Positions 1-64,000 of a DNA stretch of 64,000 nucleotides are shown piece after piece. The stretch comes from Lepidodermella squamata. Taxonomy: Eukaryota > Animalia > Gastrotricha. How positions within the stretch are numbered: the stretch's first letter is position 1; each line of letters begins with the position of its first letter. Below the pieces are notes generated by a model. It was given only the letters and a program-made list of their open reading frames with translations, was not told the origin of the DNA and made no database searches. The position numbers were made by a program, and so were the translations under genes. The stretch is taken from contig JBLDXI010000004.1 of assembly GCA_047495785.1 (NCBI GenBank), forward strand, positions 1,488,001-1,552,000. The letters are read 5' to 3'.

Positions 1-1068
1 AAAGCCTACGACTTTGTTGACCGCGAAGAAGTGTGGAAAGCGCTAGAGGGACTGGGAGTAGAACAAGATCTCATCGAAAACATAAAGGCCTTGTACAGAG
101 ACAGCATAGCAACGGTTAGGGTTGGGGGTGTTGCTTGCGAGCCTTTCAGGGTCACAAAAGGGCTCAGACAGGGCTGCCCTTTATCACCGTTGTTATTTAT
201 TTGCGTCTTCAACGTTGTATGCCAGAGAGTTAAGTTAGAAAAGTGCGGAGTACCGCTCACTGACGAAGAGTGGCTCAATATTTTAGCTTTTGCTGACGAT
301 ACTGGGCTGTTAGCCATGCATAGAAACGACATGCAACTTCTTATCGATATTTTTGTTGAGGCTTGCCAGAGTCTAGGGCTGAAAATAAATGTACCAAAAA
401 CCAAATTCATGGTTATTAACAAAGGAGATGAAATTGTTGAGCCTATTATTATTTACAACGAACGACTGGAAGAAGTTAGTAGCTTCACATATTTAGGCAG
501 TATAATTACCTCAGATGGAGCTTCAAAAAGCGACATCAGGGCCAGAATAGAGAAAAGCTGCAAAGCTTTCGGTGCCTTGAAAAAATATATTTTTGGAAAT
601 AAATCTATTCCTATTAGCGTAAAAATGAAGTGTCTTCGAGGTACAGTAGAACCGGTTGCGAAATTTGGGGGTGAAAATTGGACGATGACCAGTGAGGATG
701 AGCGGCGACTGAACGTTTGTCAGATGCGGTGCCTACGTAGCATTTGCGGTGTCACTCTGAGGGACAGAGTTAGGAATGATTATATTAGAGAAAAATGTGA
801 AACTCAAAAATTATCTTCGATAGTAGCAAGACATCAACTTAGGTGGTACGGCCATGTTGCTCGCATGGACCCCGAACGGCTAACCCACCGAGTACGGTAT
901 TGGAACGTGCCGGAGGGGTGGAAACGGCCTAGAGGCAGACCTAAGCTAAGGTGGCTCGACTGTATTAAGAAAAATTTGGGGCGGGTGGGAATTCCAAATT
1001 TAGAGGATGCAGATGATCTAGCGAAGGACAGAAATGAGTGGAGGCTGAAAATTCATAGTCTGGGGTGA
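1..1068 (+). CDS. Reverse transcriptase, C-terminal part of RTE-like ORF (5' partial)
   Basis: Frame open from base 1 (KAYDFVDREEVW). Motifs GLRQGCPLSPLLF, LAFADD, GLKINVPKTK, FTYLGS and the RTE-type C-terminus QLRWYGHVARM...RPRGRPKLRWLD. Confidence 0.95.
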   Translation, partial: KAYDFVDREEVWKALEGLGVEQDLIENIKALYRDSIATVRVGGVACEPFRVTKGLRQGCPLSPLLFICVFNVVCQRVKLEKCGVPLTDEEWLNILAFADDTGLLAMHRNDMQLLIDIFVEACQSLGLKINVPKTKFMVINKGDEIVEPIIIYNERLEEVSSFTYLGSIITSDGASKSDIRARIEKSCKAFGALKKYIFGNKSIPISVKMKCLRGTVEPVAKFGGENWTMTSEDERRLNVCQMRCLRSICGVTLRDRVRNDYIREKCETQKLSSIVARHQLRWYGHVARMDPERLTHRVRYWNVPEGWKRPRGRPKLRWLDCIKKNLGRVGIPNLEDADDLAKDRNEWRLKIHSLG

Positions 1069-1340
1069 TGAATATTATTCTTCTCGAGGGTTTTTGCATA
1101 TTTTGTATTACTGATGAAAAATGATTTCGGTTTGGCTAGGATCGGTCCCCTAGACTGGTCCTCCTCCGACACGCGCTCTGCTTGCCAGGTCACCCCCGTG
1201 ACCTGTCCGGCAGGGTGTGTACACCGGAGTGATTTTTATTCCTCAGCACGCCTTTTTGTTGTTTTTCTACTGTTGTTTTTTACTGTTCTTTTATAATCTC
1301 AAAGTGCTGAAGAATAAAGAAAATGTTATGTTATGTTATG
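1..1340 (+). mobile_element. RTE-clade non-LTR retrotransposon, 3' portion (continues off left edge)
   Basis: RT ORF to 1068, structured 3' UTR, AATAAA near 1313 and a (TATGT)n-type tandem tail at about 1323-1341. Confidence 0.92.
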
Positions 1341-1883
1341 TCACATCAAAAACAGCTCGCTGCTTCTCACATTCGTTGAGGTTGTATTTCAAGCTCAACT
1401 CCGGCGACTGATCGCCGAACCAGAACAACTGAAACACGTAAAACAGTGTTTTATTCATATGGAAAAAAATCACCAGAACTCAAGATACATTCATATCGCC
1501 TGGGTTGTTACAGCCAAAGTTTCCAGGTACGCAAAACGGGGTAAGAGCCTCGTATTTGTAACACATGCGGCCATTCTGAAAATTATCAATGAATTCATCA
1601 AAAAATGGGAAATAAAAAAAAGAAACATACCCCATTGTTGCAGACGCCAGTTGTTCGAAAATTCCGCCCCACTGGTTGGTGAAGATAAAATTAGAATCAG
1701 TTAGTCGTGTTGACTGTGGTAAACCTGATATTCTTTAAGGGGATCACAGCCATCGGCAGCTGGAACGCAGTTTGTGAATCGGTTGCTGAACTGCGAGAAG
1801 CACCGAACCCAGTTCAGCTGCTGCTTACCCACCGCCAAGCCACTCATCAGCAATAACAACGAAACTGTGTGATAAGCTGTCAT
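1341..1883 (-). CDS. 5' exons of a secreted Cys-repeat protein, paralog of the lectin gene at 4462; runs into the RTE insertion
   Basis: Signal peptide plus RCFSQFSNRFTNCVPAADGCDPLKEY matches RCFSQYNDDFTRCVAASDGCDPLTEF of the 4462 gene. Next exons GRNFRTTGVCNNG (about 1632-1675) and NGRMCYKYEALTPFCVPG (about 1495-1576) match GRNFRALDLCRRG and NGLMCYRYALLTVWCRPAG. Confidence 0.75.
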
Positions 1884-2993
1884 TTTGTGAAATTAGTGAA
1901 TGTTTCAACCAGGGTTGCACTTGTATAAACAGACTGTTTAAACACACGTGTTTAAACACATGTTTAAACAGTATAAAGTCCAAGGAGTTTATACATATGT
2001 ATAAAGTCACTACCAATTAATGCTATGATTTCCATAAAATCAGGCTTTCGGTGCCTTAGCTTCGCAGAATTTCTGGCTTTTCACGCAAAAACAAATTTTT
2101 TCGCCTCATTTCGGTCAAGTTTGACCAAGTCTGATGTTTCTATACTGCGAAATGATGCTTTTTGATAGAAATGACATGATTTGATTTGACTGTATTGACA
2201 GTGTGTGAGTGTGACTGTCAGCATGCCTCATCTCAGCTATCAGCTGAAATCTCTGACTTAGCGTATTTTCTCGAAGAGCAGCGCAGCAAAAAAATGCAAA
2301 AAAACCATCGTCAATAATATGAATCATAGCTGTGTGCGATTAAAGCACCATTTACTCGATTAAAGCACCATTTACCACTATGAATGTGTTTTTCGAGCCC
2401 AGGCAATCGCGTGTCATTTACGGCACGTGTTCAACCATAGATGTTATGTTAAAATAAAATACGCGACCTTTGCACCCTATACAAACGAATGGCGAAAGCT
2501 ACGATAATTTTTTCTCCAAAACATCTAAATATCTCGACTAAATATCTAAACATCTTCTCCAAATATCTCGAATTTCGGTGCAAAAAATAGGGGAAATTCG
2601 TAATTTTTAACAGGATTTTGTCACCAAATTTGAGCGCACGGTTGCGAAATGTGAATTTTCAGTCGTCGAAAATCTGGATTTTGGACATATTTCATTCAAA
2701 ATTTTCTCACTACTACATGAGCACGCGCCTAATTTTGCGATCTCGCAAATAATAATTCACTTTTTTCCATTAGCGTGAACAAGCTTGTTGTAAATTGTAA
2801 AATAAGCTGCTATTGAAAATTCCTGATTCTGGAGGGATAATTTCGACTAAATTGCTCATGAAGTTGTTTGCAAGCCTGAATTTTTCGAAGGATCCCAGCT
2901 TTTCGATGAGACGAAGCTGGGTTGTTAACTAGAAAAATGTGTTAGCAGAGATAATTAGGGTCAAAGGTCACTTTTTGAAAATAATGAGATGAA

Positions 2994-3388
2994 CGTGGAT
3001 TGATTGCATCAAAAAATATCTGAACAAAATAGGGATTACAAGTTTTGAGGAGGCAGGCGCCCTGGCCCAGGATAGAACTACTTGGCGACAAAAAATTCAT
3101 AGTTATTTTGGTGAAATCGAAATATCGGATTAGAACACGTATTTGAGGTGGGTGATTAGGATAGGTAGCTTGCTACCGGTCCCCCTCCGACACTCGGTTC
3201 GCTTGGCGTGAACAAAATTTGCATCACGCCCGGCGGACTGGGTACACCGGAGTGAATTTTATTTTATCATTTTTCCTTCTCATTGTTTCATCGTTTTCTG
3301 TACACCTATTCAATTGTCAATTATGTTATTGTTGATTAATGAAGGAAAATATAAAATAAAGAAAATGCTATGCTATGCTATGCTATGC
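2994..3388 (+). mobile_element. 5'-truncated RTE-like LINE copy (related subfamily)
   Basis: Encodes WIDCIKKYLNKIGITSFEEAGALAQDRTTWRQKIHS, homologous to the end of ORF 1-1068. Has an (ATGCT)n tail and a 12-bp TSD TAATGAGATGAA at 2982-2993 and 3389-3400. Confidence 0.92.
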
Positions 3389-4461
3389 TAATGAGATGAA
3401 TCCAAAGAGAACAGAAGTACAAGGGAGGAAACTTGATAAATTAATTCGAAGCGGTTTTTTTAGAGGCGGACCTTTAACAAATGGCATAAAAAAATGTTCA
3501 AACGCCAGACTTTTCTTAGCAAAATAACAAAGTCGCCACATCTGTCTTCATTCATTTTCCAAAATTTAACCATTCATCTTCACAAAAATTCACAATCTAA
3601 GCTCCAAAAGCTGCAAATGGCTAGTCATCGCCATCATCATTTAAAGGATCTACCTTGAGCAAGCAATCCATATCGCATGTACTAGCTTCGCTTAAGCTGT
3701 CACCAAGGCTGGAAAAACTGTCAAACCTTACGATATCGAAACTCGGAAATTTCGGCTAATGCCGAAAAGCACAACTTTTCGTGGTATTTTTCGGAAACTT
3801 CCTGAATTCCCCCATTCTGTTCCTGATTTTGCCGAAATTTCCGCTACCATTGATACCGTAGTAGGAAACTTTTTCCAGCCGTGGCTGTCGTTTTCAACGT
3901 CATTGCCACCGCTGTCATTGCCACCGAAACTAGTACTACTTTCGTCGCTGAGAGCTTTGTTTCTCGCCCAACAAAATGTTTGAAAATTTTTCTCCGGCTG
4001 TACTACTTCAAATCGACTTCCCCTTTTTATGGTGAATAGACCTGGTCTTAAAATTTAAAACTGCAAAAGGTTAGGCCGATATATGCAACGGCTAAGCCTT
4101 GGCAGCTTTCTGAAGGTGAAAAATTTCAGCAACAAATTTCGCAAAAATAGCTCATTTTCAACGAATTTTTTTCTTTGTAAGGGTCGCCGATTTTAAAATT
4201 TTTTGCTTGAAGATAGAGAATGCTTTGAACTACTTAACCCCAACGGGGCGGGTCCGTATGGTTGGGACCTGACTATTGTTGATTTTTGCCCAAAGGCACT
4301 AATTATTTATTTCAAATGAGATTTCATAGTAAAAAATTGAGCATTCTAACAATTTTGACGTATTTATGAATGCGTAGTATTTTTGGAATCGCGTGCGCCA
4401 AAAAATTGTCATGAATGGGAGTCGCGTTGAGCTTTTCTTCAAAGCCAAGGAGCAAAATACG

Positions 4462-7400
4462 ATGACTACTATCATCAGCTGCTTGTTCAAAGTTCTCTAT
4501 CTTTCAATTTATCTCGGTGTTTGTCATGGCCAATTTCAGCGTTGCTTTTCGCAATATAATGACGATTTCACGCGGTGCGTTGCGGCTAGCGATGGCTGCG
4601 ACCCTTTAACAGAATTTCCGGTAGAAATAGCCTAAAGTAGCTTCAATTTTCATTTTTTTCGGAATACTTTAGCACGGCAGAAATTTTAGAGCGCTCGACC
4701 TATGCCGAAGAGGGGTTTTTCAATAGATATTCAGCGAACCTTGACGGGTAATGATTTTATTTTTTAAAGAATGGACTGATGTGTTATCGATATGCGCTAC
4801 TAACGGTTTGGTGCCGACCAGCAGGGTTATCTTGCTATTCAAATGAAATTCCGGTATTTTCACCTGAGAGTCTTAAGAGTTTAGCAATTATTGGTAATAG
4901 ATACAAACATTCAACGGCCTCACACTGTTGCGAGCTAATTTACAAGCTTGCAAAAACGCAACTGCCAATTTTCCGGTATTTTGCTTCAATAATTTTCATT
5001 GAATATTTGCTAATGATTTGTGTTTGTAGGATCAGTTTTTCAAACGCTGCTATGCCAATCGAACTCTGGTGACTTGCGTACCGCGAGATACAACTTCATG
5101 TCCGCTAAACACGGTTTGCTATCCAACACATATCCCAGTTTGACCATGATTCACATGTTTAAGGTTGAGGGAGCCAATAAACGTAATTTAACGAGATGCG
5201 TCGATGGCAAAAGTGAGTTCTTTGCGAAAAACATTGGCTTTCTAACCATATGCCATTTTCCAGTTCAAATTCCCGAACGTGAACAGCCACATGTACGCTG
5301 CTTTCGATCAACCGACCGTAACTTTGTGGCTTGCCGCCCGGTTAGTTCTGGCTGCGTTAATGGAAATCAAACAAGCGCCTTCTCAGGCGGGCCTTTTCGA
5401 AACCTCGAAGCCTGTTCGAGAGGAGTGAGATAGTGAATCAGAGCCTCATATTTTAACAAATGTATCCATTCCAAGTTTGCCGTTGTATGTCGCGAGGGCA
5501 ACGCAAAAGTTTGCTACTACACCTGTCCGAGCAGATCAAGAGTAAAAATTCGTCGAAAACCGATTAACGATGTCACAAGAATTTGATTTCAGATAAAATT
5601 GTTCTTGGACTCGAATTCATTTGCTCAAAACTACGCTGATTGTCTATCAAATTTGCAAAAGGTAATTTTGTGAAATTCTTGGGTGATTCGTGGAGTGATT
5701 CACTCGTGGATTCGTGGATTTGTTATCTTTTTTTCTGACCAATTTTGAGTTAAAGGAGCCGAGTTTCATCCGCTGCTTGGCACCTCTTACCGGGGTCGTA
5801 GCCTGTCGATCAAATGTTACTGGATGCCAAGCTACTGAAACGCCCAATCTTGATAGGCTTTATCTGACGCATAGAGCGAAGTACTGCTAGGGATGGTAGG
5901 GATTATCCCTGCCAGTTCCATCGGTCCGCAAGGTGAGCTCAGACAAAGACCAAAGAGGGGACCCTTATGCTGATTTTTGTTCCGCGGTTCTACTTCGCTC
6001 TATGGTCTATGATTCGCACTATGGATCAAGAAATTTTCATAGTTGCGCCGGGTCCGTCTTGTCTTCGATTTCGCCATTTCCCTTGTTGGCGCTTGGTCGT
6101 CCATGATGTCGCCCATTACCGGCGCTTTGTCACTAATCAATTGAGTGGTTAAATGGTGACTTAATCGCATATGGGATGCTAAGCACCACAGTCATGCCAA
6201 TTTGCAAACAAGCTTATCGAGCAGGATCATGAAGATTTCAGCTACACTAACTACCTCGGCGATCATGGCTAGGCTCAGGAGGGAATGGAGGCTGTTTGTC
6301 GATGAATGAGGTCAAAACCAAAATTACAGCGTTTTGGACTCAAAAGCTAAGAACAACTCTCAGGCCAGCTGCCTAATCGCACTAGCAGTGGGCGACTTTA
6401 CATTAATGCCTAATAATAATAATACTTAAATTTTTTGCTATTGGATGTTCAAGAATAATATTTAAAAATTATAATTATTATTATATTTACCACTGGTGCT
6501 AACAAACAATTACTTCGCATCGTCCCCTACAACCAAGCTAATTTCGGATAGAATGTATGCTCAGTTGTCGACGAGTTAAAAATAAAACTGTCCATAAACA
6601 TCCTCAAGCTGCTCGATCATCCAAAGTTTCATCCAGTCATTCATCCGCTTTTCGTTTTAATTAAAATTGTCAATTAAAACCTTGGTTATGGCTTTCAGAC
6701 TGGCTGTTATCGCGGCGACATTAGGCATTGTCGTTAGTCGTAAGTTACCGTCTCTCTAATCCTTCCAAGGCTCATGTCGATTTCGTCTTTTCAGAAACAA
6801 CTGTCAGCCCTGCGAAGATTGTCGAATGCTCGACTGGAGTGAGCACGACCGACGCGTTCAATACCGACGGCATGCTGTACGATCTCAACTATCGGTATGT
6901 CTACTGCCCCGACGGCAGCTACCTGACCTCGTGGAAGCTCAAATTCACTCCGAATGCGTCTGCTTCGTCTGCCCAGTATGAATACAAGTGCTGCAAGGCG
7001 CCGTCTGTCGGAAAGTGCAGACAGGTTACGAACGACCTGACGGATGGTAATGGCTTTGCTGCTGTCTCCCTCGAAAAACAGGATATCAAGTGCAACGCGA
7101 ATGAGTTTCTGAAAGGCTTCCACCTGACCACATTGTGGAGTCAGATCAGGTTCAACTATGCATGCTGCCAGGTTAGTATCGAGATCGTGTACCAAATTTA
7201 CCTACGAGCTCGTGAGGTTCGACTGAAACAAGCGTGCGGTGAGATCCCCCACTTTGGGGGAGGTTTCTGATGGCCAAGGCCTAAGAGTCCAGGAAACGTT
7301 CAGATTATCAGGCGCCATCTCACCATCTCACATGTTTATTTTTCATTTCCAGATTGAAGGCGAATTCGATGTTATTCCCAGGGCGCTAACAACCGATTAC

Positions 7401-10400
7401 GACAAGGAAAGTAACAAAACGACGACCTTAGACCGCCACAATCTCGCCTGCGCGGACGGTGAGCTCATGCAGAGGTGGCACCTGCAACGCGATGTAGACC
7501 AGGGTATGGTGCGCTTTGAATACACATGCGCTAAAATCAATCTGCGTGAGTTGCAATCCGCACAAGACAGAAATTGAAATTGAAAAATATTGCTTCTATG
7601 TAGCTCCGAAGTGGTACGAGAAGTGCTCTAATGCCACCCTGAAAACCAGACTGGCCGATGACCCTGATGGCAAAACGTACCAGCTCAATTTGCAGACCGT
7701 GCAATGTCCCGAGAGGAACTATATCACTTCCTTCGGACTGGCCAGGCCTAGCGCAACCACCGTCCAGTACGCGTACACGTGTTGCGCTGCCCCCATGGTG
7801 CCGGTGTGCCGCGAAATCCAGAACGCTTGGACCCCTGGCTACTACGGCGACACCAACTTTCTGGACAGGCAAGCTGTCACATGCAAAGCTAACGAAGTCC
7901 TGAACCGATTTGTCCTAGTTACCGACCGGCTCACAATTGCCGAAGGTTCAATTACCTACTACTACACTTGCTGCTCGGTGCGAATTTCAGAATTCAAACT
8001 GCTACTGTTTTAATAAAATGTGTTTACAGGTCACAGGTAAGGTCACCACTACCAACCACGTGACTGATGAAATCGACCACAAGGGCAAAACGTTTGCTCT
8101 CGCCAACTACCGCCCGACCTGTCCCGACGGCAGGTTGCTGCAACAGTTTCAACTGAAGCGCGGTCCTGGCGGCAACCACCGATACGAGTACACCTGTGCT
8201 AAGGTCGAGGAGTGAATCGGACAAGAGGAGCAGGTTGCAGTTTAGTCGAGAAATTTATGGTAAATTATGGTTGAAGGGAATAAATCGTAATCATTCATTA
8301 CTCGAGGCGGTTGATAGTCAGCAGATTAATGATCAGCGTTGAATAAAATATAACAAGGCATAATGTGTGAACATTTTGATTCAGGAAGTCCTCCCATCTC
8401 GTGATTCCTAGTCACCCTCTTGTCTATCCTCTATTTATTCGTACAGTTCTGAGCTAGCTTTCGACGCACGGTTTATAAGATTTTTCGACCTCCCGAAAAC
8501 ATACAAGGGATATTACGAAAAATTCCGGGCACTTGGAGCGTTAACAGAAACTTTGATCAACACTATGTCTAGCACCACCTGCGAGGAAATACTTCCATAC
8601 CATGTTGCTAATCACCTAGATAGCGTGGCGAATGCTGTCCCCAATGTGAGTCATGAAATATAAAGTAACTGTACCTATTTATTGATTCTCATGATTCTGA
8701 TAATTGATCCTCATTTATTCAAAATATCTGTGAACGATCTAGGCCTAGTTTTTAAACATCCGAAAATTGGCCGAAAATTCTTCGTAAAAATAAAAAAAAA
8801 TACCACTCAGGGTGTATCTCAGGGAGCTCGAACTGACTGGGTTTGGTGTAATCATAAAATCCGACTCCCTTTAACGAATGAACGATATCCAATTGGAATA
8901 AATCTATGCCTCTGACTCAACGAGAATCTGAACTTTCGAAGAAGCTCAATAATTTTAACGTTAATGTGGAGCCAATGTTGTTGTTGTTTTGTATTGTCAA
9001 TATCAAAATGGACAAATGGAATTTGAACCGGACTGAATTTAACTCTGATTTTTCTGCCGGCTATGAGTGGATTGCCCGATTAACATTGTTGTGAGCGTTC
9101 GGCTAAAGCTCTTAAATAAAAGACTTAAGCTCTTAAATGAATGAATAAAAGCTTCCCTTATGTCGATTTTCCTTATCCCTATCAGTTCCGCGGTCCTACT
9201 TCGCTCTATGATCTGACGGAATCCGACTGTGTCGAGTCTTTCAGATATTTCGAGGTCAAGAAACGATACACAGTTGTGAACTCGGGCGTCAATTGGCAGA
9301 CAGCTCAGGACTTATGTTTAGCTAATTTGAGCCGTCTCGCTGTTATCAAAACCGAAGATGATCAGAACTCGCTGAGGCAACAACTTTACGCTCAATTGAT
9401 CGAATCAACCTGGATTGGGTTGATTTTCAACTCGACAGCTAGCGATTGGATGTGGGTGGATGGTTCGGTGTTCACGCCATCTTTCAACCTGCAATGGGGC
9501 CCAGGCGAGCCGAGTGGTAGCGGAACCCGTGTTCTATTCAATTTCGTCGCAGATAATTTCTACTTGAACGATTGGCCGTGCGATAATTCGACCGTGGCTG
9601 CTTATGCTTGCGAGAGCTATGCTGAGAATTACATTCCAGTAAGTGAATTTTCTCATTTGAAATGGAAACATCGAAAGCGAGTTAGACCTAGGAATATTTT
9701 TCTTTAAATTTCATAAAAATAATTTTGAAAAATTTGGAAAATCTTTTAAATAAAAGTAAAATTCTAAATTTGAATGTTTTGTAACTTTTCCACGAGATTT
9801 TCACGAGATTTTTTAAGCCTGGCTACGTTCGCTGTATTGCACCGAATGGAGTCGTGAATTGTCGCTCAAACGAAACAGGCTGTACCTCAATTGAGAATCA
9901 ATATCCAGTTGATGTCGAATTCCCAGACGAAGAGCGTTGCTTGAACCCCGCTAAACTGTTCACCGCCTACAACATCGCGTTGACATGGGGAGAAGCCCGC
10001 GAGTACTGCAACAATCACAGCCAGGAAATAGCTACTATCAAAACGATGGGCGAGCACTATGAAGTAATTCGGTTGCTGAGTAATCGATCAATCAACTCAG
10101 CTTGGGTTGGCTCTTATCGAAGCACTTTCTCCAATCTGTGGTTCTGGGTCGATAACAGCCGAGTTCTCGCCTTTCGTAATCAATGGGTTGAAAATGAGCC
10201 AAATGGAGGCGGAAATTGCGGAATTTACAGGTCAAGCAACGGCGTCTACCAAATGGCTGCGTCCTTCTGCTATTCCGTTCCAATTCAAGGCTTTGTATGC
10301 GAGAAGATTGCCGACAATGACGGAACACTCCAACTGCCGCAATATTTGACACCACATATTCGGTGTTTCAACTCGAGAAGCCGCGAATTTGTTGCCTGCC

Positions 10401-13400
10401 GACTTGAGGCAGCTGGTTGTCTAAATGGAACTGAAACACAAGAATATTCATCCGGGAATTTCGGAACCCTTGACAATTGTTTGACTGGAGTAAGTGGTCT
10501 AGCCATAATATGACGTTTCAGCTGATCTAAAATTTCAGGCAGCCTCTCAGTGCGAAACTGCACTAGGGAAAAGGTGTTACGAATTATGCCCCGTTGGATC
10601 ACAGCAGGTTAGTTATTATCTCTGATTTTTCAAAATTGAACTTTTCCCTCCAGATCCAGTCCTACTTTTCTTCAGCCTACTTCCAAGAAAACCATGCGAC
10701 TTGTATGAATCAAATTATGGTGAGATCAGCAACAAATTTGACATCTAAAATTCAAAATTTTATTTAGGCACTGTACTTTCGGTGTGTTGATATGAACCAA
10801 GGCGGAGTTGTAACTTGTCGCAACGAAACTGAGGGCTGTCAAGCGAATGAAGTCAGATTCCCCGCTGACGTGACTTTCTCCTCAGAATTACGTTGCTACA
10901 ACCCAGCCAAGAGCTATATCGTCGAGAATTCTCTCGCTTTCCGTCAAACTGCGATCCTTCAATGCTCTGATGCCTCGTATCAACTGGCGACGGTTAGAAA
11001 TTTGGGCGAAGAAATCTACCTAAGGAGTCTATTGGCGTCAACAGCGAACTCCCCGTTTTGGATTGGCCTATCGAAGAACACAGGGACTTGGACTTGGATC
11101 GATGGCTCTCAATTTGTTGCTCTACCAGGCCAATGGGGCCCTGGTGAGCCAAATGATTCCTTTGATTGCGCTGCTTACAAGCTCATCAACGGAACGAACT
11201 ACCAACTCAGCGCTGAAAACTGCCTTGATTCATTTTCCTATGTGTGTGAGAAGATTTTTGAGAATGACGGCTCAGGTAGGATTGTTTCTTTTGTACTAGC
11301 TGACCTTTTTTGTGAGCTTCGTTTAGACCAGGTTCCTGAATATGTGTTGCCACATGTTAGATGCTTCGACTATGCTAAAACAGATTTTGGGGGGTGTAGA
11401 CCAGTGAGCTCAGGCTGCCAAGTTGGAAATCAGACTCAGGAATATTCACCTGCAACATTCGACACCTTGGATTCATGCTTACTTGGGGTAAACAATTTCA
11501 GAATAAATGTAATGCGATAGGGTACCCCATATTTGGCTTTTCCAGACTGCAGTTCAGTGCCGAACTACCGTCGACAGGCGCTGCTTCGATTCGTGTCCGG
11601 CCGGGTCGGACCAGGTACACGAATTTAACCCTGAAAATTGTCGATGCAAGCTTTCATTACTTCGATAAGGTTGGCTCTTATTCCGGCTCGTTGTACTTTG
11701 CCGAAAATTATGAGACCTGTCTTAGCAACATACCCGTGAGTTTTCCCTAGACCGTGATCTATTTTCAGTGTTTTATCTTTTGATAGCCTGGTTTTGTCCG
11801 GTGTGTCTCAACCTCGCCTGTTGAAACTATCAACTGCCGACCAAACACGACCAGCTGCTTAGCTGGAGAACAGCTCGATCCAGCCTACGAGACCTACGCT
11901 ACCGAGCAAATGTGCCTCAACGTCGAAAAATACTTCATTACCCGGCGAACGATGGTTAACTACGCCGAGGCAATAGATTTATGCGCCAATTTATCGGCTA
12001 AAATCGCTACAGTGAAGACATCAAGCGATCAAGCTGCGCTTCGGCAACAGTTGGCGTCTGAGTCTGTTCCAGCTGCTTGGGTGGGTCTGACATTACTCAC
12101 GGATGGCTCGTTTGTTTGGGTTGATGGGACACCCTTCTCAGCGCTGCCCGATCAGTGGGGTGCGAATCAGCCGAATCGGTTCTGGACATGTTCAAGCTAC
12201 GCCTTCAAACCCACCCCAAACGAGTATTATCTGGAGAATACGAATTGCGAGCAGTCGCCCAATGCCATTCGACCTGGCTACGCTTGTGAAAAATTTGCAC
12301 CTAAGAACAGCTCGGGTATTTTTTGTTTTTGAAAATCCAGCGGTTAAATCTAGCTAATTTCAGCCTCAGAGCCCCATGTTCGTTGCTTTGATGTGTCAAC
12401 TCGGGGTTTCGTCGCCTGTCGGCCTTCGAGTCAAGGCTGTAACCCTAGCAATGAGACGCAGCAATTCTCGTCGAGAACTTTCGCCAACTTGGATCTCTGC
12501 CTGATCGGAGTAAAATAACTTTGTTTCATCACTCATTGTTACACACAGTTTTCAATATAGCCCGCTGTTCTATGCTCAATGAGTGATGGAACGAGAAAAT
12601 GCTACGATTTCTGTCCATCAGACGCACAACAGGTCAGAATTATATTCGTAATTCGTAAACCCCGAAATACTAGTTGTCAATTTCTTAATTTATAGGTTGC
12701 GTACTACGGCAGTTCGATATTTTTCCAGCAAAACTTTGATGCGTGTCCCTACAACGAAATTGTGAGTTGCTCATCGATACTTTTAATCGATCGACATTGG
12801 ATTCTTTAACTTCAACAAAGAGATGATTTTAAATTAAGTGTTGAAAAATTGGAAATTTAGAGATTTTCCTCGAGATTTTACTTCGAAATCTTTTTTCTAT
12901 TACTAGCCTGCATTTTATCGCTGCGTGGGAAATGACGGAACCGTAACTTGCCGGGTAAATGCAACAGGCTGTTTGGCATCTGAAAAGCGATTCCCGGCCT
13001 TTTACATCTACGACACAAAAGCTATCTGCGACAGCGCGAAAAAGGCCTACATTTACATCGAAGAAGCATACGCGATTGAGCAATACCGTGCCAGCCTGGA
13101 ATGTCAAGCTCTAAACATGGAGCTCGCGACGATAAAAAGCAACGCTGAGTTCACGGCCATGTACCAATACCCGTTCCCAACTATCTATGAATCGACACCC
13201 TTCAGACATCGAGCCTGGATCGGGTTGAACCTAGTATCGTGGCAGAGTGGCCAGTGGCGGTGGGGCGATGGATCGATACTGGACCGCAGCCTCTACAGCC
13301 CATACTTGTTCTACCTATGGGACGCGACTTACGCAACTTCAGGATATCAATGCGCGAGTATAGGAATCTACGACAACTACTACACCCAAGCTCATGGCCC

Positions 13401-14027
13401 TATAAGGGATAACTGCTCACCCAGGGCCTATCCGCTGCTGGTTTGCCAGAGTTTCGTCGAAGCCCCAATATTGAACGGCAACATTTCGGTGAGACCAAAC
13501 TCTTTATGAAATTCCGACCTATAACCCTTATGTTGTAGGTTGGATTTTTCCGATGTGTTAGCCCTAAATTCGAAGGCTTTGTCACGTGTCGGTCGAATAT
13601 CACTGGCTGCCTCGAATCGGAGCGAAGAGTTCCGTCAAATGTGATATATGCCTCGGAATACTTATGCTACAACGCTAGAAAAACCTACCAGGTCGTCAAC
13701 GCGAATTGGAACTGGTTCGTTGCGAATAACTACTGCCAACAGCAGCTCGGTGGCCAAATGGCTGTTGTTAGGACTCTGGCTGACTGGAACGTATTCAACA
13801 ATCTGGTGGCTACTAATCAACTGCGGAGTGATGCTAAGCCCTGGGTTGGTCTGAGGTATAGCGTTGGTGGCCCTTGGCGATGGGTTGATGGTTCGGCGCT
13901 TCGGTCCTGGCCGCTGATTGGCGATGAGGGTTCGTGCGCGTACCGCGACATGGCGACAAGTAACTATTACTCGACAGATTGTAATGACCTATTTACGGAC
14001 ACGTTAGTGTGTGAGACTTATGCTTGA
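4462..14027 (+). CDS. Multi-exon secreted protein with six C-type lectin domains interspersed with Cys-rich repeats; one exon interrupted by a transposon at 5870-9210
   Basis: Signal peptide at 4462. CTLDs with WIGL/WVG and WxWVDGS motifs and EPS, EPN, EPN, QPN in the first four, at about 9250-9620, 9950-10310, 10910-11255, 11930-12290, 13040-13450 and 13680-14020. Short GT-AG introns; no TM segment before the stop at 14027. Confidence 0.85.
5870..9210. mobile_element. Non-autonomous hAT-type TIR element carrying a cargo gene
   Basis: TIR CATAGAGCGAAGTA at 5870-5883 and TACTTCGCTCTATG at 9197-9210, with an extra internal right end at 5991-6004. Perfect 8-bp TSD ATCTGACG at 5862-5869 and 9211-9218. 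Removing the element restores the host reading frame. Confidence 0.9.
6688..8215 (+). CDS. Secreted protein of about 393 aa with six Cys-rich repeats (distantly dermatopontin/amebocyte-aggregation-factor-like); transposon cargo
   Basis: Exons 6688-6739, 6795-7171, 7353-7545, 7604-7977 and 8030-8215 splice GT-AG into an uninterrupted 1182-nt frame. Signal peptide MAFRLAVIAATLGIVVS; repeat LDRxxVxCxxxExLxxFxL...YxYxCC; AATAAA at about 8279 and 8342. Confidence 0.88.
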
Positions 14028-14711
14028 GAAATAATGTGATTCCAACTGACAGATTGCGACTCAAAAGTAGCAACGGTGTTTGGTAGGTCGATATTTCCAA
14101 CGCACAATATTTCCAAAAAATATAGATTCAGTGTTATATTTGAAAAAATAGCGTAATAGAAAATTTCATCGAAATCAGAAACTGATGGGAAATATGCGCA
14201 TAAGGCCCTAGCTTAGCATGCGGTTGTCGATTTTCTGATTCCTTCCTTAATTTGCTGGAAATAAAAAAAGTTGGCTGAAAAAAATCAGCTGGCTGAAAGG
14301 GCGGATCAAACTCGCCTGAATCGTGTGAATGTGAAGTTTATTGCAGTTAATTGCTCCCCTCACAATCCCGTCAGCTGTTGCTTGCCGTCGACTGTTGAAG
14401 CTCATTTATGTCTGCCATATCGTGTTTGATATGGTCCGCTAACGATATTATATAGTATTGCTCTACCGAGCTATTCCACCGAGGCATAAATGCTGATAAT
14501 AGGTATCACATATGAGAAGATTTTCAATTTTGCGACTGTAGAGGCCTGATCTTTGTATTGAAAACTCAATGTAGCATGATCATTAATGTAAAAAGTTGCC
14601 TCGTGAGGCGAATAAACAAGCAGGGGTATCAATAGTATTCAATTAGGACTGTTATCGTTTGATATGCACAATGCATAGAAGAAATCGTGACACGCAGTCA
14701 GCATTGTTCGA

Positions 14712-17700
14712 CTATTCCTTCAGGCGTTCGCAAATGATAGCAGCATTCGTGACCTGGCATGGCCCTCCGCTGAAGGTGCCACTGTTGTAGGTCACGCCTG
14801 AGAGTAAAACACAATTTATCATAATAAAATTTGTCGGCCGCATTCGATTTGAAAATGCCTTACACAAGTAAGTTGAGCCGCTGATGCTTGAGCCCACGTA
14901 CTCACCGGTACGCATGAAGTGGAACGGCATTGACGAGCGGCGTTTCGCGCCAACAAAAACTTCAGCAGCACCCGACGCTGCCGTCACCAGGTTGGCCATA
15001 GCCGTTGTGTCGGGCGTAATGGGCAAAATTTTCGAAACGCCCTTGCATAGCGTTTCCGCAGCTGTCCAGCCCATTGTCGAGGAACTCTCCAGCGTGATGA
15101 CATCCTGAATCATAAGCATACATGTTGCAACATTGTGAGCGCGCATTATTTTATGGAGCTAATAGTAAACCTCTTACCGTATTAGGATCTTGGCAGTAAA
15201 CAACGGGAAGAGTGACCGTGTTGCAGTCGATGTCGTTGTAGCCGTAGACCGAGGATGATGTTATTTTAAAAGACAAACCTTGAAGGAAAAATGTAGACCA
15301 CATTAGTTATCTTAAGAGCAGCAATTAGTGTTTGCCGGAGGCCATGTGACGGGCCTAAGGAAGAGCCATCCCCTCTCCAAAAATTTTTGCTTACAACAGC
15401 CCGGGCTACTAAAATTTCAAACTTTGAAAAATTCGAAAATTAATTTTTGGTGTATAGTTGATAGTTTTTGACATTTTCGAACCGATTTGACTCCTCAATC
15501 CTCAACCCTGGGCTAATATTAGGGTTGAACTATTATTGGAACAAATACGGTAACTCATTATCGTACTTACAGGCACCGCCACCGTTCGGATCACCCGTAT
15601 TCCAGCTGGGATTGGTGGCCCAGTCGACGGGGGCTCCAGTCGACCAAACAAACGCCCCAGCGACGCCAGTGAAGTAGCTAGTTCCACTGACTGCGAGCGA
15701 TGGCAGTGTGGTTGAGAGGCCGTTGTCGTAGGAGCGGAACACAGCAGGAACTCCACCCTCAGCGGCGCATTGGCGAACACGAGCTAGGTACAATCCATTG
15801 GCGCCTGATGCGATGAAATACCGTGCTGGAGGGAGTAACATGAATAACAAGCCACTTTGAGGAATCAATCTTAAATAACCTGTTCCGCAAGTTTTGCCGA
15901 TGAAGCTCTGCGGGCATAGGCACACGTTGTTGTCAATGCACGTGCCTCCATTTTGGCACGCTGGATCGCATCTGGCTGCTCGGGTGAAATCATCAAAGGT
16001 TAAATCTGTGGATTGAATATGAGATCGATCGATTGATCTTACCTGAAAACTTTTCACATATCACTGTTCCAGCCTCGGAACAAGGGGCAGCGTAGAAAGT
16101 TCCGTCGGATGCCATCTTCGTACCTGAAAATTGATAGGACCGTTAGCTGGAAATCATCATCAAATTTTGCACTCAGTTATTAGTATTTTAACTAGAATTT
16201 TTTTCCAGGGCTTTTTCAAAATCATCGAATTTGTTCTAAAACTTCAAAAAGATGGCCCCTTACACAAATTATCGTTGCTGATAGTTGCAGAGCCGCCTTT
16301 GCTCGACGGCAGGATGTCATTACTGCTGTACAGTTCTTGATTTGGCCACACGTAGTACGGCGGAGATTGGGCGCGTTTCGCGCCGATGAACGCAAATATG
16401 CCAGCCTCATAGTTTGTGTACAGCATCATGTGCGCCGTAAAAAAGTCATCCGCCCTGGTGATCTGAAGCATTCGCAGGCTCTTCGACGTGCACCACGCGT
16501 TTGCCCCATCGAAATCCAACGTCTGCTTGTAGATCCTCACAGCTAGCTTGAATAAAAGAAATAAAATTCAAATTATAAAACAGTTTTATTTTATCTTAGA
16601 TCTTAGAAAAATTGGAGCTTTTCTGAATTTTAGAAAAAATGTCAAGCAGCAACTTGGAGTCAAGGAGCAACGATTGTTCAATTGACCCTTAAGAATTTTA
16701 AATTTTTGAAATTTCAGTCATCAAGGAGCCTGAAAGCCTCCTTGGGATTTCCCATTCTTTAAGGAGGCAGGAATCCTCTTGAGGGATAGGAAATCCCAGA
16801 GTTTCGCTGAAAATTCATATCAATTTATAGGTTGCCGTGGAGGCTTGATTCCTCCAACATGTGTAAATATCTAGCGAGATTTCTCATCTCGAATCTCTGA
16901 CACCCAAAAGAGAGGCGCTAAAGAGCAATCCTTGTTTCGAGCTTCGAAAATTCAAGGTACTTATTGACAAAAGTCGAAAATCGGCTAACTGCGAGCTGGG
17001 GTGAAAAATCACGAACTAATTGTTTGGCCTTTTGAGGAACTCGAGGCTTATGCAGGTATTCAACTAACTGAGGTTGGGTCCTGGCACAGCACATATTTGC
17101 TTGTATCACTACAAGGCCTTGTGTTGAATGCGAAGAAGCCATCGGTTGAGGACGAGCCAAGAATGTAAGCGCCTGCCAGAAACATACACAATACAATAGC
17201 TATAGCTATCGAGTAGGTAAATTAATCGAAAACTCACATTGTCCTGTGCCGCCAGTGATCGGCGTATAACCAGGCATCAGAGGCATCAAGTTCATCACCG
17301 AGTTGTCTGTGTATCGGTACAGAGCTGTCAGGCCGATGAAGTACTCATTCGAACCAGCGACTGATCGAGCGCTCGCTAGGCCATCGGCTGTTCGAATGAT
17401 GGCCGCCCTCGCGCCACTCTTGTAACAAGACTCAGCGCTAGCCGAGTACGAGGCGCCTGCTGTGCCCAGGAAATACTTGGCTGAAATATAAATTAGAAAT
17501 TATTGCTTAGTATACAGCTGTGGTATAGATTTTCCCACTTTAATTCTCGCAGACCACCCAATTTACAATTTGTATTATACTAGGATTCAATTCGAGTTTG
17601 GACGGCGGACATATTTTTGAAAAATTCAGCGAATATACTCACAGATTGAGCAATCAGCTCCCGCCCAGGCCTCGGTGCAATCACATGCCCCGGATCGGCA

Positions 17701-20700
17701 TGCGCCGCCGTTTTTGCAAGACGGCGAGCAAGGGGCTGGAAAACAAATATGTTAATCGCAATGAATTAGGCTTCGAAATGGTTCACCTTCGGTGCACGCA
17801 CTGCCTGTCCAGCCGTTGATGCAGTTACACGTTCCAGTCGCCGTGTTGCAGGCGCCGCCATTTTGGCACGCAGCAGCACAGGTAAGAACAGGGGCTAGTG
17901 AATAGGTATGTCATTAAAAATGAAAAAAAAATCGAACAATAAATCGAAATGACTCACCAACGGTGCACGCACTGCCTGTCCAGCCGTTGATGCAGTTACA
18001 CGTTCCAGTCGCCGAGTTGCAAGCACCGCCATTTTGGCACGCAGCAGCACAGGTAAGAACAGGGGCTAGTGAATAGGTATGTCATTAATAATGAAAAAAA
18101 AAATCGAACAATGAATCGAAATGACTCACCAACGGTGCACGCACTGCCTGTCCAGCCGTTGATGCAGTTACACGTTCCAGTCGCCGAGTTGCAAGCACCG
18201 CCATTTTGGCACGCAGCAGCACAAGTGAGCACAGGGGCTAAAGTGCAAGTCAATCACAATTCAAAAATCATCAACCAGAATGAATTAGTCAAATCATGAT
18301 GATATTAGTACAGACTATTGATTTTCCTAATTTGAAGGCAACATTATTTCAAACCTCACTTCCAGCCCCTCGAGTTACCAGCTGGTGAATTTGAAAGAAC
18401 AAGAGTTCCATTATTTTGTCTGGTCAAGTTAAGAATTGCTTCGATCGTCATGGTACCCATTTGAAATAATTTTAAGCAAGTCTGAACAACTGTGAGTATT
18501 TCATTGACATAAGTGGAGAGGATCCTGAGCAGAATCTTAATTCTTCTCAGTTAACGCTTAGACAAATTACCATAATTTTTTATCTCTCCTTTAGCTCCTT
18601 AAATTTCTGATGGTATGCTGCCCCTACTTAAAAAGAGGTAATAAAAAGAAGCCTGTCAAATTTTTCGCGTTATTGTTCCCAATGTAGAAATTTTGCGCCC
18701 AATAAATACTAAGCAATAATATTGGTAATAATACTAAGTAAAAAGTATTAATAAATTGGTTCCTTAATTCAATACTTTTTCTCTCTTCGTTCTCTATATT
18801 GTTATCCACGCCTTGAATGCACTTAAAAATGCTCGCTTTTAATTGAATGAAGCAATTGAAAATCGATATTCGAAAAATAATTGAATTCGACATGTTCATC
18901 GTAATTTAAGCTTTATTTGAATTTAATTGAAGAACTGTCAGTGAATCTCTCGAAAAACTCAAATATCTTGAAATTTCCAAGAGCCAATTTCTGAATCTAT
19001 CTATTCTGAACTGGCGCCAAAATCAGTGTATAACGCTATTATATCTATGACAATAAATCGAAATGACTCACCAACGGTGCACGCACTGCCTGTCCAGCCG
19101 TTGATGCAGTTACACGTTCCAGTCGCCGAGTTGCAAGCACCACCATTTTGGCACGCAGCAGCACAGGTAAGAACAGGGGCTATGGTAAATGTTAATCCCA
19201 ATAAATGTATCGCAGTGAATGGCGCACATTACATCACCAAGACAAATTTAGACTAACTACTCAAGAGAAAAATGAGTCGGCTGATTGCACTAATGAATCT
19301 ACCATTTGTAATACTGCTAGCTCTAGACTTTCAACGTTTATGCGGCCCCTATAAGCCAAGTATTAGAATTAGCGGAACATCTGACAGACATGACCCTTTA
19401 TACAATATCCCTTTTCTCGTGAGCGTGCTTATGCTATGATGTCATCGTGCTTATGATACAGTGCTCCCTCGCTAAGTGCACCCTTGCTATGTACAATTCC
19501 CTCGTAATCTGCTATGATCAAGGAATTAATTTTTAGTTGGCTGACAAATAATTCAAAATCATCATAAATGAAAGGATGTTAAGGTGGATTCACTAATGTG
19601 CGAATTTTCGGATACGAATATTTCGCATACGACCGTCGCACTGTCGGGTGCGAAAATCGCATCGTTGTTCATATACTATCCGACGTTGTCGCGCGTCGTA
19701 CCGTCGCATCAGCGTTTCGTACGACAGTCGCGCCGAGTGTTCATAAACGCTAGTCAGAGAACAATGTGCGCGTGCGACAAGATTCGACTAGGGCGCGCGC
19801 ACTCAAACAATGGATTTTGTCGCATGGACCTGGCCTGTCGCATCGCACGCGCGATTTTGGTGGAATTTCGCGTGTGCGACACGACAGCTTAGAATCGTCC
19901 GACAGCAGGTAAAACAACGTCCTAGTTCGGTCCACTTCAAGCGCGCAATCGAAGTATAACAGTGGACTTGTGCGCGAAACCTGGAGGAATAGACAACGCA
20001 CTATTACTCTAAGGCGCGAAACACCACATCAACATTTTTAACAAAACGGTGGCCGCGCGCACTAAAATGTCAAAAATCTAATTTCGAAAACAATGGCGGC
20101 TTTTATACCAAATTAAAACTGAAACAATTCTCTATCAAATGACTACGAATTTCTTCCTTAATAAATTTAAATAAAAAAGTTGTTAGGGCCCTCAATAATC
20201 CGCGAGGTGGTGCCGTGCTAGGTGAAAATAATTAAAATTATCAAATTTCGATGAAAATACGCGGAAATGGGGTAACTGATGTCGAAAATAACGATTTTTC
20301 TGGTTAAAAACTTAGTTGGACAAGTTTTTTGCAAATTTGGTTTCCTTTCATATAAAAATCAGCCGCGCGCGACACTGTCTCAGCGCCCGCGCGTGTCATT
20401 GTTTTGTGCGCGTACGACTGTGACTATCCCTCGGCTGTCGTCCGCGGATTCGATGCGACAGAGCTGCGACAGTCGCATGCGACGGTACGACACTTGTCGT
20501 ACCTGTCGCACATTAGTGAATCCACCTTTAGAAAATTCAAAAATATCGCTTGGCAGGCCCCACCATCAGAAAATTGCTAAAAAAAACTGAAATGTTAGGT
20601 ACTTCTCGAAATTGATGTCTTTCTCACTAGGGGGTGGTATAATACTCACGTAAGGTGTAACACTTGATGTTAATCTTGTTTTCTCGTTATAGCTTGAGGC

Positions 20701-23700
20701 ATTTTCAGGCTAATTCTGAGGTGATAATGAAATGAAAACCGTTGGCTAAAGCTCGCTTGTCTCGAGTGTCTGATTCCTCACTGAATCTTAATATATAAAT
20801 AGGGTGTATTTCATCCGCTCACTGCTAAATCATTTTTCCGCGAGGAGATGAAATCGACCCATAGTTTGATATGTTAGAGCTAAGATTTATTGAAAGTGGG
20901 GTCACTGAAATATGTGGCTTCCGTGATTGGCTTGGAATAGGTTCACGGAAGTTTAAAAAATTGTCCGTTTAAAACTGAAAATATTTTAACATTTCTATGA
21001 AAGTTACCTGCAATTTTTACATTATTTACAGCTCGAATTAAAAAAAATACCGTCAGCTAAAGCTTGCTTCCCTCGCATATTCAATAACTTGGTTTTCTCA
21101 AATTTCATTGGCAGGTTGGTTACTGGAAAATATCATAGTTTTAGGAGTTTCTGAGAGACAATTTTTCAAAATCTTCTCGCTTCGCTAGAGTTTACAATTA
21201 GTTTTCACAATTTTATTCAGTCATTGATAGTTCTTGGATCCTTGAGTGCACCCTGAAAATATGAATCAGGCCCCACCAACCGTGAAAGGCTGGTTACGCT
21301 TCTGCATAGTTAGATATGGCACACCACTAAAAACAACGTCTCCTCATCAGCTATGAAAAAAACGAAGCTACGCTCTTATGATTCGTTGCTACGAAAATCA
21401 GTAGACCGAGAGCTCAGTAGATCCTACGTAGATCCAAAAGGCAAAATATTCGTCCAAAATTGCTGTTTTTCCGACCTATTGTCGATCTATTAGACTGGAT
21501 CTACGGGCATCGATCCTGTGTAGGTCCTAATTTTACCATTCGATCTACGTAGGGTCGAACCCATACGATCTATCCCAGTGTCAAATTTAGATCCACCCAT
21601 GATCTACTTTTTTTCGACTGGGTAGCTCTTGAACAGCTCTCGTTAGCTGCAACCCAAGATAACTGCACGACCCACGGCCCCGAGCCCCGACCCCTTGCAC
21701 TTGCACTAATCGAGTGAGCACTGTAATGAATGGAACATGATCCCACCTTCCGTGCATGCACTGCCTGTCCAGCCGTTGATGCAGTTGCAAGTTCCAGTCG
21801 CCGTGTTGCAGGCGCCGCCATTTTGGCACGCAGCAGCACAGGTAAGCGCTAGTATTCAGAAATTCAAATTCAGCCTTTCAAATAAAGCAAGAATAGCCGG
21901 AAGCTCACCAACAACGCTGCAGGTCGACCCGGCGAATCCGGTCGGGCACGAGCACGTATTCGACCCATTGCACCAACCGCCGTTGTTGCACAGGTTCGGC
22001 GAGCAAGCGGCTGTAATGCAGGAACAAAACATGGCTCGAGCAAGTATTTATATCTGTCTCGTTAGCTTACACTGGCTGCAATTCGCCCCAGTCCATGCAG
22101 GAAGGCAGTTGCATTTGTTAGGGCCGATGCAAACGCCTCCGTTCCAGCACCACGGGTCATGACAGTAAACTAACCATATCAAATATATAACGATAATTTC
22201 AATTCAAAAGATTATACACTCGTCGCAGTTCAGTCCCCGCCAGCCACTCGGGCACTTGCAATGGTTAGGACCGTCACAAGCGGCCCCATTTTTGCAGTTC
22301 GGACACGAATCTAGGAAAATAAGAGAAGCCAATATTTGGTTTCCGCAAATAGCTCAGGTCGTCTTCAGAACTTACATGAGTCACACAAAGTACCCGTGTA
22401 GCCAGACGTACATCGGCACGCGGCAGCCGTTGAGTCGTAAGTGCCGCCGTTACGGCAAGACTGTGAAGGCGGAAAGTGATTGGCAGACTCAAGACTCAGG
22501 TCGAGAAACCTACGAGAATGTTTTTTTGCTGGGATGGGGAGCAGGCAGAGCAATAGTCGATGAAAGATGAAACTGTGTGATCAAGGTAGATTTAAGACTA
22601 ATTGACAAAATAGCTCAAGTTTATTGGAATTTACATGTTAGAAAGAGTAGCAGGATCATTCGTGGTTATCAGATAATTTTAATGCAATGTAAATTTCTAA
22701 AAACAGAGATAAACGACATTCAATGGTGACAGTAGTGTGCGAAGTAGAACTTTTGAGCTGGGGATACCTCGATCATTCCCTCAGCATATAGTCCGAAAAA
22801 ATATCGCTCGCAGAGGTCTTAATTTACCTTTGTTTACCTTAATGAAGGGCGCTTTCCTGAGAGAATTGGCGCATTTTTAAGTTCGGAACCGCTAAGAAAA
22901 AACAACTGAACTGAATCTATAGGGCGTTAAGTCACCTGCGAGCGAAGCGAGCTTAACCTGGCGATATTTTTGTGAATTTTCGACCTGGAAGAGGCAAACA
23001 ACTAATAACGACTCATTATTCTCTATTCTCGCGTACTTCCGCACAACCTCATTCTAAAAGTTTCAGAAAGGCGTATGCTCTATAACGAAACATTTAAACA
23101 AACCAAACTTACAACTTGGTAACCATTGACGAAACAAAAAAATTGAGATAGAGGGTTGTAGGTTGTAGGCGAGCGAAGCAAGCCAACAAAATTGGGTTTG
23201 AAGCACCTAAATCAGTAAAGAAACTAACTGCAATCTGCTCCGGTTCAAGCCCCAACGGAAGTACACGTTCCATCCGCATTGCACACTCCGCCATTTGCAC
23301 AAGCTGGTGAGCATGGCCTGACTGGAAAAAATATATTGTTGAGCAAACAAAATCGCAGAAAAACGGTAAGAAGCTCACTGTTGCAAGTCGACCCCGAGTA
23401 TCCAGCCGGGCAGTTGCACTGCGTCGAGCTACAAGTGCCGCCATTTTGACAGCTCAGGTTGCAAGTGGCTGCAAAACAAAAATAAATTAGTCATGGTAAC
23501 GATAAATTGATCAATTAGGGCGCGAGTCGAAGTGCCCTATACTGCTAAACATCATCACATTCCCCAAAGTCCTTCAACGTTCAAATAGCAAAAAGGGAAA
23601 AATTTGAACCCTGGGACAAATCTTGAACTAGAGTATGAAATGAAGCGCAGGATTAAATATACTCTGCAATGCCCTGATTTAGCTTCAGGTCCGGCCTCTG

Positions 23701-24480
23701 AGCTTAATCAAGTCAAAACAGACTGGCATACTTGGTTCATGTGGATGACGATTTGTGTCTCACCGTTATTCCCAAATTCTATCTTAATTATTCTCCCTTA
23801 AAAAGCAGCGAAGCCAAGATGTTCCAACCCCCCTTGAAACGTCTGTGAAACTAACTGCAATCTGCGCCGCTCCAAGCCCCAGCGCAAGTACACGTCCCAT
23901 TCGCCTGGCAAGTTCCGCCATTCGCACACGCTGGCGAGCATTGCTTGACTTGAACTAGAATTTGTTGAGAAAATCATATTGCGAGAGATCAGACAGACGC
24001 TTACTAGCGCAGGTCGGCCCGGTGAAAGAAGCCGGGCAGGCACAAGTGTTTCGGCCATTGCACTGACCACCGTTGCTACACAGATTCGGCGAGCAAGCGG
24101 CAAACTTACCTTAGCACAGGCAAACTTACACTCGTCGCAGTTCGATCCCTTCCAGCCACCCGCGCACTTGCAAACATTCGGGCCGATGCGGGCGCCCCCA
24201 TTATTACAGTTCGAGCACGAATCTGAGCGATGATAATTCGAGAGATTGAGTCCAGTTATCTGTAGTTTCAGTATGGGACCTACGCTTATCACAGAGTGTG
24301 CCTGTATAGCCGGATGAGCATCGACATACAAAAGCCGTCGAGTCGTAGGTTCCTCCGTTCTGACAAGCCTATTGCGACGAGAATTGCATTTCTGATACAG
24401 ATTGGAAATGGGTGAACTTACAAGAGTGGCCATTTGCTGCTGCGATGAGGAACAGCCGGAACAGTAATTGATGCTTGCCA
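14712..24480 (-). CDS. Multi-exon secreted protein: about 16-17 EGF-like repeats and four divergent CTLD-like domains toward the C-terminus (5' end approximate)
   Basis: One-exon EGF modules such as [25 protein letters not shown] and [28 protein letters not shown]-like blocks ([42 protein letters not shown]). Signal-like exon [13 protein letters not shown] at about 24421-24480. Confidence 0.75.
17787..19180 (-). repeat. Near-identical tandem exon+intron duplications of an EGF exon (period about 171-172 bp); further copies at about 19065-19180 and 21746-21850
   Basis: Direct repeats of GTGCACGCACTGCCTGTCCAGCCGTTGATGCAGTTACACGTTCCAGTCGCCG, including flanking intron sequence. Confidence 0.9.
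19582..20527. mobile_element. PIF/Harbinger-like non-autonomous element
   Basis: TIR AGGTGGATTCACTAATGTGCGA at both ends; TTA TSD at 19579-19581 and 20528-20530. Confidence 0.85.
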
Positions 24481-27180
24481 ATCCTTTGATCAAGAGAAAG
24501 AATAAAATGAGGAAGACTGGCTAAAATGTCGGAATTTGCCTGTCAGAATCAGCATCAGAAGCATTTTTCGTAATGATGATATTCGTTAAAAACCAAATAA
24601 ATTGTAGAATGAAAATGTGAGTCCTGAACTGCTCACACGGTTTAAGAACCTACCCCGCCAACGCCGTGATAGTTGTTGGATGGCACCTTTAATTGCCTGC
24701 CGAGTGTTGGCTCCGCCGATGCCATGGGCTGACGTAGGCAATGCTGTCATATGTATTATATCACATTACCATGGAACTTTCTCGAACATCATCACGTTTG
24801 GACGGCCTGCGTTTCGCCTGTTGAGCGCCCTTGTGGTAAGAAAGTTGGTTGGTAGCCGCTTAATTGACTGCCGAGTGCGCGCGGGGTCATGAAACTAGAG
24901 AGGCCAGTATCATCAATATTATTATGTTGTATTATATATCGCAACGATCGTGGCGGCGTTTAGCAGCAATAAAATGGAACATGTGAAACATCGGAGACTT
25001 TTGGTTGTGCTAAAGCAAATGAGCGTCGCGTTCGCATGAAAATGCGTGCTGCGGCCGCCACAGAGCTACACGCGGTGTAGAAAACTACGCATAGATAGAT
25101 GCCCCGCTCTCTCCACGCCGCTCTACGCCGAAATGCTTGGATAGCTTGTCGTATAACTAATAACTTTGAAGTGGCAAGTATCATCAATAGTATTATATGA
25201 CATTGTTGGAGAGTTTTTGCTGTGTTATAATTCAGTTGAGCGTTACGATGAAGAAACTTGAGTGTCTTAAAAGGGTTCAAATTTCTAAAAGCTATCGATT
25301 CACAGACTGAGAAACTCCAAGTTGAAGATAATTGCTTCGCTGAGCATGTGTTGCGTGAGAGAGGGATTTAGCAAACCTTTAGTGTAACCGCGAAAACGCT
25401 ACAACTAAACGTTGAACTTCAACTGCATTTCCTATTTCCTTTATATTCAGAAATTCAGTCAGGTAAATTCTGTTGCATATATAAAATGGCCTCTACGTCA
25501 GCCTGCAAAGTTTTCTTACAGGAAGATGTTTGGCATGTATTTGGCTGCGCATATGAAATCGTTTGAATTTCATTTACAAACCGAGTGAAGAACAGGACGA
25601 AATTCAATCGGTGCTTTTTCAAGTCGCAAAAACAAATTTCAGTTTCTTGGAAAATGAGGAATTTCTTGTCTACTCCGCCTTTCACTTGTTAACGATCGTT
25701 TCATTGCCTTCTCGTATCGCTGCAAACAGCTGGAAAGTCGTTTTTTCTCTAGTTTATTTTCTTGGCTTCGCAGTCGATATTGGTTTTGCTTATCGGCATA
25801 AATGCATAAAAACCTGAGATAACCAATGTGTATAAAATAGAATTTTTCATCAATTTAAAAAAATTTGCGTACGATGCTGATAATTTATTGAGTAGTTTTA
25901 TTCATAGCACTTTACACGTTGGCTAATTACCTCGAATAAGTAGACACTCTACGGTCAATTGATCTGCCATCCAACATCCAACGCGTGTTCATAGGCTCAA
26001 CAGAACAGCCTCGGCTTCTCGCCGTTTAATGTGAGATATATGACAGTATTGGCCACGTTAGCTCGCGCACACGCGGCGTAGTGGCAGGTCAATTACTAAA
26101 CGTGGAGTTTAATGCTTTGATGAAATACGCCGTGTGTATGGAGCAGCTTTCCATTGTTAAACAAACTCTTGTTATTTTCTTCATAATATCATCGTTTATT
26201 CTCCCTAAAGGCATCGATTTATTTTTCTTGATCGAATCCAAGGACTAGAGTTTCACCAACCCCCCTAGCTGGCCTCATCAAAATTCCGTTCCAAAGTATC
26301 GTTCCAAATTCCTGCCAGAAACTCTACGACTCGACCGCTGCTATGTGCAAATGGCCCTCCAGCTACATGGGCAGTCTGCTGTGTGACACGGATAAGCTGG
26401 ACTGGCGAGCTTAGAATCAAGAGACCTATTCGCGATTAGTGCCTTAACAAAAAGAGAGGGGTGATGGCACGAACCACTGCAGTCGCTGGACGGGATCGAA
26501 CATTGTGGTAATTAATTAACGGTCATCAGCCGCAGTTTAGCAAATGTCTTTCTTCCTCTAAAAAATTCTCGGCTAGCTCAACCGCAGTCTATTCGTCGCG
26601 CTTACGACTAGTAGTGCTGATGAATTGTCACTTCCATTCAGTTAGTTTGCAAATGATATTGACTCTCCAACCTCATCGGGCCTGTTCTTGGTAACTTTGC
26701 GCAAATCGGTGAAAATCCACTGCATGTTCTTTGGCCTTTGACGTAAATTAAAACGCAGAGTCTACAACACTGCCAGCAAATGCGTAACTCAAACAAGGCT
26801 GTGATCGTGCTGGATTAGTCTGGCGGAGTAATTTGGAATGCTCTGGGCAACAGCGCCTGCGAAACAGAGCCTACCGGCGTTACCAGATGTTTCTCTTCCT
26901 GCTAAGGAAATGCGTAGCTCGATGATGTAGCTACTCGCCAACGCATGCCAAATGTTCAATGATGAAGGATCGACACTGTCGAACATTATGAATAGTAGTG
27001 AACATTCGGCATGCCGCAATTATGACCTGAATCTCTGCGTCAAACGGCATTACTTCCTTGCTCTTCCACTGTAACCGGTCAAGTGTAACAGTCAAATTCC
27101 GGAAGGCGAGCTGATAATTATTAATATTGTTCGTGAGAAGTGTCTAATGATATTCTTGTGATTTATATCATTTTACTGTG

Positions 27181-27392
27181 ATGTATATGTATATATGTCT
27201 TGTATAAGTGCATCACTCCAACCCGGCGACACAGCGATCACGAAAAAAAATCTGAAAACTCGCAGCTAACTTTCATTTTCGTGACCGCCGTGTCGCCGGG
27301 TTGGAGTGATGCACTTATACAAGACATATATACATATACACATGTATAAACGTATGCATCACTCCAACCCGGCGACACGGCCATCACGAAAA
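27181..27392. repeat. Foldback inverted repeat with a third partial arm (MITE-like)
   Basis: Arm TGTATATGTATATATGTCTTGTATAAGTGCATCACTCCAACCCGGCGACAC is inverted at about 27276-27339 and partly repeated at about 27356-27392. Confidence 0.8.
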
Positions 27393-27748
27393 TTAAAGTG
27401 AAAATGAAAATGACCCGGCCTCAGACAGACGGTGGGTGTAGTAATCATCCCTACACATGCAATCTAGTCATGCTATTAGCATTTTTCTCTTCATCAAAAC
27501 AACATGGCATCAGATTTGATACAGCCAGTAAATTTGTGTGGCTGATTTTTGAGCCTCAGATAGACAATCCTCATGCAATGAAGCCAATACGAATCTGCAC
27601 TTTGTTGCAATTTGAATAGCCTTCTTGCTTATATAGAGAGAATATAGGAGCAAGCTGAGAGCCCTGCAACTACCAGCACTACTACTTCGAAGGCTCACAT
27701 CATTAGGATTTAAGTGAGCATTAATTTGAATAAATTATAATTTACTTA

Positions 27749-28528
27749 TGGTGCTTTCACAAATGCGTCCGACGGTGAAAACTTCGGGTAGCAACTAACA
27801 AACGTCGGTAGAGTGAAGCGAAACGTCGGAGAGCGTTATCAGTGGCACTTCGGACGCGCGCGCGCGGTCGGGCGCCCGAAGTCTCTATTGTTTAGTCGCC
27901 GAAGTTGCTGGGTGTCACGCACTTGAGCGCGCGTGCATGCGAGTGGCAGGGGTCAGGCAAAAAAATTTCCATTTCAGCGTAAATGCTGAAATCAACTAAA
28001 TAATGAGACTTGAAATGCGATGCGGATCATAGAAATCTAAATTTCATCGAAAAATTATGTGATAAGATGATTTCTTGCCGCGCTCAGCGCGGTTTTGCCG
28101 GCCTTAATTTTCTTTGTGCACGGCTTTAAATTACAAATTGAAAAATTGGTCAATTTCGAAATTATTTTCATGGCTCATTGTAATCCAAGACGGCTCGAGT
28201 GTTTTACAGCAAGTCAAGCAGTCAAATGGCCGCGCGCGCGCTTATGTCTATTGATGCGCGTGTAATAATAGTGCGCGCTATTAACTTCGGTTCGGACGCA
28301 CTTCGGACGGTAGTTTTGGGGGCCTCCGATCCGACGTTCTTTGTTGTGCGTGCGCGCGCCGCGTCGGACGCGCTATTGTTTAAACTTCGGGCGCGCGGGC
28401 CGAAGTGCGCGCGTTTGTGAAAGGAAATCTAAACGTCGGACAACTATTACGTTGCTTCGGGCGCCTATTACGAAACTTCGGGCGCCGAAAACGTCGGACG
28501 CTCGTCGGACGCATTTGTGAAAGCACCA
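27749..28528. mobile_element. PIF/Harbinger-like non-autonomous element
   Basis: TIR TGGTGCTTTCACAAATGCGTCCGACG; TTA TSD at 27746-27748 and 28529-28531; internal CGTCGGA/ACTTCGG repeats. Confidence 0.87.
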
Positions 28529-30234
28529 TTATTTTTACGAATTTTCCACAGATTCCGAATATTAACACGCGTGCGCTGCTCAAATCCTCTGAAGCTGTGC
28601 TGATCTCGAACCTCGGTTTTCGACTTATCACCAATGGAATCACAGGAAAAGCTGCTGCTATGTCACATTTCTTCCCGGCGACATTCTATAATCGTGTATC
28701 ATTTTATGTGCTGCTGGCAATTATGATGAGTTTGCAAATGGATCTTGGACATACGCCCTGCAAATTTTTTATGTTCAGTTTCGCGGGTGAGATCGGATCT
28801 GGTTGTTGCTAATGCCAACCATTGCCCATCATTCACTGAGTTATTCGCGGTCAAAGTCCCATGAAATTTGGTTGAAGTTTTAGCGGATGCCGGAAATTCA
28901 GAAATTCGATTATTGGCGAATCAGGCTACAATGACTGATGTAGAAAGGACCTGCTATCATCGTGGTAAGCGGATACGGCTTCTCAGATGCTTGATTCCTG
29001 ATCACGGCTCCTTTTCGTTGCAGTAGTACATCATAGGATAAACCGTTGTAATGCTGACATTTTTAGTCTCAGATGTAGTAAGTATGTCAACATCCAACAT
29101 CTTATGTCGCTGGCTCTGGCTCTGGAAGTTTTGACATTGCGTGCAAAAAGCTCGTGATTTGGTGCTCGTGAATTCAGGCCTAATTTTACCTGAATCAGAC
29201 TTGAATGTTAGTCTTCATGGCTGTGGTTTCCCTTCGCGTTCTCCTTGCGATGCTGCAGTTGCTATCTACCTTTGAAACGGATACAGAGAGCGCAACTGCC
29301 CACCGAGGCGGACGAGGATGAGCAGCAGATTGAACTACGACCCGGCTAGTGATGCGCAACGATTATTTTTTCTTTAATCGAATTAAATACCTTTTTATGA
29401 TAATCGAATCGTGTCAATCCCGATTAAATAGTCAGTCGAATCGCCCGATTATTCGAATCGACTAATCGTGGGCGCTGTATTAAATTCAAGTAAAATCATA
29501 ATCAGATAGGGTAGGTTGTAACAATCATTTGATCGCGCTTCGAGCATTACCTTCACCTCGTATCCTCAATCTGACAATTCCACGAGATTCTACGCAGGAA
29601 GCTGAGTAATTCAATGATTTTTCTTACCAATTCATCCTCCCAATCAAACTAAATGCTTAAAAAAAAGGCAATAGAAGAAGGAAAGAAATAGGAATGAACG
29701 TGAGCAGATTCCCTCTACACTGTCTTGTCAGAAAATCTATCATAGCCGATAGATCGTTACCAGGAAAGACGATTTTACGAGCGCCATGATTTAAATTCTA
29801 TTCGACGTAATGTGATTGGGGGTTATTTTCGAAGCTGGCTTTATCGATAAAGTCGACTTTATCCCATAAAGCCGACATTATTGTTAGAGTCAACTTTAAG
29901 GGGGAGCATTTTCGAAGCCGTCTTTTTTTAAAGTCGACTTTATTGCGTAAAGTCAGCTTTGCCATGATATGTCGAAGAAATTAATGAATGGCGATATCAT
30001 AAATCATAAATCGCTCATAATTAGCCATGACCTACATTTTGCCAGTCTTTTGTTGTGATAAATCATAAAAAACGACGTCGAACAAGAGCTTTTAGGGTCA
30101 AATCATTCGTCTGGGGACAAAAATATGCTGATAAAGCCGACTTTAAGGCGATAAAGACGAGGATGGTCGTCTTTATCGGCTCTAGTACATATCTATATGG
30201 AGGATGAATCCGACTTTTTATAAATAAAGTCGGC

Positions 30235-31404
30235 CAGGGTGCGAAGTACAGGGGTGCTGGGGTGTTCCGACACCCCAGCTCGGTCTGGCGGGAGAAAATT
30301 TTAAAATTTAATTGGAGTTGTGAAATCCATCATAGAACCAAAGGAATTTGAGAGAACCCCCATTGTGAGGACGATGGATGCCGAGTTTTTAAGCAATTTC
30401 CGGCTATTCCTGACACTAAAATCGCCAAAAATATCGTCGGCTAAAGCTCGCTGCGCTCGTTCGGGGTATACTCGACTTGCACAAAACGTTTTGCACAAAA
30501 AGTTTTGCACAAACTTTTTTGCACAAAATCGATTTTTTTCATTCGTTCGAATCGTCGATGAATTCTAAGCATCGCTGATACTTTGATTCAAGTGACAGTG
30601 AATCGGAATAAAATTGCCTCCCGCATTGGTGAGAAAACGAGCCTTTAAACCGTCAAAGACAAGCAAATTTAACATAATATGCCGTGGAAATAAATGAGCA
30701 CGCGCTCCTTCTTGTGTACAACCATCCAAAACAAATGTATCAGCGATGCTTAGAATTCATCGACGATTCGAACGAATGAAAAAAATCGATTTTGTGCAAA
30801 AAAGTTTGTGCAACTTTGTTTATGCAAAACTTTTTGTGCAAGTTGCGTATTCCCCTCGTTCGGGTTTAAGGTTGTATAAGGGATTAGCAAAGGTGGCAAA
30901 TTCAAGGTTCGACTATCGACCCTTCTAGTAGTTGCATAGAAACCATTTGTTTGCACAATGCTCCGCGTCATCTCATTTATATAATTGCCTAGCCATTTTA
31001 TGAGATTTCAGACCCTCCTTCGGGGTAAAATTTAAAAAAATTTCACGCTTCGCTCGTATGTATGGCCTAATTTACTGGTAATGTTCAGATAATAATGTTC
31101 AGTGATGTTCAAAGTCAGCCCTTATTTGAGCCAAATATCAATGTGACAATGGGAAGAAAACGGATCGAACTAAAATGAAAGTAACGACTGTAAATAGTCA
31201 ATTTTAGGAGGATTTGGAACCCTTCATAAACAAAAAATCGGAAAATTTCTCGCTTCGCTCGTTTCATGGGTTAAAATCATAGCTAATTTTCCCCCATTCC
31301 GAGTAAATGCTATTGATTTCGCGAGGGAGCGTAGCGAGCGAGCGCAATTTTTTGTTGCTCAATATTAGGAACACACCAGCTCGAAAATCCTACTTCGCAC
31401 ACTG
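30235..31404. mobile_element. Non-autonomous hAT element
   Basis: TIR CAG(G/T)GTGCGAAGTA; 8-bp TSD AAGTCGGC at 30227-30234 and 31405-31412. Confidence 0.9.
30464..30854. mobile_element. Long-TIR MITE (MULE- or Merlin-like)
   Basis: Imperfect TIRs of about 118 bp containing TTGCACAAAA repeats; TSD CTCGTTCG at 30456-30463 and 30855-30862. Confidence 0.85.
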
Positions 31405-32133
31405 AAGTCGGCTTTATCTTCGAAAATCATGTTGTGGACAAAGCTACCTCTATGTCTATCATATAAAATAGCTGAGATCAGCTAACTTTAGCTAAAGTCG
31501 ACTTTGGGAGATAAAGCCGACTTTATCGATAAAGTCGACTTTATCATAAAGACAGCTTCGAAAATAACCCCCATTCACCACTAGACCACTAGCGCACTAG
31601 CGCACTAGCGCACCCGGCAATGCTGTGCTTTTGTATGACATGCACCCGTGAGTTTGTTTTGATTACATGTGGACCTTTTCTTACCCTGACATGATTCACA
31701 AATGATCGAGTTACAAATGATCGAGGTGCTGTGACCTCGACTCTCGGTGCAAGTCTCTACGCGAAAGAAGTACTACGCGGAAACTCTATATAAACCCCGG
31801 AATTTCTCTGTTTGTTAAGCATCTTGATGAGTTATGATATTGTTATGATACTAGCGTTACTCGAGATAACACTCGACATAATCTTTCTGTAATTTCTGCC
31901 CTTCGTATTGTTTTGAGATTTATACAATAACCAGAAAATATTGATTTTTCACGTATCTCTAATTCGAGTCACACAAGCTACAGGTTCTAACTTCGACGGA
32001 TAGATAGTTGTAACACGATAGTAGTAACACAATAGATATAGAAAATAGTAGGATATCTAAATGTAAAGCAATGTAAATTAACAATTAACATAGCGGAATC
32101 GATCACGGTACTCTAATGTGTGTAGTCATATAA

Positions 32134-35073
32134 TCAGATTTTACGAAGCAGGAACCAGTTCGCATAACCGAAAAATCCAACCGCCACCAGCAACGCCAGA
32201 ACATCAAGGAATCTAGCTAGGCTGATTTGGCTGCTGAACAAGTTCTTCATTTCCCTCTTGCCCTCGGCGTAGTAAGAACAAGCCATCCAAACAATTAGCA
32301 TTTGATAAACCGTCACGCCAGCCGAGAACCAAGCCATCCATTGAATATAAGTACTCAAAATGGTACTGTCAGTATTCGGAGCTTCAGCCACAACCTCAGT
32401 CTGGCTAACTGCCATCGCCAGTAAGATAGTCACTGTAAAAGCGGGCCGTTCAGGCATTGATGGAGCCATTAGGAAAGTAACTAAATCCAAACCGCCCAAA
32501 ATCGCTGTTGGCAGGTACAAATTGTTGATGTAGTAGCTAGCGGATCGTTTCAAGGTAACTTCAAAGACAGCCACAGTCACATTGAACCCATTGAATTTAG
32601 CTGTCGATAATTGGCTAGTGAAATCCTTGACGATCCATTCAGAGTTGTCAACAGCTCCAGCATCCCATAGGAATTGAGGAGGGTTTGCGAAAGTTAGGAT
32701 CCTATCGGATCTCGTCAAACTGAACTCAAACGAGCATTGCTGAGTGTCAAATGGGAACTCTTTCATATCCTGCGTGCAATCAGCCACGAAAAGGCCCTCC
32801 CTGGTCCAGTAGAAGTTGAAAGTCTTGTTAGGCTTCGATTCGGAGCCTAAGCCATCCATTGTGACTAGAAAATCATCCCCAACAGCTACGTTCTTCATGT
32901 AGACATTCGACTGGGCACTGTTTATGAACCGAATCTGAGGCAGCCAAATTCTATCTGGTCTCGCGACATAAATTTGCTCTTTCGGCCGGGAGCTAATTTC
33001 ATCTGTCGTGTTCTTAGGGCAGGTATTGACCACCCATGACATCAGAATGACCCCACTCACCGAAATCGTATCATCCACACTCGACAGTTCGTTGAGCCCA
33101 GGAACGTAAAAAGTCATGTTCACTAAATTCGGTTTTGATTCGTCGATCTGGGGCGGAACGTAGCGATTCGTGTCGAAATGATCGCAGCGCTTCAGAATGT
33201 CTTCAGTTGTTTTGAAAGGAACCCTAGGTGGCGGATTCGGGTCTCCGTCCAAGCTAGGAAGCAAACTTCCAATTTCGATGTTCGTTCCTATTTTCGAGGA
33301 GCTTATAGACATCGCTGGACTCCAGGGAATTGCTTCAGATGGTTTCGTTATGGACTGGATTGGTTTCAGTGTCGAAGTCTGAGTAGAGCTTGCCGATGCT
33401 TTCGTGGATGTGCTCGAATGTGCATCTATGGTCGATTGAGTTGCTTTAATCGAAAATGCAGTTGGAGCAGAATCCGCTTGGGATGACTTTGATGTTGGTG
33501 ATTCTTGGCCGGTTTGCTGTGAATTCGAGGAAGTTGTTGATGCTGAGCTGGTTTTAATCATTTTCGAAGTTGACGTTGAGACGGACGATGTCGTAGTTGG
33601 AACAGGCTTCCCGCACAAACAAGGCAGCAGCTTGATCTCTTCGGTAGTAAGTACAGTCCCATGAATTGTCATACACGCAATGCTGTCGCCCGGAAATCCA
33701 CCGATTGGATGACCCGCGGCATCATAAGTAGTCAAAACTGAAATATTGCGGTAGTAATCAGACGTGACCGTCGCTACTTTACCAGACACAGTTTGGCCCT
33801 CAGCCAAATCATCACTACCAGGATCCTGGACGTAGCCTGTGTGCGTTCCTTTCACGTTATCGATTGTAAACGCGAAAAAGGTCCATTCGTTCCGCTGAGT
33901 GTACGGAATTTCTAGAGAGACTGCACCAAAAGAGAGGACAATCTTGTATTTAGTTGGGTCGCAAATCGCGCCGAGCAGGTTTTTGATATCAAAGACTCCA
34001 GCTTTCGAATCGCAGAAGCTTTTATAGTAGAAGGCGATCGTGAGATTCGGCGAAACTGGCATTCCATGTACAAGCTTGATGATATCCCCTTTACTTTGCA
34101 CAGTTATCGATGTGGGGCTATAGGGACCTTTTGCTTCGCTAGCTAGCCCAGGCATGTCGGCGAAGGCAGTTCGAAACCTGTCCGAGCCGTATTTCTGGAA
34201 AATGCTATCCCCAGGCGTTGCCATTGGCATGAAGAATTTAAGGTTGTCAATCTGAGGCATCAGTTCGAATGTGCTGGGCAGAGGCGGAGACGTGGACCTA
34301 GCGATGGTTTGACCGCAAGCGTATGGAATTACATTCAGCTGATTAGTGGACAGAACTTGCGGGTACAAAACCATGCAAGCGAATATGTCCGAGTTGGTTT
34401 TTGTGTAAACCCATTTTCCGTCACTTGTCTTTGCTGCTCCTATATGGATTGCAGTCGTTGAAAATGGTACCATTATAGTCACCAGATGGCCATCCAATGA
34501 TTTCGCATCGAAGGCAGAATCAGCCGAGCTAACAGCCCATCGCCAGTTGCCAGATTCGTAAGTTATAGCTACGAAGCTCCAAATGTTAGTCGACGTTATC
34601 GGCAACGTTTCCTTTGTATCCACAAGTTGAGTACTCTGCATGGTTATCAACTTCATTTCGCCACTTTCGCAATGGATAGAAAAAATGCCTTCCATAGTTA
34701 CAATACCTGTTGCATCACTGCAAGCCGTTTTCATGTAAAACGTGAGCGTAAAACTTGAGTAATCCAGCGATGCATCTATGGCGTAGGTCGCGATGGGGTC
34801 GACCGAGGTTTCTGCAGTTGTCGCCCCTGATTTGAAGGGCCCCGCATCAACCGACCGAGCTTTTTTGACGCCATTCTGCGGCACGAAGGCATTAATAGCC
34901 GCCGAGAACATGTCTGTATTGCCGCGATCTAGATACCACAGCAAAAGCTGGTTACTGCTCGGCAGGACATCCAGGGCATCGTAAGGTGAATTCACCTGTG
35001 AAGGTAACGTCTGAACGCATCGCAACGCCTGAACAACTGACAGCAAGGCGAGAACAGCTGAGGAGAATTTCAT
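32134..35073 (-). CDS. Intronless Cys-loop ligand-gated ion channel subunit with two N-terminal LamG/pentraxin-like domains and a Ser/Thr stalk (paralog A)
   Basis: Signal peptide MKFSSAVLALLSVVQA (ATG at 35073); IWLPQI; C-x13-C loop CTQDMKEFPFDTQQC at 32734-32778; NSEW; LKR followed by four hydrophobic helices. The two N-terminal repeats share GP(F/Y), F/LT(L/I)xFY, W(S/T)FxAxT and ACMxxxxxVL..CG. Confidence 0.9.
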   Translation of the reverse strand: MKFSSAVLALLSVVQALRCVQTLPSQVNSPYDALDVLPSSNQLLLWYLDRGNTDMFSAAINAFVPQNGVKKARSVDAGPFKSGATTAETSVDPIATYAIDASLDYSSFTLTFYMKTACSDATGIVTMEGIFSIHCESGEMKLITMQSTQLVDTKETLPITSTNIWSFVAITYESGNWRWAVSSADSAFDAKSLDGHLVTIMVPFSTTAIHIGAAKTSDGKWVYTKTNSDIFACMVLYPQVLSTNQLNVIPYACGQTIARSTSPPLPSTFELMPQIDNLKFFMPMATPGDSIFQKYGSDRFRTAFADMPGLASEAKGPYSPTSITVQSKGDIIKLVHGMPVSPNLTIAFYYKSFCDSKAGVFDIKNLLGAICDPTKYKIVLSFGAVSLEIPYTQRNEWTFFAFTIDNVKGTHTGYVQDPGSDDLAEGQTVSGKVATVTSDYYRNISVLTTYDAAGHPIGGFPGDSIACMTIHGTVLTTEEIKLLPCLCGKPVPTTTSSVSTSTSKMIKTSSASTTSSNSQQTGQESPTSKSSQADSAPTAFSIKATQSTIDAHSSTSTKASASSTQTSTLKPIQSITKPSEAIPWSPAMSISSSKIGTNIEIGSLLPSLDGDPNPPPRVPFKTTEDILKRCDHFDTNRYVPPQIDESKPNLVNMTFYVPGLNELSSVDDTISVSGVILMSWVVNTCPKNTTDEISSRPKEQIYVARPDRIWLPQIRFINSAQSNVYMKNVAVGDDFLVTMDGLGSESKPNKTFNFYWTREGLFVADCTQDMKEFPFDTQQCSFEFSLTRSDRILTFANPPQFLWDAGAVDNSEWIVKDFTSQLSTAKFNGFNVTVAVFEVTLKRSASYYINNLYLPTAILGGLDLVTFLMAPSMPERPAFTVTILLAMAVSQTEVVAEAPNTDSTILSTYIQWMAWFSAGVTVYQMLIVWMACSYYAEGKREMKNLFSSQISLARFLDVLALLVAVGFFGYANWFLLRKI

Positions 35074-36510
35074 TTTTCTCCAAACTAGTCTAGCTAGAGC
35101 ATTGAAATGCAATAAGCACTCTCAATCCGTGTCAGGTTTCGCTTCACGCCGTTTTTAATAATCATGTTCTACTTTCTAAAGCCTGAGCTTTTGGTATTTG
35201 CGGCTTGTTTACATTAGAAAATTTCAGGATACCAAGTTGAGAAAAACACGACGAGGCGGATTGTTGACACCAAGTTGGAGCAGGTTTTTCATGATGAAAT
35301 ATCCTGACGACATCTTAATTAAAGTCGCCCTAGGGATCACGTATGATTAATCTTCCGAAATAGGATTGGCTCGATTCCAGTATAAAAAGGATTACTAAGA
35401 TATGGTTTCTTCATTTTTTTACATCATTCATTTAAGGTTGTATTACGTCGAGTATCGTGAAAAACTTTGCTTCAATTCAACATTTCCCATTTTTTATTGT
35501 CAAAACGCGCTGGATATCGACAAAACTGTGCCTTTTTGTTATGACCTTGTTTGCTTATTATTATCGCAGCCAAATAACCTTTTGAATACTCGTTTGAAAA
35601 GAATTTTTCTGAACCTTTTGAAAATCGATGATCAATAATTTATAACCGCCGTTAGAGAAGAAGAATACTGAGAGGATAAGCTTGATCTAAATCTCTTGCA
35701 AATCAAATCATTCGAATATCAAATCAATATAATAAAATAATATAATCTCATCCAACCTCTAATCTAATCTATTCCAGTCTGAGACTGATGTGACACTAGC
35801 AGACATCTTTCCATAGTGAAATTCGAGCTGAATTTGCAAATTTTCTCCATCCGACATCCGACTATGTAAAATGTTTCTGTTCAGTAATTACCTATATTGG
35901 CACCGTTCTTCTGAACAAAGCTGAAACGCCAAGTTGACAGCTGAACGGAGGTGTACTGATATTAAGCTTAATGAACGGAGCTAAACTGAAATTGTACCAC
36001 ATGAACGGAGCTTAACGGACAGCAAAGAGAAATGCCAATTCCTCGATTCGTGGTTCAGCTCCGTTCATCAAGTTTAATGAACAGCTTAATGCTCAAAAGT
36101 ATAACGGTCATGCAATAAGAATTGCAGCGCTACATCAATATAGTGCGATCGAGTTTACAAAATTGTATTTTCTCCGTTTCATTTCATGCCTAGCTTTGAG
36201 ATCAGAAAATGTAATACGTCCAAGATGTGATCACTTATTATCTGATGGATCCTGATGGATTGATATAATAAATGATCACTAAAATCGGAATCAACTGTCC
36301 CATTCCTAAATTATCACTGAAAAACCGAATCGATTATCGATTATCGATTCCGAGCAATCGAGGTGACGGATGTAGATTCAGATGATTTAGTTGTGATTTT
36401 CGATTCTTCGTATTAAGAACGAGTAGAAATATGATGAGTAGTTAATGTTTTATCAATATTTCAAACTATTGATTTTATCGATTATTGATTATCGGTGAAA
36501 ATAAATATGG

Positions 36511-36553
36511 CTAGTCTGACGTATACGTTTCGTCTCGGCCAAGAGACTCATCA
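36511..36553 (-). ncRNA. Truncated minimal type I hammerhead ribozyme (Penelope-like element relic)
   Basis: Minus strand reads TGATGA-GTCTC-ttggcc-GAGAC-GAAA-CGTATACG-TC-AGACTAG: core, stem II, palindromic stem III and GUC site. C3 and the 5' strand of stem I are missing. Confidence 0.75.
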
Positions 36554-36662
36554 CTTGCTAAAATATCACTTTAAAAAGCAACACCGTGTGGGAATTCAAA
36601 GTCCATAATTGTGATGGGCAAAGGGAATCAGAGTTACGCTATCGATATGGGTGATTCCGCGC

Positions 36663-37628
36663 GTTGCGGACAGACAAAATTCACCCTCGCTTCCCACTTA
36701 CGCAGAGTTTTTTATGGTGTCCGCGGGCTAATTATTTAAATTAAGACCAGATGACACACATAACTTAACTTATGCTTTTCATGCAATCGTTAAACTTTAA
36801 ATTCAGAAAAATTGAACTACGGGGTTATTTGACAAGTTTGGATTCAAAATGATCGCCATTTGACAGCTAAAATTGAGAATTTTCAGTAAATTTCGAAAAA
36901 TTTCAAAAATCAATACTTCCCTCAATTTTTGGCGGATATTGCCAACGAAATAAAAAAGGCTTCCCCACGACGTTTGGCTACAAATTGACCGTATGGCACG
37001 TTGTCATAAATTAACGAGGGTCAGATGGCGCTATGGAGTAAATTAATTACAACCATGTCTCGATTTGTCAAGGCCTAATCTAATCAAGTCGGGGCGTGAT
37101 TTGTCTTAACTGTTTGCCTCTCGAGGTCGGACAGCTCCAGTCTAATTACTTAATTGTTATTTCTGTGTTGCGGAGGTGCCCGAAAAATTGATCACAGCGT
37201 CGAACAATTGCTTTCCGGACACCATAAAAAACGCAACTTAGTAAATCCAATTTTGAGTCCAATCATGTACTTTTTTGCCAGATGATAGCTCTTAATATGC
37301 TTTATCAAATAATTATAACTGGACTAAGCTAGAGTTCATAGTTTTTTCATTTAATTTTTTTTTAACGAGGTGTTGCGGACAGACATTTTTCACTCAGAAT
37401 TATTGTACCTGTTCACATTACAGTAGTTTACTAGTCAAAAAGAACTGCTGCGAGCATATGATTTCCCCGAAACTATCGGTAAATAACCCGTCTATAGCAA
37501 AAAACAATGCTACACCGACTTTGTATCGTAGGCGAATCAAAATATTGTAATTTTCGAAAAATCAATCGTTGCGGACAGACGTTGCGGACAGACGTTGCGG
37601 ATAAATTAATATTTTGTCTGTCCGCAAC
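36663..37628. mobile_element. DNA-transposon-like segment marked by GTTGCGGACAGAC repeats (further inverted copies at 43485-43534)
   Basis: GTTGCGGACAGACAAAAT at 36663-36680 is inverted at 37611-37628; tandem copies at 37568-37600 and one at 37372. No TSD identified. Confidence 0.6.
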
Positions 37629-38298
37629 ATGTCCGGAACTAAAAAAGCAGAGTTGATGTCACAAAATGCTGAAATTTTTGGATTTTTTATCATTAACAAC
37701 CGAAAAACTGCTCTGCGCAAATTTCAAAGGTATAGCAACTCTCGCTATTTTCGGCAAAGTCTATATCCGAAAAACGCATGTTGATTCATTGGAATCAGCG
37801 ATCAATTTGTTAAATGTGTTCTGCTGGTGGGCCTTGACCCAATAGTGAGTCGTAAACGCGTAAAGTAATGCATCATATCGGCTTAGTTAACTGGCTTGCC
37901 TTCAATTCTTACTACGTCCTTTTGGTTCGGGGATATACGGCTGTTGGCTTGGTAAAACCCGATTATTTTTTACTTCGTTTCTTCTGATAAAGAATCAGCT
38001 GCCTTCCCGTCGGATATTGCTTTCGGCAATGATGACTCGAGCCTCGAGCTTCTTGAGGTTGCGACTTAATCTACTTCTGTCGTAAGTGTCTTCTTCCTGA
38101 GGCCCAACGCTGGGGTTCTCCACGGCTGTGCTCTGAAACCGCCAACTTTCCAAAAAGGCATTTTCATGCAATTATTCGTAAGCAGTGCATATCAATGGGT
38201 TTTGGTTTAGATACTATTTCACTAGCAGTAGTAAATTACCTAATGCACTCGCCTTTCATTCGGTTAACTTAGGTATTCAAAAGTTATACAAGCCACTT

Positions 38299-38855
38299 TC
38301 GAGAGCGAAAACGACAAATCGCCCGATATGAACTTTCGCATCGTAGGAAACAAGCTGCTAACGGAGCGCTACGGCAACTTCGTCTTCAAATCCGCACTTG
38401 GAAAAGTCGAGAAACAAACAGGTGCCACGACACAGCAAAACAACAACCAGCAAAACAGGTGGTCGAATCGTCAGAGAGCCGCTGACGCCAGACGCAAAGC
38501 CCAGGAACGCCAAGGAGGACAAAATCAACCACCCAGTGGCCAGCAGGCCTTCACCCGGCCGACGAATCCGTGGACTCACTCGCGTGGGCAACAACCCGTT
38601 CCACAACGACCAGCTTATGGTTACGGCGGCCACCAGCAGCAACAGCCAGCACAGTTTAGCCAACAAGCGATGCCAAACGGAGCTTATGGCCCTGGCTTCA
38701 CAGCGAATCAGAATTTCAAAAACCAGGACAACTACGAGCAGGACTTCGAACAGGAATTGACCGAAAATTTCGACGATATCCCTAGCCAGCACCAGTCTCG
38801 AAGCTTCATCACCAACCGCCGTAGCAACCGCTATTCGCAATCGAATCAGCCCTAG
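38299..38855 (+). CDS. LINE ORF1 C-terminal remnant, Gln/Asn/Gly-rich low complexity
   Basis: Open frame directly upstream of the endonuclease and inside the TSDs; QQNNNQQ and GYGGHQQQQP tracts. Confidence 0.7.
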
Positions 38856-38967
38856 TCGACAATATCGGCCACGGACAGCAACCGCGCTAACCTCGACTGA
38901 ACGTGAGAATGCATCAACGTTTAATTTTGATTCAAAACTTATTTGTGACCCACTAATTATCAGTTTT

Positions 38968-41900
38968 GTGACCTGGAATATTTTCAAATTCAGAAATGAA
39001 TCGTTTCCTGACATTATTTCTCTCCTAACTAGATTTATGATCGTTGCGCTTATTGAAACATGGCATGATGATAAATTCGTACCTCCTGTTCTACGTAACA
39101 ATTTCTTTGTTGTTCATGCACCAGCCAGAAAGCTTTGCTGCGCCAGGGGTCGAAATTTATCAGGGGGAATTATAATCTATATTAATACTGCTCTGAAGTC
39201 GATTATTGACGTTCTATACAAATCAAGCTACTTGATTGTCCTCAAATTGAATTTTCCGAATTCCATTCTACTAGTGACTGTTTGTTATATTCTCCCGGAA
39301 AAATCTGAAGCGGAAAAAAATGGAATTAAATCACGTAAATCCATGAAGGGCGGCAAACCCAAATCCAAACCTAAATTAGGCAACGGCAGATTTAAAAAAT
39401 TGTGGGCGGAAACGATCAACAAAATCTCCGAAATTCGAAACAATGTTCGTATCGAGAACCTTAATTCTCCAAAAAATATCGACATTATCGTGATGGGTGA
39501 CCTGAATATCCGCACAGGCAACCTGAATAAATTATATGAACCCCTCGATCCTAATTCCGACTTCTTCCAAAGCTCAGTGCCAAAACGAAATTCTAAAGAC
39601 ATTGAACTACCTAAATCATCTAATTCAAATAGAAAATATTTCTTTGAAAAATTGGACGAAATGGGTCTTTATATTGTGAACGGCACCACAACCTCTGATG
39701 AATACGGAGAGTTTACCCACAAAAAAACTCGGTAACAATCATCCTCAGGCATTCACCGTTGTAGACTACGCTTTAGCAACCGAATCACTAGCGAATAATA
39801 TAGCTGATTTCGAAGTAATAGTGAACGGAGGAATTTCGGATCATTACCCGATAGCCTTAACGATGAGTAGGGAATTTAAAGTAGTTGAAAACTCTGAAAT
39901 GGTTGATGAACAGACGCATTTCAGAATAAACAAACATTATTTTTCCTCGCTTTGGGAACAGTTTGAGCTATCGCAAAGTGAAAAAAGGAGTGACTCCTTA
40001 GAAACCCTTCTCAAAAAACTCTACATGGTCGGCAAAAAAGCTCTATATATTCGAAAACCGAAAGCCGAATCTGAGACTAATACTAATTTTTTCGACGAAG
40101 AATGCCTTCAAAAACGAGACATAGTTAGAAAAGCTAGAAAGTTATCGCTGAGACACCCGAACAACCAGCTCTATAAATATTATATGGATAATGAAGAAGT
40201 AGAATACAGGCATCTTTTGCGTCTCAAAAAAGAGCAAATAGAATCGGACCTTAAAATAGAAGCCATGGAATTTGTAGAGTTGCTGGAAATGTGCCCGTCC
40301 GACTTCTTCAAATTAGCAAAAGAGCTTGAACACCTCAAAGCACATGAGGCGAATCGAGAAATGCCAACAGGTGACGAAATAATTCGATTTTTTACAGAAC
40401 TTTTTACATCAGCCCAGGAAATAACAACAGAGAATGAAACCAAGGTCAACAGAAAGATATTAGATAGAGATGACGAATTATTGTTGGCTCCTGTCACAGA
40501 GCCCGAGATAGAAGAGATAATAAGAAATTCGAAGTCAAATGCTTGTTCTGGAGAGGACCAAATAGATTACGAGTGCTTAAAACTAGATGGGTGCAAGAAG
40601 GGTCTTTACCCATTTTTGGCAAACCTATACACGAAAATTATTTTAACTGGACAATATCCTGAATGCTGGCGGAAGGCTCTGCTCATACCGATCTTCAAGA
40701 AAAATAATCGACTTGACCCGAAAAATTATCGCCCGATCTCTCTAATTTCAGTTTTCGCGAAAATATTTTCCAGTATTTTAGAAAAACGACTTAGAAAATG
40801 GTGCGTCTCCAAAGACATTTTGCACCCTGAACAGTTTGGGTTTACGCCGAAACTTGGAACAGTTGATGCTTGCACGGTTTTCTACGCAATAATAGCCTAT
40901 TTTTTGACTAAGGGAAAAAAACTATATGTAGCTTTTGTCGATTTCTCCAATGCATTCGACAAAATCAGACGAGCCTTGCTTATAAAAAAATTACGCTTAT
41001 TAGGGCTGCCAACATCATTCATCGACGTAGTGCGTAGCATGTATGAAGACAATAAACTTTTTCTCCGGGTCAAATCGAATATATTCTATGACAAGCCAAT
41101 AACATCAAATGTTGGTGTTAGGCAAGGAGACCCACTATCGCCACTGCTATTTTCTATATTCAGAAACGACCTAATACCGTATTTGATGGCGCTGTTCCCT
41201 GGCCTTACGTTCGGTGAATACGTTATTTTAGCCATACTATATGCCGATGACCTAGCACTAATTGCCGAAAGCCCAGCTCAGCTACAAAGTATGCTGGACG
41301 CGTTAACAACCTACGCCGACGAGAATTCGCTCAAAATTAATGTTGAAAAGACTAAAATAATGATTTTTGAAAAAAGATTCACCGAAATCGATATTAAATT
41401 CAATCTGAATGGTACGGAGCTTGAAAGAGTCAAGGAATTTAAATATCTCGGGGTCTATTTCACTCATAATCTTAACTTCGACAAAATGGTTGAAGTGATC
41501 AATGCGAATACCAAACGAGTTGCCGCCCTTGTGCCTAATATGATCGACCGTTTCACCGCTTATCTTCCCCCAAAAACATTCAATATTCTATACAACTCCT
41601 ATCTGGTCGGTAATTACACATATGCGGGAGGTTTCTGGGGCCAAACAAAAAAGAACAAAATATTTCCATTTAATACGCTTTTTGTGAAACAGCTCGGCCG
41701 GATTCCTACCTCGGCACGAGATGAACTTGTCAAGCGTGAATTTTACCTGGAACCGCCTAAATTGATGTTGACAAAAACAGCTGTTAGATATTTCCTACGG
41801 CTCAAGTTCGAGGACAATCACGTGCTTTTAAAAACAGCTTTTAATATAATCGACGGCAATAAAAAGCTATATCGAAATATTTTTAAAAACCTGCAGAGCG

Positions 41901-42478
41901 ATATCGACGGTTTGGGAGGTGGCGAGATCTTTCAAGCCACTTCCCAATTCGAAGGTTTATCGCTACTAGCAAAATGGCATGAAAAATGGATCATTAACGA
42001 CAAAACTAATACGATCTCTAAACTGAAAGAAGAATATTCAAACCCAGTATATACTGATGATGTCTTCGATAAATTGATGACATACTCGTGTGCGCAAAAA
42101 GCTTTCTGGTCTCTGAATAATATTAGGATTTTAGCTATGATTCGGACCAACTCGCTACACAAACCTTTCTGTTACGTAAATAACTTTGGACTACGATGTA
42201 TATTTTGTTACAAACATAGCACTAGCATAACCCTATCTTCGAAACTATATAATAGTGTCATGGATCTGCTTTTCCACCTGTGTTTGAGTTGTGAGCACAC
42301 TAACGATCCGACTGATAATATCCTCCATGAAATGCAATGCGATGATGCGATTAATGCAATTAATGCTGTAATTATATCTTGTAAATCTGTAAATGGCGTA
42401 ACAATCAACAAAATACTTAATTTAGCTAACACATATCGCACAACGTTAAGAATGCACACCTACCCTACCAATAATTAA
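38968..42478 (+). pseudogene. LINE ORF2 (AP endonuclease + reverse transcriptase) with one frameshift in an A7 run at 39721-39727
   Basis: APE motifs TWNI, IETW, SGG and MGDLN in one frame, then VDY and SDHYP in the next frame. RT motifs NYRPISL, EQFGF, FVDFSNAFD, GVRQGDPLSPLLF, YADD and FKYLGV. Confidence 0.9.
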
Positions 42479-43626
42479 TTAACTAGTATAAAATCAGAAT
42501 CATTATTATAATATCCTATATCATGTACGCAGAAAACACACGTAAAAGTTATATATGTCTGATGCGCCATAAGCCCACCCGTGGCCGGTGCTTAACTTTA
42601 ATTTTTGGAAATAAAACATTGCTTGCTACAAGCCACTTAAATTCGAAGCATGCCTCAATTGCTGAGGAACTTATCAACTGAAAAGCTCATTAGAATACTC
42701 CAATTCTGCCGCATTTCTTTGTTCCGATTGCCCCACAACCTCATTTTTCTAATCGGACGCAGTTAGTCAGACAAAAGTATGAGTCGGATCGGGGCGTTTT
42801 TCATGGGTCCCCTAGCATCTGTAGATTCAGGAAAAATTGGTCCAGAATTGGCCAATATCTCATAGGTCTCTGTCAAATCAATCATTTCAAATCAAATCCC
42901 GAAAAACCAATGGTAAATCGATCAAATCAAATCATCAGGCCAGTTTGAATCAAATCAAATCAAATCTTTCGCATAGGGAAACATGAGTATCATGGTGATT
43001 CTTCCGGGGATTCTTTCGAATTTTAAGCTTGGTTTTGGTAGAATGAGTTTCCAGGCTTAGGAAAGCAGGTGTTTTCAGGGCAAATGTGAGTTCTCATGTT
43101 TGGTAACTGGGAGAATTCCGTGAGTTCTGATTTCTCTAAATCAGCAATAAATCAAGTGGGCTAAATCAAAATCAAATCAAATCAAATCATCCTGAAATTT
43201 TGTAAATGAAATCATCAAAAAATGGCCTAAATCAAATCAAATCAAATCAAAGTCTCGGCTAGAGAGCTGAAGTAATTTTTAATACTTTTCAATATTATGT
43301 AATTCGATAATAATAATAAAATTAATGTCCGACTGTGACCCTGTGTACATGTTGATAATGATAACCACTCCCGAATCCTGAAGCCGTCCGAAAATTGTAT
43401 TATAAAACTTATATACATAATTTTTACAGCGACAGACGCTAGGTACTTTTCCATTCTATTCTTTCTCTATTCTATAAATATCCGTTTTGTCTGTCCGCAA
43501 CATCTGTCCGCAACAAAAAATGTCTGTCCGCAACAAGTGTTTCCATGGTATTTATGATAGTTGATGATATATTTGTTGATAAACCAGTTACCATCGATGC
43601 CAGCGAACTGCTGACGGTTCAGTGTT

Positions 43627-44063
43627 CAGTAACCTGCCGACCGAGCTCAAGCGGCTGTGTAGCCAACACCGAGAGCTTCCCTGAAAATGTTACTTTCAGC
43701 GGCGAATCACAGTGTCAAAACGCTAAATAGACTCTGTTTTTCGTTATCAATTTTAATAGGAATCATTCAGCCGCAGCCACGTTGTGTTCGCAAGAGGGTG
43801 GCATCTTGGCAACTGCTAAAACAGCTGGCGATGTAGACCTGCTTGTCAGCAGTTTACGACGCGGCTACGATGCATGGCTGGGTCTCGCTGCTGAATCCGG
43901 CGTTCTGAAATGGTCGGACGGCTCCGCTTTCACATTCGATCAAGCGCTGTTTTATTCCTCCTGAATGTTGATCAATGCGCGTTCATACGGACCACAGCTT
44001 CTAAAATGGACATGCAACAATAATAGTATGCTCTACGCAGCGTGTGAAACCTATGTTGACTGA
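43627..44063 (+). pseudogene. Decayed terminal exon of a Cys-repeat + CTLD gene (paralog of 4462-14027)
   Basis: VTCRPSSSGCVANTESFPENVTF..C followed by a CTLD (AWLGL, KWSDGS, ACETY), with in-frame stops at 43728-43730 and 43962-43964. Confidence 0.82.
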
Positions 44064-44514
44064 TTATTGAGGCCCTAAGTTTTCCGTTAGCTTTTGAAGT
44101 GGCTGCAAGAATTTAGAATTTACTGTATGTCGATTTAATGTTTAGAGTTGAAAGGGGCATCAAATAAATAACCCAAATCAAATAAATTACCCACGTCACG
44201 GGGAATTTTTCAGTTTTCATTTTGAATCAAATTTCTACTGTTTTTTTTACGGTAAGCGAGTGCGAAAGAAAAGTGTTCGATATTTCCTTCAAAAGAGGCT
44301 CCACAACTTCTGAAACTGGCGAAATCTACATTTTTTTCAGCCTGGAGGACGATGTCAGTCTGTAGCTTGATAATTTTACTTCCTAGGGTGAGAAAAGTCA
44401 CTTCTAATGAGGCAATAGGTATACAAAGAGTAGGATATCTGAATAGCCTATATAAAATTAGCATAGCGGAATCGCTCACGACACTCGAGAGTGCGTCATT
44501 GACGGTTTTACGGT

Positions 44515-47253
44515 TTACATTTTGCGGATGAGCAGGAACCAGTTTGCATAGCCGAAAAATGCAGCGGCGACTAATATGGCCAGAACATCTAGGAATCTAG
44601 GTAGGCTGATTTGGCCGCCGAACAAGTTCTTCATTTCCCTCTTGCCCTCGACGTAATAGGAACAAGCCATCCAAACAATCATCAATTGATAAACCGTCAC
44701 GCCAGCCGAGAACCAAGCCATCCATTGGATGTAAGTACTCAGAATCGTTCTATCCGTATTCGGAGCCTGGGCCACAACCTCGGTCTGACTAACAGCCATC
44801 GCGAGCAGAATTGTCACTGTAAAAGCGGGCCGTTCAGGCATCGACGGAGCCATTAGGAAAGTCACTAAATCCAAACCGCCCAAAATCGCTGTTGGCAGGT
44901 ACAAATTGTTGATGTAGTAGCTCGCGGATCGTTTCAACGTAACTTCAAAGACAGCCACGGTCACATTGAACCCATTGAACTTGGCCGACGATAATTGGCT
45001 CGTGAAATCCTTGACGATCCATTCAGAGTTGTCAACAGCTCCAGCATCCCATAGGAACAAGGGAGGGTTAGTAAAAGTTAGTATCCTATCGGATCTCGTC
45101 AAACTGAACTCGAATGAGCATTTCTGGGTGTCGAATGGGAATTCCTTCATATCCTGCGTGCAATCAGCCACGAAAAGGCCCTCCCGGGTCCAGTAGAAGT
45201 TGAAAGTCTTGTTAGGCTTCGATTCGGAGCCCAAACCATCCATTGTGACTAGAAAATCATCCCCAACCGCTACATTCTTCATATAGACATTCGACTGGGC
45301 GCTGTTTATGAATCGGAGCTGGGGAAGCCAGATTTGATCAGGCCTCGCGACGTAGATCTGCTCTTTCGGCCGCGAGCTGATGACATCCGTCGTGTTCTTA
45401 GGACAGGTATTGACCATCCAAGACATTAGAATGACCCCACTCACCGAAATCGTGTCGTCGACACTCGATAGTTCGTTGAGCCCAGGAACGTAAAAAGTCA
45501 TGTTTACCAAATTCGGCTTTGATTCGTCGATCTGGGGCGGCACGTAGCGATTCGTGTCGAAATGATCGCAGCGCTTCAGGATTTCTTCAGTTGTTTTGAA
45601 AGGAACCCTAGGTGGAGGATTCGGATCTCCGTCCAAGCTAGGGAGCAAACTTCGAACTTGGACGCTGGTGCCCAGTTTCGCCGAGCTTTCAACCGGCTGT
45701 GGAATCATTGTTGGTGGAACTGTTTCAGAAGTAATAGAGTGAGTTGGCCCCAGGGTCGATGAAGTTGAAGTAGTAGGCAGAGATTTCCCGCAGACGTAAG
45801 GCAACTCGCTTATCTCATCCGTCGTTAGGACAGTTCCGTGAATCGTCACACAGGCAATGCTGTCCCCAGGTTGGCCATTAACCCAGTTGTTTGACTGAGA
45901 GTCCCACGAACGAAGAGATGCAAATGTGCCATAGAAATATTTTATGCTGCTGACGTCTATGACCGAATTCAACGATGTCTTGCCAGCAACAAGAGTATCG
46001 TTTCCTGGGTTCTGATAGTAAGTTTTGAAATTGCCATTCTTGTTATCGAATGTTATCGCGAAAAACGTCCAATTGTTCCGCATCGTATAGGGAATGTTCA
46101 ACTGGACCAGCAGGCTAAACGAAAGAACAACCCCATCAGCAGGACGGCAGAGGATTCCAAAATAGTTCGGTATCACAAACACTCCTCGAGTCGACTCACA
46201 AGTGCTTTTGTAGTAGAACGCGATTGTGTAGACAGGTAAAATTGGCATGCCAGATAAAAGAGTAATGTAATCGCCAGCTTTTGATACCGTTATCGAACCA
46301 GAACCAAACGGACCCGTTGCGTTGCTAGCTACCCCGGGTAGATTGGCTAATGGCGTTCGAAACCAATCCGAGCCGTATTTGAGGAAAATGCTGTCCCTTG
46401 GCTTTCTCATCGGCATGTGGAACACGAGACTGTCGATTTGTGGCATCAACGTGAAAGTTGATGGTAGCGTCGACGCGGGAGTTGCCATAGTTTTGCCACA
46501 CGCGAACGGAATTATATCCAGTTCACTGTCCTCCAGAACAGTTGTTGGGTAGAGAACCATGCAGGCGAAAAAGTCAGCATTTGGGGTTGTTAGGAAGGTT
46601 TTCCCACCCGAATCAGCTCGTCCTATGTACAATGTTGTCGGTGTTAAAAATTTGAAAGCAACTTTATCGATCCAGTTCAGGGAAACTCCATTCGTCACCG
46701 CTTTGCTAACAGCCCACCGCCAGCTTTGCTGAGCTGAATTGTAAGCCACAACTACAAAACTCCACTCGCCTGTTGTTATGTCCAAGGTTTCAGTTCTGTC
46801 CTCATACTGCGAACCGGTCCAAATTGCCAAAATCATCTTGTTGTTAGCGCAACGAAGTGAAAACTTGCTTTCCAAGGAAACGATGCCTGTTTCGGTATTA
46901 GAGCCTATTTTCACGTAAAATGACAGCGTGAAAGAGTCGAAAAGAACCGTGGAAGCTGCAAGGCTGTAGGCAGCGATCGGATCACTAGTCGTTTTCGATG
47001 TTGTCGAGCCTGATTTGAATGGTCCCGATGCGGATGACGAAGCAGTCGATGTGCCATTTTGCGGCAAAAAGTTGCCTTTCTCCACTGAGAACACGAGGGT
47101 GTTACCTTGGTCCAGGTACCAAAGCAGCAATTTGTCACGAATAGGCAGTACGTTCAAAGAATCGTACGGGCTGTCGACCTGGGACGGCAGCGTTTGTTCA
47201 CTGCTGCTCAGTGACACTAATGAAATAGCGATTAATGCAATGGCAAAACTCAT
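44515..47253 (-). CDS. Intronless Cys-loop channel subunit with two N-terminal LamG/pentraxin-like domains (paralog B)
   Basis: 912-aa ORF; signal peptide MSFAIALIAISLVSLSSS; Cys-loop CTQDMKEFPFDTQKC; four TM helices; same architecture as 32134-35073. Confidence 0.9.
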   Translation of the reverse strand: MSFAIALIAISLVSLSSSEQTLPSQVDSPYDSLNVLPIRDKLLLWYLDQGNTLVFSVEKGNFLPQNGTSTASSSASGPFKSGSTTSKTTSDPIAAYSLAASTVLFDSFTLSFYVKIGSNTETGIVSLESKFSLRCANNKMILAIWTGSQYEDRTETLDITTGEWSFVVVAYNSAQQSWRWAVSKAVTNGVSLNWIDKVAFKFLTPTTLYIGRADSGGKTFLTTPNADFFACMVLYPTTVLEDSELDIIPFACGKTMATPASTLPSTFTLMPQIDSLVFHMPMRKPRDSIFLKYGSDWFRTPLANLPGVASNATGPFGSGSITVSKAGDYITLLSGMPILPVYTIAFYYKSTCESTRGVFVIPNYFGILCRPADGVVLSFSLLVQLNIPYTMRNNWTFFAITFDNKNGNFKTYYQNPGNDTLVAGKTSLNSVIDVSSIKYFYGTFASLRSWDSQSNNWVNGQPGDSIACVTIHGTVLTTDEISELPYVCGKSLPTTSTSSTLGPTHSITSETVPPTMIPQPVESSAKLGTSVQVRSLLPSLDGDPNPPPRVPFKTTEEILKRCDHFDTNRYVPPQIDESKPNLVNMTFYVPGLNELSSVDDTISVSGVILMSWMVNTCPKNTTDVISSRPKEQIYVARPDQIWLPQLRFINSAQSNVYMKNVAVGDDFLVTMDGLGSESKPNKTFNFYWTREGLFVADCTQDMKEFPFDTQKCSFEFSLTRSDRILTFTNPPLFLWDAGAVDNSEWIVKDFTSQLSSAKFNGFNVTVAVFEVTLKRSASYYINNLYLPTAILGGLDLVTFLMAPSMPERPAFTVTILLAMAVSQTEVVAQAPNTDRTILSTYIQWMAWFSAGVTVYQLMIVWMACSYYVEGKREMKNLFGGQISLPRFLDVLAILVAAAFFGYANWFLLIRKM

Positions 47254-48132
47254 TTTTTTGCGAAAAAAGTCGAATATGAAAGTGGGCTTGAATTTTTTGA
47301 CGAACGCTTAGATTGAGAAGAGCGGCGGTGGTGTTTTGCTTGCATTTTCTGAAATAAAGTTTGTGATCCCTGACACTGTGCCGAATTGCCAGTGCGTAGA
47401 TGAAACTTGTGGCCGGATATTAAATTACAAAATAAAAAAAAAACATTTTATTCAGAGAATTCCATCTAAATTCAAAGTTTTTATATTTGAATTTTGAAAT
47501 CATTTTCCTTTTGTGCAACTTTTTTACTGATGAATTAAAATTGTTAATTTATCATCCTATAATACAGAAGCCGAAGAGCCGCGAAGTTCCGAATGTAAAA
47601 TGAAGCGACAATTCAATTGCTCAGACCACATTTCGCCCATTTCAATCAATCGTTCGAGTTTTTGACATCAGCTATCAGCAATCAGCTGCTCGCATTCAGC
47701 TGTTGTGCTGTTTTAGAATTGACATTGCGCCACCGAGAGTTATATTCGATGTTAATATCCGCTTGACTATTTTTAGCGCCAGAATTTCCGCGCGGCAGTG
47801 TCATATCGTGATGCGCAACTGGAAATTAAAATCAAACAACATAACGTTCAGCAACGCGAAGATTGCTTCGTAATGACGAAATTCTGCTGGATGCGAACAC
47901 TTGATTGAAAACAATTGATTTTGCTTTCACGTTTTCAGCATTTTAATCACAACTCTGAGCATCGAACGGCAAACCCTTATTTCATATTTTCGTATATCGC
48001 ATAAATCTCGGTGCGCGGAGCCAAAATTAATAAATCGATTGCTATAATGGAACTTCAGAAATCCCTGACATTCTCCGATATATATGTGTTGTACGCCTAT
48101 ACGGGATTAAATTTTATTTAACCAAAATAATA

Positions 48133-48402
48133 GCCAAACCGTGAGGGTAACTATCGATGATCATACATCAATCGACTGCTGTTATCAAGGGCTATCGATT
48201 GATGCCAAATCGAATTCCGCGCGGAACTACCGCAAATATGATTTTTGCCTTCAAAATTGAAAAAATGCGGAAAATTCGCGTTTTTTGCCCAAAACTTGAC
48301 CCTGAATGTGCCGCGTGGACTTCGACTTGGAATCAATCGATAGCCCTTGATTACAGCAGTCGATTGATATATGATGATCGATAGTTACCCTCACGGTTTG
48401 GC
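48133..48402. repeat. Foldback/MITE-like inverted repeat (outer IRs extend to about 48083-48490)
   Basis: Imperfect arms of about 90 bp beginning GCCAAACCGTGAGGGTAACTATCGAT. Confidence 0.8.
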
Positions 48403-48946
48403 CGCTATGACAGTTTAAAATCGCTTATCCCGTATAGGCTTAAGCGTATGCCGTATAAGCTTAGATCCTCTAAAGGCGTACAACATATGTATCAGAAATC
48501 TTAACAGCCAAAAACCGATGTTTTCATACATACCCGGTTCCAGCAGGCTGAAATAAAAGACGCCAGGGTTATAAGATCAGAAACCTGCAACCACAAGGGT
48601 AACTGAAACACATTTACGACTACACTATCGATTTTTCGATGTTTGCTGAGTAGCAAAGTTTGAATTCCGAGCTTTTCCGACAAAGACGGGTCATATCCAG
48701 GCTTTCCCCAGGATGCGTTACTGCAGATTATAGCCAAATGTCTCCTTTCATTAATGAAATTAAATATTTACATGCATAACGTCCCTAGGTTACAAGCGAG
48801 GAGTGTCAAACTAACGGGATAGACTGTCAACTCGAAGACACATTTATCCTGATTAATTTGGCAATCAGATGTAAAAGCAGCTGAAAATATTCTTCTGTCG
48901 GAGTACGGTTCATGTTTATTTTCAACATTTTCTTACTGAATTAAGG

Positions 48947-50179
48947 ATGCGATTGAACGCCAGCGAAGTGATCCAAGGGTCATGGCTGATAGTCCAGATT
49001 CCACATTTGGGCTTCGACTACCCAAGGCCCTACTTCATAGGGTGGTACCACGACTTAGGGGCGACTACGATACCCGCACGGCTACCCTACACCCTACCCT
49101 TCGCAGTTATAACTATCTCGATAACAATCGCCTCGGTATTCAATGTTGTGAATTCTCGCAAACACGGCGTGAAAAAAGACATAATGATTCTATGGAGCTT
49201 GATGTGTGTTCGAGACATTACCTTCGCCCTGGCTGTATCGCTTCCGATTTTCCTTACTCTCTACGACAATTCATGGCCGCTGGGTGATGCAGGATGTGCT
49301 GTTAACATGTGGATCATGATGGCATCGGGTTCCTATGGAAATATCCTCGAAATGCTGGTCAGTTACGAGCGAAGACTGAGAGTTCTATCAGAGAATCCTT
49401 ATAGGAAGACCAATACGAAAAAAGTCAGTTTCATAGACGAGATTTCATCGAAATCCATGTTCAATTTCTTTCAACAGATTGTGGTCCTCGCTATTCTACT
49501 TTTCATCATCGCTGGATCATCAGTTTTGCCACTAGTTGCGTATCCCTTCCAGATCTACGCCGTTTATCCGATATCATCCTACGGGATCGGAAACAAAACA
49601 GAAACTAAGAATTTCTGTGGAAATTTCGAGCATCGTTTGATCGGCCCAGTCGATACAGCCCTTCTTCTTTGCTTGTACTACAGCTTGTGGGTCTTGATCA
49701 CAGTGGCTTTCTCAACCTTGAACTACTACGCCCTAGCTCGTGGCATAGGCAAAGTTGGTGCTAGTACCACAGCTGGAACCACTGTGTCGAACAACACTCT
49801 AGCGACCATAGTGTCGAATAGAGCTAAGAAAACAGTTCGATTTCTCGAGGTTTACTACGCTAAACAGAGCTTGATTACATTTCTAGTTTTCATGCTACTC
49901 TACCTGCCGTGTTTTGCGTGTTTCCTCTGCCAGATTTTCTACTTCAATTTCGGCACGAAATACGCGACTGGCTGGCTTAACAAAGTTGGAATGTTCATGA
50001 TTCTAGTGCAGGTATTGCTAGCCTCGATTTTGCGGAGTGTGAAACCTGGCGCGGTCGGCGAATTTCTCGATAAAATCAGGAAATTATGCCGAAAACCAGC
50101 CGTTAATGAGAACATAAAAATGCAAGGTGGCTCGATTGGAACTGTAACTCAACGTGGTGTGAGACCGAGCCTAACTTGA
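48947..50179 (+). CDS. Divergent rhodopsin-class GPCR, copy 1 (probable intron 49424-49477)
   Basis: Seven hydrophobic segments; TM2 Asp, WPLGDAGC (ECL1), SYERR at the DRY position, ECL2 Cys and FMLLYLP (TM6). Confidence 0.85.
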   Translation: MRLNASEVIQGSWLIVQIPHLGFDYPRPYFIGWYHDLGATTIPARLPYTLPFAVITISITIASVFNVVNSRKHGVKKDIMILWSLMCVRDITFALAVSLPIFLTLYDNSWPLGDAGCAVNMWIMMASGSYGNILEMLVSYERRLRVLSENPYRKTNTKKVSFIDEISSKSMFNFFQQIVVLAILLFIIAGSSVLPLVAYPFQIYAVYPISSYGIGNKTETKNFCGNFEHRLIGPVDTALLLCLYYSLWVLITVAFSTLNYYALARGIGKVGASTTAGTTVSNNTLATIVSNRAKKTVRFLEVYYAKQSLITFLVFMLLYLPCFACFLCQIFYFNFGTKYATGWLNKVGMFMILVQVLLASILRSVKPGAVGEFLDKIRKLCRKPAVNENIKMQGGSIGTVTQRGVRPSLT

Positions 50180-50829
50180 AGCCTAGCTCAAAAAGGATTC
50201 ATGTTGTAGACAATGTAAATATCTAGTTAAAATCTAAATGTGATGCGTCAGTTTTTCAAGATGAAAAATGAAAAATGACAAAAAGTCATGAGATGAGAAT
50301 TTTTCCCAAGATCTACCTACAAATCTACGAATGAAATCCGTTTTAGCCGAAGGCATCGAACCTCAACAATGCTAATGGGAATTCGGTTGATTATGCGCCT
50401 GTTTCTGAAACTTGGCACTTGACCGAACAACTTGCTACTTGGAACTTGTCCGTTTTTGTTTTTGAGATCAAATGCAGCCAGTGGTCCGACTCGGCCCAGC
50501 TCTCAGTGAGGTAAATCGCGCATTTTGAAGGAAAAAATTACAAATCATAAGGGGAACCGCCGCATTTTGCAGTGCATGGCAAGCGATTTTGGTCCATCTT
50601 CACAGTGATTTGGGCTATTTGATTGAAGGAAAAGGAAAGGATGAAAGATACAGAATGCTATGCTGCTTTTTAAAACAGGTCATGTGGTTTTGTGTATTCT
50701 CATAATATTACTAAAAAAGGAAAAAACGCGGGAGAAAACTTAATACAAGAAAAAATTGCATTAGACGCAAGCTACACAAAAATGTGTTTGTATTAAGCTG
50801 TAGCTCAGCTTTGCTTGTAAAATTTAACA

Positions 50830-52200
50830 ATGTGCCATCACACGGCAACTATTACAACCGTTTTCTTCGTTTGGTAGCAGATGCTCAAGATCTCGAATGT
50901 GGGACTGTGAACCCCACTGCAATCACCCACATGACTACCCATGGCTGGTTTAGTTAATTTGATAATTTATCTTTGAATAGAAACAGGATGTTTGTGCAAG
51001 GTCTTCCTGGAAATTTATAACAGCCGCGAAACGTCAACATTATATTGCGGAGCTTCTCTCATACCGAGGCAATGGCTGATAATGCTGGAGAGACTCCAAT
51101 CTTGTAATTTTCTCCATTTCCGCTATTTGATTGTCCATGCTTGCTTTCCACAGGATCAAAGTTCGGCATAACGTCAGTGTTCGTGCGAAGAAGGCGTCAT
51201 ACGAATCTTTTGTTTCTCCACCGCCTCTGGTTCATCCAATTTACAACGGCAGTCAGCATTTCTACGACTATGATTTCGCTCTGTTGCGATTGACGACCCC
51301 AGCTCATCGATTCTCGCAGCAGATCTAACCGATTTGTTTACCCGACGCGCGTAACATGTGCCGGGGCAACTCTGTCACCGCCAATTCGATCGACGGATGC
51401 GATTCAGCGGTCGCATCTGGCTGGGGTAACTTCAATATACCTTCAATATAGCTTTACCCCATATTTCGTATTTCAGCTAGACTATCTGAGATCCCAAGAA
51501 AGCTTGATCTTCAAGTTCGGTCGTACCGAAATTGTTCGATGGAGTATTCCCGCGGCCGCTCGGATCCTGTCACCATGACCGACCCGAAAATGTGGTCAGC
51601 TGCCGATAACAGTGACGTTTGCTTCGGAGATTCCGGTGGCCCTCACATGTGTTTCAAATCGACCATTCTTGGCATAATTACGAATGGTGATGAGTCGTGC
51701 ACAGGAAACACTCCTGGCATCTACAGCAGGGTTTGCAAGGTTCATCTGTATGGATTTCGGAAAACACAGATGTTCAAAGCCAAACGACTACTCCGGAACA
51801 GTCTTGTGCTGTACAGATGATACGGAAGATACCGTTGTAGTTCTAAGGCCTGGAACTGCTGTGGAAAAAGGCAGGTCCGTGAGCGTCAAATGCAACCCTG
51901 GATATAGTTACTACACATCAGTCAATTTTGCCGCGTGCATGCCTATATTTAGACCTTCAAAAATGTGAAGATGTACCCTAGTAGGTAAGGAAAATCTCAA
52001 AAATATGCCCGATTCAGCGAATATCATCTCTAACTATTTAGGCTGTGGTACCGTTTCAGCAATTCAAAACGGCAACGTATCTCCTGGTATGTCGAGTATC
52101 GGAGTTACCCGGAGCATATCATGCAACCAACATTCTGTGCTTCCATATTTTGCCTCTCGAACTTGATGTGTTCCCAGTCTGGTCAGACAACGAAGACCTG
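50830..52200 (+). pseudogene. Trypsin-family serine protease with C-terminal sushi-like repeats, decayed
   Basis: YCGASLI..W, YDYDFALLRL, QI*PICLP (stop at 51326-51328), ASGWG, CFGDSGGP, GIYSRV, then VKCNPGY. The catalytic His motif is lost and there are frame breaks. Confidence 0.8.
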
Positions 52201-52586
52201 TGAGTTTCTACATTTATGACTAACACCAACAAGAATAGGTAAGCTTAATATTCCCTTCCTTCGGAGGAGCTTTTAGTACACTTCCTGATTGTAGAAATCA
52301 CCAAAAAACCACATGAGGACCCTCTGGTCAAATATATTCAGGTCTGAAATCACCCGTAAGTACCCTCAGCTCGAGTACCCTACTTTGTACTTTGTACACT
52401 GACTCGGATTATATTTCGTGGCTGTTAGAAATATTAATTTCACCTACATTCTTGGAAACGGCAAGTATCAAGTATTATCCCAATTGCAAACTAAAAACTG
52501 TTAACGACTGTTTGCAAAATCCGTAGTTTTCTCCATGGCTCTCCTTGAACTACTGATGTCTGATGTCTGTTTATTGTTTATATAGA

Positions 52587-53350
52587 TTCGTGAAATGCAC
52601 GAGCAGTTGTGGAATGTGACAGCCTTTACAGATGGCGAGGCGCAGGGCGCAGGTGCGGCGGCTCGTTGCTGAGATCGACGGCACCATTGGCGGCACGTTC
52701 GACCCGAACTGGCGCAACCCCGATGAGTTCAGCTGTAGTAATTTTTCATAATTCAATGAAAAATGGCACCCTGCTACACAGTGCGACGTGCAATCAGACC
52801 AGGTATTGCAAATTGCTCATCTGCTCGTAAACCGTGGAGCTGATGTGAATTACAAGGAGGAATATGGCATGACGGCGTTAATGCTTGCGGCTTGGAATGG
52901 ACAAGTCAATTTAGTTGGACAGTTGCTGGATCACAGCGCTGCAATCGACGCTAAGGATAAAAGTGGCTTGACGGCGTTGATAATGGCGGCTAGTAGTGGG
53001 CAAGTCGAGTTAGTTCGATTGTTGCTGGATCGAAATGCTGCCATCGGCCATCGAGGCCAAAGATATCGGTGGCTCGACGGCGTTGATTTATGCGGCTGTT
53101 TTTGAGCGAGTTGAAGGTGGATAACGATGGACGGCGTTTATTTAGGCGGCTGGGTGGGGGCATGTCGAATTAGTCCGACTGTTGCTGGATAGAGGTACAA
53201 ATAAGGATGCCACAAATGCAGATGGCATGACAGCTCTTGATATAGCTATTTGTTCTAACAAAACCGCTGCGGCCGCTGCTGAGGTCGCGAGAAGCAAGTC
53301 GAGCGAAGTCATCGTGTTGATATCAGCGGAATCACGGAGATTTATCATCT
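52587..53350 (+). pseudogene. Ankyrin-repeat gene, frameshifted
   Basis: GADVNYKEEYGMTALMLAAWNG, GLTALIMAASSG and GMTALDIA are split over different frames, with stops near 53100-53145. Confidence 0.8.
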
Positions 53351-54725
53351 TTTATTCTCGAATGTTACCGAGTGCAAACTATGATGTTATCCTTCCCCTT
53401 CACTCTCAATCAGTGTCTGTGCCGATTCTGTGCTGTTGTTACCGATACTGATAATTTTCGCGAAAATGCAAGATAACCGCACAGTAAACGAAAAATATCA
53501 TGCATTTCTTTGTGAGTAATTGTAACTCGAGTTTCAAATTTGAGATGAAAAATGAGTGAGTCCTTCTCGACTTTTTTCCCGCGAATTCATGCGTCGTGCA
53601 CTGCGCAAACTTCAGAAGCCTGTTGCTGGCAAGTTTGGCTGGGCATCCAACGGGGGACTGATGAAAAGGTGGGGTGGAGATACCTCAATTGATCTTGGAC
53701 CTCAATTGGCTACGCAGACCAATCTTGCATGGTCTGACCGAAATGAAGGCTCGATTATTTCGATGAATCGTGGTGACAAAGCTGGTCCTATGCGAGATGC
53801 GTTCTGGTATGGATGCCGAACCTGGGGCAAGACAGCTTGAGTGGGATTTATAGTATGAGATAATATATTTCGAAAAGGGAGAAATGCTTTCTGCCACCAA
53901 AAATGAAAATCCAAAAATTGTCATTAAATTGAGGTTTCTTGCCACCAAATTGGTCTTTATTCCACCAAAACAAGGCTTACCACCAATTTAGGGTTTCTTG
54001 TCACCAATTAGTGTAATATAACGCGCTGTCCAACTTAACCTCCTCATCTCTTCGCCATTTAGAAAGATAATTGCGCGCAAATTCGCACAGCCCTGAAGTT
54101 CTACGCTGATTCAGAGTATCTAATTTGTATTCAACTGCCCAGCTTTAAAAATGAAATTTTAAATTGAAATTTACACATACTCTATTGAAACATTTTTTGC
54201 GCTTCGCCGTAAAAGAATTAACGTCAAATACAGACTCTAGCGACCAGTAATTCGTAGTTTCAATAACTCTAATCTTATTTGAATGCGGTGTTACACTGCC
54301 TTCTGTAGAATGAATGCCAAATCGAAATTGAGAGGAATTTATGTAATGAGGAAATTCCTCTCATAATTATCATAAGGTGACATTAGACCCTAATTATCTC
54401 TAACAACACTTTTTTATCATAAACAACGCAGCTGCGGCGTCCTAGCTAAGTCTCACGCTGTCAATAACATTCAGGAAGATTGTGCGTCATGAGCAAACTG
54501 CCATATTTGATTATCCTTGATGTGGACACTGCAAAAATGTACCCAATGTATGAAAGGCGAATGTCCTTTAGTTACATGCTAGGAGTGTCGATGATGTAAA
54601 GGGATTGACTGTCGTATCGACGCTGATCGAATACACACTCATCCTGTTTAAGTTTCAATCAGCCCTGAAAGCAGGTGCGAGTGCTCGTCTGTCCGGTTCA
54701 TGTTTATTTCTTTCCTGCTGTAAAG

Positions 54726-55928
54726 ATGCCATTAAACGCAACTGAAGTCATCCAAGGATCATGGCTGATAGTCCAGATTCCGCATTTGGGCTTCGACTAC
54801 CCAAGGCCGTACTTCATTGGGTGGTACCACGACTTGGGGGCGACTACGATACCCTCGCGACTGCCCTACACCCTACCATTTGCACTGATTACCATATCGA
54901 TAACAATCGCCTCGCTATTCAATGTTTTGAATTCGCGAAGAAATGGCGTCAAAAAGGATATAATGATCCTATGGACGTTGATGTGTATTCGAGACATAAC
55001 CTTCGCCCTGGCTGTCTCGCTACCGATTTTTCTTACTCTCTACGACAATTCATGGCCATTGGGCGATGCTGGATGTGCTGTTAACATATGGATCATGATG
55101 GCATCTGGATCTTATGGGAATATCCTCGAAATGCTGGTCAGTTACGAGCGAAGGCTGAGAGTTTTATCAGAAAATCCTTATAGGAAAACTAACTCGAACA
55201 GAGTTAGTTTCATAGAAAACATCTCATCGAAATCCATTTACAATTTCTCTCAACAGATTGTTGTACTCGCAATTCTACTTTTCATCATAGCCGGATCATC
55301 AGTTTTGCCACTAGTTGCGTATCCCTTCCAGATCTACGCCGTTTATCCGATATCATACTACGGGATCGGAAACAAAACAGAAATTAAGAATTTCTGTGGA
55401 AATTTCGAGCATCGTTTGATCGGCCCAGTCGATACAGCCCTTCTTCTTTGCTTGTACTACAGCTTGTGGGTCTTGATCACAGTAGCCTTCTCAACCTTGA
55501 ACTACTACGCCCTAGCTCGTGGCATCGGCAAAGCTGGTAACACCGCTGGAATAGTGTCGAATAGAGCTAAGAAAACAGTCCGATTTCTCGAGTTTTACTA
55601 CGCTAAACAGAGCTTGATTACATTTCTAGTTTTCATGCTGCTCTACCTGCCCTGCTTCGCGTGTTTCCTCTGCCAGATTTTCTACTTCAATTTCGGCACG
55701 AAATACGCGACTGGCTGGCTTAACAAAGTTGGAATGTTCATGATTCTAGTTCAGGTCTTACTAGCTTCGATCTTGCGAAGTGTCAAACCTGGCACGGTTG
55801 GCGAGTTTGCCGATAAATTCAGAAAATTGTGCCGGAAGCCAGCGGTATATGAGAATATAAAAATGCAAGGCGGCTCTGTACTGAACGGAACTTCAACTCA
55901 ACGTGGTGTGAGAGCGAGCCCAACGTAA
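54726..55928 (+). CDS. Divergent rhodopsin-class GPCR, copy 2 (probable intron 55203-55256)
   Basis: Highly similar to copy 1; the ATG at 54726 (MPLNATEVIQG) aligns with the starts of copies 1 and 3. Confidence 0.85.
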   Translation: MPLNATEVIQGSWLIVQIPHLGFDYPRPYFIGWYHDLGATTIPSRLPYTLPFALITISITIASLFNVLNSRRNGVKKDIMILWTLMCIRDITFALAVSLPIFLTLYDNSWPLGDAGCAVNIWIMMASGSYGNILEMLVSYERRLRVLSENPYRKTNSNRVSFIENISSKSIYNFSQQIVVLAILLFIIAGSSVLPLVAYPFQIYAVYPISYYGIGNKTEIKNFCGNFEHRLIGPVDTALLLCLYYSLWVLITVAFSTLNYYALARGIGKAGNTAGIVSNRAKKTVRFLEFYYAKQSLITFLVFMLLYLPCFACFLCQIFYFNFGTKYATGWLNKVGMFMILVQVLLASILRSVKPGTVGEFADKFRKLCRKPAVYENIKMQGGSVLNGTSTQRGVRASPT

Positions 55929-56398
55929 ACCAAAAGGGATTCAATTTTGCAGACAAAATGGTTTGTTTCACTCTCTACCTAGCTTTGTTACAATGCAAAT
56001 TGTAATGCATCATTCTTTGTACATGAAAAATGAAAAAATGCAAGCCTCGAGATGAAAAGTGCGAATAAGTCTATGTTTTCTGAGATGAACTTACGAAAAT
56101 AAGATGCCTACGATATAGCGGGGAAGATATCGAACCTCCACAATGTACACTTAATGCCATTGAGAATGCGCCTGATGTTTTTGTCACTTGGCACTTGAGA
56201 ATAACTCTGAATTCTGAAACAAATTAATACTCCGTAAAATTAGACTCTGCATTACAAATTAATATAGAGTCCGTGGCCATCAGCTTGCCCGTTTTCGAGA
56301 TATATGGTCAAATGAAAAAATTCAACCAGTGTAGAAAATCGAGCATTTTCAGACAAACAATTACAAATCAGGCATTGAACCCTCAAGTATTTCGCAAT

Positions 56399-56556
56399 GA
56401 GGGTTATTTTCGAAGCTCCCTTTATCATAAAGTCGACTTTATGACGTCGATAACACAAGTTTTTCTGAGTCGAACCACAGTAGTTTTTGCAAATCTGCGT
56501 CATTTTGACGTCATAAAGTCGACTTTATGATAAAGGGAGCTTCGAAAATAACCCTC
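56399..56556. mobile_element. 158-bp PIF/Harbinger-like MITE
   Basis: Perfect TIRs of about 50 bp, GAGGGTTATTTTCGAAGCTCCCTTTATCATAAAGTCGACTTTATGACGTC; AAT TSD. Confidence 0.9.
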
Positions 56557-56768
56557 AATGTTTGTAAAGTTTCGAAGGCGAGGTGGTCGTTCAGTAACTC
56601 GGATTTAGTAAATAAATGACTGCTTACTTGTCATCTTTCATCTTTCATCTTTCCTTGCCGTAAACCGTTATCGCATAAAAATCCGCGTTGTTCCAACGAA
56701 GCTAACGAATAAATATGTGAGCAAGTCTGCAAACAAATGGAAAGAAAATCTTGCCCTCCTTTGACATT

Positions 56769-57993
56769 GGGTGCGTTTCTTTATCACAAGCCATTTTTTA
56801 TTTTAAAATTAAAATTAAACACTGACATTTCTTTATCATTTTAAATTTTAAAATTAAAATAAATATCATTTCTTTATTCGATTTTTTCCATTTTATTTTA
56901 TAAAATAAAACGTCATTTCTTTATCACATTTTTTTCATGATTTTGGAAAAGAAAATGTGAATGAAACGACACGTGCAGTTTATAAACTACGCACTGATAA
57001 AGAAATGAAAAAAATGAATGTTTTGAGCGTAGTTTGAACGTATGAACGTGATTGCCCTAAGCCCATAGGAGCATGAGAGCGTCCGGGGAAGCGCCGATCT
57101 CAAATTCGTCCCATCGAAACATTATAGGTTTTAGGAAAGTTCAGTAGAACGTAGTTCAACGACTTCACCTCAGAATTGCCGATTGAGCAGGCGACACTTC
57201 AGCAACTGCCACTTCCGCAAAAGATTTGTAATAATATATTTGGGCAGTAGAAGTTTTCCACATTCGTCGAATTAAAGGCTCTAAGATATTTGCGCGAACT
57301 GAGCTGAGCGAAGCGACAACTTAGCCACTCGACAAATCAGCTAAATTTATGTTTAATTATTTTTATTATTATTCAAATACAATGGACCTTCAAAAAGCTA
57401 TAGAGGTGGAGATGGGCATGCTCGCTCCGCTCGTTTAGCCAAGATTCAACACTTAAATTAATAATTAATTTATAGTCAGCTCAAATGTCGTTAGCGCGAA
57501 TGTTGTGGTTAACATGTCGCATTACGCGCGCACTGAGCAGATATCGTTAGCTTAAAAAACCTCAACTGAAATGACGTGGGCTCTATAGTTGTATTGCTGA
57601 ATAACACAATTGCTATAGTGGCAGTTGCTGAAGTGTCACTGCTCAAACATTGCCATAGAGAAGTGACGTTGTCGAACCAAGTTCCGCTGAACTCTTCTAC
57701 GAACGCAATTCTATATAAGGCGATATAAAAATGGACGTTATTCCGCAGAAAAGCCTCAGAATACAAGTGTAAAATAAGACCAAAACGGCTCTACCCCCTG
57801 TTTTTCCTTGAGCTAAAAAAATGGATTTTTTCGATGAAACGCGTGCTTTATTTGCGCCATTTTATAAAATAAAATGACGAAAAGAAGCGTGAAAACACAA
57901 AAAATTTATAAACGATGAATATCAATGAAACGACCATTTTATTTTCATTTTATTTTAAAAAATGAAATAAAATTGAGATAAAGAAACGCACCC
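56769..57993. mobile_element. PIF/Harbinger-like non-autonomous element
   Basis: TIR GGGTGCGTTTCTTTATC; ATT TSD at 56766-56768 and 57994-57996. Confidence 0.82.
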
Positions 57994-58615
57994 ATTGTCT
58001 TCCCATTCCTTTAATTGATTTTTCGATTCCATAGATTTACCTAAGAAATGTTGAAGATTTGAATTGAAATGATTAATTCAAAATATTTACGATTAAGATT
58101 AACTTACAAAATGTAATCAAACCATAGGAGATCACTGATTTGACGATTCCTAATCCTATTACTCAGGCGCGAATGTGGTAATTCGATCCGGAGTGTGGGA
58201 GTAACAAAGTGAATCATAGCACGCAATAATCCTCCCATGTCACGAACCCAGTTATTGAAATACCGTGTTGATTTGATTACTATATAAATTTAGCATGAAC
58301 CTCAAAGGCAGAATCTCAAACACAGCAGCTAATGAGCCGCCCATTAGCTGCTCACGTGTGATATCCATCAATATCTAGCTAATTCATGTCCTTGGTCACT
58401 TTAGCCCCGTGACTTGTACCGTGCGCTTCAAACCATTGAAAACATATATGAAATCGCTAGGAAATATGGACGAGGGTGTCTCTGGGCAACCTACACCGAC
58501 ACGATATTCGTGCCATGATCCGAGCACGATTGAAGGACTCGACCATCTTAAAACCTATATATAATCCGCAGAGGGAGTTCAGATTGTCACAAACAAGAAT
58601 TATCAAAAGTCGAAA

Positions 58616-59891
58616 ATGACAGTTTTCAACGCAAGTGAAGTCATCCAAGGGTCATGGCTGATAGTCCAGATTCCGCATTTGGGCTTCGACTACCCAAGGC
58701 CGTACTTCATTGGGTGGTACCACGATCTCGGAGCCACTACGATACCCTCGCGACTGCCATACACCCTGCCCTTCGCAGTGATGACAATCTCGATAGCCAT
58801 TGCCTCGGTATTCAATGTTGTGAATTCTCGAAAACACGGCGTGAAGAAAGACATAATGATCCTATGGAGCTTGATGTGTGTTCGAGACATAACCTTCGCC
58901 CTGGCTGTATCGCTACCGATTTTCCTGACCCTTTACGACAATTCATGGCCATTGGGTGATGCAGGATGTGCAGTTAACATGTGGATCATGATGGCATCTG
59001 GATCTTATGGGAATATCCTCGAAATGCTGGTCAGTTATGAACGAAGACTGCGAGTTCTATCGGAGAATCCTTATAGGAAGACCAATACGAAAAAGGTGAG
59101 TTTGAATGAAACTAGATTGATTCATTATTACGTATGCCACATAATAGATTGTAATACTGGCAATACTCTTATTCTTCTTGGCTGGTTCATCTGTCCTTCC
59201 TCTGGTCGCTTATCCCTTTCAAATATATTCAGTTTACTCGATTTCTTTTTCAATCGATGGAAACGTAGCTGAAACAAAGAATTTCTGTGGCAATTTCGAA
59301 CATAACTTGATTGGTCCAGTCGACACCGCTTTACTCCTTTGCTTGTATTACAGCTTATGGGTTTTGATAACCGTCGTATTTTCGACGATGAACTACTACG
59401 CCCTGGCGCGTGGTATTGGAAAGGTAGGAGCTGGGACTGCGGCGTCAAACAGCTCGAAAACTGCGTCGAGCAAACCAATCTCCACGATATCGACCAATAA
59501 AAACAAGAGAAATGTCAAATTTCTCGAGGTTTACTACGCTAAACAGAGCTTGATCACATTTCTAGTCTTCATGCTACTCTACCTGCCCTGCTTCGCGTGT
59601 TTCCTCTGCCAGATCTTCTACTTCAAGTTCGGCACGAAATACGCGACTGGCTGGCTGAACAAAGTTGGAATGTTCATGATCCTAGTTCAAGTTTTGCTAG
59701 CTTCGGTCTTGCGAAGTGTGAAACCTGGAACGATTGGTAGCGCGTTGGAAAAGCTGAGACGACTTATCCGGAGATCCACTATCAATGATTCGAAGGCGTC
59801 CAGCGAGGGCGCGCCTTACAGCACGCAACCTTCACCTGTTGTTCAAAAAGCTAGGCTTGGAGTGCCTCGGAACCGAGTTGAAACATTATAA
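58616..59891 (+). CDS. Divergent rhodopsin-class GPCR, copy 3 (exons 58616-59095 and 59148-59891)
   Basis: A 52-nt GTGAGT..TAG intron joins ORFs 58616 and 59178 into a full-length paralog. Confidence 0.87.
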
Positions 59892-60400
59892 ATACTTTGA
59901 CAAATTTCAACTATTTAGCGTCCTCTGAATTCAGTAAATTCATGATGTAATAAATGAGAGATCACGAGGAAAAAATTCGTCGACAATGTAACAGCTCGTG
60001 TCACCCCAGCTGTTGTATTCAAAACCTACTGGAAATCAATTATTTCCTCCTCAACATGTCGGCAGAGCTTTGTATATGATTTGATTTAGTCCCGTAAAAA
60101 TGGGGGCAATGATTCATTTTAATTGCTTGTAGGCGATCCGTGATTCAGGCCGTAAATTAAATCAAATGGAAGAAGGTGGCACTGGTGTATGACACAGAGC
60201 CACACAAGATAAAAGTGCTCATGTTCCAAAGAATTCCCTTATCAAAATGAGTAGCATTTTAATGGTTAAAATTGGAAATGATTCGCATTACATGACGAGA
60301 TAAGCATTAGTAGACAAGATATATAATGATTACCACGGAAATTTGCTAATCCTGATTCATCTTAAAAAACATATTTATTAAAAAGAAAATGATATGCTAG

Positions 60401-60929
60401 ATTTGCCATTTGCACATTTTCCCGAATTACGTTCAACATGACGTCTCTTTGTTTGTGGAACAAAAGATGCTTCAATATCGATACCTGCATGCGCAAACAC
60501 GAAGTCGGTGTATGCAAAGAGCCAAAATCATGTCTCGTGTATAATTGCGAAATGAGGCATTACTATTATCGAACGAAGCCATCTGCCGGGGCTCCATCAG
60601 TAGTGCCTTCAGCACAGCAACCAAGGCAAACTGAAGACGGAGCATCTAATGGCATGAACATTGAAAATGAGCCTTCGAACAACCCGGACATTGCTCCTAA
60701 TGGAAATGTTCCACCGGCTCCAATACTGCAATCTTCAGAAAAACAAAAACCGCTATCTGCGTATTTCTTTCAAGTTGAATTTTCCATTGGATACTCTGGT
60801 CCTCCTCTTCAAGCGCAAAATATGTATCAAAACGGACCGATTCTTTCTATCAACCCGGCTTCATTTGGCCAACCGGGGCCTCCGCCACCTCCCGTCGCAC
60901 AACAGCTATTGAGTCGTCCAGATTGCTGA
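60401..60929 (+). CDS. Exon/ORF with two CCCH zinc fingers and a Pro-rich tail
   Basis: CLWNKRCFNIDTCMRKH (C-x5-C-x5-C-x3-H) and CKEPKSCLVYNCEMRH (C-x5-C-x4-C-x3-H). Gene boundaries unclear. Confidence 0.5.
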
Positions 60930-61136
60930 TTATCACATTCATTGGATGACAGTCGATAATCTTTATACTTCATATGATGATAACTGTTAAAAATGTATGG
61001 TAAAAGCAAGTTTTCGATTTTGCAAGATTGTTTTCATGTAAGAAAAAAGTAATATTTTGCGTTAGAAAAATGAGCGATTTTTTCAATAAAACTTATTATT
61101 TCGGGGTACTGAAAACATTTGTGAGAAAATTGTCAC

Positions 61137-61385
61137 TTTAATTTCGGCACGAAATACACAACAGGCTGGCTGACCCAAGTTGGAATGTTCATGATTCATG
61201 CTCAAGTTTTACCAACTTCCATTTAACGCTGAAACGTAAAAATAAATCGACAAAAACTCAGGAGGGTCATTTGCAAATCTGTGATCAGTTATTTAAAGAC
61301 ATCCGTCCTTATAGTACGCCCTATTTACCTGGTAGAGCTAGGCTCTAGGCTCGATCTGCTTTAGAACCGGGTTAAATTATTATGA
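61137..61385 (+). pseudogene. Relic of a fourth GPCR copy (TM7 and tail)
   Basis: FNFGTKYTTGWLTQVGMFMIHAQVLPTSI* matches FNFGTKYATGWLNKVGMFMILVQVLLASI; the decayed tail resembles copy 3. Confidence 0.8.
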
Positions 61386-61553
61386 TTTGATTCCACGGAT
61401 TGGAGCATTAAATGTTAATGTTAATGTTAATTTTTCGATAAATCAGATATCATTAGGGAATATTTCCTCGACCATGAAGTAACTCGTTCCTCCCAGTCCG
61501 ATTCCTAAGGAAAGGAAATCCGGAAAATATGTTCAATATCTAATGAAATTGCA

Positions 61554-64000
61554 TTATAGCTCACCGCTGTTGTACATCATCCCTGGATAAGCATTTGATT
61601 TGACCGCGTATTGAATTGTGAGAGTTACTTGGCCTGAAGCAACTGGCATCTTGCAGATACCCTCAACTGGAAATTCACAATGAAATTCGAGAAAAAATGC
61701 AGCAAAATCAAGTACCGTAACCCGGTCGACCGATGTGAACCCCGTGATACCCATTCCAAAACACCATTGAAGTTTCGATCTGCGTTGGATCGGTGCACTC
61801 TTTGCCATTTATACGAATGAACCTTGGAAAAAGCTATCAACTACGGCAATCATTTGGAAAATCCTCTAGTTCACCATTTTAGCTGCTCAGACCAAGACGG
61901 GCTAATCGCAAGGGTCCCCATAAACATACCAGTGTACCATTTCACATGGATTGATGATGTGTCTTGCAGTTTTGTCCAGACGAAAATCTAGAAAATGTAA
62001 CAAATTACCATCTGAAGGAATTTTCGTTCAAATATATGCCTTAAGGGGTGTATTTGCACATGGTTGAGTCGAACAGCTACTGCTACAGCTTCCACTGTAA
62101 CGACACGAGTCCTTGAAACTGAAATACTGCCTGTTGTAGTAGGGCAGATCGGCCATAGTTCCATCCGATAGCAATAAGCCATTTGTCGGTAACAACTCGT
62201 TGATTTCTTCGACGAAAATCTGAGAAGGCTGGCCGTTGCCAAGGTTTACTTCGATGTATGAAGCATTGTCGACGCCGTAAGAAATGCAGTTCTGATCGAC
62301 CATGATGTTGATGTCGTATTTGCCAACTGGAAGATTCCTGCAAACTCCGTCAACTTGGATCGAAAAATAAAAGACAGTAATTGAGAGTAGGGATCAAATT
62401 TTCATTGCGAGGTTGAGGGTTCAATTATTTTTTCGATCGGGATAGGGGGGTGGGGGGGGGGGGTTCAGTTTTGAAATGTTCAAAACACTGCGCGAAGTAG
62501 AATCCTGGAACTAGGGGGTATTTTCGGGCACCCTTTTTCGGTTTTCCAATTCAATTCGAGCTGATTTTGATTTTAAATCTTTAATTGCCGCTTACGATTG
62601 AAAGTTGTCGCGCCAACCGCCATTCGCCCAGCCGTGTAGTTGGCATCTTGAGCCTGGTACAGCGTGTGCTCAATCGGAAACGGATCCGCGCATTGGCGGC
62701 CGTTGATGAGCGCGAAAAATCGAATGCATCGCTTGTAGACATCGAACATCACCTTGGCGTGCCAGTAGATGCGCAACAACGAAGTAGCACTTCGCTTCTT
62801 ATATTTCAGAATTTGCTGAAAGAAACATTTCAAAATGGAATTAGGGCGATGTGGGTTTGTCTTACGTAGGGAAGTTGCCTTTCTCCTGTTGTATACGGCA
62901 CCGACTCTTGAAATTGATCTGAAACAGTATTGAATACTGTCGAAGATCGACAAATCGCAGCATCATCTGACGGTGAAATGGGAGCATTGTGCAAACAATA
63001 AATATAAATTGAAAGGCATTGTTCAAACCTGTTTTGAAAAGATAACTAGCAGGTATGAATTCTTCGAAGTAAATGAAGCTCGGTGTAGGGTAGGAATTCA
63101 TGACAACTCCAATCGAGACGGCCATGCGCTGAACGAGCTCCCGCCGCAAGGACACGCCGTACGAACGATCACCACGCGGCACCTCGTTAAATGTACACAG
63201 CATTTCGCCTATATGCCATAGCGTAAAAGTGTGTTCTAATATCGGGCTTTGACTTACCCCCCACGGCAACGCCAGCATCTGCGCTGTAGCCAGGATTTTT
63301 CATATCGCGACCGATGTGGTGTGTGAGGCTGATATTAAGCCAATATCGAAACTGGGTTCGATGTTAGGTAATGTGTTCCTACCCTTTCTCGCCCATGCAC
63401 AAATTGCCGTTTAGAGTCACGTCAACGTAAGCCACTTCTTTTCCGCAACAACTCTGTTCCCATATATACCTTTCGATTAATGAAGGCTCAATCATTCTAT
63501 CAGAACGATATCAAGCACTTACCATGTGAAGCTCATTGATACTCGAACGTGAGTGAAATCGTGAAGCTTTTTCCAAGTTCCTTGCTGTTTTTAAGTAAAT
63601 ATCCAGCAATTTTATGAGCTGCCGAATAATTTTCTTTATCGTTCACTTTTTATTCCAGCACGGAAAATGGAAAATCATAAAAATCATAAAAATTGGACGC
63701 GCAATATTGGAAATTGAAAAATTGAGGGAAATTGAGGGAGAAGGGATACCTCAGCGAATGATTGCATGACCTTGATAATATTGATTAAGCGACGATCTCA
63801 CCTTGAAGTTCGGTATGGCTGTATAACCGCTGATATTTCGCGAGAACTGCGTGAAATGAACCCTGCGCGGATATTCAACACAGCCGTTTTCTTCGCCTGT
63901 AAATCGAATACATGTTATGCTTGTTTGGAAAATATCTCGGTTTCCTCCGTACCAGCGCAATACGACTTTGACCCTACGCAGTCCTGAACACAAACTGGAG
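61554..64000 (-). CDS. Multi-exon gene with at least three tandem CTHRC1 C-terminal-like domains (5' end outside window)
   Basis: KKRSATSLLRIYW..CIRFFALINGRQCADPFPIE..VDGVCRNLPVG..SQIFVEE; TKLQDTSSIHVKW..FIRINGKECTDPTQIE..VEGICK; CCG..TLNGNLC..SFIYFEE. These parallel the CTHRC1 pattern [45 protein letters not shown] as I recall it. Confidence 0.7.

What the first reader, a model, noticed from the sequence alone, without database searches (positions are those of the whole stretch)
5862..9218. hAT-type transposon carrying a complete intron-containing gene, inserted in a lectin exon
Seen: 14-bp TIRs (5870-5883, 9197-9210) and a perfect 8-bp TSD ATCTGACG enclose 3341 bp with no transposase but a whole 5-exon gene, its upstream region and poly(A) signals. 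Removing the element and one TSD gives the continuous host frame ...ETPNLDRLYLT|ESDCVESFRYFEVKKRY..., which aligns with sister modules. A second right end at 5991-6004 makes a 135-bp mini-element at the left side. Established: 8-bp TSDs are typical of hAT; Pack-type elements usually carry gene fragments and are best known in plants. Inference: a composite transposition used the left end of a MITE and the right end of a downstream relative, moving the intervening intact gene. This looks like recent DNA-mediated gene duplication in an animal.
Basis: partly seen in the sequence, partly recalled or inferred. Interest (0 to 1): 0.85.

Follow-up and report, generated by a model that had tools for sequence, protein, structure and literature searches.

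The report
Jumping DNA carrying a whole gene
A 3.3-kb cut-and-paste transposon with no transposase gene carries a complete, transcribed, selectively maintained gene for a secreted protein. It has jumped at least five times in this small animal genome, once into a lectin exon, so a short transposon has turned a host gene into a mobile, self-duplicating gene.

Summary
Perfect 14-bp inverted ends lie at 5870-5883 and 9197-9210. A third end at 5991-6004 closes a 135-bp mini-element. A perfect 8-bp duplication, ATCTGACG, flanks the 3,341-bp insert.

The genome holds six copies from five independent insertions. Homology stops exactly at the ends. Four copies have perfect, different 8-bp duplications and a fifth has a 7/8 match. 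A paralogous lectin exon on another contig reads straight through the insertion point with one copy of the target, so the site was once empty.

The ends belong to a 148-bp MITE family with over 100 copies, 8-bp duplications and a CAGAG... terminus, which is typical of hAT. No transposase source was found.

The cargo is a 5-exon, roughly 393-codon gene from a native tandem gene family. It is intact in four copies, including this one. It is under purifying selection (dN/dS about 0.22, p = 5e-5). A cDNA assembly shows it spliced, but those transcripts match another copy's variant, not the window's.

The closest precedents are maize hAT macrotransposons, plant Pack-type elements and fungal ToxhAT. 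I found no animal example of a complete gene moved repeatedly this way. This is a new variant of a known kind. The scan has unchecked notes of other cargo-carrying transposons in this genome.

The parts
5750..5869 (+). Left part of the interrupted host C-type lectin exon. The start at 5750 is inferred from an AG acceptor.
   Evidence: The frame ...ETPNLDRLYLT ends at 5869. It aligns to the sister module and to the uninterrupted paralog L048.
5862..5869 (.). Left copy of the 8-bp target-site duplication ATCTGACG
   Evidence: The paralog L048 has a single ATCTGACA at this point.
5870..6004 (+). 135-bp MITE forming the left end of the composite. Outer TIR 5870-5883, inner TIR 5991-6004.
   Evidence: It is 80-84% identical to the 148-bp family and carries a 13-bp deletion. 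It has no TSD of its own. This variant occurs only in the composite copies.
6005..6024 (+). Constant 8-mer GTCTATGA, perhaps a relic TSD of the MITE at the donor locus, followed by a degenerate second right-end motif at 6011-6024
   Evidence: It is identical in all composites that have the MITE. Copy L035 starts at 6013.
6494..6687 (+). Upstream and promoter region shared with non-mobile paralogs. The cDNA 5' end is at about 6639-6640.
   Evidence: Homology to the tandem-array paralogs starts at 6494. A template-switch adaptor sits directly before 6639 in an X2 contig (table 7).
6688..6739 (+). Cargo exon 1: ATG and a hydrophobic signal-like peptide
   Evidence: The joint 6739>6795 is present in cDNA.
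6795..7171 (+). Cargo exon 2: two Cys-rich modules
   Evidence: joint 7171>7353, GT..AG.
7353..7545 (+). Cargo exon 3: one module
7604..7977 (+). Cargo exon 4: two modules. This is the part that was folded and searched.
   Evidence: (the contig starts at 7604, joint 7977>8030).
8030..8215 (+). Cargo exon 5, with the stop codon at 8213-8215
8279..8347 (+). Poly(A) signals AATAAA at 8279-8284 and 8342-8347
   Evidence: Sequence. cDNA coverage ends in the bin 8169-8319 (table 2).
8700..9120 (.). Downstream carried DNA holding two unrelated dispersed repeats, at about 8700-8800 and 8946-9120
   Evidence: Many 87-96% identical copies lie on other contigs.
9153..9210 (+). Right end: the last 58 bp or so of a canonical MITE, with the TIR at 9197-9210
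   Evidence: Alignment A1. Contigs of other MITE copies join about 5950-5961 to 9155 (table 5).
9211..9218 (.). Right copy of the TSD ATCTGACG
9219..9638 (+). Right part of the interrupted lectin exon, holding the C-type lectin domain
   Evidence: Pfam PF00059, E = 2.1e-10. 26% identity to the sister module at E = 6e-14. 87% nucleotide identity to the paralog L048.

Best explanation
Window 5870-9210 is one copy of a non-autonomous, hAT-type cut-and-paste transposon. Its ends come from a 148-bp MITE family, and between them lies a complete host gene.

Shown: the unit of 135-bp MITE, about 3.15 kb of carried DNA and a 58-bp MITE right end has inserted at five or more different sites. Each time it is bounded exactly by the same ends, with an 8-bp target duplication. 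One insertion split a coding exon of a multi-domain C-type lectin gene. The carried gene brings its own upstream region, transcription start, four introns and poly(A) signal. It is transcribed and correctly spliced from at least one copy lineage. Its coding sequence evolves about five times more slowly at amino-acid-changing sites than at silent sites.

Inferred: a hAT transposase supplied in trans binds the 14-bp ends and the subterminal TAGGGAT motifs, cuts out the whole cassette and reinserts it. Copy number rises as it does for other cut-and-paste elements, by transposition during replication or by repair from the sister copy. The cassette arose when a MITE upstream of the gene and the right end of a second MITE downstream were used together in a macrotransposition. 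That would also explain why no donor locus remains.

The cargo encodes a secreted protein of six Cys-rich beta modules from a native tandem gene family. Its function is unknown and it may be dermatopontin-like.
For: Ends and TSD are confirmed. There are six copies at 96.8-99.4% identity (aligned positions, gaps excluded), with homology starting at 5870 and ending at 9210. The distinct perfect TSDs are ATCTGACG, CTTCATTA, TTTTCGCC and CGTGGACC, plus the 7/8 pair ATTGTGGT/AATGTGGT. L033 is a segmental duplicate of L032, not a new insertion. An empty-site paralog exists.

For the MITE family: 161 candidate loci; 259 end matches at up to 1 mismatch against 24 for the control; about 18 of 25 copies have perfect 8-bp TSDs; the canonical left terminus is CAGAGAGCGAAGTA.

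Short-read contigs bridge both junctions. Depth over the cargo is about 5 times the flank depth. The cargo ORF and all splice sites are intact in four copies. There are 17 synonymous against 13 non-synonymous changes, omega about 0.22, binomial p = 5e-5. Variable columns are 2.6% in coding against 6.6% in non-coding DNA, p = 2e-7. cDNA contigs carry a template-switch adaptor at 6639 and have three introns removed. Non-mobile paralogs at 70-76% identity share the gene layout and 194 bp of upstream DNA.
Against: No autonomous element with these ends was found. None of the 30 hAT dimerisation-domain hits lies within 25 kb of an exact end. The 20 best have no MITE-like end within 1.8 kb downstream. 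The composite's own ends read CATAG, which departs from the hAT YARNG rule at position 3. The TSDs show no clear nTnnnnAn preference. The spliced cDNA matches the L034/L036 variant at all 11 diagnostic sites, so expression of the window's own copy is not shown. No donor locus with the gene between two MITEs exists in the assembly, so the composite origin is reconstructed and not observed. Run X1 may be the same sample as the assembly, so its junction support may not be independent.
Confidence: 0.85

Rival explanations
1. The element belongs to another superfamily that makes 8-bp duplications, such as P, and is mobilised by that transposase instead of a hAT one.
For: The composite's ends begin CAT, like P-element ends (my own knowledge). 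Intact-looking P transposase frames of 413-473 aa exist in this genome. No hAT partner was found.
Against: The canonical family terminus is CAGAG, close to the termini of hobo, Hermes and Tol2 (the comparison is from memory). The TIRs are short at 14 bp, with subterminal short repeats. All six P-domain hits lie more than 30 kb from any exact end.
Confidence: 0.1
2. The cassette did not arise from two MITEs used together. A single MITE acquired the gene internally through faulty gap repair or template switching after excision, as proposed for Pack-type elements and filler-DNA Ds elements.
For: The right end is only the last 58 bp of a MITE. A 566-bp family member on C33 is a MITE with about 400 bp of filler. 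A degenerate extra right-end motif sits at 6011-6024.
Against: The left unit is a complete MITE with both ends. Its own right end differs from the composite's right end by a 13-bp deletion and substitutions. That is expected for two separate elements. A gene lying between two MITEs, the raw material for a composite, is seen on C10.
Confidence: 0.25
3. The copies arose by segmental duplication or are assembly artefacts, not by transposition.
For: One pair, L032 and L033, really is a segmental duplicate with identical flanks.
Against: The other copies have unrelated flanks. Their homology stops exactly at the TIR ends and each has its own TSD. Short-read contigs bridge both junctions here, and cargo depth is 5 times flank depth. 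The empty-site paralog has one copy of the target.
Confidence: 0.02

Closest known systems
Maize hAT macrotransposons: Ac/Ds pairs, and the Tam3L pair that moved Ccd1 to create the White Cap locus (bioRxiv 10.1101/082677)
   Same: The outer ends of two nearby hAT elements act together. Complete genes lying between them move. An 8-bp TSD flanks the whole unit, and the inner element lacks a TSD of its own.
   Different: The maize case is a plant with full-length 4.5-kb elements, one documented move of tens of kb, and later amplification by unequal crossing-over. Here the ends are a 135-bp MITE and a 58-bp end fragment. The unit is 3.3 kb. It has become a stable family with at least five transpositions, in an animal.
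Pack-TYPE elements of plants: Pack-MULE, Pack-CACTA and others (PMC8903248)
   Same: They are non-autonomous TIR elements with host coding DNA between the ends, in multiple copies with TSDs.
   Different: Pack elements typically carry gene fragments, often chimeric and rarely functional. Here the cargo is one complete gene with its promoter and poly(A) signal, and it is under purifying selection.
ToxhAT of fungal wheat pathogens (PMC6737239, PMC12506042)
   Same: It is a hAT-type element that carries a complete secreted-protein gene as cargo.
   Different: ToxhAT is 14 kb, fungal, and known mainly for horizontal transfer within a larger Starship. Here there is repeated amplification within one animal genome.
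Bacterial composite transposons (IS-cargo-IS, such as Tn10 and Tn5), and the foldback-flanked giant TE of Drosophila that carries white and roughest (my own knowledge)
   Same: Two copies of a small mobile element bracket ordinary genes and mobilise them as one unit.
   Different: The transposase families and hosts differ. In bacteria the flanking IS elements encode the transposase. Here neither end encodes anything.
Turmoil-1 of C. elegans (PMC2572040)
   Same: It is an animal DNA transposon that has taken up host coding sequence.
   Different: Turmoil-1 took up only fragments, within its inverted repeats. That 2008 paper states that transduplication of protein-coding genes was unknown in animals.

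Membership tests
hAT superfamily (non-autonomous member) | 8-bp target-site duplication | tested here: met
   Four composites have perfect 8-bp TSDs. About 18 of 25 MITE copies also have them. The empty-site paralog has one copy of the target.
hAT superfamily (non-autonomous member) | Short TIRs of 10-25 bp that begin 5'-YARNG | tested here: met
   The canonical family left end is CAGAGAGCGAAGTA: 136 exact CARAG-type sites against 2 for the control. The composite's own ends read CATAG, a one-base departure.
hAT superfamily (non-autonomous member) | An autonomous relative with the same ends that encodes a hAT transposase (RNase-H-like DDE plus the hATC dimerisation domain) | tested here: inconclusive
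   There are 30 PF05699 hits, none within 25 kb of an exact end. The 20 best have no MITE-like end within 1.8 kb downstream. The search was not exhaustive.
hAT superfamily (non-autonomous member) | Weak target consensus nTnnnnAn | tested here: inconclusive
   In about 20 TSDs, T at position 2 and A at position 7 each occur in about a quarter, which is no clear enrichment.
MITE | Short, non-coding, with TIRs and TSDs, high copy number and homogeneous copies | tested here: met
   The unit is 148 bp. There are 161 candidate loci, and depth is 60-90 times single copy.
Macrotransposon / composite transposon | The unit is bounded by the outer ends of two separate elements, and the inner element has no TSD of its own | tested here: met
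   The left MITE is complete. Its flanks do not match (the variable TSD against the constant GTCTATGA). The right end differs from the left MITE's own right end.
Macrotransposon / composite transposon | A donor locus with the gene between two independently inserted elements | tested here: not met
   Window 6005-6493 and 8216-8700 occur only inside the six element copies. This is expected if the founding event was cut-and-paste, so it does not count against the mechanism.
Pack-TYPE element | The cargo consists of captured gene fragments | tested here: not met
   The cargo is a complete five-exon gene with a promoter and poly(A) signal.
C-type lectin (host gene) | Match to Pfam Lectin_C above the curated cut-off | tested here: met
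   PF00059 scores 41.7 bits against a cut-off of 22.6, E = 2.1e-10, on 9219-9629.
Dermatopontin (DERM, PF14704), considered for the cargo protein | Match to the Pfam DERM profile | tested here: not met
   No DERM hit at E <= 1 on any exon. There is only a language-model lead (score 0.95) and partial model similarity (TM 0.51-0.60).

The most novel reading that the evidence does not exclude
A MITE pair has turned an ordinary animal gene into a lasting mobile gene. The cassette keeps transposing, each new copy is a self-contained expression unit, and selection keeps the protein intact. A cut-and-paste transposon is therefore expanding a host gene family by DNA-level retro-free duplication. I could find this mode documented for plants and fungi but not for animals. 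Together with other unchecked notes of cargo-bearing transposons in this genome, it may reflect a general property of this lineage.
Probability: 0.5. Interest if true: 0.8.

Novelty: new variant of a known kind. Interest (0 to 1): 0.68.

Why it matters
In animals, gene duplication is usually put down to unequal crossing-over, segmental duplication or retroposition. Cut-and-paste transposons are thought to carry at most gene fragments.

Here a complete intron-containing gene, with its own promoter, has been copied to at least five unlinked sites by a 135-bp MITE and a 58-bp end fragment. It is still under purifying selection and is transcribed. This gives a clean natural example for three questions: how short transposon ends can mobilise several kb of host DNA, how new dispersed paralogs arise with their regulation intact, and what that costs, since one copy destroyed a lectin exon.

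It also offers small, naturally validated ends for a hAT-type vector, if the transposase can be identified.

Tried and rejected
1. Autonomous partner. I intersected all exact end sites (68 CATAG-type, 136 CARAG-type, of which the first 100 were listed) with 30 hAT dimerisation-domain hits and 6 P-element hits. None lies closer than about 25 kb. I fetched 1.8 kb downstream of the 20 best hAT hits and found only chance-level matches at 3 mismatches.

2. A 2,774-bp pair of ends on C11 has no TSD and no ORF longer than 103 aa.

3. I fetched the three truncated-looking Piwi loci and found no such element.

4. Donor locus. No donor locus was found. The nearest non-mobile paralogs are only 70-76% identical.

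5. Empty-site allele. The listed joints show no 5869>9219 joint, and the junction contigs run on without branching.

6. Cargo identity. Pfam finds nothing on any exon. Foldseek against the PDB gives a best E of 0.1, to the PCSK9 C-terminal domain. VIA-align wide gives a best Z of 4.3.

Smaller requests worked.

Full report
**The observation.** CATAGAGCGAAGTA lies at 5870-5883, and its reverse complement lies at 5991-6004 and 9197-9210. ATCTGACG lies immediately outside both outer ends, at 5862-5869 and 9211-9218. The insert is 3,341 bp and has no long ORF and no transposase domain. The three exact end matches compare with a shuffle mean of 0.42 at up to 2 mismatches. A perfect 8-bp repeat in exact register has a chance of about 1.5e-5.

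**It is a mobile unit, not a one-off.** A search of the whole 121-Mb assembly with the cargo part found five more copies. After alignment they are 96.8-99.4% identical to the window copy, counted over aligned positions with gaps excluded. In pairwise alignments, homology begins at 5870 and ends at 9210. Each locus has its own perfect 8-bp duplication:
- window: ATCTGACG
- L032, contig C66: CTTCATTA
- L034, contig C54: TTTTCGCC
- L036, contig C29: CGTGGACC

L033 is a segmental duplicate of the L032 locus 80 kb away. Its flanks are identical, and a later 243-bp deletion removed its right end.

L035 (C30) lacks the left MITE and the next 8 bp, yet it is flanked in register by ATTGTGGT and AATGTGGT. 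I read this as a fifth insertion that later lost its mini-element, by excision or by deletion. That step is inference.

The copies fall into three lineages: {window, L032, L033}, {L034, L036} and L035. They are about 97% identical between lineages and about 99% within. The cassette has therefore moved over an extended period, and recently.

**The site was once empty.** The left flank has one other match in the genome, on C64. There the paralogous lectin exon runs without interruption through ...LDRLYLTESDCVESF... and carries a single ATCTGACA at the junction. The window's left flank ends at L048:1869, with base 1870 left unaligned, and its right flank starts at L048:1871. The two halves of the window's exon also align to adjacent parts of the sister module downstream. 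The right half carries a C-type lectin domain (PF00059, E = 2.1e-10). Reading from the exon into the element meets a stop at 5888-5890, so this lectin module is broken.

**Independent read support.** In run X1, contigs cover 5300-5902 and 9182-9800 without a single difference, so they bridge both junctions. Flank depth is 61-66, cargo depth about 300-340, and MITE depth 4,000-5,600. This agrees with five or six cargo copies and many MITEs. No joint from 5869 to 9219 was listed, and the junction contigs do not branch, so there is no sign of an empty allele in that sample. X1 may be the sample the assembly was made from.

**The ends.** The 135-bp unit at 5870-6004 belongs to a MITE family. The family has 161 candidate loci and 259 end matches at up to 1 mismatch, against 24 for the control. 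The canonical copy is 148 bp. Its left end is CAGAGAGCGAAGTA and its right end is the reverse complement of CATAGAGCGAAGTA. It carries TAGGGAT motifs near both ends, and most copies have perfect, different 8-bp TSDs.

The composite's left MITE is a 135-bp variant with a 13-bp deletion, found only inside the composites. It has no TSD of its own: its left flank is the composite's variable TSD and its right flank is always GTCTATGA. The composite's right end, 9153-9210, is the last 58 bp of a canonical MITE and includes the 13 bp that the left unit lacks.

This anatomy is what a macrotransposition predicts, in which the outer ends of two separate elements are used together. An origin by internal acquisition within one MITE is not excluded. 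A 566-bp family member with filler DNA exists. So does a gene sitting between two MITEs without a composite TSD.

**Superfamily.** An 8-bp TSD, short TIRs and a CAGAG terminus fit hAT. From memory, the termini of hobo, Hermes and Tol2 begin CAGAG. I could not find the transposase source. None of the 30 hAT dimerisation-domain hits is near an end site, and the 20 best have no MITE-like end downstream. The six P-element hits are also far from any end. The hAT assignment is therefore well supported but not proven.

**The cargo.** The gene model is:

| Exon | Coordinates |
|---|---|
| 1 | 6688-6739 |
| 2 | 6795-7171 |
| 3 | 7353-7545 |
| 4 | 7604-7977 |
| 5 | 8030-8215 |

All splice sites are GT/AG, and the model is about 393 codons long. 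The frame and every splice site are intact in the window copy, L032, L034 and L035. L036 has a 5-bp deletion in exon 1, and L033 has a 2-bp deletion in exon 5.

Across the copies there are 17 synonymous and 13 non-synonymous changes, giving omega of about 0.22 (binomial p = 5e-5). Coding columns vary at 2.6% against 6.6% for the rest of the element (p = 2e-7). Pairwise silent divergence of 3-4.6% matches non-coding divergence. The protein has therefore been kept by selection while it travelled.

Run X2 is a cDNA assembly. One contig carries a template-switch adaptor directly before 6639. Contigs join 6739 to 6795, 7171 to 7353 and 7977 to 8030, one contig begins at 7604, and coverage stops by about 8320, just after the AATAAA at 8279-8284. 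At all 11 diagnostic sites these transcripts carry the L034/L036 variant, and they lack L036's deletion. Expression is therefore shown for that lineage, not for the window's own copy.

**Origin of the cargo.** Paralogs at 70-76% nucleotide identity sit in tandem arrays on C18, C106, C54 and other contigs. They share the exon layout and 194 bp of upstream sequence, so the cargo comes from a native gene family. The rest of the carried DNA, 6005-6493 and 8216-8700, occurs only inside the element copies. That is expected if the founding move was cut-and-paste and emptied the donor site.

**What the cargo encodes.** The protein has a hydrophobic N-terminus followed by six Cys-rich modules with the recurring pattern ..LDR..V.C......F.L.R....Y.Y.CC. 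Pfam finds nothing. The nearest representatives in a 1.8-billion-protein library are only about 33% identical and come from a dinoflagellate transcriptome and from metagenomes. An AlphaFold model of the exon-4 module pair is confident (pLDDT 85.6) and all-beta. It has no solved counterpart: Foldseek E is 0.1 or worse and the best Z is 4.3. It matches predicted giant-virus proteins at TM 0.79-0.82 and dermatopontin-domain proteins at TM 0.5-0.6. A language-model search also pointed to DERM. My commitment, at low confidence, is a secreted binding or matrix protein that is distantly dermatopontin-like.

Exons were searched and folded singly, by reference.

**Comparison with what is known.** The mechanism matches hAT macrotransposition in maize, where a Tam3L pair moved Ccd1 and its neighbours once (10.1101/082677). 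It resembles Pack-type capture in plants, which involves fragments (PMC8903248), and ToxhAT in fungi (PMC6737239). For animals, the 2008 Turmoil-1 paper states that transduplication of coding genes was unknown (PMC2572040). My literature searches turned up Helitron captures and giant composite elements, but no MITE-bounded complete gene that transposes repeatedly. The library is incomplete, so this absence is weak evidence.

Earlier unchecked notes of this scan report other cargo-bearing transposons in the same genome: a hAT with spliced micro-genes, a hAT-like element with a tRNA block, and a Transib-like element with a kleisin gene. I did not test them.

**Verdict.** It is strengthened by the evidence for repeated transposition, selection on the cargo, and an empty-site paralog. 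Three things remain open: the transposase source, the exact founding event, and the function of the cargo.

Noticed in passing
L035 (G000:C30:386058-392149), locus positions 1493-1500 and 4662-4669: This copy starts at window-equivalent 6013, so it lacks the 135-bp MITE and the constant 8-mer. It is still flanked in register by ATTGTGGT and AATGTGGT (7/8). The mini-element may have excised on its own, leaving the cargo gene immobile.
   Followed up: partly
window 8700-8800 and 8946-9120: Two stretches in the element's 3' part are separate dispersed repeats, with many 87-96% identical copies on other contigs. L036 lacks the stretch 8720-8837.
   Followed up: partly
window 8567-8647: This reads as an ATG followed by 27 codons and a GTGAGT donor. 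It may be the first exon of the neighbouring gene at the lost donor locus, carried along with the cargo.
   Followed up: no
L071 (G000:C10:1608480-1610700): A 230-aa open frame for a Cys-rich, signal-peptide-like protein lies between two MITE copies of the same family. There is no composite TSD. This is the arrangement from which a composite could arise.
   Followed up: partly
L070 (G000:C33:705260-705880): A 566-bp member of the family consists of MITE ends around about 400 bp of unrelated filler, with an imperfect TSD.
   Followed up: partly
G000:C63:195981-209064 (L017-L020): Four MITE copies lie exactly 4,312 bp apart and share the same TSD, AATCCTTA. This is one insertion that was then amplified as part of a tandem repeat.
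   Followed up: no
L032 and L033 (G000:C66:434705-440822 and 514295-520243): A segmental duplication 80 kb apart carries the element twice. The second copy has a 243-bp deletion of its right end and a 2-bp frameshift in cargo exon 5.
   Followed up: yes
G000:C46:546802-550046 and G000:C66:466188-473494: A hAT dimerisation-domain hit and a P-element transposase hit lie 3-7 kb apart on two different contigs. This suggests a repeated unit containing both.
   Followed up: no
window 7606-7977 (cargo exon 4): The cargo's module fold matches predicted proteins of giant viruses (Nucleocytoviricota) at TM 0.79-0.82. Its nearest sequence relatives, at about 33% identity, are from a dinoflagellate transcriptome and from metagenomes. 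No Pfam family covers it.
   Followed up: partly
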